The translations under genes were made by a program, and so were the position numbers. A stretch of 63,006 nucleotides of DNA, filler included. It is 6 parts of 6 records of this genome, joined end to end, with 100 filler letters (N's around TTAATTAATTAA, not from the genome) between each part and the next. Parts side by side here need not be neighbours in the genome. Positions count along the whole stretch, not along the records: positions 1 to 26,416 come from SRR20825010_2293; 5 more parts are not named here. One strand, 5' to 3'. Positions within the stretch are counted from its first letter, which is position 1. Every line of letters starts with the position of its first letter. Positions 1 through 63,006 of this stretch are shown piece by piece. Below the pieces are notes generated by a model. That model was not told where the DNA came from and made no database searches. It saw only the letters and a list, made by a program, of their open reading frames with translations.

Positions 1-99
1 GTAGGCTTGCCTCGAGGTAGTTGATTTCCTTAAAACCTGTTTAGAGTTAATCCGTAGGATTTGTCTTCAGAATAAGGTGAAGTTTTATTGTTAAAGTAT

Positions 100-720
100 A
101 TGATGGCTAGAAATGCTATTTTTTATTTTTTTCTTTTAGTATCTACATGTTGTTTTGCTCAAAAAGCTGTGGAAAAAAGCGTGTATGCTAAAGGGGTTAC
201 TTTGATTGAAATTGATGCACAAAATGTGTATAAAGTATCCATCAAAACACACGCTTCTAATAATGTTTTGATTACAACAGTTATGGATGGAGAATATCAA
301 AACGAATTTATAAACACTATAAAAGAAGACGGAACCACACTTTATATTGGAGTTGAAAACAGACCTTTGTTTGATAAACCCAACGATAAACTTAGCGCTC
401 ATAAAGTAGTTGCAGTGGCTTTAGAAGTTTTAGTTCCCGCGTATAAGCAAGTTCGAATTGTAGGAGATTATACGCAGGTATATGTAGAAGGGAAGTATGA
501 TAATCTTCAGATTTCTACTGGGAATGAAATGGTTTACATGAAAAATACTTTTGGAAATCTTATTCAAGCCAGGACCCGAAATGGTAATATTGTAGTAGAA
601 AATTCCAAAGGGAGCTTTGAAGCAATTTCAAAATATGGTAAAGTTTATAAGGAGAAGTTTAAAAAGGGAAATACTAAGTTTGAGTTAAATTCGCTTAACG
701 GAAACATTTACATTAATTAA
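100..720 (+). CDS. Secreted DUF4097/adhesin-like beta-strand repeat protein
   Basis: ORF 88..720 with ATG at 100; signal peptide ending CFAQ; repeated short beta-strand motifs (ISTGNE, RTRNGNI, ISKYGKV, SLNGNI). Confidence 0.55.
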   Translation: MMARNAIFYFFLLVSTCCFAQKAVEKSVYAKGVTLIEIDAQNVYKVSIKTHASNNVLITTVMDGEYQNEFINTIKEDGTTLYIGVENRPLFDKPNDKLSAHKVVAVALEVLVPAYKQVRIVGDYTQVYVEGKYDNLQISTGNEMVYMKNTFGNLIQARTRNGNIVVENSKGSFEAISKYGKVYKEKFKKGNTKFELNSLNGNIYIN

Positions 721-797
721 ATAGAATAATATCCTTATTTTTACCGCCATTGAAAAATAATGCCTCCATCTAATAAAAGGCAATTACCTATAAAAGC

Positions 798-1439
798 ATG
801 TCATTAAAAAAAGCGTCATTTATTATCATTTTGGTTTTAGTGATAGACCAAATATCAAAAATATATATAAAAACAAACTTTGTTTTAGGAGAATACGTAG
901 AAGTTTTTAGCTGGTTTAAAATTCTTTTTATTGAAAATGAAGGAGCAGCTTGGGGAACAAAAATAAGTGATATTATTCCTGGAGTTTCTGATGAAGCAGG
1001 AAAGTTATTCTTAACAGTTTTTAGGTTATTTGCCATCTGTGGAATAGGTTATTGGTTGTATGATAACGTTAAAAAGAAAGCTACTCCAACTTTAATCATA
1101 GCTATTTCATTAATATTTGCAGGCGCTTTAGGAAATATAATTGATTCTGTTTTTTACGGAATAATCTTTAATGATAGTTACGGACAAGTAGCTACGTTAT
1201 TTGCAGAGCAGCCATATGGTACTTTATTCCACGGAAAGGTTGTAGATATGCTCCATTTCCCGATGATAGATACAGTGCTTCCAGAATGGTTTCCAATTTG
1301 GGGAGGGAGTAATTTTCGTTTCTTTGAACCTGTTTTTAATATAGCAGATTCTGCAATAAGTATTGGTGTTGGGGTACTTTTAGTATTTAATAAGAAAGCT
1401 TTTCCAGAAAAGGCAGGAATAAAAGCTCAAAAAAGATAA
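798..1439 (+). CDS. lspA: Lipoprotein signal peptidase II
   Basis: DQISK, ENEGAAWG, GALGNIIDS, VVDM and VFNIADSAI motifs. Confidence 0.95.
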   Translation: MSLKKASFIIILVLVIDQISKIYIKTNFVLGEYVEVFSWFKILFIENEGAAWGTKISDIIPGVSDEAGKLFLTVFRLFAICGIGYWLYDNVKKKATPTLIIAISLIFAGALGNIIDSVFYGIIFNDSYGQVATLFAEQPYGTLFHGKVVDMLHFPMIDTVLPEWFPIWGGSNFRFFEPVFNIADSAISIGVGVLLVFNKKAFPEKAGIKAQKR

Positions 1440-1990
1440 ATCTTCTCGGGAGTAACACAGTAATCAAGAGCAATATCTTCTTTTCTGGTATTGACAATAC
1501 CTTCTTCAGGAGGGAAAAATGAGAGTCCTATTTTTATTACATCTTTGTTGCAAGAGCTTAAAAATTGGTCATAAAAGCCTTTTCCATACCCTACACGATT
1601 TCCTTTTTTATCAAAAGCTAAAAGTGGAATAAAAACAACTTCAATTTTTTTATTTGGAACTTCAATACCATCTTCAGGTTCTGGAATACCATATTTATTT
1701 ATTTTGATGGTAGTATTATCTGTAAGTAAGAAGTTGGTTAACGTACCGTCTTTAAAATTACTTTTAGAAATAATAATTTCTTTGTCTTTTCCTTGAAGAA
1801 TACTTAATATGAAAGATGTATCAACCTCTTTTTGAGATTCAATACTTAAGAAAATATGGTAGTAGGTTTTTTGCCAGATGTCAAGTTTTAAAAGCTGATT
1901 GGCAATGGCAATACTAGCATCTTCAATAAAATCTTGTGTGAACGTAGCACGCTTTTTTTTATACGCTATGCGAAGCTCATTTTTATTCAT
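1427..1990 (-). CDS. 5-formyltetrahydrofolate cyclo-ligase
   Basis: YGIPEP, PLLAFD, GNRVGYGKGFYD motifs; likely start MNKNELR at 1990. Confidence 0.92.
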   Translation of the reverse strand: MNKNELRIAYKKKRATFTQDFIEDASIAIANQLLKLDIWQKTYYHIFLSIESQKEVDTSFILSILQGKDKEIIISKSNFKDGTLTNFLLTDNTTIKINKYGIPEPEDGIEVPNKKIEVVFIPLLAFDKKGNRVGYGKGFYDQFLSSCNKDVIKIGLSFFPPEEGIVNTRKEDIALDYCVTPEKIYLF

Positions 1991-1994
1991 CGGA

Positions 1995-2402
1995 TTATAC
2001 TTTTTCAAACATCTCTTCGAGTTCACCAAGAGAAATTGGTTTTACCCAATAATCTGATACTTCTTCAAACTTTTTAGCGCGTTCTATGTCTTCAGGGTTT
2101 ATGGAAGAGCTTACAACATAAAGTGTAATAGGGTGTTCTAATTCGCATTTAATCTTTACAAATTCATCTAAAAACTGCCAACCATCCATAACAGGCATAT
2201 TTAGGTCGAGTAAGATTACCTGTGGAATCCGTTCTTTTTCAGGTTGGTCAAAAACACCTTTAAAATAAGCGTATGCTTCACTTCCGTTTTCAAAAACCAA
2301 AAATTCTTTGCAAAGCTTCTTGATGTCTAGTAACCGAGATAGCATTTTCACATAGAGTTTGTCGTCATCTATTATGCAGGCTAAGTCTATTTTGTGGTTC
2401 AT
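1995..2402 (-). CDS. Single-domain response regulator (receiver)
   Basis: IIDDD, LLDLNMPVMDGW, SSS and KP receiver motifs. Confidence 0.92.
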   Translation of the reverse strand: MNHKIDLACIIDDDKLYVKMLSRLLDIKKLCKEFLVFENGSEAYAYFKGVFDQPEKERIPQVILLDLNMPVMDGWQFLDEFVKIKCELEHPITLYVVSSSINPEDIERAKKFEEVSDYWVKPISLGELEEMFEKV

Positions 2403-2623
2403 TTGAGTATTCTTAGGGGTATTATTTATAATGTAATAGCCGATAAATATAGGTTTTTTTTAATATTTCATACTATTAAAAAATACCAGTTCTCCAAATT
2501 TAACTTAAATGACTCTTTTAAACTAAGCCTTATCATACTTTTCTTTCATTTTAAAAGAAAATATCCTTGAAGATTTTATTATTTTAGTTTAAATTATCTT
2601 TGAAAAGAAATTGCAGCAATTCC

Positions 2624-4414
2624 ATGAGTGAAACCCCCATAGATATTCAATTACAAACTTTACCAGCTAGCCCTGGAGTATACCAATTTTACAATAAAGA
2701 TGGGAGGATTATATATGTAGGGAAGGCAATAAACTTAAAGAAAAGAGTTTCTTCCTATTTTCATAAAAATCACGAAAACGGAAAAACAAGAGTCCTTGTT
2801 AAGAAAATTCATACCATAAAACACATAGTTGTTTCTACAGAAACGGATGCGCTTTTATTAGAGAATAATCTTATAAAAAAATACCAGCCTCGTTACAATG
2901 TTTTATTAAAAGACGATAAGACATACCCATGGATTTGTATTAAAAATGAACGTTTTCCTAGAGTTTTTTCAACTAGAAACTTAATAAAAGATGGTTCAGA
3001 ATATTTTGGACCATATACTAATATAAGAACAGTTAGAACGCTGTTAGATTTAATTAAAGGTTTGTACGCTATACGGACTTGTAATTACGATTTGTCTAAA
3101 GATAAAATTGAGGCAGGTAAGTATAAGGTGTGTTTAGAATATCATTTAGGTAATTGTAAAGGGCCGTGTGAGGAGCACCAGAGTTTGGAAGCCTATAACC
3201 AGCAAATAAAAGAAATTAGAGAGCTTCTTAAAGGAAATTTTAAAGATTCTTTGGTGCAATTTAAAGAGCAGATGAATAAACTTGCTCAGGAGATGAAGTT
3301 TGAAGAGGCGCAACAGATAAAAGAAAAAATTGAAGTTTTAGAAAATTACCAAGCAAAATCAACAATTGTAAATCCAAAAATTAGTAATGTTGATGTATTT
3401 TCTATTGTAAGTGATGAGAGCTTTGGCTATGTTAACTTTTTACAACTTTCATACGGTGCAATTATTAGAGCGCATACTATAGAAATTAAGAAAAAATTAG
3501 AAGAAACAGATGAAGAGTTATTGGAATTGGCGGTAACAGAACTTCGAACACGGTTTAATTCTTTATCTAATGAAATCTATGTGCCCTTTCCGATAAAAGT
3601 AGCCGACAAAATTAAAGTTACGATTCCTAAATTAGGAGATAAAAAGAGAATTTTAGAACTTTCCGAAAGGAACGCTAAGTATTACCGACAAGAAAGGTTC
3701 AAGCAAATAAAAATTATTGACCCTGATAGGCATGTAAAGCGTATTATGGGACAAATGAAGAAAGATTTACGTCTGTCGGAAGAACCACGCCATATAGAGT
3801 GTTTTGACAACTCAAACATTCAAGGAACAAATCCAGTGGCAGCATGTGTAGTTTTTAAAGATGGGAAACCAAGTAAAAAAGATTATCGCCATTATAATAT
3901 AAAAACAGTAACAGGGCCAGACGATTTTGCGTCTATGGAAGAAGTTGTTTTTAGACGTTATAAAAGATTGTTGGAAGAAGAGGAGTCTTTGCCGCAATTA
4001 ATAGTAATAGATGGAGGAAAGGGGCAGCTTTCTTCAGCATTAAAAAGTTTAGATGTTTTAGGCTTACGAGGCAAAATTGCAATTATTGGAATAGCAAAAC
4101 GTTTAGAAGAGATCTATTATCCTGGAGATTCGATTCCGATGTATTTAGATAAAAAATCGGAAACGTTAAAGATTATTCAGTATTTGCGAAACGAAGCGCA
4201 TAGGTTTGGAATTACATTTCATAGAAATAAAAGAAGTAAAGCCGCTATTAATTCGGAATTAGAAAATATTGAAGGGATAGGAGAAAAAACGGCAAACGAT
4301 TTATTGAAAAAATTTAAATCGGTTAAAAGAATTAAAGAAGCTCCATTGGAGCAAATTACAGAGGTAGTAGGGAAATCGAAAGCTCAAAAAATTTATCAAG
4401 CTTTTCATAAATAA
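2624..4414 (+). CDS. uvrC: Excinuclease ABC subunit C
   Basis: GIY-YIG (PGVY..YVGKA), UVR region, ECFDNS, IDGGKGQ, C-terminal HhH. Confidence 0.97.
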   Translation: MSETPIDIQLQTLPASPGVYQFYNKDGRIIYVGKAINLKKRVSSYFHKNHENGKTRVLVKKIHTIKHIVVSTETDALLLENNLIKKYQPRYNVLLKDDKTYPWICIKNERFPRVFSTRNLIKDGSEYFGPYTNIRTVRTLLDLIKGLYAIRTCNYDLSKDKIEAGKYKVCLEYHLGNCKGPCEEHQSLEAYNQQIKEIRELLKGNFKDSLVQFKEQMNKLAQEMKFEEAQQIKEKIEVLENYQAKSTIVNPKISNVDVFSIVSDESFGYVNFLQLSYGAIIRAHTIEIKKKLEETDEELLELAVTELRTRFNSLSNEIYVPFPIKVADKIKVTIPKLGDKKRILELSERNAKYYRQERFKQIKIIDPDRHVKRIMGQMKKDLRLSEEPRHIECFDNSNIQGTNPVAACVVFKDGKPSKKDYRHYNIKTVTGPDDFASMEEVVFRRYKRLLEEEESLPQLIVIDGGKGQLSSALKSLDVLGLRGKIAIIGIAKRLEEIYYPGDSIPMYLDKKSETLKIIQYLRNEAHRFGITFHRNKRSKAAINSELENIEGIGEKTANDLLKKFKSVKRIKEAPLEQITEVVGKSKAQKIYQAFHK

Positions 4415-4422
4415 TTAGGGGT

Positions 4423-6654
4423 ATGTTTATAAGGAATAGGTTGTTTTTAATAGTTTTTCTTTTCTCATTCTTGGGGTTTTCTCAAAATGAAACCAAAAAA
4501 GATGCAAAAGTAGGATTGGTTTTAAGCGGAGGGGGCGCAAAAGGCTTAGCGCATATTGGCGCTATAAAGGCAATAGAAGAGGCAGGAGTTAGAGTAGATT
4601 ATATTGGAGGAACAAGTATGGGGGCTATTGTTGGGGCGCTTTATGCGGCTGGATATTCTCCAAAACAATTGGATTCTATTTTTCAAGAAACCGATTTTGA
4701 CGTTTTACTGCAAGATAGAATTCCTCGTTCTGCTATGTCTTTTTATGAGAAAAATAGTTATGAAAAATATGCGGTTGCCTTGCCGTTTAATAAGTTTAGA
4801 TTATCGTTTCCTACTTCTTTGTCCAAAGGGCAAAATTTATACAACCTACTATCTCAACTGTTGTTTAATGTAAATGATGTAGAAGATTTTAACGACCTCT
4901 CTATTCCCTTTTTCTGTATGGCAACAGATGTAGAAACAGGCGATCCAATAAAATTAGATAAAGGATACCTGCCAAGAGCCTTGGCTGCAAGTGCAGCAAT
5001 TCCTTCTTTTTTTGAGCCTGTATTTAATGATGATAGGGTGTTGGTAGATGGGGGAGTTATAAATAACTATCCAGTTGATGAGGTTAAAGAGATGGGAGCC
5101 GATATAATTATTGGGGTAGATGTTCAAGATTCGTTAGCTACTCGAGACGAACTGAGTTCTGCTACCGATGTTTTGGTGCAGATAAATTATTACAATACTA
5201 TTAATGCAATGAAGGAGAAGTTAAAAAAAACGGACCTTCATATAAAGCCTAATATAAAGCCTTACAGTGTTTTGTCTTTTGGTAAAGGAAAAGAAATTAT
5301 AGAAAGTGGGTATGTAGCTGCGGAAGAAAAAAAGGGAACATTGGATAGTATTGCGCAACTTCAGATTAAAAAACCTGTAATGCGTTATCCTGGAAAAATT
5401 GTTGATAGCTTTTTAATTGATAGATTGTCTTTTGAAGGGAATGATAAATTTACACGTGCTTATCTAAAAGGAAAATTAAGATATACAACAGAGGAATACA
5501 CAACTTTTGATAAAATAAATCAAGGGATGAGTAATCTAGCTGCAACCAATAACTTTAATAGTGTGCGCTATGAGTTAAGACCGAATAAAGAGGGATATCA
5601 ACTTACAGTTCCTATAGTAGAAAGGCATACAGACATGTTTTTGAAGTTAGGAGTACATTATGATGGATTATATAAAACCGCTGCATTGCTAAATATTACC
5701 AAAAAACACCTCTTCTTTGATGACGATAATATGTATGTAGATTTTATTGTGGGAGATAATATCCGTTATAATTTAGAATACTATGTGGATAAAGGATTTT
5801 ATTGGAGTTTTGGTTTAAAATCGCGCTATAATTCATTTGATAGGAATGTAAGTTTTGATTTTGTAGAAGAGAAAGCTGGAGATCCACCGCTACCAGAAGT
5901 TAATAAACTAGACGTTAAACTGTCGGATATTACCAATCAGGTATATATGCAAACGGTCTGGAAAGAAGAGTTTACTTTTGGGGTTGGACTTGAGCATAAG
6001 TTTCTAAAAATTGAAACCGAAACGATTGCAGATGATGAAGGAGATGAAATTGTTCTTGAAAATGATAATTATTTTAGTACCTATGGGTTTTTAAAATTTG
6101 ATTCATTAGACAATAAATACTTCCCCTCAAAAGGGTTTTACTTTGACGGCGATTTTCATTTATATTTATTGTCTACTAATATTTCTAATGATTTTAGTGA
6201 GTTTTCAGTAGCTAAAGCTAAAATGGGATTTGCAACACCAATTTATAAAAATCTTTCGTTTGATTTTTTTGCTGAAGGAGGATTTAAATTTGGAGATACA
6301 GAAGTAAACTCCTTTGATTTTATTCTTGGAGGATGGGGTAATGATTTTATAAACAACATAACCCCTTTTTTAGGATATGATTATTTAAGCTTTGGGGGAG
6401 ATAGCTTTGTTAAAGCTACCTTTAATGTTGATTGGGAATTTGTAAAACAAAATCATTTAAACTTTACTGCCAATGTAGCAAATGCTGGAGATAATATTTT
6501 TGAAAGAGGAGAATGGTTTACTCTGCCAACTTATACAGGTTATAGTGTGGGGTATGGCTACGAGTCTTTTATAGGGCCATTACAAGCTAAAGTTAATTGG
6601 TCTCCAGAAACAGATGATACCTTGTTTACAATTAGTATTGGTTTTTGGTTTTAA
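4423..6654 (+). CDS. Patatin-like phospholipase fused to POTRA and Omp85-type barrel (PlpD-like)
   Basis: Signal peptide; GGGAKG, GTSMG, DGG patatin motifs; aromatic-rich C-terminal barrel ending IGFWF. Confidence 0.85.
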   Translation: MFIRNRLFLIVFLFSFLGFSQNETKKDAKVGLVLSGGGAKGLAHIGAIKAIEEAGVRVDYIGGTSMGAIVGALYAAGYSPKQLDSIFQETDFDVLLQDRIPRSAMSFYEKNSYEKYAVALPFNKFRLSFPTSLSKGQNLYNLLSQLLFNVNDVEDFNDLSIPFFCMATDVETGDPIKLDKGYLPRALAASAAIPSFFEPVFNDDRVLVDGGVINNYPVDEVKEMGADIIIGVDVQDSLATRDELSSATDVLVQINYYNTINAMKEKLKKTDLHIKPNIKPYSVLSFGKGKEIIESGYVAAEEKKGTLDSIAQLQIKKPVMRYPGKIVDSFLIDRLSFEGNDKFTRAYLKGKLRYTTEEYTTFDKINQGMSNLAATNNFNSVRYELRPNKEGYQLTVPIVERHTDMFLKLGVHYDGLYKTAALLNITKKHLFFDDDNMYVDFIVGDNIRYNLEYYVDKGFYWSFGLKSRYNSFDRNVSFDFVEEKAGDPPLPEVNKLDVKLSDITNQVYMQTVWKEEFTFGVGLEHKFLKIETETIADDEGDEIVLENDNYFSTYGFLKFDSLDNKYFPSKGFYFDGDFHLYLLSTNISNDFSEFSVAKAKMGFATPIYKNLSFDFFAEGGFKFGDTEVNSFDFILGGWGNDFINNITPFLGYDYLSFGGDSFVKATFNVDWEFVKQNHLNFTANVANAGDNIFERGEWFTLPTYTGYSVGYGYESFIGPLQAKVNWSPETDDTLFTISIGFWF

Positions 6655-6717
6655 GAATTTCTTAATGTAAATCTCCGTATATTATTCCGATATTTGTAGA
6701 ATTCAAACGTTTTCGCT

Positions 6718-7878
6718 ATGCCTTTTTATCATAAACTAGGAAAGATACCTCATAAAAGACACACTATATTTAAAAAGAGTGATGGGAGCTTATATTATGA
6801 ACAATTATTCGGAACCATTGGATTTGATGGGATGTCTACCAACTCATACCATTGCCATAGACCAACACAGGTAAAAGAGATAAATAAAAAAATAGATGTA
6901 GCTCCAAAGGTTGCAATTTCTAATAATATTCAATCATATAAATTACACGGATTTAAAATTAAGTCTGAAGATGATTTTTTAAAAAGTAGAAAGTCAATTT
7001 TAACAAATTCAGATTGTACAATTCAACTGGCATCACCTAAAAAATCTATAGAGAATTATTTTTATAAAAATGCAGATGCAGATGAGTTAATCTTTATTCA
7101 TAAAGGAAGTGGTAAATTAAGAACCCATCTAGGGAATTTAGACTTTTCTTATGGGGATTATTTAGTTATTCCTAGAGGAATAATTTATAAAATAGATTTT
7201 GATACAGAAGAAAACAGACTTTTTATTGTAGAATCTAGAAGACCTATATATACACCAAAAAGATACCGAAATTGGTTTGGGCAATTATTGGAACATGCTC
7301 CTTTCTGTGAAAGAGATATTCGGAGACCCTACGAATTGGAAACAAATGATGAAAAAGGAGATTTCTTGATAAAAATAAAAAAACAAGACGAAATTTTTGA
7401 TATGATATATGCTTCACATCCATTTGATGTGGTTGGTTATGATGGGTTTAACTATCCGTATGCATTAAGTATTCATGATTTTGAGCCAATTACTGGGCGT
7501 ATCCATCAGCCGCCACCAGTCCATCAAACTTTTGAAACAGATGCTTTTGTGGTTTGTAGTTTTGTGCCTCGTTTGTATGATTATCATCCAGAAAGTATTC
7601 CAGCGCCATACAATCATAGTAATATAGATTCTGATGAGGTTTTATATTATGTAGATGGCGATTTTATGAGTAGAAACGATATCGATCAAGGGTATATTTC
7701 GTTGCACCCAGCAGGAATCCCTCACGGACCACATCCTGGGGCTGTAGAGCGTAGTATTGGGAAAACAAAAACCGACGAATTGGCTGTTATGGTAGATACT
7801 TTTAGACCACTTCAGCTTACAAAAGAAGCATTAGAAATAGCTGATGATTCTTATTATAAATCGTGGTTAGAACATTGA
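6718..7878 (+). CDS. hmgA: Homogentisate 1,2-dioxygenase
   Basis: KNADADE, HPFDVVGYDG, HQPPPVHQTF, PYNHSN, HPAGIPHGPHPG; adjacent to hppD. Confidence 0.93.
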   Translation: MPFYHKLGKIPHKRHTIFKKSDGSLYYEQLFGTIGFDGMSTNSYHCHRPTQVKEINKKIDVAPKVAISNNIQSYKLHGFKIKSEDDFLKSRKSILTNSDCTIQLASPKKSIENYFYKNADADELIFIHKGSGKLRTHLGNLDFSYGDYLVIPRGIIYKIDFDTEENRLFIVESRRPIYTPKRYRNWFGQLLEHAPFCERDIRRPYELETNDEKGDFLIKIKKQDEIFDMIYASHPFDVVGYDGFNYPYALSIHDFEPITGRIHQPPPVHQTFETDAFVVCSFVPRLYDYHPESIPAPYNHSNIDSDEVLYYVDGDFMSRNDIDQGYISLHPAGIPHGPHPGAVERSIGKTKTDELAVMVDTFRPLQLTKEALEIADDSYYKSWLEH

Positions 7879-7998
7879 TTTTTGTAGTATGATGAATTTT
7901 AGAGTAGATATATCAGCTCACTTGAGAGCAATGTGGTGAAGAGCTAGGATGATAACTTTATCATCACTAAATATATATTCTTTATAGGAAGGCTTTCA

Positions 7999-8033
7999 GA
8001 AATCAATTACCTCAGAGTGAACTTTGAGGGATT
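7999..8033. repeat. REP-like hairpin element, related to copies at 1-29 and 26241-26256
   Basis: gaaatcaattacctc matches the reverse complement of the element at the window start in 14/15 nt, followed by hairpin cctcagag-tgaa-ctttgagg. Confidence 0.55.
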
Positions 8034-8057
8034 AAAAATCATCAAATTGAAAAAATT

Positions 8058-9197
8058 ATGTCACAAGATACAACATCATTAAAATTGAATAAAGAAGTTG
8101 AAAATGCAGAAGACTTCTTACCGCTTTTAGGAACAGATTATGTAGAATTATATGTGGGAAATGCTAAGCAGGCAGCGCATTACTATCAATCGGCTTGGGG
8201 TTTTCAACCCATAGCGTACGCTGGATTAGAAACTGGAAGAAAAGATAGTGTTTCCTATGTGCTTCAACAAGATAAAATACGCATTGTATTAACTTCTCCT
8301 TTGCAGGAAGGCGGAGAGGTAAACAGGCATATAGAAAAACATGGCGACGGTGTAAAAGTAGTAGCACTCTGGGTAGACAATGCTACTAAGAGTTATGAAG
8401 AGACTATAAAGCGTGGAGCAAAAAGTTATATGGAGCCAAAAACTATAGAAGATGAAAACGGGGAAGTTGTACTTTCTGGAATTCATACCTATGGAGAAAC
8501 TGTTCATGTTTTTGTAGAGCGCACCAATTATTCTGGATCTTTTATGCCAGGGTACAAAGTGTGGAATCCAAGCTACAAACCTGAGACAGTTGGGTTAAAA
8601 TACATAGACCATATGGTGGGTAATGTTGGTTGGAGTGAAATGAGAAAATGGTGTGAGTTCTACGCTAAGGTTATGGGTTTTGCCCAGTTGGTTTCCTTTG
8701 ATGATAAAGATATCTCTACAGATTATACGGCATTAATGAGTAAAGTGATGAGCAATGGAAATGGACGAATTAAATTTCCAATAAATGAACCAGCTGAAGG
8801 AAAGAAAAAATCTCAGATAGAAGAGTATATAGAGTTTTATAACGGAGCAGGAGTTCAGCACATTGCTTTAGCCACAGATAATATTATTGAAACGGTAAAG
8901 CAATTAAAATTGCGGGGAGTAGAGTTTTTAAAAGTTCCGGAAACCTATTATGATACAGTTTTGGAGCGAGTTGGAAAAATAGATGAAGACTTAGAGCCGC
9001 TTAAAGAGTTAGGGATTTTAATAGATAGAGATGATGAGGGGTATTTATTACAATTGTTTACAAAACCAATTTTGGATAGACCGACAATGTTTTTTGAAAT
9101 AATCCAGAGAAAAGGGGCGAAATCATTTGGGAAAGGCAACTTTAAAGCCTTGTTTGAGGCTATAGAGCGGGAACAAGAAATGCGAGGAACGCTATAA
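8058..9197 (+). CDS. hppD: 4-hydroxyphenylpyruvate dioxygenase
   Basis: IDHMVGN, FPINEP, GVQHIAL, FFEIIQR, FGKGNFKALFEAIE. Confidence 0.97.
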   Translation: MSQDTTSLKLNKEVENAEDFLPLLGTDYVELYVGNAKQAAHYYQSAWGFQPIAYAGLETGRKDSVSYVLQQDKIRIVLTSPLQEGGEVNRHIEKHGDGVKVVALWVDNATKSYEETIKRGAKSYMEPKTIEDENGEVVLSGIHTYGETVHVFVERTNYSGSFMPGYKVWNPSYKPETVGLKYIDHMVGNVGWSEMRKWCEFYAKVMGFAQLVSFDDKDISTDYTALMSKVMSNGNGRIKFPINEPAEGKKKSQIEEYIEFYNGAGVQHIALATDNIIETVKQLKLRGVEFLKVPETYYDTVLERVGKIDEDLEPLKELGILIDRDDEGYLLQLFTKPILDRPTMFFEIIQRKGAKSFGKGNFKALFEAIEREQEMRGTL

Positions 9198-9282
9198 AAC
9201 ACATCTTTTTCTGTTAAATTAATAATTTAAAACTCAACAAATTGATTACTTAATGTTAAAAAAGTTAAACTTATTTATTATG

Positions 9283-9313
9283 CTTGCATAACATGTGTTT
9301 TGTATTAACTTTG
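9283..9313 (+). promoter_or_regulatory. Bacteroidota primary-sigma promoter (-33/-7)
   Basis: CTTG (9283-9286), 19 nt, TAACTTTG (9306-9313); fits TTTG-N19-21-TAnnTTTG with one mismatch. Confidence 0.65.
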
Positions 9314-9316
9314 CGC

Positions 9317-9417
9317 TCGCAAAAGGGGTGGTGCCCTTTGCAAACTTTAAGTAAAGTTTTCATAATTTAAAGTTTTGGTTGGTTAATGAAAAAAACTCGG
9401 CTTCGGTCGAGTTTTTT
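9317..9417 (+). ncRNA. Candidate ~100-nt small RNA
   Basis: Promoter directly upstream, two hairpins (9319-9341, 9342-9359), U-rich single-stranded core (9360-9386), intrinsic terminator; no sense ORF. Confidence 0.55.
9389..9417 (+). terminator. Intrinsic terminator with cUUCGg loop
   Basis: aaaaaactcggc-ttcg-gtcgagtttttt. Confidence 0.85.
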
Positions 9418-9692
9418 GCGTTCAATTTATTTTGACTTTTTTTGGTTGAGTAAAAAAAAGTGCTTTTATTCTTTAATCAAGTATTTTTAAAGAAGCATAG
9501 CAGTGCTATGGTTAGAGAAGTTTATTTATACCTTTTTCTACTTTTGGAATAATAATTGTTAATTATAGCTATATAAGAATTATAATGTAATTGATTTTAT
9601 TATTTTTACACAGAACTCTTTTAAATTTATTGAATTACAATTAATTATCAATAGTTATCAAGGTTTAATGCGAGTTTATTAATACGCTGATT

Positions 9693-10481
9693 ATGAAGAA
9701 GATTATTTTAGCTATACTAGTATTTTGGTCCTCAGCATTTGTAAACCAAAATAGAGTTGTAGAAGAGAATGCATACCAAGCGGGAGAGTGGTTTAAGTTT
9801 AGAATCCATTATGGAATTTTTAATGCTAGTTATGCAACCCTTCAGCTTAAAAATGAAAACCTTAACGGAAAAGAAGTATTTCATGTAATTGGGAAAGGTC
9901 AAACTACAGGTTTAGCAGATTTATTTTTTAAAGTAGACGATAATTACGAAAGTTATTTTGATAAAAACTCAGGGCAACCCTATAAATTTATTAGAAAAAT
10001 TAACGAAGGAGGTCATACCAAAGACCTAGAAATTAATTTTGATTATAATAAAAATAAGGCTGTCTTAAAAGATCATAAGCACGATACTGAAGAAATATTT
10101 CAAATAAATAAGGGAGTGCAAGATCTTATTTCTGCATTTTATTTCCTAAGAGACCGCGTTGATAGAAAAACTGTAAAAGAAGGAGAGGAGTTTGTTTCGG
10201 ATATGCTTTTTGATGATGATGGATTGTTTAAGTTTAAACTCAAGTATTTAGGAAAACAAACCCTTAATACCAAGTTTGGTAAAGTAAGATGCTTAAAATT
10301 CCGCCCTTACGTTCAGTCGGGTCGTATATTTAAAGAAGAAGAAAGTTTGACACTTTGGGTGTCTGACGATGAAAATAAAATGCCCATAAGAGTAAAAGCA
10401 GATATTCTTGTAGGATCAATTAAAGCCGATTTAGAGGCCTTTAAAGGATTAAAGCATCAGTTTAAAATTCAAATGGATTAA
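9693..10481 (+). CDS. DUF3108 family secreted protein
   Basis: Signal peptide; GEWFKFRIHYG, FFKVDD, TKFGKV.C, LWVSDDEN.MP.R motifs. Confidence 0.85.
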   Translation: MKKIILAILVFWSSAFVNQNRVVEENAYQAGEWFKFRIHYGIFNASYATLQLKNENLNGKEVFHVIGKGQTTGLADLFFKVDDNYESYFDKNSGQPYKFIRKINEGGHTKDLEINFDYNKNKAVLKDHKHDTEEIFQINKGVQDLISAFYFLRDRVDRKTVKEGEEFVSDMLFDDDGLFKFKLKYLGKQTLNTKFGKVRCLKFRPYVQSGRIFKEEESLTLWVSDDENKMPIRVKADILVGSIKADLEAFKGLKHQFKIQMD

Positions 10482-11443
10482 TGGCAGTGAAACCCGAAAT
10501 TGAGGCGCAAATAGCATCATTAGAAGAAAAGTATAAAAATTCTGGTCAAGATCTAAGTTCTTATTTAGATGGCCTTCTTTACGAAAAGTATCTTACTTAC
10601 TGGGATTATATTCATTTGGATACACTTTTGAGTTTGCAAATCCCAAGAACGCATTTCCCAGATGAAGAGATATTTATTATGTATCATCAAATTACGGAAT
10701 TGTATTTTAAGCTTATTATTCATGAGCAAAAACAAATTATAGATCATAAGCTTCAAGAAGCAGATTTTTTAATTACCAAAATTGAAAGGATTAATAATTA
10801 CTATAAAATATTAATCAATTCTTTTAATGTAATGATTAATGGAATGGATCGTTCTCAGTTTTTAAAATACCGAATGGCACTCTTGCCTGCAAGTGGTTTT
10901 CAGTCTGCACAATTTAGAATGATAGAAATTTATTCAACGCCATTAAATAATTTATTACATTGTAGTGTTGAGGAACAGTTTTCAGAAAAAAGCACTTTAG
11001 AAGATTTATATGAAAATATTTATTGGAAAAAAGGAGCGGTAGATACCAAAACAAATGAGAAGACGCTCACACTAAAACAGTTTGAATATCGTTATACGCC
11101 TAGATTCATGCGTATAGCAAATGAAGTAAAAGGGACCACCGTATATGAAAAATACTTACATTTGCCAGAAGAAGTTAAAAATAACTCGTTGTTAGTCAAG
11201 GCAATGAGGGAGCTTGATGTAAATGCAAATATAAATTGGAACCTAATGCACATGGGTGCAGCATACAAACATTTAAGTAAAAAAGATCATACCATTGATG
11301 CTACTGGAGGCACCAATTGGAAAGAATATTTACCTCCAAGTTTTCAGAAAATCATCTTTTTTCCTGAACTTTGGAGCGATTCTGAAAAAGCCGACTGGGG
11401 AAAACAGTGGGTGGAGCATATGTTTAACCCTCAAACACATTAA
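10481..11443 (+). CDS. kynA: Tryptophan 2,3-dioxygenase
   Basis: YWDYIHLDTLLSLQ, DEEIFIMYHQITELYFK, ASGFQSAQFR, ATGGT. Confidence 0.88.
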   Translation: MAVKPEIEAQIASLEEKYKNSGQDLSSYLDGLLYEKYLTYWDYIHLDTLLSLQIPRTHFPDEEIFIMYHQITELYFKLIIHEQKQIIDHKLQEADFLITKIERINNYYKILINSFNVMINGMDRSQFLKYRMALLPASGFQSAQFRMIEIYSTPLNNLLHCSVEEQFSEKSTLEDLYENIYWKKGAVDTKTNEKTLTLKQFEYRYTPRFMRIANEVKGTTVYEKYLHLPEEVKNNSLLVKAMRELDVNANINWNLMHMGAAYKHLSKKDHTIDATGGTNWKEYLPPSFQKIIFFPELWSDSEKADWGKQWVEHMFNPQTH

Positions 11444-11449
11444 AACTAA

Positions 11450-12772
11450 ATGCCAAAGAATGTAGCAGCATTTTTACTAATGGCAATGATAGCCTTAGTA
11501 TCGTGCAAAAATGAAAAGAAAGAAGTAGAGGAAGTAAGCGCTGTTGAAACAGAAGAGCTTAAACCTATTGAGTTAAAGGAATTTGGTTATAATCTCAACC
11601 ACTATTTAGTAGTTAGAGATACTATAAAAGCTGGTGATAGCTTTGGAGAAATTCTACAAAGAAACAATATTGGATATCCAGAAATATACAATATTGTTGA
11701 AGGGGTTAAAGATTCGTTTAATATAGCAAGTTTACAAGTAGGGAAACCTTATACCTTACTTTGTGACAAAGAGGATTCTCTGCAAACGCCAAAATGTTTT
11801 ATCTATCAACCAAATAGTATTGATTATGTGGTGGTAGATTTTGCAGATTCTGCAAAAGTTAAAAAAGGTAAAAAAGAAGTTAAACTTGTGGAGAGGGAAG
11901 CTTCTGGAATTATTAATGGATCTTTGTATCAAACACTTCAAGATCAAGGCTTAAGTCCTATTGTGGCCTATAAAATGTCCGATGTTTATGCTTGGACAAT
12001 AGATTTCTTTAGAATCCAAAAAGGGGATAGGTTTAAAGTTATTTTTACTGAAAAATATATAGACGACTCAATTTATGCAGGAATTGATAAAATTCAAGCA
12101 GCGTATTTTGAGCATAAAGGAGAGCCTATTTATTCTTTCCGTTTTGAAACAGATTCTACAAAGCATATTGTAGATTATTTTGATGAAACTGCTAAAAATT
12201 TACGGAGAGCATTTTTAAAAGCTCCAGTTCAGTTTAGTAGAATATCGTCTCGTTATAATTTAAACAGAAGAATTGCATACTACGGAAATAAAATTAGACC
12301 TCATAAAGGAACAGATTTTGCTGCGCCAGTAGGAACTCCAATTCTTTCTACGGCAAATGGAACTGTAGTTGAGTCCACCCGAAGAGGAGGAAATGGAAAT
12401 TATGTAAAAGTAAAACATAACGGAACGTATACCACTCAATACTTACACATGAAGAAAAGAAAAGTAAGAGTTGGAGATTATGTTAAACAAGGAGATATTA
12501 TTGGTTGGGTTGGTATGACTGGAAATACCAGTGGACCACACGTTTGTTATCGTTTTTGGAAAAATGGAAGACAAGTAGATCCATTTAAACAAGATTTACC
12601 AAAAGCAGAGCCTATTGGAGATTCTCTTAAAGTGAAATATTTAGCCCATATTGAGCCAATAAAAGCACAGCTTGATGGGATGCCATTTCCGTCTGATAAG
12701 ACTACCAATGAAGAAGAATATATAACTGAATTAAATCAAAAAAATGCCATTAGCGACCGTAAACCCAACTAA
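11450..12772 (+). CDS. M23 family peptidoglycan DD-metalloendopeptidase (MepM-like lipoprotein)
   Basis: Lipobox LVSC; HKGTD, YLH and GPHV zinc motifs. Confidence 0.9.
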
Positions 12773-14384
12773 AACAAAAGCTTGGGAAAAACTAGAAGAA
12801 CATTATAAAGCCTTTCATAACACCTCAGTAAAAAATCTTTTTACTCAAGATCCTAAAAGAGCAGAAAAATATACAATTCAGTGGAATGATTTTTATGTAG
12901 ATTATTCTAAAAATAGAATTGATGAAACTACTATAAGTTTACTTTTGGAATTAGCAAACGAAGTAAAACTAAAAGAAGCTATTGAGAAATGTTTTACAGG
13001 CGATCTTATTAATGAAACCGAAGGAAGAGCGGTGCTTCATACAGCATTAAGAGCTAAGGCAAATGAAGAGATTTTTGTTGATGGAGAAAATGTAGTTCCT
13101 GAAGTTTATCAGGTAAAAGAAAAAATAAAAACATTTACTGAAAAAATTATTTCAGGAGAGAAAAAAGGACATACAGGTAAAGCTTTTACCGATGTTGTAA
13201 ATATAGGTATTGGAGGTTCAGATCTAGGGCCAGCAATGGTTACCGAAGCTCTTCAGTATTATAAAAATCATTTAAATGTTCATTTTGTAAGTAATGTAGA
13301 TGGGGATCATGTGCATGAAACCATAAAGAAACTAAATCCAGAAACAACATTGTTTGTTATAGTTTCTAAAACCTTTACTACTCAAGAAACATTAAGTAAT
13401 GCCACCACTATTAAAAAGTGGTTTTTAGAATCGGCTACCCAAAAAGATGTAGCTACACATTTTGTTGCAGTTTCAACAAACCTTGAAAAAATAGACGAAT
13501 TTGGAATTGACCCAGACAATGTTTTTCCTATGAAAGACTGGGTGGGTGGACGTTTTTCTTTATGGAGCGCTGTTGGGTTGTCTATTGCCTTAGCAGTTGG
13601 ATTTGATAATTTCGACAAGCTATTAGGAGGTGCACAAGCAATGGATGACCATTTTAGAGAAACTCCTTTTGAAAAAAATATTCCTGTTATATTAGCGCTT
13701 TTAAGTGTTTGGTATAATAATTTTTATGGAGCGGAAAGCGAAGCTTTAATTCCGTATTCTCAATACCTTCACAGGTTGTCTGCTTATCTTCAACAAGGAA
13801 CAATGGAGAGTAATGGAAAAAGCGTGGATCGTGCAGGAAGCCCTGTAGATTACCAAACTGGAACTATTATTTGGGGAGAGCCTGGAACAAATTCTCAACA
13901 TGCCTTTTTTCAATTAATACATCAAGGAACAAAGTTAATTCCAGCCGATTTCATCGGGTTTATAGAGTCGCTTCATGGAGATAAAGACCATCATGATAAA
14001 TTAATGGCCAATTATTTTGCTCAAACAGAAGCCTTGTTAAATGGTAAAACTGAAGTAGAAGTAAACGAGGAATTAAAAGCAAAAAACCTTTCAGAAAAAG
14101 AAAGTAAAAAGCTACTTCCTTTTAAAGTATTTGAAGGGAATAAACCTACAAATTCAATTCTTATTGATAAATTAACACCTCAAGCTTTAGGAGAAATTAT
14201 TGCAATGTACGAGCATAAAATCTTTGTTCAAGGAGTAATCTGGAACATTTTTAGCTTTGATCAATGGGGTGTTGAGTTAGGGAAACAACTAGCATCAACG
14301 ATACTTACCGATATTAAATCTGAAAAGATTAGTAATCACGACAGTTCAACGTTAAATCTTTTACGATTTTATAAAAACAATTAA
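12744..14384 (+). CDS. pgi: Glucose-6-phosphate isomerase
   Basis: [38 protein letters not shown]. Confidence 0.98.
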
Positions 14385-14403
14385 CATTTTTTGTTAAAAT
14401 CTC

Positions 14404-14450
14404 AAAACGTAGCATTGTAATCTTAACAAGATTAATATGTTACGTTTTTT
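14404..14450 (+). terminator. Long imperfect hairpin with U tract after pgi
   Basis: aaaacgtagcat..taatctt-aac-aagatta..atgttacgtttttt. Confidence 0.6.
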
Positions 14451-14549
14451 GTTTACTTTTGTCTTAGTGTTAAATTATTTAACATTGCCTTAATGTAGGA
14501 ATCTATTTAATATAGGATTTTTGCAGCGTTAAATTAAATCAAACAACAA

Positions 14550-17183
14550 ATGAAGACAATTTACAATTGGATTTTAACAGCAGTAATTGCTTTAATTACT
14601 ACAACAGCTTTTTCGCAAGGAACAATTAGCGGAACTGTAGTAGATGGAAGCCAAGGTGGTCCGCTGCCAGGTGCAAATGTTATGGTAAAAGGTTCTACTT
14701 CTGGAACTTCAACCGATTTTGACGGTAACTTTACATTAAATGTTTCTGAAAATTCTGGAACTGTAACAGTTTCTTACATTGGATTTGTTGCAAAACAAGT
14801 TCCTTTTACTTTAAGTAATGGTTCTGCTAATATCGGAACAATTACATTACAACCAGACGCTGAAGAATTAGAAGGCGTTGTTGTAGTAGGGTCTGGTATT
14901 ATTGACCTTGCTAGAGACAGACAAACTCCTATTGCAGTATCAACAGTAAGTGTTGAAGAAATTCAAACGAAAGCGGTTGGTAACGTTGAGTTTCCTGAAA
15001 TTTTAAAAAATACACCATCAGTGTATGTTTCTAATCAATCTGGTGGATTTGGAGATTCTCAAATGTTTGTTAGAGGTTTTGACCAAACAAATGTTGCTTT
15101 CCTTTTGAACGGGCAGCCAATTAACGGAATGGAAGATGGAAAAATGTACTGGTCTAACTGGTCTGGGATGTCTGACATCGCAAACGGAGTTCAGATCCAA
15201 AGAGGTTTAGGTTCTTCTAAATTAGCCATTTCTTCTGTTGGAGGTACTGTAAATATTGTAACTAAAACTACAGACATGCAAGAAGGTGGTTTTGCTAGAT
15301 TTATAGCGGGGAATGATAGTTTCTTTAAAACCACGGCTGCATATAATACAGGTTTAAGTGATAATGGATGGGGATTCTCTTTCCTTGTAGATTACTGGCA
15401 AGCACATAGCAAGTATGCTTACGGTACTAAGGGTCAAGGTCAGAATTATTTCTTTTCTGTAGGGAAACAAGCAGGAAACCATAACTTCAACTTCTTACTT
15501 ACAGGTGCTCCGCAATGGCATGACCAGAATTTTTCTAAGGATCAGGAATTGTACGACCGTTATGGCATTAAATACAACAACAATTACGGATTTAAGAATG
15601 GAGAGTATCTTTCTTTAAGAAGAAACTACTACCATAAACCAGTGATGAACCTTAACTGGGACTGGGCAATTAATGAAAAGTCTAACTTTTCTACAGTAGT
15701 GTATGCTTCTTTTGGTAGAGGTGGTGGAACAGGAGATTATGGAAATGGAGTCTCTTATGTAGATAATGGTGACGATAGAACAGACGGAGCATATTTATAT
15801 AATAATGGACAAATAGATTGGGATTATATAACGAATGTATATAACCCAAGTATTGCTGGTGGAGTGAGTGACGGGTATAATGGTACAGTATTAAGAGCTT
15901 CTGTGAATAACCATGCTTGGTATGGTACAGTAATGAATTATGAGTATGATACGCAAAGAAATTTTAAATTTAATGTAGGAGCAGATTTTCGTTTTTATCA
16001 AGGAGATCACTTCCGTCAAATTACAGATTTATTAGGTTTAGATGGGCGTGTTGAAGCTATTGGTGGACGTCCTGATGGATATGTAGTTACAGAAACGTAT
16101 AATCCAGATCCATGGGCTGCATTATTTAACTATGCAGATAAAGACCAAAGAATTGATTACGATTACTCAGAGAATATTAATTATCAAGGAGCTTTCGGGC
16201 AAGTAGAGTATGCAAAAGATTCTTTTAGTGCCTATTTTCAAGGAGCTATTTCTAACCAATCTTATAAAAGAGAGGATAGAGGAAACTTTGATTTTGATAA
16301 CCCTAAAGAATCTGAAACAGTAAAAAGAACTGGATATAACCTTAAAGGAGGAGCTGCATGGACTTTTATTGAAGGAAATACACTGTATTTTAATTCTGGA
16401 AATTATTCAAGACAGCCATTTTTAGATAATATCTTTCCTTCTTATGATGATAATACAATGTTAGCAGACCCTAAAGTTGATAACGAAGAGATTTTAAGTT
16501 TTGAAGCTGGATATAGATTACAAAAAGGGAATTTTGTAGGTAGCATTAACGGGTACTATACAAAATGGGATAACAGATACTTAGCATTTGCTGGTAACTA
16601 TGATGAAGCTAATGTTGAAAATGCATTATTTAGATTTACAAATGTGGGTCAGTTACATAAAGGTATTGAGATTGATGGTAAATGGAGACCTACTTTAGGC
16701 TTTATGTTAAGAGGGTATTTTACAATTGGAGATTGGCAATATGATGGATCTTCTCCTGTTAATGTAATTAATAGCGATGATAATTCAGCAGTTGATAGTT
16801 TTGATGTTGATTTAACAGGAACTAAAGTTGGACAAGCACCACAAACTACCTTTGGTTTAGGTACTTCTTACGATATCATTATGGATAAACTAACTGTTGA
16901 TGCTGATTGGAATCACTATGCAAATCTATATGGATTTGTTGATGTTGAAGATGTAGCGTCAAGTTCATTAGCTGGAGAAACTTATCAGCCAGAAAAATTA
17001 GATGCTTATTCTCTAATTGATTTAGGAGCAACTTATAAGTTTGATTTCGGAGGTGATAACATTAGTATCCGAGGTAATATTTATAACTTATTTGATAAAG
17101 AATATATTAGCCAAAAAGATAACTACGGTTATTTCTATGGAAACGGTCTAACTTGGAACCTTGCTGTTAGATACAACTTCTAA
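14550..17183 (+). CDS. TonB-dependent receptor (N-terminal carboxypeptidase-regulatory-like domain, plug, barrel)
   Basis: Signal peptide; LPGANV..G.STDFDGNF; plug motifs VRGF, LLNGQP, IQRG, GGTVNIVTK; C-terminal YNF. Confidence 0.93.
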   Translation: MKTIYNWILTAVIALITTTAFSQGTISGTVVDGSQGGPLPGANVMVKGSTSGTSTDFDGNFTLNVSENSGTVTVSYIGFVAKQVPFTLSNGSANIGTITLQPDAEELEGVVVVGSGIIDLARDRQTPIAVSTVSVEEIQTKAVGNVEFPEILKNTPSVYVSNQSGGFGDSQMFVRGFDQTNVAFLLNGQPINGMEDGKMYWSNWSGMSDIANGVQIQRGLGSSKLAISSVGGTVNIVTKTTDMQEGGFARFIAGNDSFFKTTAAYNTGLSDNGWGFSFLVDYWQAHSKYAYGTKGQGQNYFFSVGKQAGNHNFNFLLTGAPQWHDQNFSKDQELYDRYGIKYNNNYGFKNGEYLSLRRNYYHKPVMNLNWDWAINEKSNFSTVVYASFGRGGGTGDYGNGVSYVDNGDDRTDGAYLYNNGQIDWDYITNVYNPSIAGGVSDGYNGTVLRASVNNHAWYGTVMNYEYDTQRNFKFNVGADFRFYQGDHFRQITDLLGLDGRVEAIGGRPDGYVVTETYNPDPWAALFNYADKDQRIDYDYSENINYQGAFGQVEYAKDSFSAYFQGAISNQSYKREDRGNFDFDNPKESETVKRTGYNLKGGAAWTFIEGNTLYFNSGNYSRQPFLDNIFPSYDDNTMLADPKVDNEEILSFEAGYRLQKGNFVGSINGYYTKWDNRYLAFAGNYDEANVENALFRFTNVGQLHKGIEIDGKWRPTLGFMLRGYFTIGDWQYDGSSPVNVINSDDNSAVDSFDVDLTGTKVGQAPQTTFGLGTSYDIIMDKLTVDADWNHYANLYGFVDVEDVASSSLAGETYQPEKLDAYSLIDLGATYKFDFGGDNISIRGNIYNLFDKEYISQKDNYGYFYGNGLTWNLAVRYNF

Positions 17184-17204
17184 TAAGATCTTATTATAAA
17201 AATT

Positions 17205-17231
17205 AAACCCCGCAATTTGCGGGGTTTTTTT
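17205..17231 (+). terminator. Intrinsic terminator
   Basis: aaaccccgca-att-tgcggggttttttt. Confidence 0.9.
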
Positions 17232-17297
17232 ATGCCTTTTCTGGAAATTTATCAGCTATAATGTGTATTTTTGAATACAAACTAAACAATCTCATTC

Positions 17298-17732
17298 ATG
17301 TATTCAACAGTTAATGTTTTACACTCATATTGGGCATATTTCACCCTTTTAGTACTTGTTATAGCAGTTCTAAATGCTATGGTAGGTTATTTTAAAAATA
17401 AAGATTTTAGCATGGCTAAGGATCTTAGAGTTAGTCTTTTTGCACTAATATTTTCGCATATTCAACTTCTAATAGGACTCGTGCTTTATTTCGTTTCTCC
17501 TAGATTTGCTTCATGGCAAACAGGGGGCGTTATGAGTGATAGTCTCCTAAGATTAGTGCTTGTAGAGCATCCTTTTACTAACATTATTGCTATTGCTTTA
17601 ATTACTATTGGGTGGAGTAAACATAAAAAAGAAACTACTTCTAAAAGAAAATTTGGAAAAATTGCTTTATTCTACGGAATCGGACTTTTCCTTATTTTAC
17701 TTAGAATACCTTATATGCTTTGGTTCGATTAA
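17298..17732 (+). CDS. Conserved 4-TM membrane protein with intramembrane histidines
   Basis: Four hydrophobic segments; HSYWAY, HIQLLIG and EHP motifs. Confidence 0.7.
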   Translation: MYSTVNVLHSYWAYFTLLVLVIAVLNAMVGYFKNKDFSMAKDLRVSLFALIFSHIQLLIGLVLYFVSPRFASWQTGGVMSDSLLRLVLVEHPFTNIIAIALITIGWSKHKKETTSKRKFGKIALFYGIGLFLILLRIPYMLWFD

Positions 17733-17786
17733 GAACGCTGTTCCTAAGCAATTAAAGGTTGGAAATTAAGAGTTACATAAGTTTAA

Positions 17787-17904
17787 CTAGTGCTGTGTTA
17801 CAATAATTTAGTGTTGACTGTAGCCCTGAGCTTGTCGAAGGGTTGTCTTTAAGATCCTAAACAGTCCTAATAAACGAAATACTAAAAAGTACATAACACA
17901 CTAG
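17787..17904. mobile_element. MITE-like element with CTAG ends containing a REP-type hairpin
   Basis: Left end ctagtgctgtgttacaataatttagtgtt; right end reverse complement ctagtgtgttatgtactttttagtatt; internal ccctgagcttgtcgaaggg (17824-17842). Confidence 0.5.
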
Positions 17905-18954
17905 CTATTCACTTTTATTAATAGTTAACTTTCTTACCAAATAGATATAAACTGGAAAATGGTCAGAATATCCGGCGTAGTAAACGCCAGAAGCATAGCT
18001 TCTCAATGGATATCCTTTGTATTTTCCAGTTTTTGTTTTTAAATAGTTAGGCGCATAGACTCCTGCTTTCCAAAATCGATACCCATTATTATCTTCTAAT
18101 AAATTCGAGGTAAAATAAATCTGATCAAATAAACTCCACTTATCTTGATACGCTAAAGAACCAATTCCTTTTTTGTAGATCTTTTCCATTGGATTGTAGA
18201 GATATGGCTCTTCTTGAATTACTTTATTTCCTTTTGTTCTTAGGATATTTTTAAATGAATTATCAGTTGGATTATCGTTAAAATCGCCCATACTAATAAT
18301 TTTTATTTTTGGATGTTTTCTAGAAACCGAATCTATAATTTGCTTATTTAGCCTAGCGGCGGCTTCTCTAAAAGGTTTGCTTCTTTGTACTCCTCCACTT
18401 CTAGATGGCCAATGGTTTACTATAAAGCAAAAATATGTTCCATGTAGGTAGCCATCAACTACAAGTTGGTCTCTAGTGTAATCTCTAAAACCTTTTTCAT
18501 TATAAATTATGAGTCGCCTGCTATGTATCGTATTCGGTATAAAGCTATCCTTTTTATAAAGTAATGCCACATCAATTCCACGTTCATCTGGGGAGTCTTC
18601 ATGGATAATTCCATAATTGCTAGCTAACAAGTCTTCGTGGTTTTTTAAATCGGTTAAAACCTTGATGTTTTCTATTTCAGCAAGACCAATAATTGTTGGA
18701 GTAGCAATATAGGTGTCGTTATTTAAAGCTTTTAATGTCTTGGCAATTTGCGCTATTTTGAGCGTATATTTATCTAGATTCCATTGGTATTTTCCGTCTG
18801 GGGTTCTGTCATCATCAAAAGTTAGCGTGTCGTTTAAAGTATCGTACAAATTTTCTACATTATAAAACACTATAGATTCAATATTATAATCGTTTTCTTG
18901 ACTATGTATTATTGAACATACGCTAATACATATTAATACAATCAATATCTTCAT
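17905..18954 (-). CDS. Secreted endonuclease/exonuclease/phosphatase (EEP) family nuclease
   Basis: Signal peptide; YNVENL, AEIEN, RGIDVALLY, NHWPSR, GDFND, FDQI, YSDHFPV. Confidence 0.92.
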   Translation of the reverse strand: MKILIVLICISVCSIIHSQENDYNIESIVFYNVENLYDTLNDTLTFDDDRTPDGKYQWNLDKYTLKIAQIAKTLKALNNDTYIATPTIIGLAEIENIKVLTDLKNHEDLLASNYGIIHEDSPDERGIDVALLYKKDSFIPNTIHSRRLIIYNEKGFRDYTRDQLVVDGYLHGTYFCFIVNHWPSRSGGVQRSKPFREAAARLNKQIIDSVSRKHPKIKIISMGDFNDNPTDNSFKNILRTKGNKVIQEEPYLYNPMEKIYKKGIGSLAYQDKWSLFDQIYFTSNLLEDNNGYRFWKAGVYAPNYLKTKTGKYKGYPLRSYASGVYYAGYSDHFPVYIYLVRKLTINKSE

Positions 18955-19102
18955 GTTTTATTTTCTATTTAACTGTAGTAAATATACTTTATTTATTTGT
19001 ATATTGGTCAACTACTAATTTATTAAGCCCTTATGTTATATAGTATTATACGCATAGAGGTTGGTGTTTTTAGTCTTCTTTGAAATAAGTAAATCCTAAC
19101 CA

Positions 19103-21259
19103 ATGAGATCTGGAGTTTTTATACTTATATGTTTGCTATTTGAGACGCTAGCTTCTCAAGAAAATAAGGTGGAGGGTTCTCTCTTTGACGCTCGCACTAA
19201 TCTCCCTGTAAACGGAGCATCAATAGAAATAGAAGATTCATTTCATAAAATACAATCTTTGGCAGATGGTTACTTCAGCTTAGAAAATATTTTAGCAGGA
19301 ACGTATGTATTAAAAATTACTAAAGAAGGTTATATTGATGGGACGCTATACGACGCATATTCAGTTTTTGGCGCTATAGGATATCAGCCTAATGCACAGC
19401 ACACGCTATACTTCACAGGGTTTTATACCCCCAATAGAAGAGGGAAGTCTTCTGCTGTAACAAATGAGGTTTTTGAATTAGTAGGTCGGAAATATAACCC
19501 CTATTGGGGAACTCAAGAGGGGGAGCGTAGAAATTCTAGAATACGAGAAATTGAAGAGCCTATTTTTATGTTTAATTATGAATATTTAGGCGATAAATTA
19601 AGCGTTAAGTTGGGTGCTGCTTATCAATTCGGGATCTTAACTAGTAGTCGTTTAGGGTATTACAATGCGCCGAGTCCTAATCCAGATTATTACCGCTATT
19701 TACCAAGCTTTTATATTAATAATCCTTCGGAGGCTAATTTTGAGAATGCCAACTTAGCAAAAGAAGGTTTTATAAATGATCCTCAAATACATTGGAATAG
19801 TTTATATAGTGCAAATCTTTCAGAAACAAATAATGGGAAAAGCTCTTATGTATTATATAATGATGCTACGGAAGAAAACTTGATATCCGTAAATATAAAT
19901 GCAAATTATACATTCAATGAGTTTTTTAAACTAGATACAGGTTTTAGGTATTTAAGTTCAAATTCTGAAAACTACGGGTTGTTAGCAGATTTATTGGGCG
20001 CGCAATTTCATGAAGATATCGATCCGTTTTCTAATACTAAAAATGATGCAAATGGTACTTTAAATAAAACTGAAGGCGATAGAATGGGGTATAACTATAA
20101 CATTGTTTCCAGTCAATATGAAGCTTTTTTGCAAGGGAATTTTCAGTTTGAAAAACTTGCCTTTTTTATTTCAGGTAAAACCTCAAATACCTCTTATCAA
20201 AGAGAAGGGTTGTTTTTAAATGAGCGATTTCCGTTAACTTCAGAAGGGAAAAGTGAAGCGTTGTCTTTTTCTAATTATGGAGTTAAAGCCGGATTTACAT
20301 TCAAATTAAATAACCGACATTCAATTAATGGGATGGGAGCATATATAACGAGCGCTCCAACTCTTCAAAATAGCTTTATTAATTCAAGAGAGAATAATAA
20401 AGTGGTGGATAGCTTACAGTCGGAAATTAGCACTTCGGCATCTTTCTCTTATCATTTAAACTTGCCAGAAATTACAATGCGACTAACAGGCTATTATACT
20501 GAATTTAAAAATGCCACTGATATTAATTATTTCTATGTAGATGCTGGGGTTGGGAGCGATTTTGTACAGGAGGTAGTTACCAATATTGAAAAATTACATT
20601 ATGGTGGAGAACTCGGGTTTGCCTACCAAGCTACTTCAGAAATTAAACTTTCTGCGGTGGCATCCTATGGAGATTATAGCTATTCCAAAAATGCAGAGGT
20701 AAGTATCAATTTTGATACGGTTGGCGCCGAGGATGATTTAATTAATTTGATAGGGACTTTAGATTTAGGAAAAACTAATATTAAAGATTATAAACTAGCT
20801 GTTGGACCGCAAAAAGCATATTCAATCGGGGTAGATTATAGGAGCAGTAAATATTGGTGGGTAGGAATAACTGGTAATTATTTGGCAGATAATTATATAG
20901 ATATTTCAGCAATTAAAAGAACCGAAAGTTTCTTGCAAAATCCAGAGGGAGGTACTTTTCCAAATGCTTCTGAAGAGCAAGTGGCTATGCTTTTAACTCA
21001 AGAACGATTAACCCCTATTTACTTATTAAATCTTACTGGAGGAAAATCGTGGCGTATTTACAAGAGATATGTAAGTCTGTTTGCCAGTATTAACAATGTT
21101 TTTGATGTTACTTATAAAAGCGGCGGATATGAGCAGAGTAGAAATGCAAATTTCGGACAAGCATTTATAGATGTGCAGCGCGGTGCTCCGCAGTTTGGAA
21201 ATAAGTATTGGTACGGCTACGGAAGAACCTATTTTGTAAACCTTGCAATAAGTTTTTAA
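19103..21259 (+). CDS. TonB-dependent receptor-like barrel protein, apparently lacking the plug domain
   Basis: Signal peptide and carboxypeptidase-like N-domain pass at KEGYIDGTLYDAYS directly into barrel-type sequence; ends YGRTYFVNLAISF; no plug motifs. Confidence 0.8.
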   Translation: MRSGVFILICLLFETLASQENKVEGSLFDARTNLPVNGASIEIEDSFHKIQSLADGYFSLENILAGTYVLKITKEGYIDGTLYDAYSVFGAIGYQPNAQHTLYFTGFYTPNRRGKSSAVTNEVFELVGRKYNPYWGTQEGERRNSRIREIEEPIFMFNYEYLGDKLSVKLGAAYQFGILTSSRLGYYNAPSPNPDYYRYLPSFYINNPSEANFENANLAKEGFINDPQIHWNSLYSANLSETNNGKSSYVLYNDATEENLISVNINANYTFNEFFKLDTGFRYLSSNSENYGLLADLLGAQFHEDIDPFSNTKNDANGTLNKTEGDRMGYNYNIVSSQYEAFLQGNFQFEKLAFFISGKTSNTSYQREGLFLNERFPLTSEGKSEALSFSNYGVKAGFTFKLNNRHSINGMGAYITSAPTLQNSFINSRENNKVVDSLQSEISTSASFSYHLNLPEITMRLTGYYTEFKNATDINYFYVDAGVGSDFVQEVVTNIEKLHYGGELGFAYQATSEIKLSAVASYGDYSYSKNAEVSINFDTVGAEDDLINLIGTLDLGKTNIKDYKLAVGPQKAYSIGVDYRSSKYWWVGITGNYLADNYIDISAIKRTESFLQNPEGGTFPNASEEQVAMLLTQERLTPIYLLNLTGGKSWRIYKRYVSLFASINNVFDVTYKSGGYEQSRNANFGQAFIDVQRGAPQFGNKYWYGYGRTYFVNLAISF

Positions 21260-21260
21260 G

Positions 21261-23942
21261 ATGCAAAATCTAAAGAGAATAATAGCTTTTAGTTCTTTTA
21301 TTAGCATTACTTTGATGCTGATTTTTGCGTGTGTAGCGGATGATGAGTACACGCCTCCAAAAGATAGTTGCATAGGAGAAATGCCTACCGTTAATATAAC
21401 TTTTGAAGCAGTAAAAGTACTTTATAAGGGAGAAGTTTTACAAATTCAAGAGGAACTTATTATTGAAGGATATATAAACTCTTCAGATCTGACTGGAAAT
21501 TTCTTCGGAAGTATACATTTTCAAAACCATCAAAGCAATCCAACGCAAGGTTTTCAGTTAGAACTGGATCTACAGGATTTATATTTGTTTTATCCTATGG
21601 GTCAAAAAATATACCTCAATTTAAAAGGACTCTATTTAGATAACAATAAAGGGACATTTAAACTGGGTGGAACCTTTTCGGCTTTCGGAAATTTATCTGT
21701 AGGGAGGTTGCCAGCTACAAAAATTAACGAGCATATTTTAGTTTCCTGTGATGCTGTTTCGGTAATTACTCCAAAGAAATATTTAATTTCAGAATTAGAT
21801 TCTACCATGGTAAACACCTTGGTAACCTTGCAAAATGTAGAGCTAACTCCCGCTAGCTTATGCAGTACCTATGCTGAACCTCAAAAAGCTAAAACGCATA
21901 TTTTAAAAGATTGCGAAGGCAATGAAGTATTTATGGAGAATAGCGGATTTGCAGATTTTCAAGCCGCATTATTGCCTCTTGGAAATGGAACTATTACAGG
22001 GGTTTTAACAAGAAATCAAAACAATTATATCCTTACCGTTAGAGATTTAGAGGATGTTAAAATGAATAATGTACGCTGTAGAGGTATTGAATATTATTGT
22101 GAAACGCCTATAGCAAATACCACTATCCAATCCATTAAAGAAATGTATAAAGAAACCTCAATAACATTAAAAGAGTCTTTGGTTATTAAGGGTGTAATTA
22201 CTGCTAATGATAGTTCGGGGAATTTTTATAAGGAAATATATGTACAAGATGAGTCGGGTGGAATTAATATTAAAATTGAGGAAATAGCTCTTTTTGAAAC
22301 TTTTCAATTGAATCATGAAATAACTATTGCGGTTAATGGAATAACACTTCATAAGGTAGATGGAGAATTTGTTTTAGGGGTTTTGAAGGACGATGCGTTT
22401 TCTGGCATTCAAGAGGAAGATTTTTATCGCTTTTTTTATCTAGGAGAAGAGACGCAGCATGTAACTCCAAAAGCTATTGAAATAAATGCTATTTCAGAAA
22501 AAGACCTTGGGAGCTTGGTGGCTATTGCTTCGGTGCAATTTATAAAAGAGTCAACTTTTGTAGTTAGTAATAAGGACACTAAAAGCGCAGTAACCGATTG
22601 TTTTGCAAATGAAATCTTTGTTTCTACTTCTAGAAGATTTAAAAATGGAGATTCGCTTCTACCTCAAGAAAATGGAATCATTATTGGTATTTTACAATAT
22701 GATAAAAAGTATCAATTACGCATCCGAAGTCTAGAGGATGTTTTACAAATGAATACCGAAAGGTGTAATGTATTACAAAACGCTACCGAAATTAGTCTGG
22801 AAACTTTATTAATGGGGTTTGGAGAGACTTCCGAAGAGATAGTAGAAAACATAAAAATTAGAGGGATAATTACCTCCAATTATTCAACATTAAACCTTGA
22901 AGAAACTAAGGCTATAATGCAAAGTGGAGATGTTGGAATTGAATTGGAGTTTGATGCTCCGCATCAATTAAAGGTAAATTCTAAAATAGAAATTGCTTTA
23001 CGAGGTTTGCGTATAAAAAAGAATAAAAATGGATTCTTGCTAACAAAGATTACTTCGGAACATATTTTAAGTAGTGTTGATGGAAATACAATTCAGCCAG
23101 AAATAATAGGCTTAGAGGCGTTTTTAACGGGGAACTATCAAAATAAATTAGTACAAATAAATAATTTTCAGTTTAAAGATCTTAATTCAACTTACGGAGG
23201 AGAAAATGAATTGACTAACTGTGAGGATCAATTTATTATTTCCATTTCAAAAACAGCTACTTTTTCCAATGCCTCGGTGGTAAAAGGTCGTGGAAATGTA
23301 GTAGGAATTCCCTTTGGCAACAATTTATATGTTAGAGATGCAATGGATTTTCAGTTTACAGATAGTTACGAAGATTGTTCGTTAAAAAACACGAGTACTA
23401 GTATTTTAATTTCAGAAATAGCCGACCCAGATAATAGTAACACTACCACAAATATGCGATTTATAGAACTTTTTAATGCAGGTAGTGAGCCTGTTAGTTT
23501 GTCGGGCTGGAGCTTACGTAGGTATACAAATTCTAATACCGAATTTACCGCAAGAAGTGTTATTGATTTAACAGGATATACTATGGCGCCCTTAAGTGCT
23601 TTTGTAATTGCGGCAGATGCGCTCTCTTTTGAAGTGGTTTATGGTTTTCCGCCAGATTTAGAAGGGGGTACTGGCGGTGCAGCAGATTCTAATGGTGATG
23701 ATACTATGCATCTGGTAGATGGAAATGGGAAGGTGGTAGATGTATTTGGTGTTCCTGGAGAGGATGGCTCGGGCACCAATCACGAATTTGAAGATGGACG
23801 TGCTGTACGAAATACTACAGTTGTTAAAAATAATACGGACTATACATTTTCCGAATGGACCATTTATAATGATACTGGAGCCGATGGAACTATAAATGAA
23901 CCTAAAACAGCACCTCAAGAATTTAACCCCAAAACCCGATAA
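21261..23942 (+). CDS. Surface lipoprotein with three DUF5689-like repeats and a C-terminal lamin-tail domain
   Basis: Lipobox IFAC followed by acidic VADDEY; repeats IIEGYINSSD.GNF, VIKGVITAND.GNF, IRGIITSN; LTD motifs ILISEIADP, RFIELFNAG..VSLSGWSL, NGDD. Confidence 0.8.
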   Translation: MQNLKRIIAFSSFISITLMLIFACVADDEYTPPKDSCIGEMPTVNITFEAVKVLYKGEVLQIQEELIIEGYINSSDLTGNFFGSIHFQNHQSNPTQGFQLELDLQDLYLFYPMGQKIYLNLKGLYLDNNKGTFKLGGTFSAFGNLSVGRLPATKINEHILVSCDAVSVITPKKYLISELDSTMVNTLVTLQNVELTPASLCSTYAEPQKAKTHILKDCEGNEVFMENSGFADFQAALLPLGNGTITGVLTRNQNNYILTVRDLEDVKMNNVRCRGIEYYCETPIANTTIQSIKEMYKETSITLKESLVIKGVITANDSSGNFYKEIYVQDESGGINIKIEEIALFETFQLNHEITIAVNGITLHKVDGEFVLGVLKDDAFSGIQEEDFYRFFYLGEETQHVTPKAIEINAISEKDLGSLVAIASVQFIKESTFVVSNKDTKSAVTDCFANEIFVSTSRRFKNGDSLLPQENGIIIGILQYDKKYQLRIRSLEDVLQMNTERCNVLQNATEISLETLLMGFGETSEEIVENIKIRGIITSNYSTLNLEETKAIMQSGDVGIELEFDAPHQLKVNSKIEIALRGLRIKKNKNGFLLTKITSEHILSSVDGNTIQPEIIGLEAFLTGNYQNKLVQINNFQFKDLNSTYGGENELTNCEDQFIISISKTATFSNASVVKGRGNVVGIPFGNNLYVRDAMDFQFTDSYEDCSLKNTSTSILISEIADPDNSNTTTNMRFIELFNAGSEPVSLSGWSLRRYTNSNTEFTARSVIDLTGYTMAPLSAFVIAADALSFEVVYGFPPDLEGGTGGAADSNGDDTMHLVDGNGKVVDVFGVPGEDGSGTNHEFEDGRAVRNTTVVKNNTDYTFSEWTIYNDTGADGTINEPKTAPQEFNPKTR

Positions 23943-23995
23943 AATAGGATTTCAAAATTAATGATGTAAAATAGTAACCCTGTAAATAGTAAATT

Positions 23996-24682
23996 ATGAG
24001 CAAAGAGAATTATGAAACTAAGTTTAGCTTATTAAAAAGCATACCATTGGAAGAGGTAAAGAGAATAAACATGCCAGTAGATAGTTATTTGCAAGAGGCG
24101 GAGGACTTATATGTTTGGGCGCAAGAAGATAAAAGAGCGTTGGAAGCTGTGGGCTTGAATTGGATAATTTATATGGAAGATTTACCAGTTCGAGCAGGAG
24201 CACTTAGGCATGCACAATCTCTTTGGGTAAGCGAGCGCTATGGAAGAGAGGAAGCACGCAAGGAATGGGACTTACGGTCGCCAGACGCTTATGCCTTAAG
24301 AGAAGAGTTGTTAAATGCTTTTCGGTTTGCTTTTAGAGAACGAGAAGACCTATTAAGTCGTACCCAAGAGATTAGCACGGGTTTTGGACATGCAGATATG
24401 ATTCAGGATTTAAGTGATCTAGCTTCTTTAGGGAATAAAAACCCTCAGGAATTAGAGAAAATTATGTTTGATATGGAACAGTTAACTACCGCCGAAACTA
24501 CCGCAGCTACTATGGCAGATTTACTTGCTAGAGCTAATGAAACTAGGACAGATAATAGTGCAGAAAAGCTAATTATCCCTGCGGGAAGGGTGACAATGTG
24601 TGCAGGAGATCATAAAAGCTCCTCGGGAGCGGTAACTACCCCGGTAGGAGCTTCTTTTTTTACGGAGGAACGATTTTTCTAA
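23996..24682 (+). CDS. Hypothetical helical protein, C-terminus possibly truncated or read-through
   Basis: 228-aa ORF; last ~37 codons are atypical and run across a terminator-like hairpin. Confidence 0.6.
   Translation: MSKENYETKFSLLKSIPLEEVKRINMPVDSYLQEAEDLYVWAQEDKRALEAVGLNWIIYMEDLPVRAGALRHAQSLWVSERYGREEARKEWDLRSPDAYALREELLNAFRFAFREREDLLSRTQEISTGFGHADMIQDLSDLASLGNKNPQELEKIMFDMEQLTTAETTAATMADLLARANETRTDNSAEKLIIPAGRVTMCAGDHKSSSGAVTTPVGASFFTEERFF
24616..24661 (+). terminator. Terminator-like hairpin inside the 3' end of ORF 23996-24682
   Basis: aagctcct-cggg...cccg-gt-aggagctt followed by cttttttt. Confidence 0.6.
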
Positions 24683-24777
24683 ATGAAGGATTTAGGTTTT
24701 TGGAGGTTTTGCGCTTATTTTCTATACATATAAATATTATGCTTATCCTAACGCAACCAAAAAGAAATAGGTTGTAT

Positions 24778-24835
24778 ATGTACGTTTAATTTACGTACTG
24801 TATTTTGCGAAGTACGTAAAATGAACGTACATTTG
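24778..24835 (+). promoter_or_regulatory. TA operon promoter overlapped by a 22-bp inverted-repeat operator
   Basis: Arms 24778-24799 and 24811-24832 (20/22 complementary); TTTG 24804-24807, 20 nt, TACATTTG 24828-24835. Confidence 0.8.
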
Positions 24836-24846
24836 TATAAAAGAAT

Positions 24847-25137
24847 GTGATGGCAACAGAAAAAAAAAATACTAAAAACGCAAGATTTGATACTCGTCTT
24901 CCTAAAGAACAAAAATTATTTTTTGAGAGAGCAGCTAGATTAGGAGGTTATAGAAATTTAACTGATTTTGTAGTTATAGCAGTTCAAGAAAAGGCTAAAG
25001 AGATAATATCGGAAAGAGAACGGGTAGTTGCTTCTCAAAAAGATAGTGAACTGTTTTTTGAAGCTGTATTAAATCCTAAAACACCAAACAAAGATCTTTC
25101 TAAAGCTGCGGATGAATTTAAAGCTCTTTTCACTTGA
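24847..25137 (+). CDS. DUF1778 family RHH antitoxin (TacA/AtaR-like)
   Basis: ARFDTRL..EQK..ERAA..LTDFV; C-terminal FFEAVLNP..PNKDL..A; overlaps the GNAT gene. Confidence 0.9.
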   Translation: MMATEKKNTKNARFDTRLPKEQKLFFERAARLGGYRNLTDFVVIAVQEKAKEIISERERVVASQKDSELFFEAVLNPKTPNKDLSKAADEFKALFT

Positions 25138-25637
25138 TGAGTCAATTATCAGAACCTTTAAATTCTAAACATAAAAAATCTGAGTTTTCTTGTGGAAAGG
25201 AAATGTTAGACACTTACATTCAAAAACAAGCAAATCAAGATGTTAAAAGAAAGCTTTCTGTTTGTTTTGTAATTAACGAAATAGAAACTAATCTAATTAA
25301 AGGTTATTATACGTTGTCAAATACTAGCGTTTCTTCAGATTTTATTCCAAATCAAATACGGAATAAACTACCAAAGGCTTATAATTCAATCCCTGCAACT
25401 TTACTTGGAAGGCTAGCAATTGACAATAGATTTCAAGGGCAAGGAATTGGGAAGTATCTATTAATAGATGCCTTAAAGAGAAGTTACGAAATATCTAAAA
25501 CTATTGCATCGTTTGCTGTGGTTGTTGACCCAATTGACCAAGATGCGGAAAATTTTTATAACAAGTATGGTTTTATAAAACTTCCAGATAGTGGAAAAAT
25601 GTTTTTACCAATGAAAACGATTAGTCAATTATTTTAA
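25134..25637 (+). CDS. GNAT acetyltransferase toxin (TacT/AtaT-like)
   Basis: FSCG..LD.Y, GYYTL, PATLLGRLAID..FQGQGIG..LL.DA, VVDP, FY.KYGF. Confidence 0.9.
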   Translation: MMSQLSEPLNSKHKKSEFSCGKEMLDTYIQKQANQDVKRKLSVCFVINEIETNLIKGYYTLSNTSVSSDFIPNQIRNKLPKAYNSIPATLLGRLAIDNRFQGQGIGKYLLIDALKRSYEISKTIASFAVVVDPIDQDAENFYNKYGFIKLPDSGKMFLPMKTISQLF

Positions 25638-25711
25638 TAAAATACAAAGACAGATAAATTTGGTAAACAAAAAGTAGTTTTCTTAAACACTAATTTTATT
25701 AAAATTAAAAA

Positions 25712-26164
25712 ATGACCAAACGTACCAAATTATTTCTATTTTATTTCCTACTTCTTTTGGTTTCATGTTACCTTTTTTTATCAGGAGTACTTAATTTAAG
25801 TCGTACTTTTTTAGGATTGGAAGTTCCAATAGGGAGTTTGTTGGCCTGGAGTATTCTTATTTTTTTACCAACCGTAATTTTCTACGGAAATAAGAGTATT
25901 TATAATCCAGTTAGGAAGTTTCATTTTTATTACCGTAATATTCTCTACTTCATTATAGCATTAGCCGTTTTATGGTTGTTTATTGGTTATGGATTTGCTG
26001 GAAATTGGCAGTTTAATTTTAAAGAGCAAGAGGTATTTGTAGGGAGTAGTAGAGCCGCCGCTTGTTTTTTGTATTTAACTATTGGAATTGTGGTGATACC
26101 AGTACTTACAGGAATTGCCTTACGGATTCATACTATTGTAATTGGAATTTTAAATCCTTCATAG
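25712..26164 (+). CDS. Hypothetical membrane protein
   Basis: 150-aa ORF with about four hydrophobic segments. Confidence 0.6.
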   Translation: MTKRTKLFLFYFLLLLVSCYLFLSGVLNLSRTFLGLEVPIGSLLAWSILIFLPTVIFYGNKSIYNPVRKFHFYYRNILYFIIALAVLWLFIGYGFAGNWQFNFKEQEVFVGSSRAAACFLYLTIGIVVIPVLTGIALRIHTIVIGILNPS

Positions 26165-26416
26165 AGGGTTTTATTCCCAAAGCTTCCTGAGTTTATCGAA
26201 AGGTTCTACGTCGAAAAGGATTCAATTTATTTCCTTTGAATACCTCGAGGTAGTTGCTTATCTATAGCATGCTACAAATAAACATTGCGTTGAAAGTAGT
26301 TAAAGGTTATCTGGATTAGTGCTTTTTTCAATTATAATTTAATACTATTGTTGTCCGATAAAGGTTAACGGAATTTATTGGACTCTACTTATATCAAGGT
26401 TTAAATGAGGTTTTCA

Positions 26417-26516
26417 NNNNNNNNNNNNNNNNNNNNNNNNNNNNNNNNNNNNNNNNNNNNTTAATTAATTAANNNNNNNNNNNNNNNNNNNNNNNNNNNN
26501 NNNNNNNNNNNNNNNN
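26417..26516. other. Artificial contig linker
   Basis: N44-TTAATTAATTAA-N44; abrupt GC shift across it. Confidence 0.99.
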
Positions 26517-27248
26517 CTGTTTCTGGACGAGATCGGCGACATGCCGTTGAACATGCAGGTCAAGATTCTGCGGGTTCTGCAGGAACGCACTTATGAGCGT
26601 GTTGGCAGTAACCGGACTCAGTCAGCCGACGTCAGGGTCATTGCCGCGACTCATAAACATCTCGAAGACATGATTGAAACGGGCGATTTCCGTGAAGATC
26701 TCTATTACCGCCTGAACGTTTTCCCCATTGAAATGCCAGCTTTACGTGACCGGGTGGAAGACATTCCGCTGTTGATCAATGAATTGATTTCGCGGATGGA
26801 GAAAGAAAAGCGCGGCTCCCTCAGGCTGAACTCGGCGGCGATCATGAGTCTTTGCCGCCACGACTGGCCCGGGAATGTTCGCGAACTGGCGAATCTGGTG
26901 GAGCGGTTGGCGATTATGCACCCCTACGGTGTCATTGGGGTTCAGGAGTTGCCCAAGAAGTTCCGTTACGTGGACGATTACGACGAGAACCGGCCAGTGG
27001 AAGACTCCGGTATGCCCTCTGGCATTCCCGGGCTGGTGGGGCTGGATGCGCCGGCTCTGCTGCCGGTGAACGGCATCGACCTGAAGGACTACCTGTCCAA
27101 TCTTGAAAGGCAGTTGATTCAGCAGGCGCTGGATGAAGCCGGGGGAGTAGTGGCCCGGGCAGCCGAAAAGCTTCGGATTCGTCGGACGACGCTGGTTGAG
27201 AAGGTCCGGAAGTATGGACTTCGGGATGAGGAGTCCGAGGAGAGCTGA
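26517..27248 (+). CDS. fleQ: Sigma54-dependent flagellar master regulator, 5' truncated by contig edge
   Basis: LFLDEIGDM, FREDLYYRLNVFP, WPGNVREL, Fis-type HTH; upstream of fleSR. Confidence 0.9.
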   Translation: MFLDEIGDMPLNMQVKILRVLQERTYERVGSNRTQSADVRVIAATHKHLEDMIETGDFREDLYYRLNVFPIEMPALRDRVEDIPLLINELISRMEKEKRGSLRLNSAAIMSLCRHDWPGNVRELANLVERLAIMHPYGVIGVQELPKKFRYVDDYDENRPVEDSGMPSGIPGLVGLDAPALLPVNGIDLKDYLSNLERQLIQQALDEAGGVVARAAEKLRIRRTTLVEKVRKYGLRDEESEES

Positions 27249-27273
27249 TCAATCCCCCAAAAAACTGGTTTCT

Positions 27274-27317
27274 GATGGCGTCAAAGGTTCGTAACCTTCG
27301 GCGCCATCGCTGTTTTT
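27274..27317 (+). terminator. Hairpin after fleQ
   Basis: gatggcg..aaggtt-cgt-aacctt..cgccatc then gctgttttt. Confidence 0.5.
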
Positions 27318-27389
27318 AGGCGACGGAAACCCGTCGTATACCTTTCCTCTGTTTTTCCTTCCTGTTGAAAAATAAACAAAATTTAAAGT

Positions 27390-27405
27390 TGGCACAGTGC
27401 TGGCT
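27390..27405 (+). promoter_or_regulatory. Sigma54 -24/-12 promoter of fleSR
   Basis: TGGCAC-AGTGC-TGGCT; GG-N10-GC. Confidence 0.65.
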
Positions 27406-27472
27406 TAGTCTCGTCCAAACGATCCATCCGATTGGTACGGGCCGGGGGTTAGTCCGGTCAGAGGGCGAGTTT

Positions 27473-28741
27473 ATGAGTCAGTTACAGTTTGTGGGTTTGT
27501 CGTCAGCAAAGGCGTCTGCCAATGCGGCTGCCGATGTCAATGACAAGGTGACGGCGTTGTTCCCGGAACAGGACGATGAGGCTGTGGGGACAGCGTTGGA
27601 GCTGTTTAATCAGATGTCCCGACAGATCACTGATTCCTACCGCACTCTTGAGTCCCGTGTTAATCAGTTGTCCGGGGAGCTGTCCGCGGAATCCCAGCAG
27701 CGCCAGGCGGAGCTGGAGCAGAAAGAGGAGCTGGCAGACCGGCTCTCGACGCTTCTGCATGCGCTACCGGCCGGGGTTGTGGTGCTCGACAGCCAGGGGG
27801 TGGTGACCCAGACCAATCCGGCGGCGATCACGTTGTTGGGGGAGCCTCTTGGTGGAGAGCGGTGGGTGGATGTTATCCGTCGCTGTTTTGCGCCCCGCCG
27901 CGACGATGGCCACGAAGTGTCACTCAAGGATGGCCGTCGTGTCAGTATTGAAATTCGTACCATGGAAAACCAGCCGGGGCAGTTGATCCTGCTGACCGAC
28001 TTGACTGAAACCCGTCATTTGCAGTCTCAGCTCGCCCATGCCCAGCGGCTTTCCGCCATGGGCAAGATGGTGGCCTCCCTGGCTCATCAAATTCGCACAC
28101 CGCTGTCGGCTGCCATTCTGTATGGCGGGCACCTCAGCCAGGAAGACCTGGACGAGGAGATGCGTCAGCGTTGTGTCTCACGGTTGATGTCCCGCTTGAC
28201 GCACCTGGAGCAGCAGGTGCGTGACATGCTTATTTTCGCCCGGGGCGAGACGCGGTTGGCAGAGGAATTGTCTGCCGACACCCTGGTTCAGGCGCTGGCT
28301 TCCGCGCTGGAAGGACTGAAGCTCCCTGCCGGTGTGTCGGTGGAGTTGAGTGACCAGGTCAATAGCGCCGCGCTGATGTGCAATCGTGATGCTCTGGTGG
28401 GTGCCTGTACCAACCTAGTGAACAACAGCGTGGAGGCCGGGGCGACGAACGTTGAAGTTGCCGTTGTGTCCGTTGACGAGGAACTGGTGGTGCGCGTGAG
28501 TGATAACGGTCCTGGGTTTACCACGGAGCAGGCAAGTCAATTGCTGGAAGCGTTCTATACCACCAAATCCCACGGCACCGGCTTGGGCCTTGCCGTGGTC
28601 CAGGCGGTGGTGAAAGCGCACCAGGGTCGTTTCTCGATTGATGCGCCTGCCGCCGGAGGTGCTGTTGCCATCATTTCCCTGCCATTGATGCGTTCGTTGT
28701 CGACGGGTGACCGTCGGCAGCAGCCATCAAAGAATGACTGA
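27473..28741 (+). CDS. fleS: Flagellar PAS sensor histidine kinase
   Basis: LAHQIRTPLS H-box; N, G1 and G2 boxes; PAS region; RBS-preceded ATG at 27473. Confidence 0.92.
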   Translation: MSQLQFVGLSSAKASANAAADVNDKVTALFPEQDDEAVGTALELFNQMSRQITDSYRTLESRVNQLSGELSAESQQRQAELEQKEELADRLSTLLHALPAGVVVLDSQGVVTQTNPAAITLLGEPLGGERWVDVIRRCFAPRRDDGHEVSLKDGRRVSIEIRTMENQPGQLILLTDLTETRHLQSQLAHAQRLSAMGKMVASLAHQIRTPLSAAILYGGHLSQEDLDEEMRQRCVSRLMSRLTHLEQQVRDMLIFARGETRLAEELSADTLVQALASALEGLKLPAGVSVELSDQVNSAALMCNRDALVGACTNLVNNSVEAGATNVEVAVVSVDEELVVRVSDNGPGFTTEQASQLLEAFYTTKSHGTGLGLAVVQAVVKAHQGRFSIDAPAAGGAVAIISLPLMRSLSTGDRRQQPSKND

Positions 28742-28753
28742 TCGGAGGCTATT

Positions 28754-30220
28754 ATGGCCAAAGCCCAAATTCTGATTGTTGAGGATGACCAGGATCTTCG
28801 AGAAGCGCTGGTTACCACCCTTGAGCTGGCAAAGTTTCGCGTGCGTGAAGCCGCCAATGCGGAGCAGGCCCTGGCGAAGCTGGCTGAGTCGCCGGTGGAT
28901 ATGGTTGTCAGTGATGTGAACATGCCTGGAATGTCCGGTCACGATTTGCTGCATGAAATACAAAGACGGTACCCCGGCCTGCCGACCATGCTGATCACTG
29001 CCTATGGTCAGATCAGCCATGCGGTGTCCGCGATGCAGTCCGGTGCCATCGACTACCTGGTCAAACCGTTCGAGCCCTCAGTGCTTGTGGATGCGGTGAC
29101 CAGAGTGGTCGGCGGCGGCCGCCAGAAAAGTGTCGACCAGCCCGTTGCGGAAGATCCGATCAGCAAACGGATGTTCCAACTGGCGGCGAAGGTGGCAGCC
29201 AGTGACTCGACGGTGATGATTTCCGGGGAAAGTGGAACCGGTAAAGAGGTGTTGGCGCGCTATATTCACCAGCAGTCTCCCAGGTCAGACCAGGCGTTCG
29301 TGGCGATCAACTGCGCGGCAATTCCCGAGAATATGCTGGAGGCCATCCTGTTTGGCCACGAGAAGGGTGCCTTTACCGGTGCGGTTGCATCCTCCCCGGG
29401 CAAGTTCGAGCAGGCCAACGGTGGCACCATCCTGCTGGATGAGATTTCGGAAATGGATCCTGGCCTGCAATCCAAGCTGTTGCGGGTGCTGCAGGAGCGC
29501 GAGGTTGAGCGGGTCGGTGGTCGCAAGACCATCGCCCTGGATGTACGGGTTATTGCCACCACCAACCGGGATCTGTCCGATTACGTGCGGGAAAACAAAT
29601 TCCGTGAAGACCTGTACTACCGGCTGACGGTCTTCCCCATGCACTGGCAGCCACTGCGCGAACGTACACTGGATATCATGCCGCTGGCGAATGCATTGCT
29701 GAAAAATCATTGCCGCAAGATGAAATTGACCGGCGTGACCTTCGCGCCCGACGCCAGAGATGCGCTGATGGGTCATCAATGGCCGGGCAACGTTCGCGAG
29801 CTGGACAACGCGATACAGCGGGCGCTGGTCTTGCACCAGGGGAATGTCATCCATGCTGGTGACCTTTGCCTGGAACTCGGAATTACCGGGCGTATGGAAA
29901 GTGGCTCCGCCGGCACGACATCTCCGGCCTCGCCACACCCAGTCGTTTCCGAATCCGGGGCTGAGTCACCTGATCGGGACGCTCAGGATACCTATGCTGA
30001 GGAAAGCCTGTCGGGTCTCGGAGCGCTATCTTCCACGTCACTGGGTGATGAAGTCCGACAGCGTGAATTCCGGATTATCATCCAAACGTTGAAAAAAGAG
30101 CGTGGTCGACGCAACCGGGCGGCGGAGCAGTTGGGTATCAGCCCGCGCACGCTCCGATACAAACTGGCCCAGATGCGCGATGCCGGCATCGATCTGGATG
30201 CAGAGCTGGCCGCCGCCTGA
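28754..30220 (+). CDS. fleR: Sigma54-dependent response regulator
   Basis: Receiver domain, GESGTGKE, GAFTGA, HTH. Confidence 0.93.
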   Translation: MAKAQILIVEDDQDLREALVTTLELAKFRVREAANAEQALAKLAESPVDMVVSDVNMPGMSGHDLLHEIQRRYPGLPTMLITAYGQISHAVSAMQSGAIDYLVKPFEPSVLVDAVTRVVGGGRQKSVDQPVAEDPISKRMFQLAAKVAASDSTVMISGESGTGKEVLARYIHQQSPRSDQAFVAINCAAIPENMLEAILFGHEKGAFTGAVASSPGKFEQANGGTILLDEISEMDPGLQSKLLRVLQEREVERVGGRKTIALDVRVIATTNRDLSDYVRENKFREDLYYRLTVFPMHWQPLRERTLDIMPLANALLKNHCRKMKLTGVTFAPDARDALMGHQWPGNVRELDNAIQRALVLHQGNVIHAGDLCLELGITGRMESGSAGTTSPASPHPVVSESGAESPDRDAQDTYAEESLSGLGALSSTSLGDEVRQREFRIIIQTLKKERGRRNRAAEQLGISPRTLRYKLAQMRDAGIDLDAELAAA

Positions 30221-30244
30221 CCACAGCCAACAGGCTCCTTCGTT

Positions 30245-30268
30245 CGGCACCCAAGGGTGCCGTTTTTT
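30245..30268 (+). terminator. Intrinsic terminator after fleR
   Basis: cggcacc-caag-ggtgccg-tttttt. Confidence 0.8.
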
Positions 30269-30354
30269 GTGCCCACGTCAAAAGACCGTCGCTGTCTTTC
30301 GCCTTTCTCTCCGATTGTTAATTAACATTATGAAAATTAACAAATAAATTATGT

Positions 30355-30370
30355 TGGCCTGCGGTTTGCT
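30355..30370 (+). promoter_or_regulatory. Sigma54 promoter of the fliE operon
   Basis: TGGCCT-GCGGT-TTGCT after an AT-rich tract. Confidence 0.75.
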
Positions 30371-30437
30371 TTGACCTGTTCAGATATGTCTAGGTCAATG
30401 GCTTGCCCATTTATACGGCGGGCCGGGAGAGTGAATC

Positions 30438-30806
30438 ATGGTTCAGCGTGCTGACATCAACAGTGTCCTTTCAGAAATTCGCAATATGCGCTCGCAGATG
30501 ATGGAGAATCAGCGGGTTGAACAGGACAACAACATTCGCGGACGGATGGACGGGCCGTCCAAGGTCCAGGAAACCTCCGACACTCCCAAATTCAGCGACA
30601 TGCTCAGCCAGGCTGTGGGTTCTGTGAACGAACTCCAGCAAACATCCAGTGATATGAAGACGGCGTATGAAATGGGCGATCCGAACATGGATATCTCCCG
30701 CGTCATGATCGCGTCTGAAAAAGCATCCATCTCCTTCGAGGCATTGACCCAGGTCCGTAACCGGGTGGTGAAGGCCTACGAAGACATCATGAATATGCCG
30801 GTTTGA
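30438..30806 (+). CDS. fliE: Flagellar hook-basal body protein
   Basis: VRNRVVKAYEDIMNMPV C-terminus. Confidence 0.95.
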   Translation: MVQRADINSVLSEIRNMRSQMMENQRVEQDNNIRGRMDGPSKVQETSDTPKFSDMLSQAVGSVNELQQTSSDMKTAYEMGDPNMDISRVMIASEKASISFEALTQVRNRVVKAYEDIMNMPV

Positions 30807-30821
30807 TAGCGGAGCGGACCC

Positions 30822-32519
30822 ATGGCCAGCGTACCTGCTGAAACCTCATCCTCGAACATGCCCGCGGCGCGGGGAGACGATACCGGCGAGAGCCGTAGCG
30901 ACCTGATTTTCGGCTTCAACCGGTTGAACCTGCTGCGACAGGTGGGCCTGATGGTGGGGCTTGCCGCCAGTGTTGCCCTTGGCGTTGCTGTAGTTCTCTG
31001 GGCCCAGGAGCCCAATTACCAGCCTGTGGTGGGGGATATGTCCGGCTACAACCCACAGGATGTCACGACCATTCTAGATGCCAACAACATCGACTACCGT
31101 ATGGATCCACGCACAGGCGCATTGCTGGTGCCCTCCGATGAGGTCTATAACGCCCGCCTGAAACTTGCAGCAGAGGGCGTGACGGACGAGCAGACCATGG
31201 GCTACGAACTGCTGGACCAGGACCGTGGCCTTGGAACCTCCCAGTTTATGGAAACCATCAGTTTCCGCCGTGGCCTGGAAGGCGAGCTGGCACGAACGAT
31301 TGGCAGCATGCGCACGGTTCGTGCCGCTCGGGTTCATCTGGCGATTCCGGAGCGCTCGGTGTTTGTCCGCGACGCGCGCACGCCGACAGCGTCCGTGTTC
31401 CTTGAAGTAATTGCCGGTCGTCGCCTGGAGCAGGAGCAGATTGCCTCGATCGTGAACCTGGTTGCCGGCAGCATTCCGGAAATGAGCAAGGACAATGTGA
31501 CCGTGGTCGACCAGAGTGGAAACCTGCTCACCGGTCGTGAGGACGGCGGTGACAGCCAGCAGATTGAAGACCAGTACGATTACACCTCCCGCGTTGAGGA
31601 TCGCCTGGCTCGTCGGGTTGCCTCCATGGTCAGGCCGGTGGTGGGCGACGGTCGTTTCCGTGCGGAAGTGACGGCGGATCTCGATTTCTCCTCGGTGGAA
31701 CAGGCTGAGGAGCTGTTCAATCCCGAACAGCAAGCTGTGCGCAGCGAGCGCCAGATGTCCGAGCGGCGTGCCGGTGGCGGCGCCAGTGGAATCCCCGGCG
31801 CCCTGTCCAACCAGCCGCCCGCTCAGCCGACAGTTCCGGAACAGGCAACCGCCGATGACGAGGGCAACGTCCAGGCGCCGCCGGTGAACGTGCGTGAAGA
31901 GTCGACCCGAAACTACGAAATGGACCGCACCGTCAGCTATATCCGCCAGGAACTTGGCCGCATAAAACGTTTGTCGGTGGCTCTGGCGGTCGATGACCTG
32001 AAAGTGGTGGACCCCCAGACTGGCGAGGTCAGCTATGAACCCTGGCCAGAACAGGAGTTGCAGCGCTTGACCATGCTGGTACGCGATGCCGTGGGGTATT
32101 CGGCCGCCCGGGGTGACAGTGTTACGGTGATGAACACTGCGTTCGCCGCCGAAGAGCAGATCGAGTTTGAAGCACCGGCGTTCTGGGAGCAGCCGTGGTT
32201 CTGGGACCTGATGAAGCAGGTGCTCGCAGGCCTGGTCATTCTGGTTCTGGTTCTGGGCCTGTTGCGACCCACCCTGAAAAGTCTGTCCGGCGGTGGCCGC
32301 AGCGAACGCAGGGGCGACTCCGACGACGGCTATGACGGCCTTGACGGCATCGAAGGCGGCGACGCTCTGCGCGAAGCCATGCATTCACAGGACGATCTGC
32401 TTTTGCCCGGCGCGACAGACAGCTATGATAGACAACTGAATGCACTGAAAGGCCTGATTGCGGAAGACCCGGCAAGGGTCTCCCAGGTGATGCGCCAGTG
32501 GGTGAATGTCGATGACTGA
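30822..32519 (+). CDS. fliF: Flagellar MS-ring protein
   Basis: LEGELARTI, ARVHLAIP, GIPGALSNQP; two TM segments. Confidence 0.96.
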   Translation: MASVPAETSSSNMPAARGDDTGESRSDLIFGFNRLNLLRQVGLMVGLAASVALGVAVVLWAQEPNYQPVVGDMSGYNPQDVTTILDANNIDYRMDPRTGALLVPSDEVYNARLKLAAEGVTDEQTMGYELLDQDRGLGTSQFMETISFRRGLEGELARTIGSMRTVRAARVHLAIPERSVFVRDARTPTASVFLEVIAGRRLEQEQIASIVNLVAGSIPEMSKDNVTVVDQSGNLLTGREDGGDSQQIEDQYDYTSRVEDRLARRVASMVRPVVGDGRFRAEVTADLDFSSVEQAEELFNPEQQAVRSERQMSERRAGGGASGIPGALSNQPPAQPTVPEQATADDEGNVQAPPVNVREESTRNYEMDRTVSYIRQELGRIKRLSVALAVDDLKVVDPQTGEVSYEPWPEQELQRLTMLVRDAVGYSAARGDSVTVMNTAFAAEEQIEFEAPAFWEQPWFWDLMKQVLAGLVILVLVLGLLRPTLKSLSGGGRSERRGDSDDGYDGLDGIEGGDALREAMHSQDDLLLPGATDSYDRQLNALKGLIAEDPARVSQVMRQWVNVDD

Positions 32520-33552
32520 TGAGAACAACCGCCAGCCTGATGCGGCGCAAAAGCCCCAGCGCAAGATTCCGCGGGTGGAGCAGGCGGCAATCCTGCTGAT
32601 GTCGCTGGGCGAAAACGACGCTGCCGAAGTGCTCAAGCACATGGGGCCGAAAGAGGTCCAGCGGGTTGGCGTGGCCATGGCCCAGATGAAAGACGTCAGC
32701 AAGGACGACGTTACCTATGTCCTGAACCAGTTTGTCGAGGCTGTTGGCGGCCAGACCGGTCTGGGGGTTGGCAATGATGATTACATTCGCACCATGCTCA
32801 CCCAGGCCCTGGGGGACGACAAGGCCTCCAGCCTGATCGACCGTATCCTTATTGGTGGCAACACCACCGGCCTGGATACCCTGAAGTGGATGGAACCCCG
32901 TGCGGTGGGCGATATTATCCGTTACGAGCACCCCCAGATTCAGGCCATCGTTATTTCCTACCTCGATCCGGACCAGGCCGCGGAGATCCTCGGCACTCTG
33001 GACGACAAGGTGCGCCTGGATGTAATGATGCGGGTGGCTTCGCTGGAAAGTATCCAGCCGCAGGCACTGCAGGAACTCAACGATATCCTCGAGAAGCAGT
33101 TCTCCGGTGGCTCAGCGGCCCAGACCAGCCGCATCGGCGGGGTCAAACGGGCGGCTGACATTATGAACTTCATGGACCGCAGCGTTGAAGGCGGCCTGAT
33201 GGATTCAATCAAGGACATGGACCCGGACCTGGCGTCCACAATCGAGGACTTGATGTTTGTCTTCGATAACCTCAAGGACATTGACGACCGTGGTATTCAG
33301 GCGTTGCTGCGGGAAGTGTCTTCCGAGGTGCTGGTCGTCGCGCTCAAGGGCGCCGATGACGCCGTTCAGGAGAAAATCTTCAAGAACATGTCCAAGCGGG
33401 CCGCAGAACTTCTGCAGGATGACCTGGAGGCCAAGGGGCCGGTACGGGTCAGTGAAGTGGAGTCTGCCCAGAAGGACATTATTACCATTGCCCGTCGTAT
33501 GGCTGAAGCTGGTGAGATCACCCTTGGCGGTGCTGGCGAAGAAATGATGTGA
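32506..33552 (+). CDS. fliG: Flagellar motor switch protein
   Basis: AAILLMSLGE, EHPQ, MFVFDNL, NMSKRAA. Confidence 0.97.
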   Translation: MSMTDENNRQPDAAQKPQRKIPRVEQAAILLMSLGENDAAEVLKHMGPKEVQRVGVAMAQMKDVSKDDVTYVLNQFVEAVGGQTGLGVGNDDYIRTMLTQALGDDKASSLIDRILIGGNTTGLDTLKWMEPRAVGDIIRYEHPQIQAIVISYLDPDQAAEILGTLDDKVRLDVMMRVASLESIQPQALQELNDILEKQFSGGSAAQTSRIGGVKRAADIMNFMDRSVEGGLMDSIKDMDPDLASTIEDLMFVFDNLKDIDDRGIQALLREVSSEVLVVALKGADDAVQEKIFKNMSKRAAELLQDDLEAKGPVRVSEVESAQKDIITIARRMAEAGEITLGGAGEEMM

Positions 33553-34403
33553 TGAAAGATCCCCGTCGCAACCTCGATCGCATTCCCAAGGAAAACCTCA
33601 CGGCCTACGAGCGTTGGGAGCTTCCGCTGTTGGATGCGCGCGGCAATGAAATCGCGCAGGAAGAAGACCGCGACGTAAAGCCGTTGACCGCCGCTGATAT
33701 TGAGGAGATCCGCCAGGCGGCCCGTGAAGACGGTCATGCGGAAGGCCGTGACGCAGGGTATCAGGCGGGGCTGAGTGAAGGTCGTGAGCAGGGGCACCGG
33801 GAAGGCTTTGAAGCAGGGCTTGCCGAGGGCCGCGAGCAGGGCGCGGAGGAAGGCCTGGCGGACACCCGCAAGGAGGTGGATGCCAAGCTGGACCGGCTGG
33901 AGCATTTGCTTGGCGAATTACTGGAACCAATCAAACGCCATGAAGACGAGGTGGAAACGGCGTTGGTCAATCTGACGACCGTTCTTGCGCGCTCCGTGGT
34001 GTTCCGGGAGCTGTCGTTGGATTCTTCCCACATTACCGACGTGGTCCGCAAGGCGATGACGGCGCTACCATCTACAACGGAAAACGTGCGCATCCATATT
34101 CATCCGGATGACTATCAATGGGTCAGTGAGGTTGCCGACAGGTTCGAGGCGGCGACCTCCATTGTCGAAGATGCTTCTGTTCTCCGGGGCGGTTGCAAGC
34201 TGGAAACCCGCCACAGCCTGGTGGACTTCACGGTGGAAAAACGCTTCCAGAAGGCCGTTCAGGGCATGCTGGACCGCCAACTGGACACCGAATCCGCCGG
34301 TGAGGGAGAAGAGCTTGATGCCATGATGGGCGATCTGACCGACTTCCGGCACGATGTGCTTGACTCCGACGAGGATGAAGGCCATGACAGCACACCTGGC
34401 TGA
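33552..34403 (+). CDS. fliH: Flagellar assembly protein
   Basis: W.LP N-terminus, GxxxG repeats, HPDD, GGC.LE. Confidence 0.93.
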
Positions 34404-35766
34404 ACGCCTGACACGACTGCAGGATTACTTTACCGAAGACCCCCAGCCGGAACTGTCCGGGCGGCTGACGCGCATGGTAGGCCTTACCCTGGAATGTGTG
34501 GGTTGCCCCATGGTGGTCGGCGACCGCTGCGTGATTACCGGGCAGGGCGCCGGCACCGTGGAAGCGGAAGTGGTGGGTTTTGAGGATGACCGTGTCTATC
34601 TGATGCCGCTTACGGCCATAGAGGGGTTGCGCCCTGGAGCCAGGGTGGTGCCGTTGTCGGTGGCCAGCCGGGTGCCGGTCGGCCCGGAGTTGCTGGGGCG
34701 GGTGGTCAACGGCAACGGCGAGCCACTGGACGGCAAGGGCCCGCTGCAGGCGGAAGCCCGCGTGTCTCTCAGTGGCGATATCATCAACCCGCTGGACCGT
34801 GCGCCGGTGCGTCAGTCCATGGATGTGGGTATCCGGGCTATCAATTCACTGATGACTGTCGGCCAGGGGCAGCGCCTGGGCCTCTTTGCCGGCAGCGGCG
34901 TTGGCAAGAGTGTTCTCTTGGGTATGATGACCCGCTTCACCAACGCGGATATCACGGTGGTTGGCCTGATCGGCGAACGGGGCCGTGAGGTTAAAGAGTT
35001 CATTGAGGATATCCTTGGGGACGAAGGGCTTGCCCGCTCTGTTGTGGTTGCCTCCCCCGCCGATGACTCACCACTGATGCGCCTGCGTGCTGCCATGCTG
35101 ACCACCCGGATTGCGGAATACTACCGGGATCAGGGCAAGCGGGTATTGCTGTTGATGGATTCATTGACCCGCTATGCACAGGCCCAGCGGGAAATTGCCC
35201 TGGCCGTCGGCGAGCCTCCAGCCACCAAGGGCTATCCGCCTTCGGTCTTCGCCAAATTGCCGCAACTGGTGGAGCGTACCGGCAATGGCAGGCCTGGTGG
35301 TGGCTCTATTACTGCATTCTATACCGTACTGACGGAAGGCGATGACCAGCAGGATCCTATCGCGGACGCCGCGCGGGCGATCCTGGATGGCCACATTGTG
35401 CTGTCCCGGCGATTGGCGGAAGAAGGCCATTACCCCGCCATCGATGTGGAGGCGTCCATCAGCCGGGTAATGCCGCAGGTGACCGAGACCGAACATTTTG
35501 CCCGCGCCCAGCGCTTCAAACAGGTCTACTCCCGCTATCAGCAGGCCAGGGACCTGATCAGTGTCGGGGCCTATGTAAAAGGATCAGATCCTGAAACCGA
35601 TTTTGCCATCACCCATATCGGCAACATGGGACAGTTCCTCCAGCAGGGGTTGAACGAAAGCGCTCCGTTGGAGGACAGCATCCAGCAGTTGCTTGCGGTG
35701 GTGCCGGAAAGACGCTCTCCCGATCGCCCCAAGACCCCGCCACAGGCCGATGGAGGTGGTAGGTGA
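34384..35766 (+). CDS. fliI: Flagellar export ATPase
   Basis: [38 protein letters not shown]. Confidence 0.97.
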
Positions 35767-36206
35767 TGCTCAGGTCCCAGCGCCTTTCGGTCGTGCTCAC
35801 TCTGGAAGAACGTAAAGAAAAGGCCGCCCTGGAAAAAATGGCGGAAGCACAGCAGCATCATGAAGCCCAGCGCCAGCAGATAGAAAACCTTGAGCGGTAT
35901 CAGCGGGAATACCGGGAACAGATCCGCAGTAGCCAGAAAGGTGTGGTGTCTGTTGCTCGCCTCCAGGGCTGGCAGGCGTTTATAGCCCAGTTGGATCAGG
36001 TGATTGTGCAACAGCAGAAACTGCTGACACAGGCGGCAGAACGGCTCCAGGCATGCCGGGAAGAATGGCAGAGGGCCTGGGAGCGGCGCCGGGGAATGGA
36101 AAAGTACATTGAAACCTGTCGCCGGCACGAGCAGCGGGAGCAGGATGTCAGGGAACAGAAGCAAATGGACGAAGCCGCCGGGCGGATACTGGCGAGGCGG
36201 CGCTGA
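35766..36206 (+). CDS. fliJ: Flagellar export chaperone
   Basis: Coiled-coil after fliI; EQK.MDE motif. Confidence 0.9.
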   Translation: MLRSQRLSVVLTLEERKEKAALEKMAEAQQHHEAQRQQIENLERYQREYREQIRSSQKGVVSVARLQGWQAFIAQLDQVIVQQQKLLTQAAERLQACREEWQRAWERRRGMEKYIETCRRHEQREQDVREQKQMDEAAGRILARRR

Positions 36207-36330
36207 GCGGGTTGCCAAATGGCAAACGGCGGATGCAAATTCGGTGTTGTAAGCTATCCTTTATGTCAGGGTGCCCTGGGCACACCTGTCATTTCCCGTT
36301 ACCCGGCACGCATACCATGGAGGCTCCGGA

Positions 36331-36636
36331 ATGCCGATTCATACGCATCGCAGTGACGATGGCCAGACCCTGACCATAAAAATTGAAGGGCGTTTCGATT
36401 TCAGCACCCATCAGGCGTTTCGTGATGCGTACGAACATGGCGACGAAAAGGTGAGCTGCTTTGTCGTCGATCTTTCGGACACCACCTACCTCGACAGTTC
36501 CGCCCTTGGCATGTTGCTGTTGCTGCGTGACTACGCGGGGGGTGACCGTGCCCGGATTCGCATCGAAAACTGCAACAGCGATGTGCGTCGTATTCTGTCA
36601 ATCTCCAACTTTGAACAACTGTTCGCGATTCGCTGA
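36331..36636 (+). CDS. STAS anti-anti-sigma factor (HsbA-like)
   Basis: GRFDF, YLDSSALGMLL, ISNFEQLF. Confidence 0.88.
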   Translation: MPIHTHRSDDGQTLTIKIEGRFDFSTHQAFRDAYEHGDEKVSCFVVDLSDTTYLDSSALGMLLLLRDYAGGDRARIRIENCNSDVRRILSISNFEQLFAIR

Positions 36637-36668
36637 ATCACCCGGGGAAGACGTCACGGAGGCCCGAT

Positions 36669-38435
36669 GTGGATGATCCACTCCCAGAAAACCGGCCACT
36701 CCGGATTCTCATTGCCGATGACAGCCACAGTGATCGTCTGATACTCAAAACCCTGTTGCGCCGCCTTGGTCACGAGGTTGAAGACGCCGAAAACGGACTG
36801 GAAGCCGTCAATATTTTCCGCAAGTCTGCGCCAGACATCGTCCTGCTGGATGCATTGATGCCGGTTATGGATGGAATGGAGGCCGCCCGCCAGATCAAGG
36901 TGCTGGCGGGAGAGCAGTTGGTTCCCCTGATTTTCCTGACATCACTGTCGGACGCCGGCGCCCTGGCTCGTTGCCTGGAGGCTGGCGGCGACGATTTTCT
37001 GACCAAACCCTACAATCGCATCATCATTGAAGCCAAGATTAACGCCTTCAATCGCATGCGGTTGATGCACCGCACCCTGAGCCATCACCGGGATCTGATT
37101 CGCGAACGCAACAGCACGCTATTGGAAGAGCAGAAGGTTGCGAAGCGGGTGTTTGACAACGTTGCCCATACCGGTTGTCTGGACGCGCCCAATATCCGCT
37201 TTCATGCGTCGCCGATGTCAATTTTCAATGGCGACGTGCTGTTCGCCTGTCCACGCCCGGCTGGCGGCATGCAAATACTGATTGGGGATTTCACTGGTCA
37301 TGGCCTGCCGGCCGCCATCGGCGCCATGCCCGTGGCGGAAATTTTCTACGGCATGACCAGCAAGGGATTCAGTGGCAGCGATGTACTCCGGGAGATCAAC
37401 CAGAAACTGGGCCGGATACTGCCCACCGGAATGTTCTGTTGTGCAGCCATGATCCAGGCGGATTTTCACCTGAACCAGCTGCAGATCTGGAATGGAGGGC
37501 TCCCTGACGGAGTGTTACTGAGAAAGGATGGAGCGCGTGAAACCATTGTTTCACGGCACCTGCCCTTGGGGGTGCTCGGCAGTGCACGGTTTGATGCGGG
37601 TATGGATGTGTTCCATACCGAGCCGGGTGATACCTTGCTGATGATGACAGACGGTGTGATGGAGGCTGAGAACCATCAGGGTGAGATGTATGGAGAGCAG
37701 CGCCTTGCCCGTTCTCTCGACGAAATGAGCCGACAGGGGTCACCGTTTGAAACCATTATGGCCGGCATTCGTACCTTTACCGGAAATCAGCCTGAACAGG
37801 ACGACCTGACGTTGATCAGCCTGCGAATGGCGGAAGACGCGGAACTGGTTGGTATTTCCGATCGACTGCCCCAGTCCGCACTGGAGGGGCCGTCGGAGTG
37901 GCGCTGTGTGTACGAGGTTCAGGATCGAACCCTGGGGCAGTTCAGCCCCCTACCTTTGCTGCTGCATATCTGCATGGAGGTGCCGGGGCTGCGCCGGAAA
38001 AGTGGTGAGATATATACGCTGTTGTCGGAGTTGTACAGCAACGCACTGGAACACGGTGTGCTTGGCTTGTGCTCGGACTGGAAGGCGACACCCGACGGAT
38101 TCGGGCACTACTACGCTGAACGTGAGCGGAGGCTGGCTGATGTGGCGGGCCACTTTATACGCTTTACGTTGACCCATACTATGACAGACAGGGGCGGGCA
38201 GCTGGTTATTGTCTGCGAAGACAGTGGCAGTGGCTTTGATTTCAGCAGTGTGCGTCCGGAGGCCGAAGATGAGCGCCGCTATTCAGGCAGAGGTTTGCTG
38301 TTGTTACAAAAAATTGGGCGTTCCCTGAATTACCGGGAACATGGCACCAAGGCTGAAATTGTATATGATTGGTATTTTTCTGAGGTTACTGGCCGTGAGG
38401 GCAGTATCACCCAACAACCAGGGGGTTGGTCATGA
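36669..38435 (+). CDS. Receiver-PP2C phosphatase-HATPase protein (HsbR-like)
   Basis: REC domain, NGD, DFTGHGLPAA, TDGV.EA, DDLT, NALEHG, DSGSGF, GRGL. Confidence 0.88.
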   Translation: MDDPLPENRPLRILIADDSHSDRLILKTLLRRLGHEVEDAENGLEAVNIFRKSAPDIVLLDALMPVMDGMEAARQIKVLAGEQLVPLIFLTSLSDAGALARCLEAGGDDFLTKPYNRIIIEAKINAFNRMRLMHRTLSHHRDLIRERNSTLLEEQKVAKRVFDNVAHTGCLDAPNIRFHASPMSIFNGDVLFACPRPAGGMQILIGDFTGHGLPAAIGAMPVAEIFYGMTSKGFSGSDVLREINQKLGRILPTGMFCCAAMIQADFHLNQLQIWNGGLPDGVLLRKDGARETIVSRHLPLGVLGSARFDAGMDVFHTEPGDTLLMMTDGVMEAENHQGEMYGEQRLARSLDEMSRQGSPFETIMAGIRTFTGNQPEQDDLTLISLRMAEDAELVGISDRLPQSALEGPSEWRCVYEVQDRTLGQFSPLPLLLHICMEVPGLRRKSGEIYTLLSELYSNALEHGVLGLCSDWKATPDGFGHYYAERERRLADVAGHFIRFTLTHTMTDRGGQLVIVCEDSGSGFDFSSVRPEAEDERRYSGRGLLLLQKIGRSLNYREHGTKAEIVYDWYFSEVTGREGSITQQPGGWS

Positions 38436-38776
38436 CGGACAAACCACACCTTGATGAAGAAGCGTTGGCCGAGTTGCAGGAAGTCATGGAGAATGAGTTC
38501 GACATTCTGATCAATACTTACCTCCATGATTCCTCTGACCGTATTGCGCATCTGCGGTCGGCACTGGAAAAATCGGATGCTGACGCGTTCGCAAAATCGG
38601 CTCACAGCTTCAAAGGCAGTTGCATCAATATTGGTGCCCCTCGACTGGGCGAACTTTGTTTCGAGGCGGAGAAGGCGGGCCGCGACAATCAATTGTCACA
38701 GGCCGGAGCAATGCTCGACGATATCGAGAATGAATTCCGACAGGTTGAGGGCACACTCAAGCGTTTTATTGCGTGA
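38432..38776 (+). CDS. Histidine phosphotransfer protein (HptB-like)
   Basis: AHSFKGSC.NIGA Hpt motif. Confidence 0.9.
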   Translation: MTDKPHLDEEALAELQEVMENEFDILINTYLHDSSDRIAHLRSALEKSDADAFAKSAHSFKGSCINIGAPRLGELCFEAEKAGRDNQLSQAGAMLDDIENEFRQVEGTLKRFIA

Positions 38777-38786
38777 CGTGAACGAA

Positions 38787-38802
38787 TGGCATCGCTTTTG
38801 CT
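38787..38802 (+). promoter_or_regulatory. Sigma54 promoter of fliK
   Basis: TGGCAT-CGCTT-TTGCT. Confidence 0.8.
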
Positions 38803-38905
38803 TTGATACCGTACAGGTGCGCTGAAAAGCAGGATTAGCGCACTGAAAGGGCGTCTGCAGCGTTCAGATTCCACCGTCATCCAGTAAAAGCGGCAAGAGG
38901 TTGCC

Positions 38906-40123
38906 ATGTCCCAAATGGTTCTTCCCCAGGCTTCCCCACAGGGTCCACAGGCCGATAACGGTTCGAAAAGCGTCTCAGGCAATCGGGAAAAAAACGGCGA
39001 TAGTCCGTTTGATTCCGTGTCTCGTGAGGAGCAGCAACGAATCGATCGAAAACAGGCTGAAAAGCGTGATCACGCTCGGGCCGAGGATACTGGCCGTGCC
39101 GACCAGGCCGGCCGGGACAAAAGCGAAAGCAAACCCGCCGATGACCCTGAGGAACCGCGAACCAATGCCCAGGCTGACAACTCGGAGGTTCAGGGCAAGG
39201 AAGGGGCTCCGGAAAAACCGACTGCAGAAAAAGAGGAGGCCGCTCCAGCTGGGGATGCTGAGTCTCCATCGTTAGTGGATCAGGAAGCGCCGAAGGAGGT
39301 TGTTCCCCTGACATTCGCTGAGCTTCAGGCTCTGCTGATGCCGGCGGGGGGGAACACCACGGCAGTGTCAGGCGGCAACCCGGGTGCCGGTAATGGCGTA
39401 CTGCCGGGTGTGCAAGCATTTGCCGGAATGATTGCAGGCCTGCCTGGCAATACCGCAGGCAAACAGGCTCTGTCGACAGCGCAGGGAGCTGGTTCAGGCG
39501 CTGCGCCGGGCCTGGCATTGACCGACGCTTTGTTGTCGGGTGTAGCAGCAGACGCATCGCGTCCTCAGGAAACCCCATCGCTGCAAGGCGCGGTGCGCTT
39601 CCAGGCCGCTGCAGAATTGGCTAACCAGCAGCTGGCCAATCCGAATACGGCAAAGCTGCCTGCAGAGGTTGCCAACTTGCGAGGGTATACCACCTCTATT
39701 GATGTACCGGTCAGTCACGCGGAGTGGGGGGACAAGCTCGTCGGAAAGCTGACCTGGCTGACAGCACGAAATATGTCTGTCGCCGAAATACATCTCACAC
39801 CGCCTGATATGGGGCCCATGGAAGTCAGGGTTCAGGTTCAGCAGGAGCAGGCACACATTACCGTTCATTCTGCCAACCCGGCCGTGCGGGACCAGCTTGA
39901 ACTGCACAGCCACCGTCTCAGGGACATGCTGAGTGAGCAGGGGCTGTCACTGGACCAGTTTGACGTCAGTGATTCATCGCAGCAGCAAGCCGGCGAGGAC
40001 AATGCCGGGGAGGGCAGCAAGGATGAGAGGGCAGTACTTGCCGATGGCGGACTGGACGAACAGGATCTACCATCTGAATCCCTTGATCTGACCTGGAAAG
40101 GCGAAGTTGATATCTTCGCCTGA
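38906..40123 (+). CDS. fliK: Flagellar hook-length control protein
   Basis: Low-complexity N-terminus; AEIHLTPPDMGP.EV, LRDML.EQGL, ends VDIFA. Confidence 0.92.
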   Translation: MSQMVLPQASPQGPQADNGSKSVSGNREKNGDSPFDSVSREEQQRIDRKQAEKRDHARAEDTGRADQAGRDKSESKPADDPEEPRTNAQADNSEVQGKEGAPEKPTAEKEEAAPAGDAESPSLVDQEAPKEVVPLTFAELQALLMPAGGNTTAVSGGNPGAGNGVLPGVQAFAGMIAGLPGNTAGKQALSTAQGAGSGAAPGLALTDALLSGVAADASRPQETPSLQGAVRFQAAAELANQQLANPNTAKLPAEVANLRGYTTSIDVPVSHAEWGDKLVGKLTWLTARNMSVAEIHLTPPDMGPMEVRVQVQQEQAHITVHSANPAVRDQLELHSHRLRDMLSEQGLSLDQFDVSDSSQQQAGEDNAGEGSKDERAVLADGGLDEQDLPSESLDLTWKGEVDIFA

Positions 40124-40223
40124 CCTCGGCACCCCTTCACCTGATGATTCTGCATCACTCTCCCTTTGCCCATCCTCCCCAGCAACGCTAAACTGCTGTT
40201 CTGATAGGGAGGATGGGGTTATC

Positions 40224-40239
40224 TGGCCCGTCCTTTGCT
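40224..40239 (+). promoter_or_regulatory. Sigma54 promoter of the fliL operon
   Basis: TGGCCC-GTCCT-TTGCT. Confidence 0.75.
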
Positions 40240-40290
40240 TAAACCTCTTTATAACCGTTCCGGTTGACGGATTTCTGGCAGACCTACGTT

Positions 40291-40800
40291 ATGGCTGAAA
40301 ACAATGCGCCCCCTGAGGCGCCGGCAAAGAAAGGCAAGCTCAAACTGATACTGATGCTGACCGTGGTGATTGTTCTGGCGGTCGGGTTGTCAGTCGTTGG
40401 TACCATGTGGTTTCTGGGCGGTGGCATCCCGGGCATGGCTGATGCAGAACAGGAAGACAGCTCGGAGCAGGTTGAAGTGTTTGTGCCCAGCACCTACACG
40501 GTGCTGGAGAAGGCCCTGGTCACGACAGTGCAGGCCGAAGGGCGGCAACGCTATGCCCAGGTATATCTGGCTTTCGAGGCTCAGGACCCGGCAGCACTGG
40601 CTGCGGCCAACCAGCATATGCCGTTGCTTCGCAGCAAACTGATCGGCGTACTCGGTGGCAGGGACTTTAATGAGTTACAGACGCCGGAAGGCCGGAAGGC
40701 GCTGGCCGATGATATGCTGGCGACCGTTAACAGCGCGCTGGAACAGGAAGGGGAGCCACCCTTGCTGGCCGTGCTGTTCAGGAACTTTGTCGTTCAGTAG
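40291..40800 (+). CDS. fliL: Flagellar basal body-associated protein
   Basis: KKGKLK plus TM segment, HMPLLRS, VLFRNFVVQ. Confidence 0.92.
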   Translation: MAENNAPPEAPAKKGKLKLILMLTVVIVLAVGLSVVGTMWFLGGGIPGMADAEQEDSSEQVEVFVPSTYTVLEKALVTTVQAEGRQRYAQVYLAFEAQDPAALAAANQHMPLLRSKLIGVLGGRDFNELQTPEGRKALADDMLATVNSALEQEGEPPLLAVLFRNFVVQ

Positions 40801-40862
40801 AGAATGCGTTAGAAATGCATTAGCGATGTACTAGAGACAATCTAGGGCAAGCTAAAGAATGC
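40798..40862. repeat. Degenerate ~11-bp tandem repeat
   Basis: TAG at 40798, 40810, 40821, 40832, 40843 and TAA at 40853. Confidence 0.55.
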
Positions 40863-40903
40863 AACCGCGCCCGCTAGGGCGGACATCACAGGCAGAGAAA
40901 CGT

Positions 40904-41902
40904 ATGCAGGACTTACTGTCACAGGACGAAATTGACGCGCTCCTCCATGGTGTGGATGACGGCGACATTGATACCTATGATGAAACCGACGAAGCCGGTA
41001 TCAAGTCCTACGACCTTGCCAGCCAGGACCGCATTGTCCGTGGCAGGATGCCTACGCTGGAAATGATCAACGAGCGTTTCGCCCGCTATACCCGGATCAG
41101 CCTGTTCAATCTGTTGCGCCGCAACGCCGATGTGTCCACCGGTGGTGTTCAGATCATGAAGTTCGGCGAGTACATCCACACCCTGTACGTGCCCACTAGC
41201 CTCAACCTCTGCAAGGTTCGCCCGCTTCGGGGGACTTCGCTGTTTGTGTTGGATGCCAAGCTGGTTTTCAAGCTGGTGGACAACTTCTTCGGCGGGGAAG
41301 GCCGACACGCCAAAATCGAGGGCCGCGAATTTACCCCGACGGAAACCCGTATCGTACAGATGGTGCTTGACCAGGTGTTTCATGACATGCGGGAAGCCTG
41401 GCATGCGGTGTTGAAGGTGGATTTCGAGTACCTCAGTTCCGAAGTCAACCCGGCCATGGCCAACATCGTCAGCCCCAGTGAGGTGGTGGTTGTGAGCACC
41501 TTCCACATTGAGCTTGATGGTGGTGGTGGCGAGCTGCACATGGCGCTGCCGTACTCCATGATTGAACCCATAAGGGATGTGCTGGACGCTGGCGTCCAGA
41601 GCGACATTGACGACGTGGATGAACGCTGGGTCAGTGCGCTTCAGGAAGATATCAAGGACGTGAATGTTCCCATTAACACCACGGTTTGCCGCCGACGCAT
41701 TTCTCTTCGCGATATTGCCAAACTGAAGGAAGGTGACATCATCCCCGTGGAAATCCCCGAGTTACTGACCCTGACTGCCAATGGCATTCCGGTCTACAAA
41801 GCCACGATGGGAACCCGTGATGGCAAGCTGGCGCTAAGGATTCATGACCGGGCGACGGTGCCCAAAGTGAAAAAACAACTGAAGGTGGGACGCAATGGCT
41901 GA
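40904..41902 (+). CDS. fliM: Flagellar motor switch protein
   Basis: LSQDEIDALL CheY-binding peptide; FFGG.G; REFT.TE. Confidence 0.97.
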   Translation: MQDLLSQDEIDALLHGVDDGDIDTYDETDEAGIKSYDLASQDRIVRGRMPTLEMINERFARYTRISLFNLLRRNADVSTGGVQIMKFGEYIHTLYVPTSLNLCKVRPLRGTSLFVLDAKLVFKLVDNFFGGEGRHAKIEGREFTPTETRIVQMVLDQVFHDMREAWHAVLKVDFEYLSSEVNPAMANIVSPSEVVVVSTFHIELDGGGGELHMALPYSMIEPIRDVLDAGVQSDIDDVDERWVSALQEDIKDVNVPINTTVCRRRISLRDIAKLKEGDIIPVEIPELLTLTANGIPVYKATMGTRDGKLALRIHDRATVPKVKKQLKVGRNG

Positions 41903-42410
41903 CGACGATAAGAAAGACGAGCAGGAACTCAGCGAAGACGAGAAGCTTGCCGCCGAGTGGGAATCCGCCATGGAAGAGTCGGGGGATGCCGACGAAGATG
42001 GCCGCGAGGACGAATGGGCTGCGGCCATGGCAGAGGCTGGAGAAACCGACGACGATGACGGCAGCGACGACGCCAAAGATGATGTCCGTGCGGCACCTAT
42101 GGAAGAGTTTCCGGAGGGATCGAACTTCAGCCAGGGCACTGGTCCCGCACCGGACCTGGATGTCATCCTCGATATTCCCGTGACCATTTCCATGGAAGTG
42201 GGTAACACCCAGATTCCGATTCGCAACCTGTTGCAGTTGAATCAGGGCTCGGTCATTGAACTGGACCGGCTGGCGGGTGAGCCGCTGGACGTGCTGGTCA
42301 ATGGCACCCTGATTGCCCACGGCGAAGTGGTCATGGTGAACGAGAAGTTCGGCATCCGCCTGACGGACGTCATCAGCCCCGGCGAACGCATTAAGCGGTT
42401 GCAGAAATAG
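41895..42410 (+). CDS. fliN: Flagellar motor switch protein
   Basis: ILDIPV, GSVIELD.LAGEP, GEVVMVNEKFGIR. Confidence 0.96.
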   Translation: MADDDKKDEQELSEDEKLAAEWESAMEESGDADEDGREDEWAAAMAEAGETDDDDGSDDAKDDVRAAPMEEFPEGSNFSQGTGPAPDLDVILDIPVTISMEVGNTQIPIRNLLQLNQGSVIELDRLAGEPLDVLVNGTLIAHGEVVMVNEKFGIRLTDVISPGERIKRLQK

Positions 42411-42411
42411 G

Positions 42412-42891
42412 ATGGTGCGGGTGCATCGTTCTGCTGTCCGTTATGGCGTTCCCGGCGTGTTACTGGCGGCCTTTATGCCTGCCTTGACGCGCGCTCAGGA
42501 GCAGGAAGGGCCGGCCCGGGAAGTTGCCAGCGCACCGGATACCGTGGCCACCATGCTGACGCTGGGCGTGGGCCTGCTGGCGGTGATTGCCATTATCTTT
42601 GGTTGTGCCTGGATTGTGCGTCGCATGAGCGGGATGACGGGCGGCAACACCCGGGCTATCAAGGTGGTCTCGGTGATGCCCATGGGCACGCGTGAGCGGA
42701 TTGCCCTGGTCGAAGTCGGTGGCAAACAGATTCTGATTGGTGTTACGCCATCGGCCATTCGCACGTTGCATGTGTTTGATGAACCGGTCGTCAGTGCCGG
42801 TGATCCTGTGTCCAGTGATTTCGCCCGTAAACTCCAGGGCATGATCGGGAAGTCCTGGGGCTCCGGTTCTTCATCGAAGGAAGGTTCCTGA
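42412..42891 (+). CDS. fliO: Flagellar biosynthesis protein
   Basis: TM segment plus G.RER..LV.VG..QILIGVT. Confidence 0.9.
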
Positions 42892-42892
42892 C

Positions 42893-43657
42893 ATGGCGGT
42901 ACCTGTGTCCGGGCGCATCCTGGCGTTACTGACCCTTTTCATTCTTACGGCCTGGGCGCCCACTGCGCTGGCGGATATACCCGGTATTCCGGCCTTTACG
43001 GTAACGCCGGGCGAGGAAGAGGGCGTTCAGGAATACTCCGTATCCCTGCAAATCCTGGCGCTGATGACGGCGCTGACGTTCCTGCCTGCCATGCTGATGA
43101 TGATGACATCGTTCACCCGCATCATCGTGGTGTTCGCAATCCTGCGTCAGGCTCTTGGGCTGCAGTCCACGCCTTCCAACCAGATCCTTCTCGGCCTGAC
43201 ACTGTTCCTGACCATCTTCATCATGAAGCCGGTACTGGAAGAGGTGAACGAAGTGGCTCTGCAGCCGTACATGCAGGAAGAACTCAGCTCGTTGGAGGCG
43301 GTTGAGCAGGCCAGTCAGCCCTTCCGGAAGTTCATGCTGGCACAAACCCGGGAAAGTGACCTGGGCCTGTTCATGCGTATCGCCGACGAAGAATACGACA
43401 CCGCTGAAGACGTTTCCTTTTGGGTGCTGCTGCCGGCCTTCGTGACCAGCGAACTGAAAACCGCGTTCCAGATCGGATTCATCCTGTTTATTCCGTTTCT
43501 GATTATCGACATGGTGGTCGCCAGCGTACTGATGGCGATGGGTATGATGATGTTGTCTCCGATCATCATTTCACTACCGTTCAAAATCATGCTGTTTGTG
43601 CTGGTGGACGGCTGGGCCCTGATCATGGGCACGCTGGCCGCCAGTTACGGGATATAG
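42893..43657 (+). CDS. fliP: Flagellar export gate protein
   Basis: [37 protein letters not shown]. Confidence 0.97.
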
Positions 43658-43670
43658 GGGAGAGCCGACC

Positions 43671-43940
43671 ATGACACCCGAAACCGTTATCGACATTCTT
43701 CGTGAAGCTCTGTGGATGATCGTGCTGTTGGCAAGCCTGATTATTGGGCCAGGCCTGGTGATTGGTCTTGTGGTCAGTACCTTCCAGGCCGCCACCCAGA
43801 TCAACGAACAGACCCTCAGCTTCCTGCCCCGGCTGCTGGTGACACTGATCACCATTATCGTTGCTGGTCCGTGGATGCTGACCCAGCTCCTTGATCATGC
43901 AAACCGGCTGATCACCAGCATTCCTTACCTGATCGGCTGA
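43671..43940 (+). CDS. fliQ: Flagellar export gate protein
   Basis: FQAATQINEQTLSFLPR. Confidence 0.97.
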   Translation: MTPETVIDILREALWMIVLLASLIIGPGLVIGLVVSTFQAATQINEQTLSFLPRLLVTLITIIVAGPWMLTQLLDHANRLITSIPYLIG

Positions 43941-43946
43941 CCCGGC

Positions 43947-44729
43947 ATGCCCACGGAGATATCAGCCGACCTGATCAACCAGTGGGTAGGTCAACACCTG
44001 TGGCCGCTGTTCCGGCTGGCCAGCTTCATGATGGTCATTCCCTTTATCGGCACCCAGCTTGTCCCGGCACGGGTTCGTTTAGGGCTCGCTCTTATTATCA
44101 CTATCCTGGTAGTGCCCATGATCCCGCCCGTGCCCCAGGTGGATGCATTCAGTGCTGACGGGGTTGTGATCACCTTGCAGCAGATCCTCATCGGTGTGGG
44201 TATGGGGTTTGCCCTGACGGCCCTGTTCCAGCTGTTTGTTGTGGCCGGCCAGATGATCGCCATGCAAATGGGGCTTGGTTTTGCCTCCATGGTTGATCCG
44301 GCCAACGGCGTGAGTGTGCCGGTGCTGGCGCAGATCTACACCATCACCATTACTTTGCTGTATCTGGCGATGAACGGGCACCTGGTGGCGTTCGAAGTTT
44401 TCATAGAGAGCTTCCGTACCATCCCCATTGGCCTGGAAGGTTTGGGGCAGACTGGTGTGTGGCAGCTTGCCCATCGCATCAGCTGGATATTTGTGTCCGC
44501 TATATTGCTGGCCCTTCCTGCTGTCACTGCCGTGTTTATCGTGAATATTTCCTTTGGGGTTATGACACGTGCTGCTCCCCAGATGAACATTTTTGCCCTG
44601 GGTTTTCCGATTGGCCTGATTTTTGGATTATTTGCCATATGGGTGCTGCACGCCAATTTTCTGCCACATTTCGAGCAGTACACCCGGGAGACGTTTGAGT
44701 TCATGCGAAACCTGCAAGGGCAGCCTTAG
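43947..44729 (+). CDS. fliR: Flagellar export gate protein
   Basis: AGQ.I..QMGLGFA, NGH, RAAPQMNIF. Confidence 0.96.
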   Translation: MPTEISADLINQWVGQHLWPLFRLASFMMVIPFIGTQLVPARVRLGLALIITILVVPMIPPVPQVDAFSADGVVITLQQILIGVGMGFALTALFQLFVVAGQMIAMQMGLGFASMVDPANGVSVPVLAQIYTITITLLYLAMNGHLVAFEVFIESFRTIPIGLEGLGQTGVWQLAHRISWIFVSAILLALPAVTAVFIVNISFGVMTRAAPQMNIFALGFPIGLIFGLFAIWVLHANFLPHFEQYTRETFEFMRNLQGQP

Positions 44730-44744
44730 TAGCGACGGAAAACC

Positions 44745-45881
44745 ATGGCCGAAGAAAACGACAACAGCCAGGAAAAAACCGAAGAGGCCACCCCCCGAAG
44801 GCTTGAGAAAGCCAGGGAGGACGGCCAGACTGCGCGTTCCAAGGAACTGGCGACCATGGCTGTTCTGTTGGCTGGTGCCGGCGGCCTGCTGATGTTTGGC
44901 GCGTCAATGGGCGCTTCCCTGGAAAGTATCATGCGCGACAGCTTCGTGTTGGAGCGCTCCGCCATCTTCGACACCCGGCATATGAGCGTCCAGCTGATTG
45001 CCTCCACCAAGGAAGCCGCCCTGTCCCTGGCGCCCTTGCTGATCCTCTTGCTCGTCGCTGCAGTCGCAGGCTCGATTGGTATTGGTGGTCTGCTGGTCAG
45101 CGGAAAAGCCATCGCCCCCAAGCTCAATAGAATGGACCCTCTCAAAGGTCTCAAGCGCATGTTCTCCATGCGTTCGCTGATTGAACTGGTCAAAGCCATC
45201 CTGAAAGTCGGCCTGGTGATGGCGGTAGCGATCCTGATATTGAACCTGCGTACGGATGACCTGCTTAGCATCGCTGAAGAGCCTGCGAGATCGGCCATGG
45301 AGCATGTTGTGTGGACCATGGCCTGGAGCTTTTTCATCCTTGCCTGTGCCACCATCGTCATTGCCGCGATCGACGTGCCGTTCCAGATCTTTGATCACCA
45401 GAAAAAGCTGCGCATGACCAAGCAGGAGGTGAAAGACGAATACAAGGATACGGAAGGCAAGCCGGAAGTGAAGGGCAAGATCCGTCAGTTGCAGCGTGAG
45501 ATGGCTCAGCGTCGGATGATGCAGGATGTGCCGGGTGCGGATGTGGTGATCACTAACCCGACGCATTATGCGGTGGCGTTGAAGTACGATCAAAAGAAGA
45601 TGGCGGCGCCGATTGTGGTGGCGAAAGGGTCGGACGAAACGGCTTTCAAGATCATGGAGATTGCCCGCGAGAACAAGGTGGAGATTCTCCGCACGCCACC
45701 TTTGGCGCGGGCGGTTTACCACAACACTGACATCGGGGGTGAAATCCCGGATGGTCTGTACATGGCGATCGCCCAGGTGCTTGCCTATGTGTTCCAGCTT
45801 CGTCAATTCCGTAAGGGACGGGGCGAGAAGCCCCAGATGCCGAAGTTTCCGATTCCTTCGGATTTGCGGCGCGATGTTTAG
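44745..45881 (+). CDS. flhB: Flagellar export switch protein
   Basis: KTEEAT, EG.PEVK, TNPTH autocleavage motif. Confidence 0.97.
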   Translation: MAEENDNSQEKTEEATPRRLEKAREDGQTARSKELATMAVLLAGAGGLLMFGASMGASLESIMRDSFVLERSAIFDTRHMSVQLIASTKEAALSLAPLLILLLVAAVAGSIGIGGLLVSGKAIAPKLNRMDPLKGLKRMFSMRSLIELVKAILKVGLVMAVAILILNLRTDDLLSIAEEPARSAMEHVVWTMAWSFFILACATIVIAAIDVPFQIFDHQKKLRMTKQEVKDEYKDTEGKPEVKGKIRQLQREMAQRRMMQDVPGADVVITNPTHYAVALKYDQKKMAAPIVVAKGSDETAFKIMEIARENKVEILRTPPLARAVYHNTDIGGEIPDGLYMAIAQVLAYVFQLRQFRKGRGEKPQMPKFPIPSDLRRDV

Positions 45882-45924
45882 CTTAGTGCTGGCCTGCTGT
45901 CCGTTGCCTGCTGCCTAGCCTGAT

Positions 45925-45987
45925 GGTTTGGGGGAGGTGGCTCTGCGGGTGGGCTGCCCAAAACACGCTCCTTCGGCACATCCATGT
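45925..45987. repeat. Start of a probable REP-like intergenic element at the contig end
   Basis: GC-rich ...cccaaaacacgctccttcggcacatccatgt right after flhB, where the assembly breaks; resembles Marinobacter-type repeats as recalled. Confidence 0.45.
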
Positions 45988-46087
45988 NNNNNNNNNNNNN
46001 NNNNNNNNNNNNNNNNNNNNNNNNNNNNNNNTTAATTAATTAANNNNNNNNNNNNNNNNNNNNNNNNNNNNNNNNNNNNNNNNNNNN
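45988..46087. other. Artificial contig linker
   Basis: N44-TTAATTAATTAA-N44. Confidence 0.99.
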
Positions 46088-47110
46088 CCCATGACGCGGT
46101 CTCGTGCAGGCACAGAGCGGATTCCCAAACCGATTATGGCGGAATACTATTCGCAGCGTGCTGCCGCCGGTCTGTTGATTACCGAAGCGACGACAATCTC
46201 CCCGCAGGCGAATGGCTGGAATGAGAGTCCCGGTATTTACACGGACGAAATGGAAGCGGCCTGGAAACAGATTCCCGCCGCCGTCCATGAGCAGGGAAGC
46301 AAAATCTTCCTGCAACTCTGGCACTGCGGTCGGGCCTCGCATCCCAGTTTCCACAATGGAGAGAAGCACGTTGCGCCCTCAGCCATTCCCATCGACGCGG
46401 AATATATTCATACACCCAAAGGCAAGGAACCGCACGAGGTTCCCCGCGCACTGGAAACCAGTGAGCTGCCGGCTGTCGTCGCCGATTACCGACAGGCGGC
46501 CGAGCGGGCGAAACGGGCAGGCTTTGATGGCATCGAAGTCCACTCTGCAAACGGGTATCTGCTCGACACCTTCCTGCAGTCGAAAACCAACCACCGCGAT
46601 GACGCGTATGGCGGCAGCGTGGAGAACCGGTATCGCATGCTGGACGAAGTCGTCTCGGCGGTGACCGAAGTCTGGCCGGCGAATCGTGTGGGCGTGCGGC
46701 TTTCCCCTAATGGCGTGTTCAACGACATGGGCTCTCCCGACTATCGCGAGCAGTTTACTTACGTTGCCTCTCAGCTGGATCAGTTCGGCCTGGCGTATCT
46801 GCACGTCATGGATGGTCTGGGCTTCGGTTTTCATGAACTGGGTGAGCCGATGACCTTAGCTGAGTTTCGCAAGGTCTTTCACAACCCCCTGATCGGCAAC
46901 TGCGGTTACACGCAGGAGTCCGCCGAAGCAGCCATCGCCGCCGGGGATGCCGACATGATCGCCTTCGGCCGTCCCTTTATCAGTAACCCGGATCTCGTCC
47001 ACCGGTTCGCGGAAGGCCTGGAACTCGCGCCCGAAGCCGACATGCAGGACTGGTACAGCCCCAACGGTGCCAAAGGTTATACGGATTTCCCCGTCGCGGA
47101 AGAGGCATGA
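46088..47110 (+). CDS. Old yellow enzyme / alkene reductase (NemA-like), 5' truncated
   Basis: PMTR, YY.QRA, QLWHCGR, GFDGIEVHSANGYL, FGRPFISNPDL, GYTDFP. Confidence 0.93.
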   Translation, partial: PMTRSRAGTERIPKPIMAEYYSQRAAAGLLITEATTISPQANGWNESPGIYTDEMEAAWKQIPAAVHEQGSKIFLQLWHCGRASHPSFHNGEKHVAPSAIPIDAEYIHTPKGKEPHEVPRALETSELPAVVADYRQAAERAKRAGFDGIEVHSANGYLLDTFLQSKTNHRDDAYGGSVENRYRMLDEVVSAVTEVWPANRVGVRLSPNGVFNDMGSPDYREQFTYVASQLDQFGLAYLHVMDGLGFGFHELGEPMTLAEFRKVFHNPLIGNCGYTQESAEAAIAAGDADMIAFGRPFISNPDLVHRFAEGLELAPEADMQDWYSPNGAKGYTDFPVAEEA

Positions 47111-47125
47111 AGGGCTTCACACTAT

Positions 47126-47172
47126 GTAGGGATACTTGTAAAATAACTGGCTGTTTCAACGAGTATCCCTAC
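47126..47172. repeat. GTAG...CTAC inverted repeat (REP-like or terminator)
   Basis: gtagggatacttgt ... acgagtatccctac, 13/14 complementary. Confidence 0.6.
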
Positions 47173-47197
47173 TGCGGTTTCGTGACGGGAGCGAAGC

Positions 47198-47479
47198 ATG
47201 AACTTTGAAGACGAACTGCAGGCACGCTTTGACGCGCACGAAATGTCTCAAAATGTCCGGTTGACCCGGGAACGCCTGATGGTGGCCCGAGCCATCGCCC
47301 AACAGCCGGACGAGTTTACCGCCGAGGAACTCGTCGAGGCGATGCGGTCGCAGCAGACAGAGCAGAGGCGCTGTGCGCGGTCAACCATCTATCGTACCCT
47401 GTATATGCTGGTCGAACTGGGCATGCTGTCGCAACGCGACGCTATGAATTTCGTCTATCGTAAAATAGTGGAGCAGTGA
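47198..47479 (+). CDS. Fur-like winged-helix DNA-binding domain only
   Basis: RLTRER, FTAEEL, RSTIYRTL..LVELG; ends before the metal/dimerisation domain. Confidence 0.7.
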   Translation: MNFEDELQARFDAHEMSQNVRLTRERLMVARAIAQQPDEFTAEELVEAMRSQQTEQRRCARSTIYRTLYMLVELGMLSQRDAMNFVYRKIVEQ

Positions 47480-47495
47480 TAAACTGAAATCAATC

Positions 47496-48866
47496 TCACG
47501 CCATAATTTCGGGCACGAGTCGGGCTTCGGGGACAACTGTGTGCGGGCGGTTGAGGGTGTCGTAGATCAGATGCTGATGGTCGATGCCCAGCAGGCGATA
47601 CATGGTGGCGACGATGTCTCCGGGTGAGACGGGGCTGTGCGTGGGAACGGCGCCCGAGCGGTCGCTGGCTCCCAGGACAAAGCCGGGCTTGATCCCGCCA
47701 CCGGCCAGCATGATTGAATAACAGGAATTCCAGTGATCGCGCCCGGCATTGTTGTTGATCTTCGGTGTGCGACCGAAATCGCCCAGTACGGCAACCAGCG
47801 TACGTTTCAGTCTGCCACTTTCAGCCAGGTCGGCAATCAGACTGCTGCAGGCAGCATCGAACTGGGGCAGCAGTTCGTTCTTCAGTTTGTTGAAGTTCTG
47901 ACCGTGCGAGTCCCAGGTGGCATTCGCATGGGGCGCCCACGACATGGTGACGACGCGCGTGTTGGCTTCAATCAGCCGTCGCGCCAGCAGCACACTCTGT
48001 CCGTAGATGTTGCGGCCGTAACGGTCGCGGACACTGTCCGGTTCTTCACTCAGTTTGAATGCTTTCTGAGCATTGTTGGACGTTAACAGATCAAACGCCT
48101 GTCTCTGGAAATCATTCATCGAGGCCAGCGTCTGATTGGCGTCGAGATTCAAACCCTGGTCGAGTGATGAGAGCAGGCCGCGACGATTATTCATACGCTC
48201 CATCGCCAGACCTTCCGGTAGTGCGAGATTGCGCACATGAAAATTCGGTTGATTCGGATCGTCGAGCACCCAGAACGGATCGTAGGTCGCCCCCATGAAG
48301 CCCGCCAGAAATCCGGGCTGCAGCGGACCGGCGGCTCCTTCTTTCGTTTTGTAGGGAAGTGAGATATAAGGTAGCGAGCCGTTGGGTGTCGGTCGTAGTT
48401 TGGCGAGCACGGCTCCCGGGCAGGGATGATCATCGGGTTTCGCGCCGCCCCCCTGTTCGCCGCGATCGTGTCCGGTGAGCGCCGCATAGACGGCAGCCGC
48501 ATGAGAATTGTTGACGCTGTGATTCATCGAACGAATCAAAGTCGTGTGATGCATCTGCTGCGCGAGTAAAGGCAAATGTTCGCAAACCTGAACCCCCTCC
48601 AGGGAACTGGCGATCGGGTTGAACTCGCCGCGGATTTCAATCGGACCGGAGGGCTTCATGTCCCACATGTCAAGATGACTGGGGCCGCCGTTCAGAAACA
48701 GGATGATGCACGCATCTGCTTTCGCTGCGGGACCATTCACCGGGCCTGCTGCATTCGCCGCTTGTGAAGCCAGCAGTTGTGGCAGGGTAAGACCGGCGGT
48801 ACCCAGTGCGCCGACGCGTAATAATTCGCGGCGTGATAAGAGACGGTCTGATAATCTGCCTGGCAT
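47496..48866 (-). CDS. DUF1501 family protein (Planctomycete-type, Tat-like signal)
   Basis: SRRELLRVG, GGPSHLDMWDMKP, LLARRLIE, WDSH, FGRTPKIN, GRDHW; GGAGG RBS upstream. Confidence 0.92.
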   Translation of the reverse strand: MPGRLSDRLLSRRELLRVGALGTAGLTLPQLLASQAANAAGPVNGPAAKADACIILFLNGGPSHLDMWDMKPSGPIEIRGEFNPIASSLEGVQVCEHLPLLAQQMHHTTLIRSMNHSVNNSHAAAVYAALTGHDRGEQGGGAKPDDHPCPGAVLAKLRPTPNGSLPYISLPYKTKEGAAGPLQPGFLAGFMGATYDPFWVLDDPNQPNFHVRNLALPEGLAMERMNNRRGLLSSLDQGLNLDANQTLASMNDFQRQAFDLLTSNNAQKAFKLSEEPDSVRDRYGRNIYGQSVLLARRLIEANTRVVTMSWAPHANATWDSHGQNFNKLKNELLPQFDAACSSLIADLAESGRLKRTLVAVLGDFGRTPKINNNAGRDHWNSCYSIMLAGGGIKPGFVLGASDRSGAVPTHSPVSPGDIVATMYRLLGIDHQHLIYDTLNRPHTVVPEARLVPEIMA

Positions 48867-49127
48867 TCGCAACCTCCTGGGGGCGGATGTGTTCCGGTTC
48901 GGAAGAGACGCTATTTTAACACTCGACACCTGTGTAAGTCTATCGCGTAAACGGTTCTTTATGTATCTGGTCGGGAAACTGGGGGCTCGGGTCGTTTTTT
49001 TCAAAAAAACAGGTAACATTCGGGAGGCTTCTTCGCTCAGTAGTTTAGCCGCGGGATTGTCGGGCTCCCCGCGAACTGGAAATCAGAACAAATACGTTTG
49101 ACAGAATCTGAAAGAAAGGGATTCACA

Positions 49128-49676
49128 ATGTGTAACAACTGTAATCTGAATATTGATGCGGATCGGACAGACGAATTCGGCCAGAAACTGCTGCAGATCG
49201 TCAATCACAGTGCGCTGTCCTTCATGCTCTCCATCGGTCACCGGGCCCGGCTGTTTGACATCATGAGTGACATGGAACACGCCACCAGCGAGGCCATCGC
49301 AGAACAGACTGGCCTGGATGAACGTTATGTTCGCGAGTGGCTGGGGGCGATGGTCACCGGCGGAATTATGGAATACGACCCGGTGTTGAAGACTTATTTT
49401 CTGCCTGCCGAACATGCCGCCCTGCTGACACGGGCCGCCGGTTCGAATAATTTTGCCACGACAATGCAGTGGTTTTCCGTGCTTGGTTCCGTGGAAGATC
49501 AGATCGTCGACTGCTTCCGTGAAGGGGGGGGAGTCCCTTATTCCGAGTTCGCCCGCTTCCACGAAGTGATGGCCGAAGAGAGTTATACTTCGGTTGTATG
49601 TGGTCTGTTCGAGCATATTCTGCCACTGGTACCCGGGCTGGAAGACAAGCTGAAAGCCGGCATTGAAGTGCTGGAT
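49128..49676 (+). CDS. wHTH plus class I SAM-dependent methyltransferase (Rv2258c-like), 3' truncated
   Basis: SIGHR..LF, GLDERYVREWL, FREGGGVPY, start of motif I (VLD) at the contig edge. Confidence 0.85.
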
Positions 49677-49776
49677 NNNNNNNNNNNNNNNNNNNNNNNN
49701 NNNNNNNNNNNNNNNNNNNNTTAATTAATTAANNNNNNNNNNNNNNNNNNNNNNNNNNNNNNNNNNNNNNNNNNNN
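49677..49776. other. Artificial contig linker
   Basis: N44-TTAATTAATTAA-N44. Confidence 0.99.
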
Positions 49777-50111
49777 TGGCATGGGCGGCAATTGCGCCGG
49801 GATCGACATAGAGACCACATTTTTTGCTAAAGGGGCATAGCCTGCGATGATCGTTTCCTCGATCTGAAATCCGGGCATCCGCGAGAGCGGGCCTTCCTGA
49901 AAAGGCCATTCGGCAATCGATGCCGGAACAAATTGCGACCCTCTCCCCCCGGTTAGGCAAAAACCGTTGCCGTGCGGCCACACTGGCGGGTAAGAGTGGA
50001 AAAATTCACATAAACGCGCCACAATTGAACGCGATAGCGGTAGGCATCGCGTTTGCGCCCGGACGATGGCGCGCGTCGATTTTTCACGACCATGCTCGAA
50101 AGTGATCTTTG

Positions 50112-52259
50112 ATGGATCTTCGTCTCTCTCCCGATGATCGCGTCGATGGCGGCCCGCAGCGCAAGGCCAGGGGCCAGCGCGCGCAGGCCGGATCAGGCTC
50201 CAATGGGCCCAAGGGTGGCAAACCCCGCCGGCCGCAGAACCGCAAGGTGAAGAAAAAGCGCTCGGGCGGGATGCGGTTTATCGTTGGGTTTGCCTATTTC
50301 TGCTTCACGATGCTGCTTTTGGGCGGCGTCGCGGTGGCCGGAATCGTTGTCTATTACGGGCAGGATCTGGGATCGTCCTCCACTTGGGAAGTGCCCCAGC
50401 GTCCGCCCAATATCCGCGTGCTGGCGTCCAACGGGCAGCTTTTGACCAATCGCGGGCAGACCGGCGGGGAGGCCGTGGGCATTCACGAATTGCCGCCCTA
50501 TGTGGGCCAGGCCGTGGTGGCGAGCGAAGACAGACGCTTTTACAGCCATTTCGGGGTCGATCCGATCGGGCTGGCCTCGGTGGGGATCGAAATGATCCGC
50601 GCGGGCGGCATCACCCGCGGCGCCTCCACCATCACCCAGCAGGTTGCCAAGAATTTGTTTCTGACCCCCGACCAGACGCTTGGCCGCAAGGTGCAGGAAG
50701 CGCTTCTGGCGGTTTGGCTGGAACAGAACTATTCCAAGGACCAGATCCTGGAGCTTTATCTCAACCGCGTGCATTTCGGGTCGGGTTCGACCGGGATCGA
50801 AGCTGCGGCGCAAACCTATTTCGGCATTTCCGCGCGCAATCTCTCGCTGGGTCAGGCGGCCATGCTGGCCGGCATTCTGCCCGCGCCGAGCTATTACAAC
50901 CCGCGCACCCATCCCGACCGGGCCGCCGAGCGGCAGCGGCTGGCGCTGGCCAATATGGTGCGTGAGGGCTACATCACCGAGCAGGAGGCCCAGGCCGCTG
51001 CCCAGAACATGGATGCCAACATCACCACCGAGCGGGTTGCGGGCACCGAATATTACGTCGCGGACTGGGTGGAATCGCTCATGAACGACTATCTGGGCGA
51101 GGTGAACGAGGACGTCGTGGTTTCGACCACGCTGGACTGGGACATGCAAAAGCAGGCCGAATTCGTCATCAAGGAAGCCGTCGCCTCACAGGGCGAGGAC
51201 CTGGACTTTTCCCAGGCGGCCTTTGTGGCCATGGACACCGAAGGCCGGGTGCGTGCCTTGGTGGGCGGGGTCGATTACAGCCAATCGAGCTATAACCGCG
51301 CCGTGACCTCGCGTCGTCAGCCGGGATCGGCCTTCAAGCCCTTTGTCTATCTTGCCGCCCTGCAGCAGGGCTATACGCCCGACACGCTGATGGTGGACGA
51401 GCCGCTCGACTATGAGGGCTGGCAGCCGGAAAACTCCAATGGCCGCTATGTCGGGCCGGTGCTGTTGCGCGACGCGCTGGCCTTTTCCATCAACACGGTA
51501 TCGGCGCGCCTGGCCATCGATATCGGGCCAGAAAATGTGGTGGAGACGGCCTATCGGATGGGCTTTTCCACCAATTTCCAGCCGGTGCCCTCGATCGCGC
51601 TGGGCACTCAGGAAGTCTCGCTGCTCGAGCTGACGAGCGCCTATGCCCCGTTTGCCAATGGCGGTTATGGGGTGGTGCCCAATGTGATCACGCGGATCAC
51701 CACAACCGATGGCGAAGTGCTGTTTGAAGAAACGCCAGCCGGACCGGGCCGTATCCTGACCGATGAGCAGGTGGGCATGATGAACGACATGCTCCAGACC
51801 GGCGTTCAGGCCGGAACGGGCACGCGGGCGCAACTGGGCAACTGGCCGATGGCCGGCAAGACCGGTACGACCCAGCGCAACCGCGACGCGCTATTTGTCG
51901 GTTACACCGCAAGCCTTGTGGGCGGCGTATGGCTGGGCAATGACGACGACACCCCGACCCGGGTGTTCGGCGGACAGATACCGGCCCAGATCTGGCGCGA
52001 CATCATGGCCGAAGCCCATGAGGGCCTGCAGAGCGCGGCGCTGCCTGGCAATTATGTCAAGCTCCAGGACCGCGTGGCGGTGCCGATGCAGGATACCATG
52101 CCGGCGACCGGAACGCCCGTCACGATCGACCAGATCCAGGGTCAGCCGGGTCAGCAGCCTGCCCCGTTGCCCCAACAACAGATCCAGCAGCAGCAGCCCG
52201 TGGCAGTCCCGGCCGATGACGGGATCGGTGGGCTGCTCAACGGGCTGTTTGGCGAGTAG
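50112..52259 (+). CDS. Class A penicillin-binding protein (PBP1A family)
   Basis: EDRRFYSHFGVD, GASTITQQVAKN, RK.QE, SAFK, SIN, KTGT. Confidence 0.95.
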   Translation: MDLRLSPDDRVDGGPQRKARGQRAQAGSGSNGPKGGKPRRPQNRKVKKKRSGGMRFIVGFAYFCFTMLLLGGVAVAGIVVYYGQDLGSSSTWEVPQRPPNIRVLASNGQLLTNRGQTGGEAVGIHELPPYVGQAVVASEDRRFYSHFGVDPIGLASVGIEMIRAGGITRGASTITQQVAKNLFLTPDQTLGRKVQEALLAVWLEQNYSKDQILELYLNRVHFGSGSTGIEAAAQTYFGISARNLSLGQAAMLAGILPAPSYYNPRTHPDRAAERQRLALANMVREGYITEQEAQAAAQNMDANITTERVAGTEYYVADWVESLMNDYLGEVNEDVVVSTTLDWDMQKQAEFVIKEAVASQGEDLDFSQAAFVAMDTEGRVRALVGGVDYSQSSYNRAVTSRRQPGSAFKPFVYLAALQQGYTPDTLMVDEPLDYEGWQPENSNGRYVGPVLLRDALAFSINTVSARLAIDIGPENVVETAYRMGFSTNFQPVPSIALGTQEVSLLELTSAYAPFANGGYGVVPNVITRITTTDGEVLFEETPAGPGRILTDEQVGMMNDMLQTGVQAGTGTRAQLGNWPMAGKTGTTQRNRDALFVGYTASLVGGVWLGNDDDTPTRVFGGQIPAQIWRDIMAEAHEGLQSAALPGNYVKLQDRVAVPMQDTMPATGTPVTIDQIQGQPGQQPAPLPQQQIQQQQPVAVPADDGIGGLLNGLFGE

Positions 52260-52282
52260 GATCGGCAGCGCTGGACGTTTGA

Positions 52283-52313
52283 GAAAGCCCGGGTTTATGC
52301 CCGGGCTTTTTTT
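52283..52313. terminator. Intrinsic terminator between convergent genes
   Basis: aaagcccggg-tttatg-cccgggcttttttt. Confidence 0.85.
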
Positions 52314-52333
52314 GTTGCGGCCTGGGGCGTTGG

Positions 52334-53068
52334 TTAGAGCGCCATCAGCGCTGCGCCATTGGCCTTGAGCCAGGCTTTGGGGCGCTCGTAATGGGGACAC
52401 GTTTTCGCGACGGTGCGCCAGAAGACCGGCCGATGGTTCATTTCGAGAATGTGGGCCACCTCATGGGCGGCGACGTAATCGAGTACCTCGGGCGGGGCGA
52501 GGATCAGGCGCCAGTTGAAATTGAGGCTGCCAGAGGACGAGCACGATCCCCAGCGGGTCGATTGATCGCGCAGGGTGATGGCCGAAACCGTCACGCCCAG
52601 ATTTTGCGCGTGGCGGTTGCAGGCCTTCTCAAGATCGTCGCGGGCCTGTTTCTTGAGCCAGTCTACAAGGCGGCGGCGCATGTGGTCGGGACCGCCGGGC
52701 ACGTGCAATTGTGGCTCGTCCCCCTCGTTGGCGACGGTGACGAGACCGCGCAGCCCGCTGAGGCCGACCAGGCGGTGGGGGCTGCCGCGCAGGGGAATGA
52801 TGGCGCCGGGGGCGAGTGCGTAAGGGCTCTGGATGCGGCTGAGCCGGGCGGACAGCCAGCCGGTGTTGCGCTCGAGAAAGGCTTGTGCCTCGGGCCAGCG
52901 CCCGCCGCGCGGCACAGTCAGAACCGGCTCTCCCCGCGCCGAAACGCTCAAGCGATAGGACCGGGCCCGGGCGTTGACCCGCACGGCTACTGTAACCGGA
53001 CCGGACGCCATGACGAGCTCGGTCGTTTCAGGGATCGCGGTGCGGGCAAAAAGGCGGGGCAGCCCCAT
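52334..53068 (-). CDS. YgjP/DUF45 (M48/SprT-like) metallohydrolase
   Basis: RWGSCS, LNFNWRL, YVAAHEVAH..EMNH...FW. Confidence 0.9.
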   Translation of the reverse strand: MGLPRLFARTAIPETTELVMASGPVTVAVRVNARARSYRLSVSARGEPVLTVPRGGRWPEAQAFLERNTGWLSARLSRIQSPYALAPGAIIPLRGSPHRLVGLSGLRGLVTVANEGDEPQLHVPGGPDHMRRRLVDWLKKQARDDLEKACNRHAQNLGVTVSAITLRDQSTRWGSCSSSGSLNFNWRLILAPPEVLDYVAAHEVAHILEMNHRPVFWRTVAKTCPHYERPKAWLKANGAALMAL

Positions 53069-53353
53069 CCATTGTCTCTTTGGCAGAAAAGGGAATCGGG
53101 GCGCCATTATGCAGGCTGGCCGGGCTGACAAAACAAAAAAGAAGCGGCACGTCGGAAAGGAGCGTGCCGCTTCTTATCGTATCGCGCTTTTGGACAGGCG
53201 GAGGCGGCCTGTTTTTCAAAACGCGATCAAAGGGTGCCTTGGGCGGAGGCGGCCCAAGGCGCGGCCGGGGACCAAAGGGAGGGGGAACAATCCACCGGCC
53301 GAAGGGAGCTCTTGAGGGCGATCACCGGCCCCTAGGCCGGCGATCTGTCTGGT

Positions 53354-53797
53354 TTAGTACCCCTGACGCTCGCCGCCATCGTCATTGCGGTTGTCGTCGT
53401 GGCGGGGGGCATTGCGGTCCCGCATGAAGCGGTCGAACTCTTCGCGATCACGCGCCTTGCGCAGATTGGCGAGGTGTTCTTCGAATGCCTGGCGGTCTTC
53501 TTCGAGTTTGCGGCGTTCCTCGTCGAGGCGCTTGAGCTGTTCGTCGCGATACTCGTCGAAGGCGGCATTGCCGGTGGCCGAAGCGCGATAGTGGCGCGGG
53601 CCACAGCCGCGGGATTTGAAGTTTGACTTCTGGCCGGCGATCCAGCTTTCAGCCTTTTCACGGCTGCCGCCCATATATTCGCCCCATAAAATGTAGGCGA
53701 GGACGGCCATGCCTAGCGGCCAGAAGATGATAAAGCCCAGAACCATCAAAGCGATGGTTAGCGGGGACCATGCGGGTTTGATAATTGCACTGTTCAT
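53354..53797 (-). CDS. DUF2852 family protein
   Basis: IALMVLGF..FWPLG, TGNAAFDEYR, LRKARDREEFDRFM. Confidence 0.9.
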   Translation of the reverse strand: MNSAIIKPAWSPLTIALMVLGFIIFWPLGMAVLAYILWGEYMGGSREKAESWIAGQKSNFKSRGCGPRHYRASATGNAAFDEYRDEQLKRLDEERRKLEEDRQAFEEHLANLRKARDREEFDRFMRDRNAPRHDDNRNDDGGERQGY

Positions 53798-53931
53798 GTT
53801 GCGGTCTCTCCAGTCTCGAACACAACAAAATTTGGGGTCGCCGGCGCCCGCATCAAGGGTTAGCGCATAAATTTATCGCTCTTGAAAACTGATATAGAGT
53901 GCCCATAGACCCGCCCGGAGAGACAAAAAAA

Positions 53932-55267
53932 ATGAGCGAAATCACACAGTCCAGCGCTCCGGCGCCGGCGCGCAGCGCCAATCCCATGCGGCTTGAAACG
54001 CTCGTGCTTTTGCGCTGGCTGGCCATTTCGGGCCAGCTGATCACCGTTGTGGTCGTGCGCTACGGGCTGGGCTACGACGTGCCGCTGGGGGCGTGCCTGT
54101 TGCTGATCGCGCTTTCGGTGCTGGTCAATGCGGGGCTGTTGATCCGCTACGGGCCGGGTCACCGGCCCTCGACCCGGCTGGCATTCCTGCAGCTTGCCTA
54201 TGACAGTCTGCAACTCGGAGGGCTGCTTTATCTCACCGGCGGGCTGGGCAATCCGTTTGCCATATTGCTGCTCGCACCGGTTTCGGTTTCCGCTTCGACG
54301 CTGGCTTCGCGCGAAACGATCTGGGTGGGCACGCTGGTCATTGCGATCGCCAGCGCGCTGGCCTTGTTTCATATGCCCTTGCCGTGGATCGAAGGGGCCA
54401 GTTTCGAGCCGCCACGCATCTATCTCACCGGGGTGTGGATTGCGATCCTGTGCGCTGTGGGGTTTGTCGCCGGGTACACCAACAAGGTGGCTCATGAAGC
54501 CCGCCAGCTTGTCGATGCGCTGACCATCACCGAGTTGGCCCTGTCGCGCCAGCAACAGCTTTCGGCGCTCGACGGGCTGGCGGCGGCCGCCGCCCATGAG
54601 CTGGGCACCCCGCTGGCCACCATTGCGCTGGCGGCCAAGGAAATCCGGCGCGACCATGGGGAAGGGGAGCTGGCCGAAGATCTCGATCTCATCATGGATC
54701 AGGTGGCGCGCTGCCGGGCGATATTGGGAAAATTGCGAAACCTGCGGCCATCGGGATCGGACCTTTTCGACAGCGCGACACTGTCCGACATCGTCGCCGA
54801 GCTGGCCAAGGCCCATGAAGGGCCAGCGCTGGTCGAGGGCAAATCGATCAATCTGGCCCAGACCCGGGCTGAGCAGGACGAGCCGGTGATCGCGCGCAAT
54901 GTGGCGCTGCTCTACGGGCTGGGCAATCTGATCGAAAATGCCGTGCAGTTCGCAAAGGTTGAGGTGACGATTCGGGCCGTCTGGGACGGGCGGCGGGTGA
55001 TGATCGCCATCATGGACGACGGACCGGGATTTCCGCCGGACCTTTTAAGCCGGCTCGGGGAACCCTATCTGACAACAAGGACGAAAGACCGGTTCGATCC
55101 GCGCCAACCCGATGGCGGGGGCGGACTGGGGCTGGGCGTGTTCATTGCCAAGACGCTTCTGGAGCGGACCGGCGCGACGCTCAAATTCTTCAATGCCCGG
55201 GCAAACGGGCATGCCTGTGTGGAAATCAGCTGGCCGCGTGACACCCTGGTCCGAAATGCCGCACGCG
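53932..55267 (+). CDS. regB: Redox-sensing histidine kinase (RegB/PrrB/ActS), runs to the contig edge
   Basis: RL.TL..LRW, TGGLGNPF quinone-binding motif, AAHELGTPL.TI, Q..RC. Confidence 0.92.
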
Positions 55268-55367
55268 NNNNNNNNNNNNNNNNNNNNNNNNNNNNNNNNN
55301 NNNNNNNNNNNTTAATTAATTAANNNNNNNNNNNNNNNNNNNNNNNNNNNNNNNNNNNNNNNNNNNN
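55268..55367. other. Artificial contig linker
   Basis: N44-TTAATTAATTAA-N44. Confidence 0.99.
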
Positions 55368-56253
55368 CGCGCACCGCCTCGTCCAGGGCGAGCGGAACAG
55401 ATGCGGCGGAAGTATTGCCATGTTTATCGACAGTTAGGACAACTTTCTCAGGATCGAGTTTAAGTTTTCGCCCCGTCCCGTCGATAATCCGCTTGTTCGC
55501 CTGATGCGGCACCAGCCAGTCAATATCGTCTGTCGTCAGGCCGGTGGCCGCCATCGCTTCATGAACGACGCTGGCAAGATTGTTGACCGCATGGCGGAAC
55601 ACCTCCCGCCCCTCCATCCGGAGATAGCCGGTCGTCTGGGTCGAGGACGGGCCGCCATCGACATAGAGAAGATCGTGTTTTTCGCCGTCCGAATGCAGAT
55701 GGCTGGTAAGAATGCCGCGATCGTCGGAGGTGCCCGCGCCGTCCTCTGCTTCCAGGATAACCGCGCCCGCGCCGTCGGCAAAAAGCACGCAGGTCGTGCG
55801 GTCTTCCCAGTCGAGAATGCGCGAGAAGGTTTCCGCGCCGATGACCAGCGCGCGGGACACCTGGCCCGATTTCACAAAATTATCCGCCGTCGCCAGCGCG
55901 TAGAGGAAACCTGTACAGACAGCCTGGATATCAAAGGCAAAACCCCCGGTCATGCCGAGGTTCTTCTGCACCACCGTCGCGGTCGCGGGGAAGGTTTCGT
56001 CCGGCGTCGCGGTGGCCAGCACGATCAGATCGATATCATCGGGCGTCAGCCCCGCCATCTCCAGCGCCGCTTTCGCCGCATGGGTTGCGAGATCGGAGGT
56101 TAGCTCCCCCTCCGCCGCGATATGCCGTTGCCTGATGCCGGACCGGGCGACGATCCATTCATCCGTCGTGTCCACCATCTGGGAAAGTTCGTCATTCGTA
56201 AGAATACGTTTGGGAAGGTAGGACCCGGTGGCGGTAATAACTGAGCGACGCAT
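55368..56253 (-). CDS. fabH: 3-oxoacyl-ACP synthase III, 3' truncated
   Basis: AVCTGF, PHQAN, GNTSAAS catalytic motifs. Confidence 0.96.
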
Positions 56254-56265
56254 GTACTTCCTGTT

Positions 56266-57411
56266 CTATCCGGCATCTTCAACGGTGCCGGAGGCTTGAT
56301 CTGTGTTCTTGATGGGCCGGGATGCCGAGGTGGCGGATTGCTGTTCTTCCTCATCCTCGTCAGGCGTGGCTGTATTATTACTCATTTTTGCAGCCATATC
56401 AAAGGTCTCGAAATTATTGCGCATTTTATCGATCATGTCATCGGAAACCATCTCAACGGCCACCCCGATGGCATTGGCGAAGCCCATCGCGTCGGTGCCG
56501 CCATGGCTTTTCACGCAAAGACCGTTGAGGCCCAGAAGAACGCCGCCGTTATACATGCGCGGATCCAGCCGCTCTTTCAGGACATTCAGCCCGCCGCGCG
56601 AGAAGATATAGCCGATGCGGGCGAGAAGGGAGCTTCGAAAGCCCGCGCGGAGGAAATCGGTAAACAGCCGCACCACCCCTTCGGCAGTCTTCAGCGCCAC
56701 ATTGCCGGTAAATCCGTCAGTCACAATCACATCGACGACACCACGGGTGATATCGTCGCCCTCAACAAAACCCTGATATTCAAAGGGCGGATGCTCGATG
56801 GATTTAAGGCGCTCCCCTGCTTCCTTGATGGTGTCACTGCCTTTAAGTTCCTCGATCCCGACATTGAGAAGGGCAACGCGCGGCGGCACTCGGCCCAGCA
56901 CGGCGCGGGCGAATTCAGCCCCCATAAAAGCGAATTGCACGAGGTTATCGGCGTCGCACTCGACATTGGCGCCGAGATCGAGCATGACCGTCTCCCCCCG
57001 AGGAGAGGGCAGCACGGACGCAATCGCCGGCCGGTCGATCCCCGCCATCATCCGGAGCGAGACTTTCGCCATCGCCATCAGCGCGCCGGTATTACCGGCG
57101 GAGACAATCGCCCCGGCCTCGCCCGAACGCACGGAATCGATCGCAAGACGCATGCTGCTCTTGCGGCCCTTGCGAAGCGCCTGACTTGGTTTGTCTTCGG
57201 ATTTGACGGCCTCATCCGTATGGCGCAGCTCGCACGCGGCGCGCACCCCGGGATAGGCCTTCAGGAGCGGTTCCAGCCGCGCCTCATCGCCGAACAGAAG
57301 AAAACGGGCCTTGGGAAACTGCACACGGACAATGTCGATGCCCTTAATCACGATGTCGGGAGCATCATCCCCCCCCATCGCATCAAGAGCAATGACAATA
57401 TTCTCAGGCAT
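56266..57411 (-). CDS. plsX: Phosphate acyltransferase
   Basis: IALDAMGGD, SAGNTGA, DLGAN, DGFTGN, KSHG. Confidence 0.96.
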   Translation of the reverse strand: MPENIVIALDAMGGDDAPDIVIKGIDIVRVQFPKARFLLFGDEARLEPLLKAYPGVRAACELRHTDEAVKSEDKPSQALRKGRKSSMRLAIDSVRSGEAGAIVSAGNTGALMAMAKVSLRMMAGIDRPAIASVLPSPRGETVMLDLGANVECDADNLVQFAFMGAEFARAVLGRVPPRVALLNVGIEELKGSDTIKEAGERLKSIEHPPFEYQGFVEGDDITRGVVDVIVTDGFTGNVALKTAEGVVRLFTDFLRAGFRSSLLARIGYIFSRGGLNVLKERLDPRMYNGGVLLGLNGLCVKSHGGTDAMGFANAIGVAVEMVSDDMIDKMRNNFETFDMAAKMSNNTATPDEDEEEQQSATSASRPIKNTDQASGTVEDAG

Positions 57412-57452
57412 ATTTCTGTCCGGTCCCGGCCATCCTAATCAGCAAACGCCGA

Positions 57453-57638
57453 TTAGAGGATGTCGCTCGTTTCCAGAATTTCGCGGTCACCATAATGGCC
57501 ACATGAACCGCAAATATGATGGGCGCGCTTCATTTCGCCGCAGTTCGGGCATTCCTGCGTCTGCGTGCCGACAAGCGCATCATGCGACCGGCGCATGTTA
57601 CGTTTGGATTTGGTGGTCTTTCTCTTTGGTACTGCCAT
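57453..57638 (-). CDS. rpmF: 50S ribosomal protein L32 (CxxC-CxxC form)
   Basis: [25 protein letters not shown]. Confidence 0.97.
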
Positions 57639-57722
57639 TTTTCCAGTCTCTCACTTCAGATGCCCTTACGTCAGGGCGACAATATAAATTACATCGATAT
57701 GAGATAGCGTTATGCCTTCATA

Positions 57723-58313
57723 TCACTTCTTGCTCATCAAGTCCTTCAAATTTGCAAAGGGTTGGTGTGTCCCCTGCTCCTTCTTCACCTGATCCAGGTC
57801 TAACTCTTCTTCTTCCGCCGGTTCCGGCAGGTCCGCCCGCCGCGGATAGGGCTCCAGCGCCAACGCAACCTGCTCCGACACCATAGCCAGCAGATCAATC
57901 CGGCCCCCGACGATCAATTCCGGCGGGTCCGGTTCTTCCAGCCCGACAACCTTGTCCAGATCCTCAATCTCGAGGTCTTCCGGATCGAAGGTGTAGAACA
58001 CCGTAAATTCCTCGTCAATCGCCTGCTCCACCGGGTCCAGCGACACGACGCAGGCCTGAACCGCCGTCGCCCGAAGCCGCCCGGTCACCACCACCTGGCC
58101 ATTTTTACCCTGGCGAACCAGCGATCCGCTTGCCTTAACACCGGAAAGCGCCAGAATATCCAGCGACGTTACAATCGCCTCGCACTCCGCCTCGGTCACC
58201 TGAATATCGAAGCTCATGGGCTCCCGCCCGAGACGCTCGACATTGATCAACCGAGCGGTTTTACCCCCGGCACCCTTCATGGCGACATTTCCTTCCAAAA
58301 CCAGCCCATGCAT
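57723..58313 (-). CDS. DUF177/YceD family protein (start may be downstream, e.g. 58280)
   Basis: QACVVSLDP, IDL..EQ.ALAL.PYPR, PFANLK; upstream of rpmF. Confidence 0.88.
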   Translation of the reverse strand: MHGLVLEGNVAMKGAGGKTARLINVERLGREPMSFDIQVTEAECEAIVTSLDILALSGVKASGSLVRQGKNGQVVVTGRLRATAVQACVVSLDPVEQAIDEEFTVFYTFDPEDLEIEDLDKVVGLEEPDPPELIVGGRIDLLAMVSEQVALALEPYPRRADLPEPAEEEELDLDQVKKEQGTHQPFANLKDLMSKK

Positions 58314-58462
58314 AACCGACCGGCGTCATTCCGTCGGGCATGTGATTCGAAGGCGCGAAAATACTGGTTTCGATGCATATGGTCAACGGATTTTGTTATT
58401 TCCCGAAAATGGCGTGTTCCCGCCCGCGAAACAAGAAGAAAATTCAATAAAATCAATGCCGG

Positions 58463-59008
58463 TTACCGGGGCAAAAACCCGCCGAAATCCGCGCGTCCCT
58501 GCATCAGCACATCGACCCCCTGCCCTTTGAGTCGCATATCCGCGGCCCGCATATAGCCCGCGAGCGCCGCCACGGCCTCCGCCGGGACATCCTCAACCGT
58601 GCCGTAATGGTTCCGGAGGAGTGCCTCCTCCAGCGTTTCCGCCCCCTCCCCGTCGAGGGCAGAATCATACGCCGCGACACGGCCATAGAAGGCCTTGGCC
58701 ATTTTCTTGATATGCTTGCCGACGCTGAGATCGCCGATACCGATTTCGCGCAAAGATTGGTCCATATCCGCGAACATCTCGTCGAACAGCGCCTGGGAGA
58801 GCTTTTGCGCCTGCTTTCCCCCTCCCTTCAACTGACGCATGATCAGGAAGGCATGAAGCGAAATCATCTCAAACCGGCCATCAACCGTGTCAGGGACCGC
58901 CGCCACCTCGTAAAAGGCGGGGATGCGCGACTGGCGGACGATTTCCGCATAAAGATCCGCCGCCGGGCGTTCCAGCGGATTGCGGCGAAAGAAATTTGCT
59001 AGCCCCAC
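58463..59008 (-). CDS. Ubiquinol-cytochrome c chaperone (Cbp3 family)
   Basis: VPDTVDGRFEM..LH, DMD.SLRE.G.GD.SV, AFYGR..AY; GTG start. Confidence 0.9.
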   Translation of the reverse strand: MGLANFFRRNPLERPAADLYAEIVRQSRIPAFYEVAAVPDTVDGRFEMISLHAFLIMRQLKGGGKQAQKLSQALFDEMFADMDQSLREIGIGDLSVGKHIKKMAKAFYGRVAAYDSALDGEGAETLEEALLRNHYGTVEDVPAEAVAALAGYMRAADMRLKGQGVDVLMQGRADFGGFLPR

Positions 59009-59171
59009 GCGATTCCTCCCGCTAATCCGGCATATATTCGCTTTTTCATCACCATCGCCGCCGCGCCCTCAAGAAAATTTGACATTTGCCGAGCGGCAAG
59101 CCATTTATTACCCTTGAGTTACGCATTTCACGGCGTTTAGTCAACTGAAAGCCACGCCGGAGCAAGGAACC

Positions 59172-59621
59172 ATGAAACGATTGAAGACCGGGCTTTCCAT
59201 TGCCGTTGTCGGCCTCGCGCTCACCGCCTGTGAGCCGATCAAGACAAATCAGGGCTATCGCCTCGACCCTGAACAGCTCGCCCAGATCGAAGCGGGCGTG
59301 ACCAACAAGGATTCGGTGCAGGCCATCATGGGTTCCCCCTCCAGCATCGCCACCTTCCAGACCGAGGGCGATGCCTGGTACTATATCAGCAGCAAGACGG
59401 AACATCTCGCCTTCTTCGCCAAGGAAGTGACCGAACGCGACATTGTGATCGTCAAGTTCGACATCAATGACGTGGTCGCCGAGGTCAAGGACCTGAATAA
59501 GGAAGACGGGCAGGAGATTGAGGTTGTCGAGCGGGAAACCCCGACCGGCGGACGCAAGCTTGGCCTGCTGGAACAGCTGTTTGGCAACCTTGGCCGGTTC
59601 AACAGCTCTGGCGAGCAATAA
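59172..59621 (+). CDS. bamE: Outer membrane protein assembly lipoprotein
   Basis: Lipobox LTAC, G.PS, WYYI, V.FD. Confidence 0.9.
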   Translation: MKRLKTGLSIAVVGLALTACEPIKTNQGYRLDPEQLAQIEAGVTNKDSVQAIMGSPSSIATFQTEGDAWYYISSKTEHLAFFAKEVTERDIVIVKFDINDVVAEVKDLNKEDGQEIEVVERETPTGGRKLGLLEQLFGNLGRFNSSGEQ

Positions 59622-59655
59622 CGCCGCCCGTCCCGCTTTTACCTTTACGCGCATG

Positions 59656-59690
59656 AAAAAACCCCCGGCCGGAACCGGGGGTTTTCTTTT
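59656..59690. terminator. Bidirectional intrinsic terminator
   Basis: aaaaaacccccgg-ccggaa-ccgggggtttt between convergent genes. Confidence 0.85.
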
Positions 59691-59709
59691 GGGCTTTGAC
59701 TGCTCTGGC

Positions 59710-59775
59710 TTAGTGCGCCATCGCCGCCAGCAACAGAAGCGCGATGATGTTCGTGATCTTGATCATCGGGTTGAC
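59710..59775 (-). CDS. hppA: C-terminal fragment of a membrane-bound H+/Na+-translocating pyrophosphatase
   Basis: Minus strand reads VNPMIKITNIIALLLLAAMAH*, matching the conserved HppA C-terminus; absent from the ORF track. Confidence 0.8.
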   Translation of the reverse strand, partial: VNPMIKITNIIALLLLAAMAH

Positions 59776-59875
59776 NNNNNNNNNNNNNNNNNNNNNNNNN
59801 NNNNNNNNNNNNNNNNNNNTTAATTAATTAANNNNNNNNNNNNNNNNNNNNNNNNNNNNNNNNNNNNNNNNNNNN
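59776..59875. other. Artificial contig linker
   Basis: N44-TTAATTAATTAA-N44. Confidence 0.99.
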
Positions 59876-59921
59876 TGGTGCCGCTGTTGTTACCCAGTGC
59901 GGAAGTTACATCAATTGTCAT
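59876..59921 (-). CDS. flgD: Probable N-terminal fragment of the hook cap protein
   Basis: MTIDVTSALGNNSGT after an AGGAG RBS directly downstream of flgC; assigned by gene order only. Confidence 0.55.
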
Positions 59922-59934
59922 TCTTCATTTCTCC

Positions 59935-60357
59935 TTACTGGTTGCCCATGTTCAGGGTTTTCAGCATCAGCTGCTTGGCGGTGTTCATTACTTCGGCATT
60001 GGTTTGGTAGCTGCGGGAAGCGGCCAACATGTCGACCATTTCTTCCACTGCGTTTACGTTGGGCATGTACACATAGCCCTCTTCATCGGCCATGGGATGC
60101 TTGGGATCGAACATCTTTTTTGCTTCGGTTTTGTCTTCAACAATGTCTTTGACCTGAACGTTCTCAGCCAAAGCGGCCTTACCAGGCGCGGCTTTCTGAA
60201 GCACCGCCTCAAATACCACCTTGCGGGCCTGATACACCTCATTGGGGTTTGCAGCGGCAGTGTCCACGTTGGCCAGATTGCTGGCCACTGTGTTCAGGCG
60301 GGTGGTTTGTGCCTGCATGGCACCACCGGCTAACTTGAAGGAATTAAATAGCGACAT
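59935..60357 (-). CDS. flgC: Basal-body rod protein
   Basis: ASNLAN, HP.AD..GYV.MPNVN..EEM, SRSYQ.N. Confidence 0.96.
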   Translation of the reverse strand: MSLFNSFKLAGGAMQAQTTRLNTVASNLANVDTAAANPNEVYQARKVVFEAVLQKAAPGKAALAENVQVKDIVEDKTEAKKMFDPKHPMADEEGYVYMPNVNAVEEMVDMLAASRSYQTNAEVMNTAKQLMLKTLNMGNQ

Positions 60358-60373
60358 GTGTGTTCCCTACGCC

Positions 60374-60826
60374 TTATTGGTTGCCAGAACCCATGGCCTG
60401 CTTCAATGTCGAAATTCGACCATTGATGGCACGCAATGCGGCTTCGTACTTCACGGTGTTTTCTGCAAATGAGGCACGCTCGCGTTCAATGTCAACCGAG
60501 TTGCCATCAATCGCGGCATTGTTTCCACGGCGAAACTGCAACATCTCTGCTGTGGTCATGCCTGCGTTGCCTTGGGCGGTAATGTGGCCCTGGTGCGTAA
60601 CTGCCAAAGCACCTGCGCCGTTGCCCAGGCCTGGATTGGCGGGCGCGCCCATCTGGCCTTTCTCGCCTGTGGCGGCTTTCAAAGCGCTTTTGAAATCAAA
60701 ATCAACAGCTTTGTAATTGGGGGTGTCTACGTTGGAAATGTTAGAGGTCAATACCTCCTGACGACGCGCTCTGAGTTTCAGGGCCTCGGCAGAGAACTGC
60801 ATTGAATCGGTCAGTTTGTCCAACAT
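60374..60826 (-). CDS. flgB: Basal-body rod protein
   Basis: RQEVL.SNISNVDTPNYKA, DGNSVD.E.E. Confidence 0.96.
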   Translation of the reverse strand: MLDKLTDSMQFSAEALKLRARRQEVLTSNISNVDTPNYKAVDFDFKSALKAATGEKGQMGAPANPGLGNGAGALAVTHQGHITAQGNAGMTTAEMLQFRRGNNAAIDGNSVDIERERASFAENTVKYEAALRAINGRISTLKQAMGSGNQ

Positions 60827-61018
60827 CGTTTGAATCCTTCATACACGGACGGATGAATGGATTATTGAACTGACGCTGTCAAATCAAAGTGGAGAGAAAA
60901 GGGGGAAAGGCGGCTCTTTTTCAGCTTAGGGTGCAGCAAGCCTCCGCCTAGGATGTTGTCATCGAGGCAGAAATTGTTTCTTACAAACCTGTTTACGGCT
61001 GCAGCTACAAAAACTTGA

Positions 61019-61750
61019 ATGAAATTTCACACTTATTTTCAAACAGAGTTACTCCGCGCATCGGGCAAGACCATTGCCTGCTTGTTGATTTGTGCCTTGG
61101 GCATTGCAACAGCAGACGTGCATGCCGACGGGTCGCAGTGGGTCACTGAAAAACAGCTTCATGAATTGGTGGATCCCGCACTATTGCCGGTGGGTGCCAA
61201 CGTACAAGTGAATTTTGTAAAAGCAGATGAGCGTATCGGTAGTACCCAATGCCCGGCTGCGTTGTTCGCCAACAGCGCCGGCAACAAAATGTGGGGCCGA
61301 ACCTTTGTGCGGGTTCAGTGCGTCGGTTCAGACACACCGCCGTTCTTTCTCGGTGTGGATATAAAAGTGTGGGCTCCGGTGCTGGTGGTGAAAGGCACGG
61401 TTCAATCCGGTCAGGCAGTGGGCGTGAACGATGTTGAATTCCGGACCATGAACCTGACAGAACTAAAACACGGCTGGGTGACTGATCTTTCACACCTGAG
61501 CAACAAAACAGCTGCACGGCAATTGTGGCCCGGCATGTTGTTGAAACACGATTACCTGCGCGGCCAGGCCATGGTAAAAAATGGCGATACCGTGAAGGTG
61601 ATGATGAAGGGGCCAGGTTTTGCAATTGGTGGCACTGCTGTTGCCATGGGCGAAGCCGAGCTGGGTGAAGTAGTAAAAATAAAGACTGCGCAGGGGAAAA
61701 TCCTGCACGGTATTGCGCGAGACGCGTTGCTGGTAGAGGTTAGTTTGTAA
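61019..61750 (+). CDS. flgA: P-ring assembly chaperone
   Basis: Signal peptide, two Cys, SAF-like region, V..GD.V and G..V.IK motifs; divergent from flgB. Confidence 0.88.
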   Translation: MKFHTYFQTELLRASGKTIACLLICALGIATADVHADGSQWVTEKQLHELVDPALLPVGANVQVNFVKADERIGSTQCPAALFANSAGNKMWGRTFVRVQCVGSDTPPFFLGVDIKVWAPVLVVKGTVQSGQAVGVNDVEFRTMNLTELKHGWVTDLSHLSNKTAARQLWPGMLLKHDYLRGQAMVKNGDTVKVMMKGPGFAIGGTAVAMGEAELGEVVKIKTAQGKILHGIARDALLVEVSL

Positions 61751-61790
61751 TGGGGATAACCAAAAAGTAGGAATTCTTTTGATAATTCGT

Positions 61791-61817
61791 TAAAGTTGGA
61801 TAAATTCGAGCCGTTAA
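61791..61817 (+). promoter_or_regulatory. Sigma28 (FliA) promoter of flgM
   Basis: TAAA-N15-GCCGTTAA versus consensus TAAA-N15-GCCGATAA. Confidence 0.75.
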
Positions 61818-61864
61818 GAAAACATACGAAACCCACTTAGGCTCTGCCCAACGCGGAGAAAATT

Positions 61865-62155
61865 ATGAGTATCAATAGAATAAACTCGGGAAGCAACCCA
61901 ATTGACAAGCCGGCAAAACCACAAGGCAGTGGTAAGTCTGCAGCAACTGGCGCAACAGAAAAACCAAGCTCAGAAGGCGCGGTTACAACGCTTTCAGGGC
62001 AATCCAGTGCGTTAGGCGCTGCTGGTGCTCCGTTCAATGCTGAAAAAGTGGCCGAGATCAAAGAGGCTATCAGCAATGGTGAATTTAAGGTCAATGCCGA
62101 GGCTGTTGCAGCCAAGGTGATTGAAAGTGCTCGCGAGTTGCTTGGCCAGAAATAA
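61865..62155 (+). CDS. flgM: Anti-sigma28 factor
   Basis: KVAEIKEAI..G.F.VN...VA.K C-terminal motif. Confidence 0.92.
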   Translation: MSINRINSGSNPIDKPAKPQGSGKSAATGATEKPSSEGAVTTLSGQSSALGAAGAPFNAEKVAEIKEAISNGEFKVNAEAVAAKVIESARELLGQK

Positions 62156-62197
62156 TTGTCGCCAGGTACCTCGGGGCTCTAACTGAGGAAATTGATT

Positions 62198-62713
62198 ATG
62201 TCGCACGCTGACGCAGCAAAGAACCTGTACCGTAACCTGGCCTATGAATGTGATATGGCCATGGCATTGGTTGATATTTTGCTTGAGGAGCAGTCGTGCC
62301 TTGTCAAACTTCAAACCACTGAACTGAACAGTTTGGCGCTTCGCAAAGAAGCCATGATGCTGGAGCTGGAAAAGCGGTATCTGGCCAATATTCAGTTGGC
62401 CAAGGCAGAAGGGTTTCAACCGAATCTTGATGGCATCGCCCTGTGGGTGGATGTACTTGCAGCCCACGAACCCCGCTTGCTGGGTACGTATTCCACATTG
62501 CGCACCACGCTGACCCACGCCCAACGCCTGAACAACACCAACGGCGATTTGGTCAGCGAACAGCTGGCTGGCTTGCAGGAAAGAATTTCAATTTTAACGG
62601 CAGCCGCAGTGGCTGAGCAAAAACCCACCGCCAGCGATACGTATGGCCCCAAGGGTGGCATGAGCCAGTCGGCACTGGTCGGTGGCGCTATGCCCCGCGC
62701 GGTAATTCGTTGA
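62198..62713 (+). CDS. flgN: Flagellar export chaperone
   Basis: L.EEQ..L, LN..NG.LV, TYGPKG; follows flgM. Confidence 0.85.
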   Translation: MSHADAAKNLYRNLAYECDMAMALVDILLEEQSCLVKLQTTELNSLALRKEAMMLELEKRYLANIQLAKAEGFQPNLDGIALWVDVLAAHEPRLLGTYSTLRTTLTHAQRLNNTNGDLVSEQLAGLQERISILTAAAVAEQKPTASDTYGPKGGMSQSALVGGAMPRAVIR

Positions 62714-63006
62714 CCGTTAACCAATAAGAAACCAGCGCAGAGATACGGGTCAAGTATTGATCAAACTGCACTGGTTTGACTGCAAAACTGTTCACACCCA
62801 GTTCATACGAACGCTTCACATCGCTAATTTCACGCGACGACGACAACACCACGATCGGCATTGTTTTAAACACATCGTGTGAACGCAAAAACTTCAATAC
62901 TTCAAGCCCGTCAAGCTTGGGCAGTTTCAAATCCAGCAGCACCAGTTTCGGCAAATTCAAAACGGCACTGTCTTTGGGGTGATCGTCCATCAACTGCTTG
63001 AAATAT
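62688..63006 (-). CDS. Single-domain response regulator, 5' truncated
   Basis: LLDLKLPKLDG, VVLSSS, SYELGVNS..VKP. Confidence 0.88.
   Translation of the reverse strand, partial: YFKQLMDDHPKDSAVLNLPKLVLLDLKLPKLDGLEVLKFLRSHDVFKTMPIVVLSSSREISDVKRSYELGVNSFAVKPVQFDQYLTRISALVSYWLTVNELPRGA

Follow-up and report, generated by a model that had tools for sequence, protein, structure and literature searches.

A conserved sRNA gene between hppD and the DUF3108 operon

The gap between hppD and a neighbouring DUF3108 gene very probably holds a conserved small RNA (sRNA) gene, and we give odds of roughly one in two (a probability of about 0.5) to the reading that this gene represents a new family of trans-acting, start-site-binding sRNAs conserved across the Flavobacteriaceae. 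Its gene anatomy, its conservation, its structure and the likeness of the complement of its core to a translation start are observed features of the locus. The window, that is, the whole stretch of DNA analysed, comprises 63,006 nt in six joined parts, of which positions 1-26,416 come from SRR20825010_2293. Here hppD (8058-9197, with its stop at 9197) and the DUF3108 gene (9693-10481), both assigned to their families by Pfam, flank a 495-bp gap. The first-pass annotation of this DNA had listed a set of sRNA features within the gap (promoter boxes, a first hairpin, a possible aaacttt pairing, the core and a terminator), and all of them were found at the positions claimed (Table 1). Judging from the -7 box, transcription probably starts near 9318-9320, which would yield a non-coding RNA of about 100 nt from a gene of its own.

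Table 1. Positions of the sRNA gene elements and of the adjoining operon in the window
Feature	Position	Strand	Description
Upstream GTTAA(A) direct repeats	9255-9270	+	Copies at 9255-9259 and 9264-9268; likely activator site
Promoter	9284-9313	+	-33-like TTG 9284-9286, 19-nt spacer, -7 box TAACTTTG 9306-9313
Hairpin 1	9319-9341	+	GCAAAAGGG / CCCUUUGC, near-invariant loop GUGGU
Hairpin 2	9342-9375	+	5' arm 9342-9352, loop AAAGUUUUCAUA 9353-9364, 3' arm 9365-9375
Core	9357-9386	+	Reverse complement as given by the first-pass annotation
Anti-start CAU	9361-9363	+	Within the hairpin 2 loop
G/U-rich unpaired tail	9376-9389	+	UGGUUGGUUAAUGA; candidate second seed or protein site
Intrinsic terminator	9390-9417	+	A-run, CUCGGC-UUCG-GUCGAG, U6 (hairpin + T6 = 9396-9417)
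Promoter-like blocks of the DUF3108 operon	9543-9609	+	TTTGGAATAATAATTGTTAA 9543-9562, TTTTATTATTTTTAC 9595-9609; 3' of the sRNA terminator
Operon DUF3108 - tryptophan 2,3-dioxygenase (TDO) - M23 peptidase	9693-12772	+	Assigned by Pfam

Distribution and sequence conservation

By BLAST against 61 related genomes, the full unit was present in all 10 congeneric genomes (90-99% identity) and, at 80-85% identity, in five other genera of Flavobacteriaceae. The covariance model R1, which covers both hairpins and the tail, matched 49 of 151 Flavobacteriaceae genomes, taken at about one per genus, at E <= 0.01, and 35 of these matches lay below 1e-10. In an order-wide sample, a second model (R2) identified 12 of the 15 family members and one of 136 genomes from 17 other families, this last match being weak (E 0.005) and located in a genome that is 67% complete; this weak match apart, the RNA was thus not found outside the Flavobacteriaceae among the families searched. 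A pattern scan of 185,579 species genomes recovered the exact 28-29-nt core in at least 120 contig stretches or species. Among the approximately 80 core matches listed, all named ones are Flavobacteriaceae, and the genera represented include Arenibacter, Maribacter, Flagellimonas/Muricauda/Allomuricauda, Cellulophaga, Zobellia, Kordia, Robiginitalea, Croceitalea, Eudoraea, Sediminicola, Galbibacter, Joostella and Capnocytophaga, with others. The first-pass annotation had made conservation of the core a point on which its proposal should stand or fall; the core proved conserved by BLAST, by R1 and by the exact-core scan alike.

An alignment of 35 distinct sequences shows about 45 positions without any change, namely GGGUGGU, ACUUUAAGUA and UUUUUCAUAAUUUAAAGU(U)UUGGUUGGUUA, and the tail GGUUGGUUA is unchanged in all 38 aligned matches that make up these 35 sequences. 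Two main sequence variants exist, the window carrying the rarer one, and a more divergent form occupies the same genomic place in 9 of 9 sampled species of the large genus g171 as well as in genome G020. The unit is real and far from chance.

The same loci speak to the coding potential of the opposite strand, where the first-pass annotation had pointed to possible translation of a 30-aa ORF in place of an sRNA. Starting from the ATG at 9363, the minus-strand frame is 30 aa long in the window and 5-33 aa, mostly 7-8 aa, across 136 distinct loci, with indels shifting the frame while the nucleotides stay conserved; the frame itself is not conserved, and this objection to the sRNA falls away. A functional element on the opposite strand, either a genuine start site opening a micro-ORF or what is left of a former gene start, could be suspected from the high-scoring minus-strand start context and from an 8-codon frame, MKNQYLKL, that recurs in 68 of the 136 loci, and the A-run on one side of the terminator and T-run on the other would also suit a mere hppD terminator region. 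We consider both versions highly improbable. Besides the variable length and the shifted frames, the terminator precedes the minus-strand ATG, so that transcripts arriving from the right would stop before reaching it; the orientation of the conserved -7 box, like that of the covarying hairpin 1, is that of the + strand; and the unit is unchanged in the roughly half of the loci that have no HppD upstream (77 of 150 have one).

Promoter, terminator and expression

The -7 consensus TAnnTTTG marks promoters of the Bacteroidota housekeeping sigma factor. As had been proposed for this locus, a box of this type is present in the window, and a TAnnTTT[G/A] box lies at a fixed distance, 49-57 nt 5' of the core, in 134 of 136 distinct loci. 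The TTG at -33 distance, which the window has, occurs in only 39 of these 134 loci, and in most loci the position is occupied by GTTAA repeats. In 124 of 136 distinct loci, the 75 nt before the promoter contain two to four copies of GTTAA, placed at constant offsets relative to the -7 box (-55/-54, -43/-42 and -33/-32). Such a layout suggests an activator-dependent promoter at which a regulator would bind. The spaced pair GTTAAAG-N3-GTTAAA is present at the sRNA promoter in 5 of 5 genomes and at only three other sites in them, one of which is intracoding, one has no clear downstream gene and one lies 5' of a 154-aa ORF; no regulon sharing the GTTAA motif emerged from these 5 genomes.

At the other end, a terminator-like hairpin followed by a T-run was seen in 136 of 136 distinct loci, with stem sequences that vary between genera. 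Kordia, Cerina and Sediminicola carry tandem copies of the unit, each with its own promoter and terminator. With a -7 box and an intrinsic terminator of its own and no conserved ORF on either strand, the locus has the make-up of the self-contained sRNA gene that had been proposed.

Contigs from four RNA libraries cover parts of the locus (9249-9400, 9182-9328 and 9405-9595, plus a 10.9-kb contig of a relative). These low-depth contigs cross the promoter or the hppD end and carry neither strand, level nor transcript ends, and for that reason count neither for nor against expression.

Relation to the DUF3108 operon

Of 150 loci, 136 have a co-oriented DUF3108 gene downstream of the RNA. In 135 of them the gene begins within 600 nt, and the median distance from the core end is 161 nt; 9 of the 14 remaining loci are cut too short for the linkage to be judged. 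This very tight association, together with an order of promoter, structured RNA, terminator and operon that is the classic one of attenuators, raises the alternative that the unit is a cis-acting leader of the DUF3108 - TDO - M23 operon, with signal-dependent stop or read-through at the terminator. The start regions of DUF3108 and TDO also score slightly above background against the RNA (means of -15.4 and -15.7 versus -12.9, only about 0.8 sd better), while those of HppD, HmgA and M23 score at or below background. Several observations run against a leader, however. The left arms of the terminator differ between genera and the core is invariant, which leaves no possibility of a conserved antiterminator pairing. 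Between the sRNA terminator and the DUF3108 start, the two promoter-like blocks of Table 1 recur in other genera, as TTTGGAAYAAATTTTGTTTAAG and TTTTAGTAAYTTTAC, and these two blocks are probably promoter elements serving the operon. The spacing between RNA and DUF3108 ranges from 76 nt to more than 5 kb, the tandem copies are each equipped with both promoter and terminator, and the RNA is retained away from the operon in Capnocytophaga and Kordia. A leader peptide is lacking as well, the + strand ATG at 9386 being missing from the commoner variant. We therefore regard a cis-acting role as quite unlikely.

Secondary structure and covariation

Folding of the + strand from 9316 to 9418 gave a minimum free energy (MFE) of -31 kcal/mol (z -4.1), a value matched by none of 200 shuffles. 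A common four-part fold is predicted for three lineages, with z-scores of -5.0 to -6.4, and the tail is unpaired in the folds of all three. The support for hairpin 1 is good: over 35 distinct sequences the pairing reaches 99.5% of cells, with compensatory changes in 4 of 6 pairs, and over 37 more diverse sequences it is 95%, with compensation in 5 of 6 pairs and a covariation score reached by 0 of 500 shuffles.

The second hairpin had been drawn in the first-pass annotation as AAACUUU paired with AAAGUUU (9342-9359). This pairing is possible in the present genome but is not the conserved hairpin: the commoner variant cannot form its C-G pair, which is missing from 22 of 35 distinct sequences, and has G-U at two other pairs. 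The conserved hairpin 2 instead joins ACUUUAAGU (9344-9352) with AUUUAAAGU (9365-9373), as seen both in the MFE fold of this genome and in the alifold consensus. Its helix is paired at 100% on A3 (35 sequences) and at 96.6% on A4 (37 sequences), percentages that prove little by themselves, since most of its positions never vary. It draws further support from the four-part fold of the three lineages, from substitutions confined to the 5' arm that preserve wobble pairing (C to U opposite G, A to G opposite U, and G to A opposite U), and from genus g171, where the hairpin is rebuilt as UAUAAAUU-UUCAU-AAUUUAUA, with both arms altered.

This arrangement modifies the earlier view of the core as single-stranded. 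The loop (9353-9364) and the tail (9376-9389) are indeed unpaired, but 9365-9375 pairs with 9342-9352, so that about a third of the supposedly single-stranded core lies in the helix, with the CAU in the loop and UUGGUUGGUUA free. It follows from the conserved hairpin 2 that the anti-start CAU is always in a loop and the G/U tail always free, and that the stretch complementary to positions -1 to -9 of a start site is sequestered in the stem.

Complementarity to translation start sites

Genome-wide comparisons were made on the nearest genome, G001, using the first 1.2 Mb of about 4.5 Mb, where 1000 ORFs were called by a crude first-ATG rule under which some predicted starts are wrong. The start profile of these 1000 ORFs shows A at 56-59% from -13 to -11, at 51% at -10, at 48% at -3 and at 56% at +4, and U at 40% at -1. 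A Kozak-like A at -3, as in this profile, has been reported in Flavobacterium johnsoniae (PMC6847099). Against this profile, with the ATG itself unscored, the reverse complement of the core scores 6.86 bits, which places it at the 89th percentile of the 1000 predicted starts and bears out its proposed likeness to a Bacteroidota start; the same score is reached by 0.4% of 19,045 ATGs and by 0.02% of 5000 self-shuffles.

Duplex energies were computed with RNAduplex for 9345-9392 against 766 start regions. The mean for start regions was -12.87 kcal/mol (29 at <= -20), compared with -12.49 kcal/mol for coding controls (9 at <= -20) and -11.36 kcal/mol for antisense controls (8 at <= -20); 22 shuffled RNAs averaged -11.16 +/- 0.53 kcal/mol, the shuffles in these duplex comparisons (n = 22-25) keeping mononucleotide content only. 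A k-mer map placed the complementarity in two spots. Opposite 9355-9363, 133 of the 868 start regions contain ATGAAAA and 31 contain AATTATGA; opposite 9377-9381 the numbers are small, the reverse-complement 7-mers being found in 10-11 of 868 start regions versus 1-4 in each of three controls. When loop and tail were scored separately, the loop reached <= -8 kcal/mol in 61 start, 29 coding, 13 antisense and 19 upstream regions (shuffle mean 12.2), and the tail reached <= -12 kcal/mol in 29 start, 38 coding, 8 antisense and 21 upstream regions (shuffle mean 13.5). These energies show a preference for start regions in the loop but none in the tail. The proposal that the core is antisense to start sites thus holds for the CAU loop, which is clearly enriched, but not for the G/U tail, which has no preference for starts over coding sequence. 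The enrichment of the loop is real statistical support for a resemblance to start sites, not for a function. Among the best duplex matches, signal-peptide-like proteins made up 40% versus 28%, a marginal difference (p = 0.04).

The 8-mer AAATTATG, which had been singled out ahead of hppD and ORF 23996, does lie 5' of both (8053-8060 and 23991-23998), but it is a common word, with 9 matches in the window against 4.7 +/- 2.1 expected.

Candidate targets

Those BLAST matches that were limited to the core proved to be gene starts on the other strand. In two congeners, the leader and first codons of a gene for a secreted CBM96-fn3-polysaccharide lyase are 93% complementary to the RNA over 40 nt. 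A Tat-signal oxidoreductase of the GFO/IDH/MocA family gave energies of -22.0, -18.6, -22.8, -20.4 and -17.8 in 5 genomes of 4 genera; ten GFO/IDH/MocA paralogues also scored above background (mean about -15.9), so this lead may reflect a leader composition common to the family. The lyase and GFO/IDH/MocA genes are candidate targets from their complementarity and are offered as leads only. A second high-scoring gene of G001 was dropped, its pairing being unconserved (-14.5 and -16.2). The search of 1.2 Mb of G001 yielded no near-perfect target, the best anchored identity being 30 of 48. The exact 11-mer complement of the tail, AACCAACCAAA, is not over-represented in 5 genomes (71 occurrences versus 50 for a control pattern), and among the 65 sites examined, 8 of which were start regions as called by rule, no shared target family appeared, the proteins concerned being mutually unmatched. 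The first-pass annotation had envisaged an RNA occluding the start codons of many mRNAs. This part of its proposal is unsupported, with no target proven and no discrete transcript in the RNA-library contigs, and we judge a global occlusion of start codons unlikely; for action by pairing with translation start regions as such, we see the chances as about evenly balanced.

As a separate observation, the lyase gene of the two congeners follows a SusD-like gene fragment and a further ORF of 401 aa, identified by eye alone.

Sibling units and a possible protein partner

The search for the tail sequence brought up further units on the sense strand. Directly before an intrinsic terminator, the box UUUGGUUGGUU was found at no fewer than 10 of 65 other 11-mer occurrences in five genomes, a count obtained with a terminator rule that missed some units seen by eye. 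One such unit follows a sigma-54-type box, TGGCACG-N4-TTGA, in three genomes. This recurrence suggests that the UUUGGUUGGUU units form a small set of transcripts with a common seed or protein-binding module. The idea of a G/U box as a general terminator feature was set aside, GGTTGG being present upstream of 4 of 363 predicted terminators versus 1.7 expected.

These siblings bear on a further alternative, namely that the sRNA acts mainly via a protein or another macromolecule, by sequestration or as a scaffold, with the GUGGU loop and the GGUUGGUUA tail as its sites and the likeness to start sites as an incidental feature. Some 45 consecutive bases are invariant across genera in which HppD is only 64-86% identical, an invariance that exceeds the usual need of a seed and hints at a further partner; GGU-type motifs are present in each of the unpaired regions; the pairing energies of the tail do not favour start sites; and the placing of the sibling boxes directly before terminators would suit a binding module. 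The motifs are candidate sites only, however, for which current knowledge names no binding protein; the low count at predicted terminators shows that the box is not general to them; and both the enrichment of the loop and the matrix score would have to be coincidence. On balance, we hold a mainly protein-mediated action to be rather unlikely.

Proposed mode of action

Returning to the reading of a trans-acting, start-site-binding sRNA, a regulated and independent gene would yield a trans-acting RNA of about 100 nt, in which the covarying 5' hairpin with its GUGGU loop would be followed by a second hairpin displaying the anti-start-codon UUUUCAUA, by the free UUGGUUGGUUA tail and then by the terminator. 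We infer such a discrete transcript, its pairing mechanism and its set of targets from the features described above. The loop would pair with AUG-AAA(A/C), and the tail and the 3' arm with C/A-rich and A-rich leaders. Pairing of this kind would block 30S binding on a limited set of mRNAs without Shine-Dalgarno sequences, and the mRNAs affected would mainly be those for exported or periplasmic proteins.

A bolder version can be conceived, in which the Flavobacteriaceae would possess a dedicated 'anti-start-site' RNA that serves, with sibling RNAs, as a broad, dose-dependent brake on initiation acting on a large class of mRNAs. In that case the UUUUCAUA loop and the adjoining arm would exactly mirror the Kozak-like consensus of the phylum (A at -13 to -10 and at -3, U at -1, AUG AAA), Lys-rich signal-peptide starts would be affected especially, and the siblings would bear the same UUGGUUGGUUA module but be driven by different promoters, including a sigma-54-like one. 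We think this version unlikely.

Flavobacteriaceae are major marine degraders of algal polysaccharides and include fish and oral pathogens. To our knowledge Hfq is absent from them, as are Shine-Dalgarno sequences from their mRNAs, and their RNA-based regulation is almost unexplored. The present RNA is single-copy, recognisable and near-invariant across many marine and host-associated genera, among them the cultivable Zobellia, Maribacter, Cellulophaga and Capnocytophaga, which makes it a convenient starting point. If the pairing with start sites is true, it would show how an sRNA can recognise initiation regions without a Shine-Dalgarno anchor. The place of the gene beside tyrosine and tryptophan catabolic genes, together with its activator-type promoter, may point to a defined physiological signal.

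Comparison with known RNAs

A strong Rfam match would have taken away the novelty claimed for this RNA, and a search with Rfam 15 gave 0 matches in the whole window at gathering scores. The best match in 9150-9750 was istR, at 21.5 bits versus 45 and driven by the terminator. The GibS model stayed far below its gathering score of 115, its match of 17.1 bits (E 8.6) lying on the minus strand, and for the FopS model no match was listed at E <= 10 in the search of 9150-9750. In literature searches that included text strings of the core and whose coverage ended short of the Rfp supplement lists, we found no published description of the RNA.

By analogy of mechanism, the nearest described systems would be FopS and GibS of Bacteroides thetaiotaomicron, which, with RbpB, are reported to bind beside the start codon and to block initiation of susC-type, envelope and polysaccharide-utilisation mRNAs (PMC11697453). 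The setting is alike in that these RNAs belong to Bacteroidota without Hfq-type chaperones and largely without Shine-Dalgarno sequences, and the RNAs themselves are alike in combining an unpaired seed with a Rho-independent terminator (PMC11697453). FopS is described with 12-14 copies per genome and a seed at its 5' end (PMC11697453), whereas the present RNA is single-copy or present as two tandem copies. Unlike FopS, it has two 5' hairpins and its candidate seeds lie in a loop and in the 3' tail; unlike either of the two, it belongs to the Flavobacteriaceae, keeps a fixed genomic neighbour and shows no sequence or Rfam relation to them.

Two further comparisons concern the manner of target recognition. 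GcvB of enterobacteria uses a G/U-rich unpaired region to pair with C/A-rich elements in or just upstream of the ribosome-binding sites of many mRNAs. GcvB, which is highly conserved, Hfq-dependent and proteobacterial, is encoded beside genes of amino-acid metabolism. The present RNA differs in having no match to GcvB in Rfam and in a G/U tail whose pairing, by energy, is not specific to start sites. The RsaE/RoxS-type sRNAs of Firmicutes carry C-rich seeds complementary to the Shine-Dalgarno sequence, whereas the seed here would be the CAU loop and U-rich arm, set against the AUG and an A-rich leader; signal, phylum and fold all differ as well.

Closer in phylogeny are the Rfp1-89 sRNAs of Flavobacterium psychrophilum, which are described as experimentally detected and structured, with no Rfam match and with some of them conserved beyond the species (PMC9723704). 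One of these, Rfp18, is reported to affect the mRNAs of secreted proteases (PMC9723704). The terms hppD, homogentisate and DUF3108 are absent from the main text of that report (PMC9723704), and one of the 85 Rfp RNAs may be a homologue of the divergent form seen in g171.

Tail module of the sRNA at other terminators

Besides its place in the sRNA, the tail module was seen, in the form UUUGGUUGGUU(A/G)UU, immediately 5' of intrinsic terminators at loci of four compared genomes: L284 (G005), L301, L302 and L297 (G011), L305 (G034) and L193 (G001). Several of these sites lie right behind a stop codon, i.e. in 3' UTRs, and those of L301 and L305 are apparently orthologous. This terminator-adjoining kind accounts for at least 10 of the 65 occurrences of the tail 11-mer in the five genomes.

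The same module is common to the sRNA of the window and a second candidate sRNA, found in three genomes, in which a sigma-54-type box (TGGCACG-N4-TTGA) lies 20-70 nt upstream of a U-run, with GGUUGGUUAGUUGA and then an intrinsic terminator behind it; UUUCAUA is present in two of the three.

Features located in the window and in compared genomes
Feature	Location	Strand	Basis or remark
CBM96-fn3-polysaccharide-lyase gene start	L031 1540-1600; L032 1510-1570	minus	complementarity to sRNA
Second candidate sRNA	L335 (G001:C1:3250532-3250592)	minus	sigma-54-type box, tail module, terminator
Second candidate sRNA, further copies	L336 (G005), L337 (G037)		as for L335
Conserved promoter-like blocks	window 9543-9562, 9595-9609		also in L066, L067, L074, L077, L082, L105, L132
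Patatin-like phospholipase domain-Omp85-superfamily barrel fusion ORF	window 4423-6654		Pfam

Gene starts resembling the sRNA complement

Over 40 nt, the sRNA is 93% complementary to the leader and first codons of a CBM96-fn3-polysaccharide-lyase gene (L031, L032), and it looks as if the sRNA core and this start region were of common ancestry. Upstream of the gene lie a SusD-like gene fragment and one more ORF, of 401 aa; visual inspection alone is the basis for naming these two.

When start regions are ranked by anchored identity with the complement of the sRNA, the leaders of three paralogous small-protein genes in the 1.2-Mb stretch of G001, at ~472311(-), 51283(-) and 220428(+), come out high. 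These leaders are very similar to each other (AAAttTTT.AATTATGA..ACTTTA), and the proteins have an N-terminus in common (M(N/S/K)T(L/I)(R/K)N.VQLIGN.G), which by eye resembles a single-stranded-DNA-binding protein.

Tandem copies and neighbouring sequences

The sRNA gene is duplicated in tandem in L076, L091 and L134 (Kordia), L125 (Cerina), L100 (Sediminicola) and L061 (G079), with a spacing of ~280-390 bp and with GTTAA repeats, a -7 box and a terminator for each copy. In Kordia, the genes preceding the two copies are hmgA-hppD and a distantly related TDO-like gene (38% identity); the copies of L076 are ~5 kb from DUF3108. In the window, the patatin-Omp85 fusion ORF stands directly 5' of the hmgA-hppD pair.

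Upstream of DUF3108, the conserved block TTTGGAAYAAnnTTTGTTTAAG has a GG-N10-GT spacing resembling that of a -24/-12 promoter; the two halves of an imperfect inverted repeat (ACAATAC/GTAATTGT) stand on either side of it, and a -7-like TTTTAGTAAYTTTAC comes next, still 5' of DUF3108.
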